From assembly GCA_964016885.1 (NCBI GenBank), contig OZ024746.1, positions 50,530,001 through 50,594,000 of the forward strand: DNA of 64,000 nucleotides, written 5' to 3'. Numbering within the stretch: position 1 is the first letter of the stretch; the number at the start of each line of letters is the position of its first letter. Positions 1 through 64,000 of this stretch are shown here, in pieces. The translations under genes and the position numbers were made by a program. Under the pieces are notes generated by a model. It was not told where the DNA came from, did not search any database, and saw nothing but the letters and a program-made list of their open reading frames with translations. The DNA comes from Eledone cirrhosa (taxonomy: Eukaryota).

Positions 1-3000
1 AAAAGTTTGATTTTTTTTCGATTTCGAAAATTGATATATATTTTGTATTTTTCAAAAATTTTTCAACGTGCCGAAACACAATGTAAAAACGCATATTTTT
101 GAAAAAAAACATTTTTTCCAAATACTGTGTAAAATGATCAATTTGTGAAAAACCGATTTCGAAAATTGATATATATTTTGTATTTTTCAAAAATTTTGCG
201 TGTCGAAACACAATGTATAAACGCATTTTTTTAAAAAAAAAACATTTTTTCTAAAAATGATCAATTTGTGAAAAACCGAAAAAAATCAATTTTAGAAATC
301 AGAAGTAAATATTTCGAAATGTATAAAAAAATTGATTATTTTAGGTTTTTCACAAATTGATTATTTTAAAATTGTTTTTTTTCAGAAAAGATTGATTTTT
401 TTTCTTTCGAAATATATACTTTCTGATTTCGAAAATTGATATATATTTTGTATTTTTCAAAAATTTTTCAACGTGTCGAAACACAATGTATAAACGCATT
501 ATTTTGAAAAAAAACATTTTTTCCAAATATTGTGTAAAGTGATCAATTTGTGAAAAACCTAAAAATATCAATTTTAGATACCAGAAGTAAATATTTCGAA
601 ATGTATAAAAAAATTGATTATTTTAGGTTTTTCACAAATTGATCATTTTACACAGTATTTCGAAAAATTGTTTTTTTTCAAAAAAGTTTGATTTTTTTTC
701 GATTACGAAAATTGATATATATTTTGTATTTTTCAAAAATTTTTCAACGTGTCGAAACACAATGTATAAACGCATTATTTTGAAAAAAAACATTTTTTCC
801 AAATATTGTGTAAAGTGATCAATTTGTGAAAAACCTAAAAATATCAATTTTAGATACCAGAAGTAAATATTTCGAAATGTATAAAAAAATTGATTATTTT
901 AGGTTTTTCACAAATTGATCATTTTACACAGTATTTCGAAAAATTGTTTTTTTTCAAAAAAGTTTGATTTCTTTTCGATTACGAAAATTGATATATATTT
1001 TGTATTTTTCAAAAATTTTTCAACGTGTCGAAACACAATGTATAAACGCATTATTTTGAAAAAAAACATTTTTTCCAAATATTGTGTAAAGTGATCAATT
1101 TGTGAAAAACCTAAAAATATCAATTTTAGATACAGAAGTAAATATTTCGAAATGTATAAAAAAATTGATTATTTTAGGTTTTTCACAAATTCATCATTTT
1201 ACACAGTATTTCGAAAAATTGTTTTTTTTCAAAAAAGTTTGATTTTTTTTCGATTTCGAAAATTGATATATATTTTGTATTTTTCAAAAATTTTTCAACG
1301 TGTCGAAACAATGTATAAACGCATTTTTTTAAAAAAAAACATTTTTTCTAAATACTGTGTAAAATGATCAATTTGTGAAAAACCGAAAAAAATCAATTTT
1401 AGAAATCTGAAGTAAATATTTCGAAATGTATAAAAAATTGATTATTTTAGGTTTTTCACAAATTGATCATTTTACACAGTATTTCGAAAAATTGTTTTTT
1501 TTCAGAAAAGTTTGATTTATTTTCGATTTAGAAAATTGATATATATTTTGTATTTTTCAAAAGTTTTTCAACGTGTCGAAACACAATGTATAAACGCATT
1601 TTTTTAAAAAAAAACATTTTTTCTAAATATTGTGTAAAGTGATCGATTTGTGAAAAACCCAAAAAAATCAATTTTAGATATCAGAAGTAAATATTTCGAA
1701 ATGTATAAAAAAATTAATTATTTTAGGTTTTTCACAAATTGATCATTTTACACAGTATTTCGAAAAATTGTTTTTTTTCAAAAAAGTGATTTTTTTTCGA
1801 TTTCGAAAATTGATATGTATTTTGTATTTTTCAATAATTTTTCAAAGTGTCGAAACACGATAAAAAACATTTTTTCTAAAAATGATCAATTTGTGAAAAA
1901 CCGAAAAAAATCAATTTTAGAAATCAGAAGTAAATATTTCGAAATGTATAAAAAAATTGATTATTTTAGGTTTTTCACAAATTGATCATTTTACGCAGTA
2001 TTTCGAAAAATTGTTTTTTTTCAAAAAAGTGATTTTTTTTCGATTTCGAAAATTGATATGTATTTTGTATTTTTCAAAAATTTTTCAACGTGTCGAAAAA
2101 CAACGTATAAACGCATTTTTAAAAAAAAAAACATTTTTTCTAAATATTGTGTAAAGGTGAAAAACCTAAAAAAATCAATTTTAGATATCAGAAGTAAATA
2201 TTTCGAAATGTATAAAAAAATTGATTATTTTAGGTTTTTCACAGTACTTCGAAAAATTGTTTTTTTTCAAAAAAGTTTGATTTTTTTTCGATTTCGAAAA
2301 TTGATATATATTCTGTATTTTTCAAAAATTTTTCAACGTGTCGAAACACAATGTAAAAACGCATTTTTTAAAAAAAAAAACATTTTTTCTAAAAATGATC
2401 AATTTGTGAAAAACCGAAAAAAATCAATTTTAGAAATCAGAAGTAAATATTTCGAAATGTATAAAAAAATTGATTATTTTAGGTTTTTCACAAATTGATC
2501 ATTTTACACAGTATTTCGAAAAATTGTTTTTTTTCAGAAAAGATTGATTTTTTTCTTTCGAAATATATACTTTCTGATTTCGAAAATTGATATATATCTT
2601 GTATTTTTCAAAAATTTTTCAACGTGTCGAAACACAATGTATAAACGCATTATTTTGAAAAAAAACATTTTTTCCAAATATTGTGTAAAGTGATCAATTT
2701 GTGAAAAACCTAAAAATATCAATTTTAGATACCAGAACTAAATATTTCGAAATGTATAAAAAAATTGATTATTTTAGGTTTTTCACAAATTGATCATTTT
2801 ACACAGTATTTCGAAAAATTGTTTTTTTTCAAAAAAGTTTGATTTTTTTTCGATTTCGAAAATTGATATATATTTTGTATTTTTCAAAAATTTTTCAGCG
2901 TGCCGAAACACAATGTAAAAACGCATATTTTTGAAAAAAAACATTTTTTCCAAATACTGTGTAAAATGATCAATTTGTGAAAAACCGATTTCGAAAATTG

Positions 3001-6000
3001 ATATATATTTTGTATTTTTCAAAAATTTTGCGTGTCGAAACACGATGTATAAACGCATTTTTTTAAAAAAAAAACATTTTTTCTAAAAATGATCAATTTG
3101 TGAAAAACCGAAAAAAATCAATTTTAGAAATCAGAAGTAAATATTCCGAAATGTATAAAAAAATTGATTATTTTAGGTTTTTCACAAATTGATTATTTTA
3201 CACAGTATTTCGAAAAATTGTTTTTTTTCAGAAAAGATTGATTTTTTTCTTTCGAAATATATACTTTCTGATTTCGAAAATTGATATATATTTTGTATTT
3301 TTCAAAAATTTTTCAACGTGTCGAAACACAATGTATAAACGCATTATTTTGAAAAAAAACATTTTTTCCAAATATTGTGTAAAGTGATCAATTTGTGAAA
3401 AACCTAAAAATATCAATTTTAGATACCAGAACTAAATATTTCGAAATGTATAAAAAAATTGATTATTTTAGGTTTTTCACAAATTGATCATTTTACACAG
3501 TATTTCGAAAAATTGTTTTTTTTTAAAAAAGTTTGATTTTTTTTCGATTACGAAAATTGATATATATTTTGTATTTTTCAAAAATTTTTCAACGTGTCGA
3601 AACACAATGTATAAACGCATTATTTTGAAAAAAAACATTTTTTCCAAATATTGTGTAAAGTGATCAATTTGTGAAAAACCTAAAAATATCAATTTTAGAT
3701 ACCAGAAGTAAATATTTCGAAATGTATAAAAAAATTGATTATTTTAGGTTTTTCACAAATTGATCATTTTACACAGTATTTCGAAAAATTGTTTTTTTTC
3801 AGAAAAGATTGATTTTTTTTCTTTCGAAATATATACTTTCTGATTTCAAAAATTGATATATATTTTGTATTTTTCAAAAATTTTTCAACGTGTCGAAACA
3901 CAATGCATAAACGCATTTTTTTTAAAAAAAACATTTTTTCTAAATACTTTGTAAAATGATCGATTTGTGAAAAACCCCAAAAAATAAATTTTAGATATCA
4001 GAAGTAAATATTTCGATGAATAAACGCATTTTTTTGAAAAAAAACATTTCATCCAAAAAGTGATCAATTTATGAAAAACCTAAAAATATCAATTTTAGAA
4101 ATCAGAAGTAAATATTTCGAAAAGTATAAAAAAATTGATTATTTTAGGTTTTTCACAAAATGATCAATTTGTGCAAAACCAAGATATCAGAAGTAAATAT
4201 TTCGAAATGTATAAAAAAATTGATTATTTTAGGTTTTTCACAAATTGATCATTTTACACAGTATTTCGAAAAATTGTTTTTTTTCAAAAAAGTTTGATTT
4301 TTTTTCGATTTCGAAAATTGATATATATTTTGTATTTTTCAAAAATTTTTCAGCGTGCCGAAACACAATGTAAAAACGCATATTTTTGAAAAAAAACATT
4401 TTTTCCAAATACTGTGTAAAATGATCAATTTGTGAAAAACCGATTTCGAAAATTGATATATATTTTGTATTTTTCAAAAATTTTGCGTGTCGAAACACGA
4501 TGTATAAACGCATTTTTTAAAAAAAAAAACATTTTTTCTAAAAGTGATCAATTTGTGAAAAACCGAAAAAAATCAATTTTAGAAATCAGAAGTAAATATT
4601 TCGAAATGTATAAAAAAATTGATTATTTTAGGTTTTTCACAAATTGATTATTTTACACAGTATTTCGAAAAATTGTTTTTTTTCAGAAAAGATTGATTTT
4701 TTTCTTTCGAAATATATACTTTCTGATTTCGAAAATTGATATATATTTTGTATTTTTCAAAAATTTTTCAACGTGTCGAAACACAATGTATAAACGCATT
4801 ATTTTGGAAAAAAACATTTTTTCCAAATATTGTGTAAAGTGATCAATTTGTGAAAAACCTAAAAATATCAATTTTAGATACCAGAACTAAATATTTCGAA
4901 ATGTATAAAAAAATTGATTATTTTAGGTTTTTCACAAATTGATCATTTTACACAGTATTTCGAAAAATTGTTTTTTTTTAAAAAAGTTTGATTTTTTTTC
5001 GATTACGAAAATTGATATATATTTTGTATTTTTCAAAAATTTTTCAACGTGTCGAAACACAATGTATAAACGCATTATTTTGAAAAAAAACATTTTTTCC
5101 AAATATTGTGTAAAGTGATCAATTTGTGAAAAACCTAAAAATATCAATTTTAGATACCAGAAGTAAATATTTCGAAATGTATAAAAAAATTGATTATTTT
5201 AGGTTTTTCACAAATTGATCATTTTACGCAGTATTTCGAAAAATTGTTTTTTTTCAAAAAAGTTTGATTTTTTTTCGATTTCGAAAATCGATATATATTC
5301 TGTATTTTTCAAAAATTTTTCAACGTGTAAAAACGCATATTTTTGAAAAAAAACATTTTTTCCAAATACTGTGTAAAATGATCAATTTGTGAAAAACCGA
5401 AAAAAATCAATTTTAGAAATCAGAAGTAAATATTTTGAAATGTATAAAAATATTGATTATTTTAGGTTTTTCACAAATTGATCATTTTACACAGTATTTC
5501 GAAAAATTGTTTTTTTTCAGAAAAGATTGATTTTTTTTCTTTCGAAATATATACTTTCTGATTTCAAAAATTGATATATATTTTGTATTTTTCAAAAATT
5601 TTTCAACGTGTCGAAACACAATGCATAAACGCATTTTTTAAAAAAAAACATTTTTTCCAAATACTTTGTAAAATGATCGATTTGTGAAAAACCCCAAAAA
5701 ATCAATTTTAGATATCAGAAGTAAATATTTCTAAATGTATAAAAAAATTGATTATTTTAGGTTTTTCACAAATTGATCATTTTACACAGTATTTCGAAAA
5801 ATTGTTTTTTTTCAAAAAAGTCATTTTTTTTCGATTTCGAAAATTGATATGTATTTTGTATTTTTCAAAAATTTTTCAACGTGTCGAAACACAACGTATA
5901 AACGCATTTTTAAAAAAAAAAACATTTTTTCTAAATATTGTGTAAAGGTGAAAAACCTAAAAAAATCAATTTTAGATAACAGAAGTAAATATTTCGAAAT

Positions 6001-9000
6001 GTATAAAAAAATTGATTATTTTAGGTTTTTCACAAATTGATCATTTTACACAGTATTTCGAAAAATTGTTTTTTTTCAAAAAAGATTGATTTTTTTTCTT
6101 TCGAAATGTATACCTTCTGATTTCGAAAATTGACATATATTTTGTATTTTTCAAAAGTTTTTCAACGTGTCGAAACACAATGCATAAACGCATTATTTTG
6201 AAAAAAAACATTTTTTCCAAATATTGTGTAAAGTGATCAATTTGTGAAAAACCTAAAAATATCAATTTTAGATACCAGAAGTAAATATTTCGAAATGTAT
6301 AAAAAAATTGATTATTTTAGGTTTTTCACAAATTGATCATTTTACACAGTATTTCGAAAAATTGTTTTTTTTCAAAAAAGTCATTTTTTTTCGATTTCGA
6401 AAATTGATATGTATTTTGTATTTTTCAAAAATTTTTCAACGTGTCGAAACACAACGTATAAACGCATTTTTAAAAAAAAAAACATTTTTACTAAATATTG
6501 TGTAAAGGTGAAAAACCTAAAAAAATCAATTTTAGATATCAGAAGTAAATATTTCGAAATGTATAAAAAAATTGATTATTTTAGGTTTTTCACAAATTCA
6601 TCATTTTACACAGTATTTCGAAAAATTGTTTTTTTTCAGAAAAGATTGATTTTTTTTCTTTCGAAATATATACTTTCTGATTTCAAAAATTGATATATAT
6701 TTTGTATTTTTCAAAAATTTTTCAACGTGTCGAAACACAATGCATAAACGCATTTTTTTTAAAAAAAACATTTTTTCTAAATACTTTGTAAAATGATCGA
6801 TTTGTGAAAAACCCCAAAAAATAAATTTTAGATATCAGAAGTAAATATTTCGATGAATAAACGCATTTTTTTGAAAAAAAACATTTCATCCAAAAAGTGA
6901 TCAATTTATGAAAAACCTAAAAATATCAATTTTAGAAATCAGAAGTAAATATTTCGAAATGTATAAAAAATTGATTATTTTAGGTTTTTCACAAATTGAT
7001 CATTTTACACAGTATTTCGAAAAATTGTTTTTTTTCAGAAAAGTTTGATTTATTTTCGATTTAGAAAATTGATATATATTTTGTATTTTTCAAAAGTTTT
7101 TCAACGTGTCGAAACACAATGTATAAACGCATTTTTTTAAAAAAAAACATTTTTTCTAAATATTGTGTAAAATGATCAATTTGTGAAAAACCGAAAAAAA
7201 TCAATTTTAGAAATCAGAAGTAAATATTTCGAAATGTATAAAAAATTGATTATTTTAGGTTTTTCACAAATTGATCATTTTACACAGTATTTCGAAAAAT
7301 TGTTTTTTTTCAGAAAAGTTTGATTTATTTTCGATTTAGAAAATTGATATATATTTTGTATTTTTCAAAAGTTTTTCAACGTGTCGAAACACAATGTATA
7401 AACGCATTTTTTTAAAAAAAAACATTTTTTCTAAATATTGTGTAAAGTGATCGATTTGTGAAAAACCCAGAAAAATCAATTTTAGATATCAGAAGTAAAT
7501 ATTTCGAAATGTATAAAAAAATTAATTATTTTAGGTTTTTCACAAATTGATCATTTTACACAGTATTTCGAAAAGTTGTTCTTTTTCAAAAAAGTGATTT
7601 TTTTTCGATTTCGAAAATTGATATGTATTTTGTATTTTTCAATAATTTTTCAAAGTGTCGAAACACGATAAAAAACATTTTTTCTAAAAATGATCAATTT
7701 GTGAAAAACCGAAAAAAATCAATTTTAGAAATCAGAAGTAAATATTTCGAAATGTATAAAAATATTGATTATTTTAGGTTTTTCACAAATTGATCATTTT
7801 ACACAGTATTTCGAAAAATTGTTTTTTTCAAAAAAGATTGATTTTTTTTCTTTCGAAATATATACTTTCTGATATCGAAAATTGATATATATTTTGTATT
7901 TTTCAAAAATTTTTCAACGTGTCGAAACACAATGCATAAACGCATTTTTTAAAAAAAAACATTTTTCTAAATACTTTGTAAAATGATCGATTTGTGAAAA
8001 ACCGAAAAAAATCAATTTTAGAAATCTGAAGTAAATATTTCGAAATGTATAAAAAATTGATTATTTTAGGTTTTTCACAAATTGATCATTTTACACAGTA
8101 TTTCGAAAAATTGTTTTTTTTCAGAAAAGTTTGATTTATTTTCGATTTCGAAAATTGATATATATTTTGTATTTTTCAAAAATTTTTCAACGTGCCGAAA
8201 CACAATGTAAAAACGCATATTTTTGAAAAAAAACATTTTTTCCAAATACTGTGTAAAATGATCAATTTGTGAAAAACCGATTTCGAAAATTGATATATAT
8301 TTTGTATTTTTCAAAAATTTTGCGTGTCGAAACACGATGTATAAACGCATTTTTTTAAAAAAAAAACATTTTTTCTAAAAATGATCAATTTGTGAAAAAC
8401 CGAAAAAAATCAATTTTAGAAATCAGAAGTAAATATTTCGAAATGTATAAAAAAATTGATTATTTTAGGTTTTTCACAAATTGATTATTTTAAAATTGTT
8501 TTTTTTCAGAAAAGATTGATTTTTTTTCTTTCGAAATATATACTTTCTGATTTCGAAAATTGATATATATTTTGTATTTTTCAAAAATTTTTCAACGTGT
8601 CGAAACACAATGTATAAACGAATTATTTTGAAAAAAAACATTTTTTCCAAATATTGTGTAAAGTGATCAATTTGTGAAAAACCTAAAAATATCAATTTTA
8701 GATACCAGAAGTAAATATTTCGAAATGTATAAAAAAATTGATTATTTTAGGTTTTTCACAAATTGATCATTTTACACAGTATTTCGAAAAATTGTTTTTT
8801 TTCAAAAAAGTTTGATTTTTTTTCGATTACGAAAATTGATATATGTTTTGTATTTTTCAAAAATTTTTCAACGTGTCGAAACACAATGTATAAACGCATT
8901 ATTTTGAAAAAAAACATTTTTTCCAAATATTGTGTAAAGTGATCAATTTGTGAAAAACCTAAAAATATCAATTTTAGATACCAGAAGTAAATATTTCGAA

Positions 9001-12000
9001 ATGTATAAAAAAATTGATTATTTTAGGTTTTTCACAAATTCATCATTTTACACAGTATTTCGAAAAATTGTTTTTTTTCAAAAAAGTTTGATTTTTTTTC
9101 GATTTCGAAAATTGATATATATTTTGTATTTTTCAAAAATTTTTCAACGTGTCGAAACAATGTATAAACGCATTTTTTTTAAAAAAAAACATTTTTTCTA
9201 AATACTGTGTAAAATGATCAATTTGTGAAAAACCGAAAAAAATCAATTTTAGAAATCTGAAGTAAATATTTCGAAATGTATAAAAAATTGATTATTTTAG
9301 GTTTTTCACAAATTGATCATTTTACACAGTATTTCGAAAAATTGTTTTTTTTCAGAAAAGTTTGATTTATTTTCGATTTAGAAAATTGATATATATTTTG
9401 TATTTTTCAAAAGTTTTTCAACGTGTCGAAACACAATGTATAAACGCATTTTTTTAAAAAAAAACATTTTTTCTAGATATTGTGTAAAGTGATCGATTTG
9501 TGAAAAACCCAAAAAAATCAATTTTAGATATCAGAAGTAGATATTTCGAAATGTATAAAAAAATTAATTATTTTAGGTTTTTCACAAATTGGTCATTTTA
9601 CACAGTATTTCGAAAAATTGTTTTTTTTCAAAAAAGTGATTTTTTTTCGATTTCGAAAATTGATATGTATTTTGTATTTTTCAAAAATTTTTCAACGTGT
9701 CGAAAAACAACGTATAAACGCATTTTTAAAAAAAAAAACATTTTTTCTAAATATTGTGTAAAGGTGAAAAACCTAAAAAAATCAATTTTAGATATCAGAA
9801 GTAAATATTTCGAAATGTATAAAAAAATTGATTATTTTAGGTTTTTCACAGTACTTCGAAAAATTGTTTTTTTTCAAAAAAGTTTGATTTTTTTTCGATT
9901 TCGAAAATTGATATATATTCTGTATTTTTCAAAAATTTTTCAACGTGTCGAAACACAATGTAAAAACGCATATTTTTGAAAAAAAACATTTTTTCCAAAT
10001 ACTGTGTAAAATGATCAATTTGTGAAAAACCGAAAAAAATCAATTTTAGAAATCAGAAGTAAATATTTTGAAATGTATAAAAATATTGATTATTTTAGGT
10101 TTTTCACAAATTGATCATTTTACACAGTATTTCGAAAAATTGTTTTTTTTCAGAAAAGATTGATTTTTTTCTTTCGAAATATATACTTTCTGATTTCGAA
10201 AATTGATATATATTTTGTATTTTTCAAAAATTTTTCAACGTGTCGAAACACAATGTATAAACGCATTATTTTGAAAAAAAACATTTTTTCCAAATATTGT
10301 GTAAAGTGATCAATTTGTGAAAAACCTAAAAATATCAATTTTAGATACCAGAAGTAAATATTTCGAAATGTATAAAAAAATTGATTATTTTAGGTTTTTC
10401 ACAAATTGATCATTTTACACAGTATTTCGAAAAATTGTTTTTTTTCAGAAAAGATTGATTTTTTTTCTTTCGAAATATATACTTTCTGATTTCAAAAATT
10501 GATATATATTTTGTATTTTTCAAAAATTTTTCAACGTGTCGAAACACAATGCATAAACGCATTTTTTTTAAAAAAAACATTTTTTCTAAATACTTTGTAA
10601 AATGATCGATTTGTGAAAAACCCCAAAAAATAAATTTTAGATATCAGAAGTAAATATTTCGATGAATAAACGCATTTTTTTGAAAAAAAACATTTCATCC
10701 AAAAAGTGATCAATTTATGAAAAACCTAAAAATATCAATTTTAGAAATCAGAAGTAAATATTTCGAAAAGTATAAAAAAATTGATTATTTTAGGTTTTTC
10801 ACAAAATGATCAATTTGTGCAAAACCAAAAAAAATCAATTTTAGATATCAGAAGTAAATATTTCGAAATGTATAAAAAAATTGATTATTTTAGGTTTTTC
10901 ACAAATTGATCATTTTACACAGTATTTCGAAAAATTGTTTTTTTTCAAAAAAGTTTGATTTTTTTTCGATTTCGAAAATTGATATATATTTTGTATTTTT
11001 CAAAAATTTTTCAGCGTGCCGAAACACAATGTAAAAACGCATATTTTTGAAAAAAAACATTTTTTCCAAATACTGTGTAAAATGATCAATTTGTGAAAAA
11101 CCGATTTCGAAAATTGATATTGATTATTTTAGGTTTTTCACAGTACTTCGAAAAATCGTTTTTTTTCAAAAAAGTTTGATTTTTTTTCGATTTCGAAAAT
11201 TGATATATATTCTGTATTTTTCAAAAATTTTTCAACGTGTCGAAACACAATGTAAAAACGCATATTTTTGAAAAAAAACATTTTTTCCAAATACTGTGTA
11301 AAATGATCAATTTGTGAAAAACCGAAAAAAATCAATTTTAGAAATCAGAAGTAAATATTTTGAAATGTATAAAAATATTGATTATTTTAGGTTTTTCACA
11401 AATTGATCATTTTACACAGTATTTCGAAAAATTGTTTTTTTTCAGAAAAGATTGATTTTTTTCTTTCGAAATATATACTTTCTGATTTCGAAAATTGATA
11501 TATATTTTGTATTTTTCAAAAATTTTTCAACGTGTCGAAACACAATGTATAAACGCATTATTTTGAAAAAAAACATTTTTTCCAAATATTGTGTAAAGTG
11601 ATCAATTTGTGAAAAACCTAAAAATATCAATTTTAGATACCAGAAGTAAATATTTCGAAATGTATAAAAAAATTGATTATTTTAGGTTTTTCACAAATTG
11701 ATCATTTTACACAGTATTTCGAAAAATTGTTTTTTTTCAGAAAAGATTGATTTTTTTTCTTTCGAAATATATACTTTCTGATTTCAAAAATTGATATATA
11801 TTTTGTATTTTTCAAAAATTTTTCAACGTGTCGAAACACAATGCATAAACGCATTTTTTTAAAAAAAAACATTTTTTCTAAATACTTTGTAAAATGATCG
11901 ATTTGTGAAAAACCCCAAAAAATAAATTTTAGATATCAGAAGTAAATATTTCGATGAATAAACGCATTTTTTTGAAAAAAAACATTTCATCCAAAAAGTG

Positions 12001-15000
12001 ATCAATTTATGAAAAACCTAAAAATATCAATTTTAGAAATCAGAAGTAAATATTTCGAAAAGTATAAAAAAATTGATTATTTTAGGTTTTTCACAAAATG
12101 ATCAATTTGTGCAAAACCAAAAAAAATCAATTTTAGATATCAGAAGTAAATATTTCGAAATGTATAAAAAAATTGATTATTTTAGGTTTTTCACAAATTG
12201 ATCATTTTACACAGTATTTCGAAAAATTGTTTTTTTTCAAAAAAGTTTGATTTTTTTTCGATTTCGAAAATTGATATATATTTTGTATTTTTCAAAAATT
12301 TTTCAGCGTGCCGAAACACAATGTAAAAACGCATATTTTTGAAAAAAAACATTTTTTCCAAATACTGTGTAAAATGATCAATTTGTGAAAAACCGATTTC
12401 GAAAATTGATATATATTTTGTATTTTTCAAAAATTTTGCGTGTCGAAACACGATGTATAAACGCATTTTTTTAAAAAAAAAACATTTTTTCTAAAAATGA
12501 TCAATTTGTGAAAAACCGAAAAAAATCAATTTTAGAAATCAGAAGTAAATATTTCGAAATGTATAAAAAAATTGATTATTTTAGGTTTTTCACAAATTGA
12601 TTATTTTACACAGTATTTCGAAAAATTGTTTTTTTTCAGAAAAGATTGATTTTTTTCTTTCGAAATATATACTTTCTGATTTCGAAAATTGATATATATT
12701 TTGTATTTTTCAAAAATTTTTCAACGTGTCGAAACACAATGTATAAACGCATTATTTTGAAAAAAAACATTTTTTCCAAATATTGTGTAAAGTGATCAAT
12801 TTGTGAAAAACCTAAAAATATCAATTTTAGATACCAGAACTAAATATTTCGAAATGTATAAAAAAATTGATTATTTTAGGTTTTTCACAAATTGATCATT
12901 TTACACAGTATTTCGAAAAATTGTTTTTTTTTAAAAAAGTTTGATTTTTTTTCGATTACGAAAATTGATATATATTTTGTATTTTTCAAAAATTTTTCAA
13001 CGTGTCGAAACACAATGTATAAACGCATTATTTTGAAAAAAAACATTTTTTCCAAATATTGTGTAAAGTGATCAATTTGTGAAAAACCTAAAAATATCAA
13101 TTTTAGATACCAGAAGTAAATATTTCGAAATGTATAAAAAAATTGATTATTTTAGGTTTTTCACAAATTGATCATTTTACGCAGTATTTCGAAAAATTGT
13201 TTTTTTTCAAAAAAGTTTGATTTTTTTTCGATTTCGAAAATCGATATATATTCTGTATTTTTCAAAAATTTTTCAACGTGTCGAAACACAATGTAAAAAC
13301 GCATATTTTTGAAAAAAAACATTTTTTCCAAATACTGTGTAAAATGATCAATTTGTGAAAAACCGAAAAAAATCAATTTTAGAAATCAGAAGTAAATATT
13401 TTGAAATGTATAAAAATATTGATTATTTTAGGTTTTTCACAAATTGATCATTTTACACAGTATTTCGAAAAATTGTTTTTTTTCAGAAAAGATTGATTTT
13501 TTTTCTTTCGAAATATATACTTTCTGATTTCAAAAATTGATATATATTTTGTATTTTTCAAAAATTTTTCAACGTGTCGAAACACAATACATAAACGCAT
13601 TTTTTAAAAAAAAACATTTTTTCCAAATACTTTGTAAAATGATCGATTTGTGAAAAACCCCAAAAAATCAATTTTAGATATCAGAAGTAAATATTTCTAA
13701 ATGTATAAAAAAATTGATTATTTTAGGTTTTTCACAAATTGATCATTTTACACAGTATTTCGAAAAATTGTTTTTTTTCAAAAAAGTGATTTTTTTTCGA
13801 TTTCGAAAATTGATATGTATTTTGTATTTTTCAAAAATTTTTCAACGTGTCGAAACACAACGTATAAACGCATTTTTAAAAAAAAAAACATTTTTTCTAA
13901 ATATTGTGTAAAGGTGAAAAACCTAAAAAAATCAATTTTAGATAACAGAAGTAAATATTTCGAAATGTATAAAAAAATTGATTATTTTAGGTTTTTCACA
14001 AATTGATCATTTTACACAGTATTTCGAAAAATTGTTTTTTTTCAAAAAAGATTGATTTTTTTTCTTTCGAAATGTATACCTTCTGATTTCGAAAATTGAC
14101 ATATATTTTGTATTTTTCAAAAGTTTTTCAACGTGTCGAAACACAATGCATAAACGCATTATTTTGAAAAAAAACATTTTTTCCAAATATTGTGTAAAGT
14201 GATCAATTTGTGAAAAACCTAAAAATATCAATTTTAGATACCAGAAGTAAATATTTCGAAATGTATAAAAAAATTGATTATTTTAGGTTTTTCACAAATT
14301 GATCATTTTACACAGTATTTCGAAAAATTGTTTTTTTTCAAAAAAGTCATTTTTTTTCGATTTCGAAAATTGATATGTATTTTGTATTTTTCAAAAATTT
14401 TTCAACGTGTCGAAACACAACGTATAAACGCATTTTTTAAAAAAAAAACATTTTTACTAAATATTGTGTAAAGGTGAAAAACCTAAAAAAATCAATTTTA
14501 GATAACAGAAGTAAATATTTCGAAATGTATAAAAAAATTGATTATTTTAGGTTTTTCACAAATTCATCATTTTACACAGTATTTCGAAAAATTGTTTTTT
14601 TTCAGAAAAGATTGATTTTTTTTCTTTCGAAATATATACTTTCTGATTTCAAAAATTGATATATATTTTGTATTTTTCAAAAATTTTTCAACGTGTCGAA
14701 ACACAATGCATAAACGCATTTTTTTTAAAAAAAACATTTTTTCTAAATACTTTGTAAAATGATCGATTTGTGAAAAACCCCAAAAAATAAATTTTAGATA
14801 TCAGAAGTAAATATTTCGATGAATAAACGCATTTTTTTGAAAAAAAACATTTCATCCAAAAAGTGATCAATTTATGAAAAACCTAAAAATATCAATTTTA
14901 GAAATCAGAAGTAAATATTTCGAAAAGTATAAAAAAATTGATTATTTTAGGTTTTTCACAAAATGATCAATTTGTGCAAAACCAAAAAAAATCAATTTTA

Positions 15001-47513: not shown

Positions 47514-47549
<36 letters not shown>

Positions 47550-47559
47550 TATATATATG

Positions 47560-47591
<32 letters not shown>

Positions 47592-47748
47592 TGTATGTAT
47601 GTATGTATGTATGTATATATATATATGTATGTATGTATATATATATATGTATATATATATATGTATGTATGTATGTATATATATATATGTATATATATAT
47701 ATGTATGTATGTATGTATATATATATATGTATATATATATATGTATGT

Positions 47749-48013
47749 ATGCCAGATAGTTGAACGTTCGAAAGTATATACTTTCCTTATGAAAATTAAC
47801 GGCTGAGCAGCCTAATTTGCATATCGAGTGAGCTAAGTCGGTCAGGCATACCGAAAACGATTCCTGTGTCAGTGTTGAGCAAAAAGGTGACGTGGTTGCC
47901 TTAACACCGTACGGCATAAAAATTCAGGCTGTTCAGTTTGTTTACAAACGAACAAAGCGGCGTTATAATAAGCGTCTGCTAAACTGATACGTGCATATAT
48001 GTATGTGTACCTG

Positions 48014-48065
<52 letters not shown>

Positions 48066-48496
48066 TGCTACTGTACGTCTGTATACATATATGTATGTAC
48101 GTATACACACATACTTACATTTAAGTAAGTGCCGTACTAAGAGTGAGAAATGAAATTTCGTTTTCATTTTTTTTCAACTCATCGTTTTCGGTATGCCTGA
48201 CCGACTTAGCTCACTCGATATGCAAATTAGGCTGCTCAGCCGTTAATTTTCATAAGGAAAGTATATACTTTCGAACGTTCAACTATTTGGCAGATGGGTA
48301 TACGGTGCTGATGATAGCTAACAAGCTTGAAACTAGTACATCGTTCCTGTGTCAGTGTTGAGCAAAAAGGTGACGTGGTTGCCTTAACACCGTACGGCAT
48401 AAAAATTCAGGCTGTTCAGTTTGTTTACAAACAAACAAAGCGGCGTTATAATAAGCGTCTGCTAAACTGATACGTGCATATATGTATGTGTACCTG

Positions 48497-48548
<52 letters not shown>

Positions 48549-48661
48549 TGCTACTGTACGTCTGTATACATATATGTATGTACGTATACACACATACTTA
48601 CATTTAAGTAAGTGCCGTACTAAGAGTGAGAAATGAAATTTCGTTTTCATTTTTTTTCAAC
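47749..48661 (+). mobile_element. Second locus of the 474-bp family (483-bp variant, ~1.65 units) preceded by an inverted ~113-bp piece; hammerhead at ~48302-48345
   Basis: 47749-47861 is the reverse complement of 48181-48293; the direct-repeat period is 483 (ORFs at 47869 and 48352). Confidence 0.9.
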
Positions 48662-48801
48662 TATATATATATATATATGAATATAGACATAGAATATTCG
48701 AAAATATTCTGTATGTTTATAATAAACATTTTGAAGACCTAATCGCTATAGAATAGAATACGTCACGTATTACAATTAGATTCTCGATAAAAGCAAGGGA
48801 A

Positions 48802-48844
48802 GTAATCTACGCGTTTCATTCTCGTTAGAAATCATCAGGACTAC
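48802..48844 (-). ncRNA. Minimal type I hammerhead, 310-bp family (also 49112-49154 and 49422-49464 on the minus strand)
   Basis: Reverse complement of the motif at 49777-49819. Confidence 0.88.
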
Positions 48845-49776
48845 ATATCCAGTGCTTTTATCGAGAATGACACAGCTAGAGACTTATAGAATACTTAGCT
48901 GTGTACAGGAACTGGTTTGAAAGAGCGGTTGCCGGTCCGGCAGAAATTAGAAATTGGAATAAATGCTCTGAAATAGCGATATATATGTGAATATAGACAT
49001 AGAATATTCGAAAATATTCTGTATGTTTATAATAAACATTTTGAAGACCTAATCGCTATAGAATAGAATACGTCACGTATTACAATTAGATTCTCGATAA
49101 AAGCAAGGGAAGTAATCTACGCGTTTCATTCTCGTTAGAAATCATCAGGACTACATATCCAGTGCTTTTATCGAGAATGACACAGCTAGAGACTTATAGA
49201 ATACTTAGCTGTGTACAGGAACTGGTTTGAAAGAGCGGTTGCCGGTCCGGCAGAAATTAGAAATTGGAATAAATGCTCTGAAATAGCGATATATATGTGA
49301 ATATAGACATAGAATATTCGAAAATATTCTGTATGTTTATAATAAACATTTTGAAGACCTAATCGCTATAGAATAGAATACGTCACGTATTACAATTAGA
49401 TTCTCGATAAAAGCAAGGGAAGTAATCTACGCGTTTCATTCTCGTTAGAAATCATCAGGACTACATATCCAGTGCTTTTATCGAGAATGACACAGCTAGA
49501 GACTTATAGAATACTTAGCTGTGTACAGGAACTGGTTTGAAAGAGCGGTTGCCGGTCCGGCAGAAATTAGAAATTGGAATAAATGCTCTGAAATAGCGAT
49601 ATATATGTGAATATAGACATAGAATATTCGAAAATATTCTGTATGTTTATAATAAACATTTTGAAGACCTAATCGCTATAGAATACCGGCAACCGCTCTT
49701 TCAAACCAGTTCCTGTACACAGCTAAGTATTCTATAAGTCTCTAGCTGTGTCATTCTCGATAAAAGCACTGGATAT

Positions 49777-49819
49777 GTAGTCCTGATGATTTCTAACGAG
49801 AATGAAACGCGTAGATTAC
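49777..49819 (+). ncRNA. Minimal type I hammerhead, 310-bp family (also 50087-50129 and 50397-50439)
   Basis: GUAGUC-CUGAUGA-U[UUCU-AACG-AGAA]U-GAA-ACGCGU-A^GAUUAC. Stem III is the palindrome ACGCGU; predicted cleavage is after 49813. Confidence 0.9.
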
Positions 49820-50963
49820 TTCCCTTGCTTTTATCGAGAATCTAATTGTAATACGTGACGTATTCTATTCTATAGCGATTAGGTCTTCAAAATGTTTATT
49901 ATAAACATACAGAATATTTTCGAATATTCTATGTCTATATTCACATATATATCGCTATTTCAGAGCATTTATTCCAATTTCTAATTTCTGCCGGACCGGC
50001 AACCGCTCTTTCAAACCAGTTCCTGTACACAGCTAAGTATTCTATAAGTCTCTAGCTGTGTCATTCTCGATAAAAGCACTGGATATGTAGTCCTGATGAT
50101 TTCTAACGAGAATGAAACGCGTAGATTACTTCCCTTGCTTTTATCGAGAATCTAATTGTAATACGTGACGTATTCTATTCTATAGCGATTAGGTCTTCAA
50201 AATGTTTATTATAAACATACAGAATATTTTCGAATATTCTATGTCTATATTCACATATATATCGCTATTTCAGAGCATTTATTCCAATTTCTAATTTCTG
50301 CCGGACCGGCAACCGCTCTTTCAAACCAGTTCCTGTACACAGCTAAGTATTCTATAAGTCTCTAGCTGTGTCATTCTCAATAAAAGCACTGGATATGTAG
50401 TCCTGATGATTTCTAACGAGAATGAAACGCGTAGATTACTTCCCTTGCTTTTATCGAGAATCTAATTGTAATACGTGACGTATTCTATTCTATAGCGATT
50501 AGGTCTTCAAAATGTTTATTATAAACATACAGAATATTTTCGAATATTCTATGTCTATATTCACATATATATCGCTATTTCAGAGCATTTATTCCAATAT
50601 ATATATATATATATATAAATGACTTATATTTGTATGTGTATGTGTATAGACACACATGTATTCAACATTAACACTGCCTTCACAAAATTCTATTCTGTCT
50701 CACTCTGCTGCAGCTTATATCAAGCAGTCTTACTTGTTATTCATGTTATTGTCAGTTGGTATTTTGCCAGCTATGTGTTCAAATCCTGCCACTTATCTGT
50801 CTACCAGAATTTAGAAAATTAAGACCCAGTTTTTTGCTGTTTCATCAGAGTCACATCAGAGCCAAGGATACCATGCTTCCATTGGCTTTTCCATTGCTGA
50901 TACTATCTGCTAGCTGCTACTACTGTCATATGACACTGTCCTCCTTTACAGGATTTGAACTCA

Positions 50964-51058
50964 AATACCGTTCATAGCCCAAACAAATCCCGTTCAGAGC
51001 CCAAGCAAATCCCGTTCAGAGCCCAAACAAATACCGTTCAGAGCCCAAACAAATACCG
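50964..51058 (+). repeat. 22-bp minisatellite, ~4 copies (aaatMccgttcagagcccaaac)
   Basis: Seen directly. Confidence 0.85.
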
Positions 51059-51109
51059 AAACCAATCTGTCAGACTCTTTAACAATCCAAAAAATCCATT
51101 GTCCCTGGA

Positions 51110-51255
51110 TTGGTGCTTTATTCATTGACCTTGAAAGGATGAAAGGCAAAGTTGACTTTTAGACCGTGGCAGGATTTGAACTTAGAGTACAGAGAGCCAG
51201 CACAAATACTGATGGAGCATTTAATCTGACATTCTAACGACTCTGCAAATTCACC
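51110..51255 (-). mobile_element. Degraded tRNA-SINE fragment with a Nin/Deu-like domain
   Basis: 'ttgaccttgaaaggatgaaaggcaaagttgac...ggcaggatttgaac' is homologous (reverse complement) to 54650-54732 and 59609-59710. The domain name is recalled, not searched. Confidence 0.6.
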
Positions 51256-51799
51256 ATATGTTCTAACATGCCTATAATATCAATAAAATGTATTGATTCC
51301 TTACTCTCTTTCAATCACAATAAATGAAAATTCGAAGCCTTCACCGCACCAAAAAAATATGGAAAACCCGAAACTTTCCCCCAACCAAAACACACACGCA
51401 CACGCGCACGCGCAAACACACGCAAGCAAAGACAAAACAAGAAAGAAATAGGGTTGTACATCATTCTCAACAAGTCCAATAAGAGAGAAGTTAAGATGCA
51501 AATGGCTGAGTATTCCAGTCACATGTATCCTCAGACCTGTTAACTCTGAAGGGGGAGATCTGCCACCGACTTTGGGGTGGGTGAGAGATGTCTTCTCTTG
51601 TGAAAATGGGTATAGTTTTCATTATGTAAAATCTGCCTAATTTCTTCCTGTTTTGGGGCATTTATTTTCATGGTACTCCCCATTTAGGTTTTTAGAGGTT
51701 GGCAGGTCTGGATCATTAACATAATTCTCAGAGAGATTCAATGTTATACAGTGTTTATTGTCACAAGGTGGGTCCTCTAAATTACAAGTACAGTCAATC

Positions 51800-51923
51800 C
51801 AATGGGCTTCTTCGCATTTTCTGTCTACTAAAGTTCAAGACATTTACCTAAGATGCTACACAGTGGGATTGAACCCAGGACCTTATAGTTTTGAGACGAG
51901 CACCTTACTTATTTAGCCATGCG
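51800..51923 (-). mobile_element. Degraded tRNA-SINE fragment
   Basis: Minus strand has 'tggctaaat...ggttcaatcccactgtg', resembling A and B boxes. Confidence 0.5.
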
Positions 51924-52231
51924 ACGCGCGCACACACACACACACACACACACCCACAGTTACAGACGCACATACAGTGGCAACTACACAGTCACACATG
52001 CACACTCACAAGCATATACACACAGTTACAGACATACATTTATACAGAAGCAACTACAGTCACACACATAGTTACAGGCACGCATGCATACAGATACAAC
52101 TATACAGTCACACAGTTACAGGTACACACACACACACACACACACAATTACAGACACACATACAGAGGCAACTAGTCACACACAAATATAGATAAACTCG
52201 CGAATGCTTGCACACATATGTATATATCACC

Positions 52232-52484
52232 TTGATAACCTTGACCGACCAGTCTGTCGGGCGCCAATCGTCGCCACTGGTCACAGCACGTCGTGCTGTT
52301 TTAGCCATAAGATAATGCCATCCCACTGGCTGGGCGGGCGTGCCGGTACTCATTTCTACAGCTGAGTAAACTGGAGCAACGTGAAATAAAGTGCCTTGCT
52401 CAAGGAAACAACACATCACACGGTCCGAGAATTGAACTCACAACCTTTCGAATGCAAGCCCAATGCTTTAACCACCTAAGCCTT
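52232..52484 (-). mobile_element. tRNA/CORE-like SINE with the same head as 40999-41341 but a different tail
   Basis: 52349-52482 matches the SINE head and core; 52232-52348 is unrelated to the RTE-type tail. Confidence 0.75.
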
Positions 52485-52494
52485 CACATATGTG

Positions 52495-52547
<53 letters not shown>

Positions 52548-52769
52548 GAAAATAGAGAAATTAATGTGAGCAAGAAGCCAACAGTAATTCATACATATAG
52601 TCAAGATGGAAAACGTAAGATGGAAAATAATTCAATCTCAATTCAAAAAAAGTCAAGACAGAAATTTTATCCACAGATTTTGTGTAATCCAGGGAAAAAA
52701 CCAATAGTCTTAACTCAGAATAAAATTAAGGGTAAATACTTATCCTTCAATTTGGAAAAATCTACAAAT

Positions 52770-52850
52770 GCTCTATATAGTCTTAAAAAGACTATTTCAC
52801 GGAACTTTTCAGTGGGGTTAGTCACGGTTGGAGTCGTTCATCAGTAGAGC
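52770..52850 (-). ncRNA. Type I hammerhead ribozyme with well-formed stems I and III, inside a ~470-bp TA-flanked island (52545-53010)
   Basis: Minus strand: GCUCUA-CUGAUGA-ACG...CGU-GAA-AUAGUCUU-UUU-AAGACUAU-A^UAGAGC. Confidence 0.85.
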
Positions 52851-53031
52851 TCAACACGATAACTAAGATCTACAGCTAAAATATGCCAAAAGGGAATTTA
52901 AAAGCAGGCTAGTTACACCTCGTGTGGAATTAAGATAATAAACACACATGGAGAACAGTGACGTCAGAATGAGTCGAATGACTGTTTACAAGAAACAGCA
53001 GTCAAAACATTATATATATATATATATATCT

Positions 53032-53374
53032 CATCATCATCATCATTTCATTTTACGTCCGCTTTTTCCCTGCTTGCAAGGGTGGGACGGGAACTGATTC
53101 TGGCTTGATTTCTACAGCTGGATGCCCTTCCTAATACCAACCTCATTTACAGTGAGTGCTGGGTGCTTTTTTGCCGTGGCACCTCCACGACCACTTTGCA
53201 GTGGAATGATATGGCCCCCAGTCCCTATCATCTCATTTCTACAGCTGAGTAAACTGGAGCAATGTGAAATAAAGTGTCTTGCTCAAGGAAACAACGCATT
53301 ACCCAGTCTGAGAATTGAACTCACAACCTTTCGATTGCAAGGCCAATGCTCTAACCACTAAGCCATGTGCCTTC
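53032..53374 (-). mobile_element. tRNA-derived SINE, second full copy of the 40999-41341 family
   Basis: Colinear and highly similar to 40999-41341. Confidence 0.88.
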
Positions 53375-53468
53375 ATATATATATATATAGAAGAGATATT
53401 TAATTTGATAACTTGAACCGTTAAGGTATATTATCCTTGGTCATGTCAAATATTTATAAAACATTTTG

Positions 53469-53530
53469 TATTTTATCTTATGATAGCGTACCAAAATTTT
53501 TGGTACCCTTGAAATATATATAATAGAATA
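53469..53530 (+). ncRNA. Hammerhead-like motif with core mutation (CUUAUGA); homolog of 61883-61946
   Basis: UAUUUUAU-CUUAUGA-...GUACCAAAAUUUUUGGUAC...-GAA-AUAUAUAU-A^AUAGAAUA; 8-bp stem I. Confidence 0.6.
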
Positions 53531-53569
53531 AATATGGTTTTATAAATATAGTTTCCATTTATTTAATAT

Positions 53570-53611
<42 letters not shown>

Positions 53612-53618
<7 letters not shown>

Positions 53619-53989
53619 ATGTATAATAAACAATACAATATAATTACCTCATTACCAGAGGTTTCCCGAATAAGACAGATACAAGAAACGTCCGCATTCG
53701 TTCGTCAGACACACACATGTACATATGTATGTGCATATACACACATTTAAACACATCCCCTTACTATATTTCTTTATTTTTATTTTTTATACATTTCTTG
53801 TATTATTACTTTTATTTATTTTTTGCCTGTTAAACTTCTTTAGCCTTTCTTGAGGAGATTTTTCAAATATCCCACTGTTTAAATTGCCTTGTCTGACGAA
53901 CGAATGCGGACGTTTCTTGTATCAGTCTTATTCAGGAAACCTCTAGTAATGAGGTAATTATATTGTATTGTTTATTATACATTAAATAT
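53612..53989. repeat. 100-bp inverted repeat (53612-53711 / 53890-53989, ~178-bp spacer) containing a hammerhead-like core
   Basis: The arms are reverse complements with about 3 mismatches and contain CUGACGA...GAAACCUC-N7-GAGGUA. Confidence 0.85.
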
Positions 53990-54053
53990 TTAGCTCTGTA
54001 ACTTACATTGAGCACTCTTCACTCCTCTGACTTTTTCAACGGAAACTTCAACA

Positions 54054-54095
<42 letters not shown>

Positions 54096-54409
54096 CACAA
54101 ATACACGCTTACACACAAAACGCACACTATACTCACACAGACGTGTACACTTACATTAAGACATGCACACACGCACAGTTATTTGCACAAGTGTATACAC
54201 CTTCATACACACACACACGGGGGGGGGGGATGTTTACATCCACATATGCTCTCTCTCACACACGCATCTACATCTGCACACACACATACATCCTTGACAG
54301 TAACACTATAATTATCTTATATTCAATTATGTTAGTATTGTAATATATATCCTCACGGTGTGTGTATGTGTGTGAGTATGCATGCATGTGTGTGTGTGTG
54401 TGTATGTAT

Positions 54410-54445
<36 letters not shown>

Positions 54446-54649
54446 GGGGGGGTGTTATGTGCGTGGAATGATTACTGTCGTCTATACACCTATATAACAC
54501 ACACACACATGATATCATCATTACATCATTGGCTACATCATTGTCAGTTTCACCACCACCACCACCACCATCATCATCATTGCTTTTTATCCACCTGATG
54601 CACAGGGATGCAGTGTATAAAAGGATAAAAGGTGGCAAATTGCACGCCC

Positions 54650-54732
54650 TCAGTTCAAATTTCGCCGACGTCAACTTTGCCTTTCATCCCTTCAAGGTCA
54701 CTAAAAAAAAGTACCAGTCCAGTACTGGGGTC
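54650..54732 (+). mobile_element. Degraded SINE fragment (B box plus Nin/Deu-like domain)
   Basis: 'gttcaaatttcgccgacgtcaactttgcctttcatcc...gtaccagt'. Confidence 0.6.
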
Positions 54733-54959
54733 GTTTCTTCCTCGATGAAAAAAATTGGCTATGTTCATCTCTGGAGAGGGATGCAGTGTACCTATTCTAA
54801 AAACTGCAATACACAGAGTGAGATCACCATTATGTTCCTTTAGCTCTGGTGATCACATTTTGCTCAACATGTTCCATTTTTAGCACATTACATTGCCAAC
54901 CACTTTACATTGTGCCTTGAATGCATTTTATTGTGGCACCCGCTCTCTGAATTGAGAGA

Positions 54960-55222
54960 TCACAGCTGCGATATTATGGGCATGTGGTTAGAATGTCTCA
55001 GGAAAGAATCGCTGGACAGATTTTACGGGCAAAACCAACTGGCAGGAGGCCCAAGGGTAGGCACTAAGCAAGATGGTTGGACAACATCTGTGAGCTTGGG
55101 CTGGTTTTGTTTGGGGATCCAGCTGGATCAGTTGGAGACTTGCTTATGACGGGACCCGCTGGAAGGAATGTTTGAGGACTCTTCCCCCACAACCCTCTCA
55201 GGAATAAGTGGGTAAAGATGAA
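54960..55222 (+). mobile_element. Degraded LINE 3' end (RTE-like)
   Basis: Homologous to 60108-60320. Confidence 0.65.
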
Positions 55223-55797
55223 GAGAGAAGCTCTAGAAAGACTTGTCTTTGGCAATACCAAAGGGTCCTAATTTTCATATACATTTCACACGTACACATA
55301 CACACACGATATAGTTGGTGTTAGGAAGGGCATTTAGCCTTAGAAACCATGCAAAAAAAAAAAAAAAAAATGGGCTTAGAGGAATCTTCACTCGAGTCAA
55401 GGTTTTGAGAACCTCCATTCTAGTGTTAGTTCCTGAGTTCCACAATAAAATGCACCCAGTACACTGCTTTAGGAAAGGCATCCAACTATAAAACTAGTTT
55501 AGAGTGGGCCTATATACGGATACCTACCTTGCTGGTTATTATCATTAGAGTTTAAAGTCCACACTGAATGTAGGCTATCAAATTCTTTGTGATGTGCTAA
55601 ATACCTTTGCTGTTGTTGTTGTAGTGTGAGTGTTTATTGAATATGTATACACATGCTAGAAGGGAAAGTGGCTGTTAAACGATGGTGATGATAATAGTGT
55701 GTATATGTGGAGGTGTTTGTATTTGGATGTATACAAATGTACCCCGATGTACAACTCTGTATGTGTGCACGTGGAATGTATCTATGTGCTAAGTGTG

Positions 55798-56110
55798 TCA
55801 GTGTGTGTGTGTGTGTGTATGTATATATGTGTGTGTATCTATGTATGTATGTATGTATGTATGTATGTATGTATGTATGTATGTGTGAGTGTACGTATTT
55901 ATGTGTGTGTGTTTATGTATGTGTGGGTGTGTGTATGCATATATGTGTGTGTGGGTGTGTGTATGCATATATGTGTGTGTGAATGTATGTCTGTATGTAT
56001 GTGTGGCTGTGTATCTCTATATATATATATATATGTGTGTGTGTGTATATGTGTAGGTACGTATGTACTGGTGTATATACTAGTGTATATAGGTATGTAT
56101 GTATACACTT
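55798..56110. repeat. (TG)/(TATG)n microsatellite
   Basis: Seen directly. Confidence 0.9.
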
Positions 56111-56307
56111 GGGTGTATAAACTACTTGTAATGTGTATTATATGTTTATAGCTATATAGTTAATATAGTGTAGGCTGTGACACTTACACCTCGCCATTTT
56201 GTCTGTCTGTTTGTCTACCCCCCCCCCCACACCATCACCTCTCTTTTATATTAAAGATTGGAACTGCGTTTGATTGATTACATATTATTCTTACCTCTTG
56301 TCACAAT

Positions 56308-57278
56308 CTCTCTCTCTTTCTCAACTCTCTCTCTCACCTCTATCTTTCCTCTCTCTCTCCCGTCTCCTCTCTCTCTCCCGTCTCCTCTCCCGTTTCTCTC
56401 CTCTCTCTCTCCCATCTCCTCTCTCTCTCCCATCTCCTCTCTCTCTCCCGTCTCCTCTCTCTCTCCCGTTTCCTCTCTCTCTCCCGTCTCCTCTCTCTCT
56501 CCCGTTTCCTCTCTCTCTCCCGTCTCCTCTCTCTCTCCCGTCTCCTCTCTCTCTCCCGTCTCCTCTCTCTCCCGTTTCTCTCCCCTCTCTCTCACCTCTA
56601 TCTTTCCTCTCTCTCTCCCGTCTCCTCTCTCTCTCCCGTCTCCTCTCTCTCCCGTTTCTCTCTCCTCTCTCTCCCGTTTCTCTCTCCTCTCTCTCCCGTT
56701 TCTCTCTCCTCTCTCTCCCGTTTCTCTCTCCTCTCTCTTCCGTTTCTCTCTCCTCTCTCTCCCGTTTCTCTCTCCTCTCTCTCCCGTTTCTCTCTCCTCT
56801 CTCTCCCGTTTCTCTCTCCTCTCTCTCCCGTTTCTCTCTCCTCTCTCTCCCGTTTCTCTCTCTTCTCTCTCCCCTCTCTCTCCCGTCTCTCTCCCGTCTC
56901 TCTCCCGTCTCTCTCTCCCGTCTCTCTCTCCCGTCTCTCTCCCGTCTCTCTCCTCTCTCTCTCCCGTCTCTCTCCTCTCTCTCTCCCGTCTCTCTCCTCT
57001 CTCTCTCCCGTCTCTCCTCTCTCTCTCTCCCGTCTCTCTCCTCTCTCTCTCTCTCTCCCGTCTCTCTCCTCTCTCTCTCTCTCTCCCGTCTCTCTCTCTC
57101 CCGTCTCTCCTTTCTCTCTCCCGTCTCTCTCCCGTCTCTCTCCCGTCTCCCGTCTCTCTCCCGTCTCTCTCCTCTCTCTCTCTCTCCCGTCTCTCTCCTC
57201 TCTCTCTCTCTCCCGTCTCACTCCTCTCTCTCTCCCGTCTCACTCCTCTCTCTCTCTCTCTCTCCCGTCTCTCTCCCG

Positions 57279-57311
<33 letters not shown>

Positions 57312-57610
57312 CCGTCTCTCTCCCGTCTCACTCCTCTCTCTCTCTCTCTCTCTCTCCCGTCTCACTTCTCTCTCTCTCTCTCTCTCCCGTCTCTCCTCTC
57401 TCTCTCTCTCTTCCGCCTCTCTCCTCTCCCCTCTCTCTCCCGTCTCTCCTCTCTCTCTCCCGCCTCTCTCCTCTCCCCTCTCTCTCCCGTCTCTCTCCTC
57501 TCTCTCCCGTCTCTCTCCTCTCTCTCCCGTCTCTCTCCTCTCTCTCCCGTCTCTCTCCTCTCTCTCTTTCTCTCTCCTCTCTAATCCCCGCTCTCTCTCC
57601 TCTCTCTACC
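56308..57610. repeat. Polypyrimidine (CT)n tract punctuated by CCCGT
   Basis: About 1.3 kb, almost purine-free on the plus strand apart from the G of CCCGT. Confidence 0.95.
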
Positions 57611-57884
57611 CCCCCTCACTCACCTCTATCTTTACTTTCTCCCTCTCTTCGTTTTTTATATTATGTTAAAGGTGTGTGTGTGTATGGTTGATTATAATAT
57701 CCCCCCACCCCGTGTCACATTCCCTCCTCCCCCTTCTATCTGTCTGTCTCAAGGATGGCTGTAGGTGTGGTTGATTAGATATTCTTACCTCACCTACGCC
57801 CTCTCTTCAATCTGGCTTATTGTTCATGTTCTGAACAGTGTGAAGTATATCTATGGTGGTGGGTTGGGGTGGTATAATTGTGGT

Positions 57885-59023
57885 GGGTGGTGTTGGTTGC
57901 GGCGTAATGGCGGTATGTGGTGTTGGTTGTGGTTCTTGTGCCGTAATTTTGGTGTGTGGTGTTGGTTGTGGCGTAATGGTGGTGGTTGTGCCGTAATGTT
58001 GGTGTGTGGTGTTGGTTGTGGCGTAATGGTGGTGGTTGTGCCGTAATGTTGGTGTTGGTTGTGGCGTAATGTTGGTGTGTGGTGTTGGTTGTGGCGTTGG
58101 TTGTGACGTAATGGTGGTTGTTGTGGCGTAATGTTGGTGTGTGGTGTTGGTTGTGGCGTAATGGTGGTGGTTGTGCCGTAATGTTGGTGTGTGGTGTTGG
58201 TTGTGGCGTAATGGTGGTTGTTGTGGCGTAATGTTGGTGTGTGTGGTGTTGGTTGTGGCGTAATGTTGGTGTGTGGTGTTGGTTGTGGCATAATGGTGGT
58301 GGTTGTGCCGTAATGTTGGTGTGTGGTGTTGGTTGTGGCGTAATGGTGGTGGTTGTGCCGTAATGTTGGTGTGTGGTGTTGGTTGTGGCGTAATGTTGGT
58401 GTGTGGTGTTGGTTGTGGCATAATGGTGGTGGTTGTGCCGTAATGTTGGTGTGTGGTGTTGGTTGTGGCGTAATGGTGGTGGTTGTGCCGTAATGTTGGT
58501 GTGTGGTGTTGGTTGTGGCGTAATGGTGGTGGTTGTGCCGTAATGTTGGTGTGTGGTGTTGGTTGTGGCGTAATGGTGGTGGTTGTGCTGTAATGTTGGT
58601 GTGTGGTGTTGGTTGTGGTGTAATGTTGGTGTGTGGTGCTGGTTGTGGCATAATGGTGGTGGTTGTGCCGTAATGTTGGTGTGTGGTGTTGGTTGTGGCA
58701 TAATGGTGGTGGTTGTGCCGTAATGTTGGTGTTGGTTGTGGCGTAATGGTGGTGGTTGTGCCGTAATGTTGGTGTGTGGTGTTGGTTGTGGCGTAATGTT
58801 GGTGTGCGGTGTTGGTTGTGACGTAATGGTGGTTGTTGTGGCGTTATGTTGGTGTGTGGTGTTGGTTGTGGCGTAATGTTGGTGTGTGGTGTTGGTTGTG
58901 GCGTAATGTTGGTGTGTGGTGTTGGTTGTGGCGTAATGTTGGTGCGTGGTGTTGGTTGTGACATAATGGTGGTTGTTGTGGCGTAATGTTGGTGTGTGGT
59001 GTTGGTTGTGGCGTAATGGTGGT
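57885..59023. repeat. GT-rich minisatellite of 30-bp and 21-bp subunits ending in GCGTAAT/CCGTAAT
   Basis: 'gttggtgtgtggtgttggttgtggcgtaat' alternates with 'ggtggtggttgtgccgtaat'-type units. Confidence 0.92.
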
Positions 59024-59608
59024 AGTGCTCGTGTTGTTGATGATTGTAGTGATATAATAATGATCGTGACAGTGGTGATGGTGTAATGTAAGTGTGAGCT
59101 ATATCAGTGGAGATGGTGGTGTGGTGGTGGTGATGATGTAAGAATGGTGTTGGCACTTGTGGTTGGTGGTATAATGTTGTTATAGTCTCAGGTGATCATA
59201 GATTGAATGATTGATTGATTGGTTTGACAGACAGATCAAAGTGATCAAGTGTGTCCCATCCGATATATTTTTTCAGATATGTTATATATACCTATGACCT
59301 AATCATGCAACATGTCTTCCTTCCTCTTCTTAAACTAGCTGGCTGTGATTTGAGGTAGAATTAACCCTATTTAGAATTAATCATATTTCCAAAGACAATG
59401 CAGTATGATTTAAAAACAATTCAGAGAGCTTTAGTAATATAACTAATTTTCTGAAGCTTGGGTTTGGAACCACTTAACAAAGGATCATACATATGGGAGA
59501 AGTTTTTTTATTTTTAATATAAACACTTTAACCCTTTAGCATTTACATTACTCTATATATACTATTGTATTTTTGTGGTAAAGGCTTTCTTACATAATTA
59601 TCTCCCAT

Positions 59609-59710
59609 GAGTTCAAATCCTGCCGAGGTTAACTTTCCCTTTCATCTTTACGGGGTCGATAAAATAAAGTACCAGTAATGCACTGGGTAATTGCTGGCCT
59701 TGTGCCAAAG
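59609..59710 (+). mobile_element. Degraded SINE fragment (B box plus Nin/Deu-like domain)
   Basis: 'gagttcaaatcctgccgaggttaactttccctttcatc...ggggtcgataaaataaagtaccagt'. Confidence 0.6.
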
Positions 59711-60107
59711 GTAGTAACAATTATATCAAATCTACGAGATTTTGATGTTATTTATTTTGAGAACAATACCCTAACATAAGTATGGGCGGCCAATTACAGC
59801 CAGTTTGAACAGAAAGAGGTTAGAGAATTTTGGCTGGATACAGTCGGTTTAAATGCTAAAGGGTTGAAACAATTTTGTATCATAGAATCATTGGGCCCTT
59901 CTATTTTAAAGTCAGTAGGGTGTGATTTAACCTTTTTGATACCAAACCTCTTGAAACTGCTCATGGTCTTATGATACAAAATTGCTTTAAGTGTTTATAT
60001 TTATCTAAAAACATTTTTATCATAATTTTGTATAAGAACCTTTAAGTGACATTCCAAATACCAGATAAATAGTTGACTAAATCCTTTCAAATTCCCGAAT
60101 CTTTTTG

Positions 60108-60320
60108 TCGATACTTTGGGCATCTGGTTAGAATGTCTCAGGAAAGAATCGCTGGACAAATTTTACGTGCAAAACCAAATAGTAGGAGACCCAGAGGTAG
60201 ACCCCAAGAAAGATGGTTGGATAATATCCATGAGCTTGGTTGGTCTTGCTTGGGGATCCAGCTGGAAGGAGTGTCTGAGAACTCTTCCCCCGCGACCCTC
60301 ACAGGAATAAGTGGGTGAAG
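60108..60320 (+). mobile_element. Degraded RTE-like LINE 3' coding end
   Basis: 'RYFGHLVRMSQERIAGQIL...RRPRGRPQERWLDNI'. Confidence 0.7.
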
Positions 60321-60719
60321 AAGAAGGGTTAAAAGATATTTGGCTGCTATTTCTAGCAAATCAAGTGACCGCTTTGTCTCATTTATTCAGAGATGAGTGT
60401 ATCAAAGACTAGGTTATCCAATATATCTGCCTCCTTTTTTTTAATAAATAAAGGTTTATATAAGCCTATAAGCCCATATACAATATGTTTATATACCGGA
60501 TGGCTGGAACAGGTAAAAGAGTATATGATAAACAAAAATCTTGTCTGAGTATTGAAGCTGGGAACATGTTGCAGTTACTTCAGCCATCAGGGTAGGAGTG
60601 GGAGATGCAATTCAAAGCCTTACTGTCAACTAAGAAAATTCTATACTTGATATGTAGAAAAAGGGGTGAATGCAGAGGATACGTGCAGACTAGAGAGAAA
60701 CATATTGAGTATGCTCTAT

Positions 60720-61031
60720 TGAATGTGTGATGAAGTGCTGATGTGTTGAGAGAAAAAGTGGTCATAAGAGGAATGAGATTGTATAGACATGTGATGTGTA
60801 TGGATGATGGTTGTTGTATGAATAAGTGCCTAGAGTTCCACTTGCAAAGAAGAGGAAGGCCAAGAAAGACCTGGCTAGAGGTAGTGGAAGCTGATCTTAA
60901 AAAAAAAAAACACTAAGCTAACAAAGGAGTTGATAGGGGCAAGAAACAAGTTGAAAGGTGCTGTTCAGGCGAGGATTTGTCTAACCCACACAAGCATCGA
61001 AAAACTGACATGGAAAGAATGGTGATGATGA
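60720..61031 (+). mobile_element. Highly degraded RTE 3' end
   Basis: Remnants of 'RL.Y.HVM.M' and 'RGRPRKTW', plus a terminal 'gatgatga'. Confidence 0.55.
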
Positions 61032-61045
61032 CATCCCTATACCCA

Positions 61046-61046
<1 letters not shown>

Positions 61047-61078
<32 letters not shown>

Positions 61079-61343
61079 TTCTCTCTCTCTCTTTCTCTCT
61101 CTCTCTCTTTCTCTCTCACCCTTTCTCTCTCACCCTTTCTCTCTCACCCTTTCTCTCTCACCCTTTCTCTCTCTCACTCTCTCTTTCTCTCTCTTTCACC
61201 CTTTCTCTCTCACCCTTTCTCTCTCTCTTTCTCTCTCACCCTTTCTCTCTCTCACCCTTTCTCTCTCTCACTCTCTTTTTCTCTCTCTCTCTCTTTTTCT
61301 CTCTCTCTCTCTCTCTCAATCTCTCTCTCTCTCTCTCTCTCTC
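61047..61343. repeat. (CT)n with CACCCTTT interruptions
   Basis: Seen directly. Confidence 0.92.
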
Positions 61344-61752
61344 AGAGTTTTTACACCCCCTCTCTCCCTGTCCCTCTCAGAGAGAGATAGGTGTAAAAAC
61401 TCCGCTGCCCTGTGAAATTTAGTTCTGTATGAACTTACAAAAGCACAAAAAATGAGAAAAAACGTCCCTCCTCTTACTCTAATAACTGCATGTTAGATTC
61501 TTTTGCTAGTAACACTTGAGTATTTGCAAACATAGCAAACACACCAAACATTATCAAAATGTTTTCTTATATGTATGTATATAGCATAAAATAATAAAAT
61601 ATTTAAAAAATAGTCCCCCCCCACCCCTGAACTTTTGACTATGACTTGTAATCTAGTGTAGTTTAAGTAGGATTTGAACCTCTAACTACAGACATTCTCC
61701 CTCCTCCTTACTCACATGCTGGGATACATATAGATACACACATACATGTGCA

Positions 61753-61812
<60 letters not shown>

Positions 61813-61882
61813 TATATATAAGTATATACATATGTATATACAATATATTAATAAATGGAAACTATATTTATAAAACCATATT

Positions 61883-61946
61883 TATTATTATATATATTTC
61901 AAGGGCAACCAAGGCAAATTATGGTGCGCTTTCATCAGATAAAATA
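61883..61946 (-). ncRNA. Minimal type I hammerhead-like motif with intact core and AUAUAUAU palindromic stem III
   Basis: Minus strand: UAUUUUAU-CUGAUGA-AAGCGCACCA...UGGUUGCCCUU-GAA-AUAUAUAU-A^AUAAUA. Flanks 61845-61977 are homologous to 53442-53569. Confidence 0.65.
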
Positions 61947-62113
61947 CAGATTTGTTTTATAAATAAATATTGACATACCCGGAAAAAAGACAACCTTAGT
62001 TGGAGCTTCCTGGATAGTGAATATATTTACTCCACTAACTTGTTAAGTGCTTTATATCAGTTATAAAAATGTTTAAGCTTGTTGAATCCCAACAAATTAA
62101 ATATAACCTCTGC

Positions 62114-62378
62114 ATATATGTATATATATATGTATATATGTGTATATATGTGTATATATGTATATATATATGTGTGTATATATGTATATATATATGTGTG
62201 TATATATGTATATATATATATGTGTGTATATATGTATATATGTGTGTATATATGTATATATGTGTGTATATATGTATATATGTATGTGTATATATGTATA
62301 TATGTGTGTATATGTATATATGTGTATATATGTATATATGTGTGTATATATGTATATATGTGTGTATATATGTATATA

Positions 62379-62409
<31 letters not shown>

Positions 62410-62484
62410 GTGTATATATGTATATGTGTGTATATGTATATGTGTATATATGTATATATGTATATGTATATATATATATGTATA

Positions 62485-62554
<70 letters not shown>

Positions 62555-62563
62555 TACACATAC
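62114..62563. repeat. (TA)/(TG) microsatellite
   Basis: Seen directly. Confidence 0.92.
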
Positions 62564-63049
62564 AGTTCAAATATTTACTAGGTCAGATTGAATTGCTTTC
62601 AAACCAGCTTTAACCATAATTTGATATGTATGTGTTTTTGATCGCTCTATCACTCTGCCTATCTTTCTGTGTATGTGTACACACGTACACACATACATAT
62701 ACATATATATACATATACATATATATATGATTATGCTGAACTTCCATTTGCATGTATGTATGTATATATATATATAGGAGAGAGAGAGAGATCATACATA
62801 GCTTTGAATAAATGAGGTGTGTATGTGGTGGTGTTCATGGCAGCACGTGTGGTATAAAGATGGTGGTGGTGGTGACGGAGGGGTGGAGGGGGGGGGGGAG
62901 TTGTGCCTTGAATGGTGGTGTTGGTGGCGCTTGTAGTGCTGGTTGTGATGGTGTATTGTTTGTGTTAAATATATGACCTGGGGGTGGTGGTGTGGCTTAT
63001 AATTTACTGCTGAACTGTCAAAAAGACAAGTGAACTACTTTTCTGAATG

Positions 63050-63184
63050 GTGTGTGTGTTAGTATGTGTATATATATATATATAATGTATATATGTGTGT
63101 ATTCCAGTATTTTAACCCTTATATATATATAGTGTGTATGTGTTAGTATATATATATATATATATATATATAGTGTATGTGTTA

Positions 63185-63222
<38 letters not shown>

Positions 63223-63266
63223 ATGTGTTAGTATATATATATATATATATAGTGTGTATGTGTTAG

Positions 63267-63297
<31 letters not shown>

Positions 63298-63377
63298 TAT
63301 ATGTGTTAGTATATATATATATATATATATATATAGTATGTATGTGTTAGTATATATATATATATATATATATATAT
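63050..63377. repeat. Minisatellite 'gtgtatgtgttag' + (TA)n
   Basis: About 7 units with variable TA length. Confidence 0.85.
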
Positions 63378-63550
63378 GAATAAATTTAGTCCTTCATCAG
63401 TGATCTTCCTACCTTCATGGGCATTTCATCGCTTTAAAGACCATATACCTCCGGTTGGTGCGAGCAACGGTTAAAGAAAGTCGTTGGGACACGTAAATAG
63501 GGGAACGAGCGAGACTGTAAACAATCAAAGACGGTAATGCAACGAAAAGT

Positions 63551-63817
63551 GAGGAAGAAGGAGTCAAGTCCCAGAAATCGATGAATATAAGTTCTGTGAA
63601 ATCGTGGACGAGAGAGAATAAAGACCATCAAACCTGGTCGAAATGTGAGCAAGGAAAGAATTTCGCACAGGTCAAACGGGAGGAAGAAGGAGTCTAGTCC
63701 CTGAATTCGGTGAACATAAGTTCTTTGAAATCGTAGACGAGAGAGAAAAAAAGGAACAACCAACCTGGTCAAAGTGTGCATGAGGAAAGAATTTCGCATA
63801 GGTCAAACGGGAGGAAG
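63551..63817 (+). repeat. Imperfect ~130-bp direct repeat, two copies
   Basis: 'gaggaagaaggagtc...gaaagaatttcgca.aggtcaaacgggaggaag' starts at 63551 and 63680. Confidence 0.8.
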
Positions 63818-64000
63818 TGGGAGAGGGAGTAGCAGAGAGTGAGTGAGTGAAAGGTGAGGAAGAGGCTAACAGAGAGTGTGACTGTTAGAGGGGATAAAGA
63901 GAAGTGAGAGATACTGAGAAAGAGGAAGCAGTAAGAATGAAAAAGACGGGTCACAGCGGAGGAAAATATATATGTGTGAATATGAAAACAAGACGTGCTG

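Follow-up and report, generated by a model that had tools for sequence, protein, structure and literature searches.

Non-LTR retrozymes of animals were defined as a class by Cervera and de la Pena (2020; PMC7229834), who proposed that PLEs make tandem cDNA on a circular template. Li et al. (2026; bioRxiv 10.64898/2026.07.22.740005) described, mainly for vertebrates, the co-occurrence of retrozymes with PLEs and a pLTR phylogeny, reported homology of retrozymes to the pseudo-LTR of an autonomous PLE, and likewise proposed mobilisation by PLEs. By word counts, inverted arrays are absent from the main texts of both papers (Supplementary Figure S9 of PMC7229834 may bear on the point), and the main text of Li et al. 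does not treat orientation and tails.

Insertions of endonuclease-bearing PLEs carry an inverted 5'-truncated copy, often a 30-40-bp tail at one end, and lie in (TA)n targets, which are typical of the Hydra, Neptune and Naiad clades; the 2021 clade survey that records this called the mechanism behind the tandem, inverted and tailed structure still undefined (Craig et al. 2021, PMC8557442). One purified PLE protein, PAc (Poseidon of Anolis), cuts and extends both strands of an AT-rich target, starting at two neighbouring internal positions that agree with the genomic tail; the protein is predicted to be a dimer and its ribozyme is dispensable for insertion (Frangieh et al. 2024, PMC11167929). 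The parts of that work drawn on here do not show that each DNA end uses its own site, that a single RNA serves the two ends or that the template is circular. Our literature search, which covered subscription journals thinly, returned nothing on retrozyme arrays that are inverted and tailed, nor on twin priming by PLEs.

Two proposals have thus far had no direct support, namely retrozyme mobility through circular RNA copied by PLE enzymes, and a mechanism for PLE insertion structure. In the 310-bp family described here, an element and a footprint that are each already known come together in a strict form that makes both mechanisms testable. The kind of element being already known, the gain is mechanistic: the family supplies a large, young and countable data set together with a 310-nt substrate for in vitro work. 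Two-ended rolling insertion into double-strand breaks would also interest RNA-templated genome writing.

A head-to-head array of 310-bp hammerhead units

The window, a 64,000-nt stretch of Eledone cirrhosa DNA (contig OZ024746.1, positions 50,530,001 to 50,594,000), contains an array that a sequence-only reading had described as six hammerheads, three minus and three plus, each with an ACGCGT palindrome, in near-identical and divergently inverted 310-bp units with (TA)n on both sides. All six cores were located at 310-bp spacing, and a minus arm and a plus arm with a period of 310 bp stand back to back. The left arm has no mismatches and the right arm one; the left-hand border is (TA)8 and the right-hand border about (AT)9. 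The features are as follows.

48662..48677, no strand: left half of the (TA)n target, (TA)8, which doubles as the end of a neighbouring 474/483-bp hammerhead element
48678..49685, minus strand: left arm, 3.25 units, 0 mismatches; truncated 5' at unit base 53, its short end (RNA-sense 3') at unit base 130
48808..48838, minus strand: type I hammerhead core 1
49118..49148, minus strand: type I hammerhead core 2
49428..49458, minus strand: type I hammerhead core 3
49557-49684: non-mirrored centre, 128 nt
49685, no strand: head-to-head junction of the two 5'-truncated arms, at unit bases 53 and 182 with one base in common
49685..50598, plus strand: right arm, 2.95 units, 1 mismatch; truncated 5' at unit base 182, its tailed end (3') at unit base 165
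49753..49841, plus strand: 16-bp helix prolonging helix I, strands 49753-49768 / 49826-49841
49783..49813, plus strand: type I hammerhead core 4, with a predicted GUA cleavage site after 49813
49814..50123, plus strand: cleavage-to-cleavage monomer of 310 nt, the predicted circular RNA, which sets the unit numbering 1-310
50093..50123, plus strand: type I hammerhead core 5
50403..50433, plus strand: type I hammerhead core 6, in a unit that carries G>A at 50379
50564..50598, plus strand: PLE-type tail, 35 bp, unit bases 131-165, at the right outer end only
50599..50617, no strand: right half of the (TA)n target

Units are numbered from 49814, the first base past the predicted GUA cleavage site. 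The two arms are not exact mirrors, since 888 bp of complementary sequence flank the 128-nt unpaired centre and the outer ends stop at different unit positions (130 versus 165). Of the earlier idea that the arms could form a cruciform or about 0.9 kb of dsRNA, the complementarity stands; a cruciform is unlikely because the centre is unpaired, and dsRNA would require read-through of the entire array. The array has no coding capacity, its longest stop-free frame being 59 codons and its longest frame from an ATG about 30, and no LTR pair, there being no unique body that separates repeats.

The unit length of 310 bp and a GC content of 0.34 across 49001-50000 lie inside the retrozyme range (150-450 bp, GC under 45-50%). 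With the published animal non-LTR retrozymes the family shares tandem, AT-rich units of 150-450 bp with one type I hammerhead each and no ORF, as well as thousands of copies and the presence of PLEs in the same genome. In the window, each of the consecutive tandem units has a hammerhead, and the element is dispersed and multicopy in a genome that holds Hydra-type and other GIY-YIG PLEs. The proposal that this is a retrozyme is upheld by the tandem type I hammerhead units without an ORF, by covariation with an older sister family and by at least 4,226 exact cores, and the assignment of the element to the animal non-LTR retrozymes, a known kind of element, is supported on these sequence features. 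The family differs from published retrozymes in that most insertions are head-to-head, a strict two-end rule holds and each insertion has one haplotype.

Three other classes were rejected. The array has no RT plus GIY-YIG ORF, as an autonomous PLE would; plant LTR retrozymes have a type III hammerhead in LTRs and a 4-bp target duplication, where the window has type I topology and tandem units; and viroid-like replicating circles exist outside host DNA and carry a ribozyme in both polarities, where each unit here has one polarity only.

The ribozyme and the fold of the monomer

The type I hammerhead core (CUGANGA / GAAA / NUH) is intact in the 310-bp unit. Helix I comprises 6 bp with pairing probabilities of 0.86-1.0 and, past an internal loop, is continued by the long helix that had been proposed as perfect over 16 bp; the strands listed above are indeed exact reverse complements, but G>A at 50379 breaks one pair in the third plus unit. 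Two further hairpins and the ACGCGT palindrome were likewise found in place. The 4-bp helix II, at whose base stands a U-U pair, has a probability of 0.15 in the unconstrained circle, and a fold that leaves the hammerhead core open lies just 1.5 kcal/mol above the minimum. Helix III closes merely one C-G pair over a 2-nt loop, within the palindrome ACGCGU, and is therefore effectively a dimer helix; the intermolecular helix III that two copies could form is a 6-bp duplex of -9.5 kcal/mol. Type I hammerheads with a helix III of 1-2 bp and a palindromic 2-4-nt loop are active as dimers, and this is the form of most animal type I hammerheads (PMC4209133). In vitro, one of nine Xenopus retrozyme dimers cut (Li, Clavereau and Pollet 2026, bioRxiv 10.64898/2026.07.22.740005). 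Rfam at its gathering threshold called no hammerhead in the 310-bp unit.

Folded as a circle, the 310-nt monomer reaches -67.8 kcal/mol (z -4.6 against 100 dinucleotide shuffles) in a branched fold, with no rod. The unit had been predicted to be highly self-paired; its self-pairing is moderate, at 58% of bases versus 55% in shuffles.

Covariation was scored over the window copy and 15 of the 22 sister copies found by core pattern, the core being decayed in 8 of the 15. Among 30 helix pairs 18 change on both sides, including 10 of 16 in the long helix; none of 500 shuffles matched this and slid controls gave 4-9. This is support rather than proof, because the structure was modelled on the window copy itself and sequences that are related may outdo shuffles anyway. 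Within the family, 8 of 19 fixed variant types sit within about 38 nt around the ribozyme (unit bases 276-3), all at variable positions (N7, loop 2, the helix II base and helix I wobble pairs), with no invariant core base affected. A Pol III promoter, judged by eye, was set aside, as internal T runs speak against it.

The sister family, of about 320 bp, has the same tail core (2,138 exact hits). Many of its copies (L134-L163, L033:4182-4510) have the decayed core TTGATAA and have yet seemingly spread, which would mean mobility without an active ribozyme.

Two different ends in all 53 two-arm loci

Genome-wide copies, which the sequence-only reading had proposed to count, were obtained by pattern searches of the 3.0-Gb assembly. 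The figure of at least 4,226 exact cores represents only one haplotype class. On the forward strand 611 short ends and 772 tailed ends were found, corresponding to about 1,200-1,550 insertions if both strands are alike. A sample of 62 loci was assembled from C1:1-105.8 Mb, being all that the core and end lists gave there: 10 were among the first 100 core matches listed (to 53 Mb) and 52 came from the end lists, unpaired ends included, so that loci with decayed ends or other cores may be missed.

The head-to-head two-arm layout is present in 52 of the 62 loci. The other ten have one arm, eight of them short-ended and two tailed, one of these at an assembly gap. When the window array is added to the 52, each of the resulting 53 two-arm loci pairs a short end with a tailed one, and none has two alike. 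Short ends fall at unit bases 125-139 and tailed ends at 163-172, with modal positions of 130 and 165; the short end of one locus (L088) is taken as 139, its computed value of 105 being an effect of a variant, and some values of 125-128 likewise stem from variants. TA-rich microsatellite flanks both sides of all 53 loci, inside which no target duplication is readable. The short-end site adjoins the unit's own CATATATAT and could pair with the target, whereas the tailed site has just 1-3 matching bases.

The inversion in the window, which had been read as a local peculiarity, is therefore the family's usual form of insertion, and the insertion footprint of the family is the PLE footprint of an inverted 5'-truncated copy, a 30-40-bp tail and a (TA)n target. 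PLE insertions, as described in the parts of Craig et al. 2021 (PMC8557442) and Arkhipova et al. 2013 (PMC3846280) used here, share the inverted 5'-truncated copy, the one-end tail, the (TA)n and the lack of a readable target duplication. Unlike them, the 310-bp family has no RT-endonuclease ORF, both its arms are multi-unit concatemers, and in 53 of 53 loci a tail is found at one end and at one only, where in those sources it is 'optional'. The start sites of PAc, in the account of PMC11167929, are without target homology, in contrast to the short site of the 310-bp family, which can pair with (TA)n.

One haplotype per insertion

Haplotypes were derived from unit-by-unit variant calls in the 43 loci with at least 300 unit bases covered per arm, the 10 shorter loci being excluded. 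Both arms have the same haplotype in 41 of these 43 loci, against a mean of 7.3 and a maximum of 17 in 10,000 shuffled pairings. Separate loci differ, and 17 haplotypes were counted. The two mismatching loci are L082 and L056, the latter with just one variant covered. Nine variants are each private to one two-arm locus, where all units of the two arms carry them.

Over 176,672 bp there are 78 singletons, or 0.14 per unit, and this divergence of 0.044% bears out the suggestion that the insertion is recent. A bottleneck through a monomer predicts a newly fixed variant in about 7 of 53 loci, and 9 were seen. Singletons mirrored at the same distance from the outer end in both arms should number up to about 22 if one multi-unit RNA had been read; one was found (L060). 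Both expectations are soft, because source arrays are assumed to be as diverged as the present ones and singletons are assumed to be real; some singletons may be errors of the assembly, and the expected numbers are the weaker for it.

Some loci do not fit a pure single-monomer template: L082 is mosaic for 276G (2 of 6 units in one arm, 7 of 7 in the other), L084 is mosaic for the same variant (7 of 8 units), and L060 has the mirrored singleton. Two sister circles from one source array would mimic the one-circle haplotype result.

5' ends and junctions

The 5' truncations fall at the cleavage site in 2 of 106 cases, where 6.8 were expected, and the lack of a pile-up there argues that the template was not a cut linear monomer. 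Junctions are blunt or overlapping in 37 of the 53 loci and contain filler in 16. In one locus (L077) the 272-nt centre is GC-rich foreign filler between the arms, and in two others (L041, L034) the junction has extra short inverted or duplicated unit pieces, which suggests template switches. L046 and L084 have an identical junction (unit bases 167/256) with different haplotypes.

In L1 twin priming a single RNA is primed by the two DNA ends and the product is an inversion with microhomology, the first cDNA stopping where the second began. The 310-bp family differs in that the 5' ends of its tailed arms are not clustered at unit base 120-140 (4 of 53), so that a collision of this type finds no support here.

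Proposed mechanism and alternatives

Taking the unit, the head-to-head layout, the (TA)n target, the one short and one 35-bp-longer end and the single haplotype of each insertion as observed, we consider it probable that the window array is a single young retrozyme insertion, made by a PLE enzyme that primed both ends of a cut (TA)n on one circular monomer RNA, a template to which the haplotypes point. In such a scheme a tandem array would be transcribed, and neighbouring hammerheads would pair via their palindromic helix III and release 310-nt monomers, which a host ligase would close; a lone 310-nt circle would be protected because it has no partner ribozyme. The PLE enzyme, probably a dimer, would cut both (TA)n strands. 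Of the two DNA ends, one would then prime at unit base 130-139, where the target could pair with CAUAUAUAU of the RNA, and the second at 163-172. Both polymerases would travel round the circle by strand displacement, making more or fewer turns from case to case, and the two cDNA ends would finally be joined through short microhomology or filler. Against this scheme weigh the ten one-arm loci among the 62, the loci that do not fit a single monomer, the failure to find a PLE with matching ends in the loci sampled, the single cutting dimer among nine from Xenopus and the dispensable ribozyme of PAc. A more far-reaching version, which we find no easier to favour than to doubt, is that one PLE dimer works on a single 310-nt circle at two sites 35 nt apart, that the circular RNA is the real retrotransposition template, and that the same twin priming is the general cause of the inverted-plus-tail structure of PLEs, in place of self-priming.

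A PLE could also have made the same twin insertion on a linear multimer of a homogeneous source array, or on two sister RNAs, with no circle at all. Such a template would yield identical ends and arms that share a haplotype, L082 and L060 resemble the reading of a mixed multimer, the absence of a 5'-end pile-up at the cleavage site also suits uncut RNA, and PAc used unprocessed RNA in vitro (PMC11167929). A linear multimer cannot, however, easily fix a new variant in all units, as the nine locus-private fixed variants and the 17 haplotypes would require, and the single mirrored singleton falls far below the number it predicts, so that we think it unlikely. Fold-back self-priming, in which one primed strand folds and copies itself back as proposed for head-to-head Penelope copies (PMC3846280), would give head-to-head arms of a single haplotype; the unit is rich in hairpins and junction microhomology is enriched (mean 2.2 bases versus 0.75 at random). 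While it suits the head-to-head order, it does not suit the arm lengths or the junctions. A copy-back arm can be no longer than the strand it copies, but either arm may be the longer one here, the tailed arm in 29 of 53 loci and the short-ended arm in 24 (tailed-arm median 1486 bp versus 1048 bp for the short-ended arm, p 0.09, not significant); arm lengths within a locus show no significant correlation (Spearman 0.20, p 0.16) and are within 100 nt of each other in just 6 of 53; and near-palindromic junctions number 6 of 53 against 5.3 expected. The data thus fit priming by two DNA ends better than the self-priming described in that source, and we hold fold-back to be very improbable.

Growth in the manner of a satellite, with a small inverted insertion later enlarged by local tandem amplification and homogenised by gene conversion, has a parallel in the local amplification proposed by Li et al. 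2026 (bioRxiv 10.64898/2026.07.22.740005), and the six arms of 14 units or more do contain nine cases of duplicated variants. In the 61 arms of 3-14 units, by contrast, there are 46 singletons and only 2 partly shared variants, and the window arms, of 3 units each, have one difference. We conclude that ordinary arms were born multi-unit and that only the longest grew later, which makes satellite-like growth a highly improbable origin for the array. That the junction at 49685 is a fold-back artefact of the assembly, a possibility for which one might cite two raw-read runs that gave no read on the unit, is scarcely credible: an artefact cannot yield the different flanks and the ends 35 bp apart that are seen here, the centre is non-mirrored, and 52 other loci follow the same rule with different junctions.

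PLEs of the genome

The genome contains a young PLE family with many intact 758-codon frames (56,330 first-look candidates), for which a frame of 758 aa at L124:2484-4760 served as reference. Pfam gave no family for this frame or for its endonuclease part; its motifs, read against PMC8557442, fit the Hydra clade, a label that we use as putative. The Hydra-type PLE also obeys a two-end rule, with one short and one long end 72 nt apart in all six insertions resolved at both ends (10 loci extended). Like the 310-bp unit it has a (TA)n target and head-to-head arms, and its ribozyme core has 15 plus 9 bases identical to those of the unit and the same U-U pair at the base of helix II. It differs in its 72-nt tail of other sequence, in a long helix III and in the lack of any likeness outside the ribozyme core. 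The difference in the ends means that this PLE shows the mechanism to be active in the genome and does not identify the driver of the 310-bp family.

No autonomous PLE with the ends of the 310-bp unit was found among 30 Hydra-type, 10 extended Hydra, 30 GIY-YIG and 20 extended GIY-YIG loci. Outside the ribozyme core, which resembles that of the Hydra-type PLE, the 310-bp unit had no pLTR match in these 90 PLE loci. Matches in L165, considered as a pLTR partner, proved to be a sister retrozyme inserted nearby.

The 3' region of the Hydra-type PLE holds about 1.5 kb of TG/TA microsatellite before the ribozyme and the true ends (L124, L129, L131-L133, L195, L197). Short non-coding head-to-head copies of its ribozyme end occur at L138, L204 and L205, and the window itself contains a 5'-truncated piece of the endonuclease end (28628-28996, minus strand).

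The unit in public sequencing runs

The 310-bp unit is present in 20 listed public runs, which cover 18 organism codes and 17 studies; no RNA run is among those listed, and six of the 20 were examined more closely. Run X5 is host-like: two unique flank contigs match without difference and the unit occurs in many variant contigs. In X1, X2 and X10 the unit forms one 340-nt contig (310 + 30) that closes into a loop, and X1 and X10 hold host-type repeat pieces at ratios like those of X5. In X17 the unit has a depth of 5 and the only other matches are to CA microsatellite. Two Hi-C runs with the organism code of X1, of about 1.9 Gb each, gave 0 reads on the unit and are uninformative as a test.

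A free RNA circle in other organisms was considered and rejected, given that host-type repeat pieces are present in two of the three runs and that a tandem repeat, once collapsed, forms a closed loop as well. The unit more likely reached other organisms' runs by carry-over or diet, and the closed 340-nt contigs are best read as a repeat that was carried over at low level and collapsed. In surveys of contigs, high-copy host DNA that was probably carried over in this way may pass for 'viroid-like circles'.

Neighbouring elements in the window

The 310-bp array sits in the (TA)n at the plus end of a head-to-head copy of the 474/483-bp hammerhead family (47750-48661), whose minus arm ends at unit base 428 and plus arm at 313, a difference of 115 nt. 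A direct array of 18.6 copies of a 474-bp hammerhead unit lies at 18320-27106; it has one arm only, the palindrome ACTAGT in helix III, an internal TA microsatellite and 17 intact cores. An AT-rich satellite array of 276-bp units, with 264/295-bp variants, occupies 154-17159. Three frames, at 37932-39824 (minus strand), 42001-45362 (plus strand) and 33303-34868 (plus strand), we take by their motifs to be of LINE type, CR1-like and RTE-like. Finally, tRNA-derived SINE copies are found at 53304-53367 (minus strand) and 52410-52480, the first of which matches the Rfam tRNA model at 29.9 bits.
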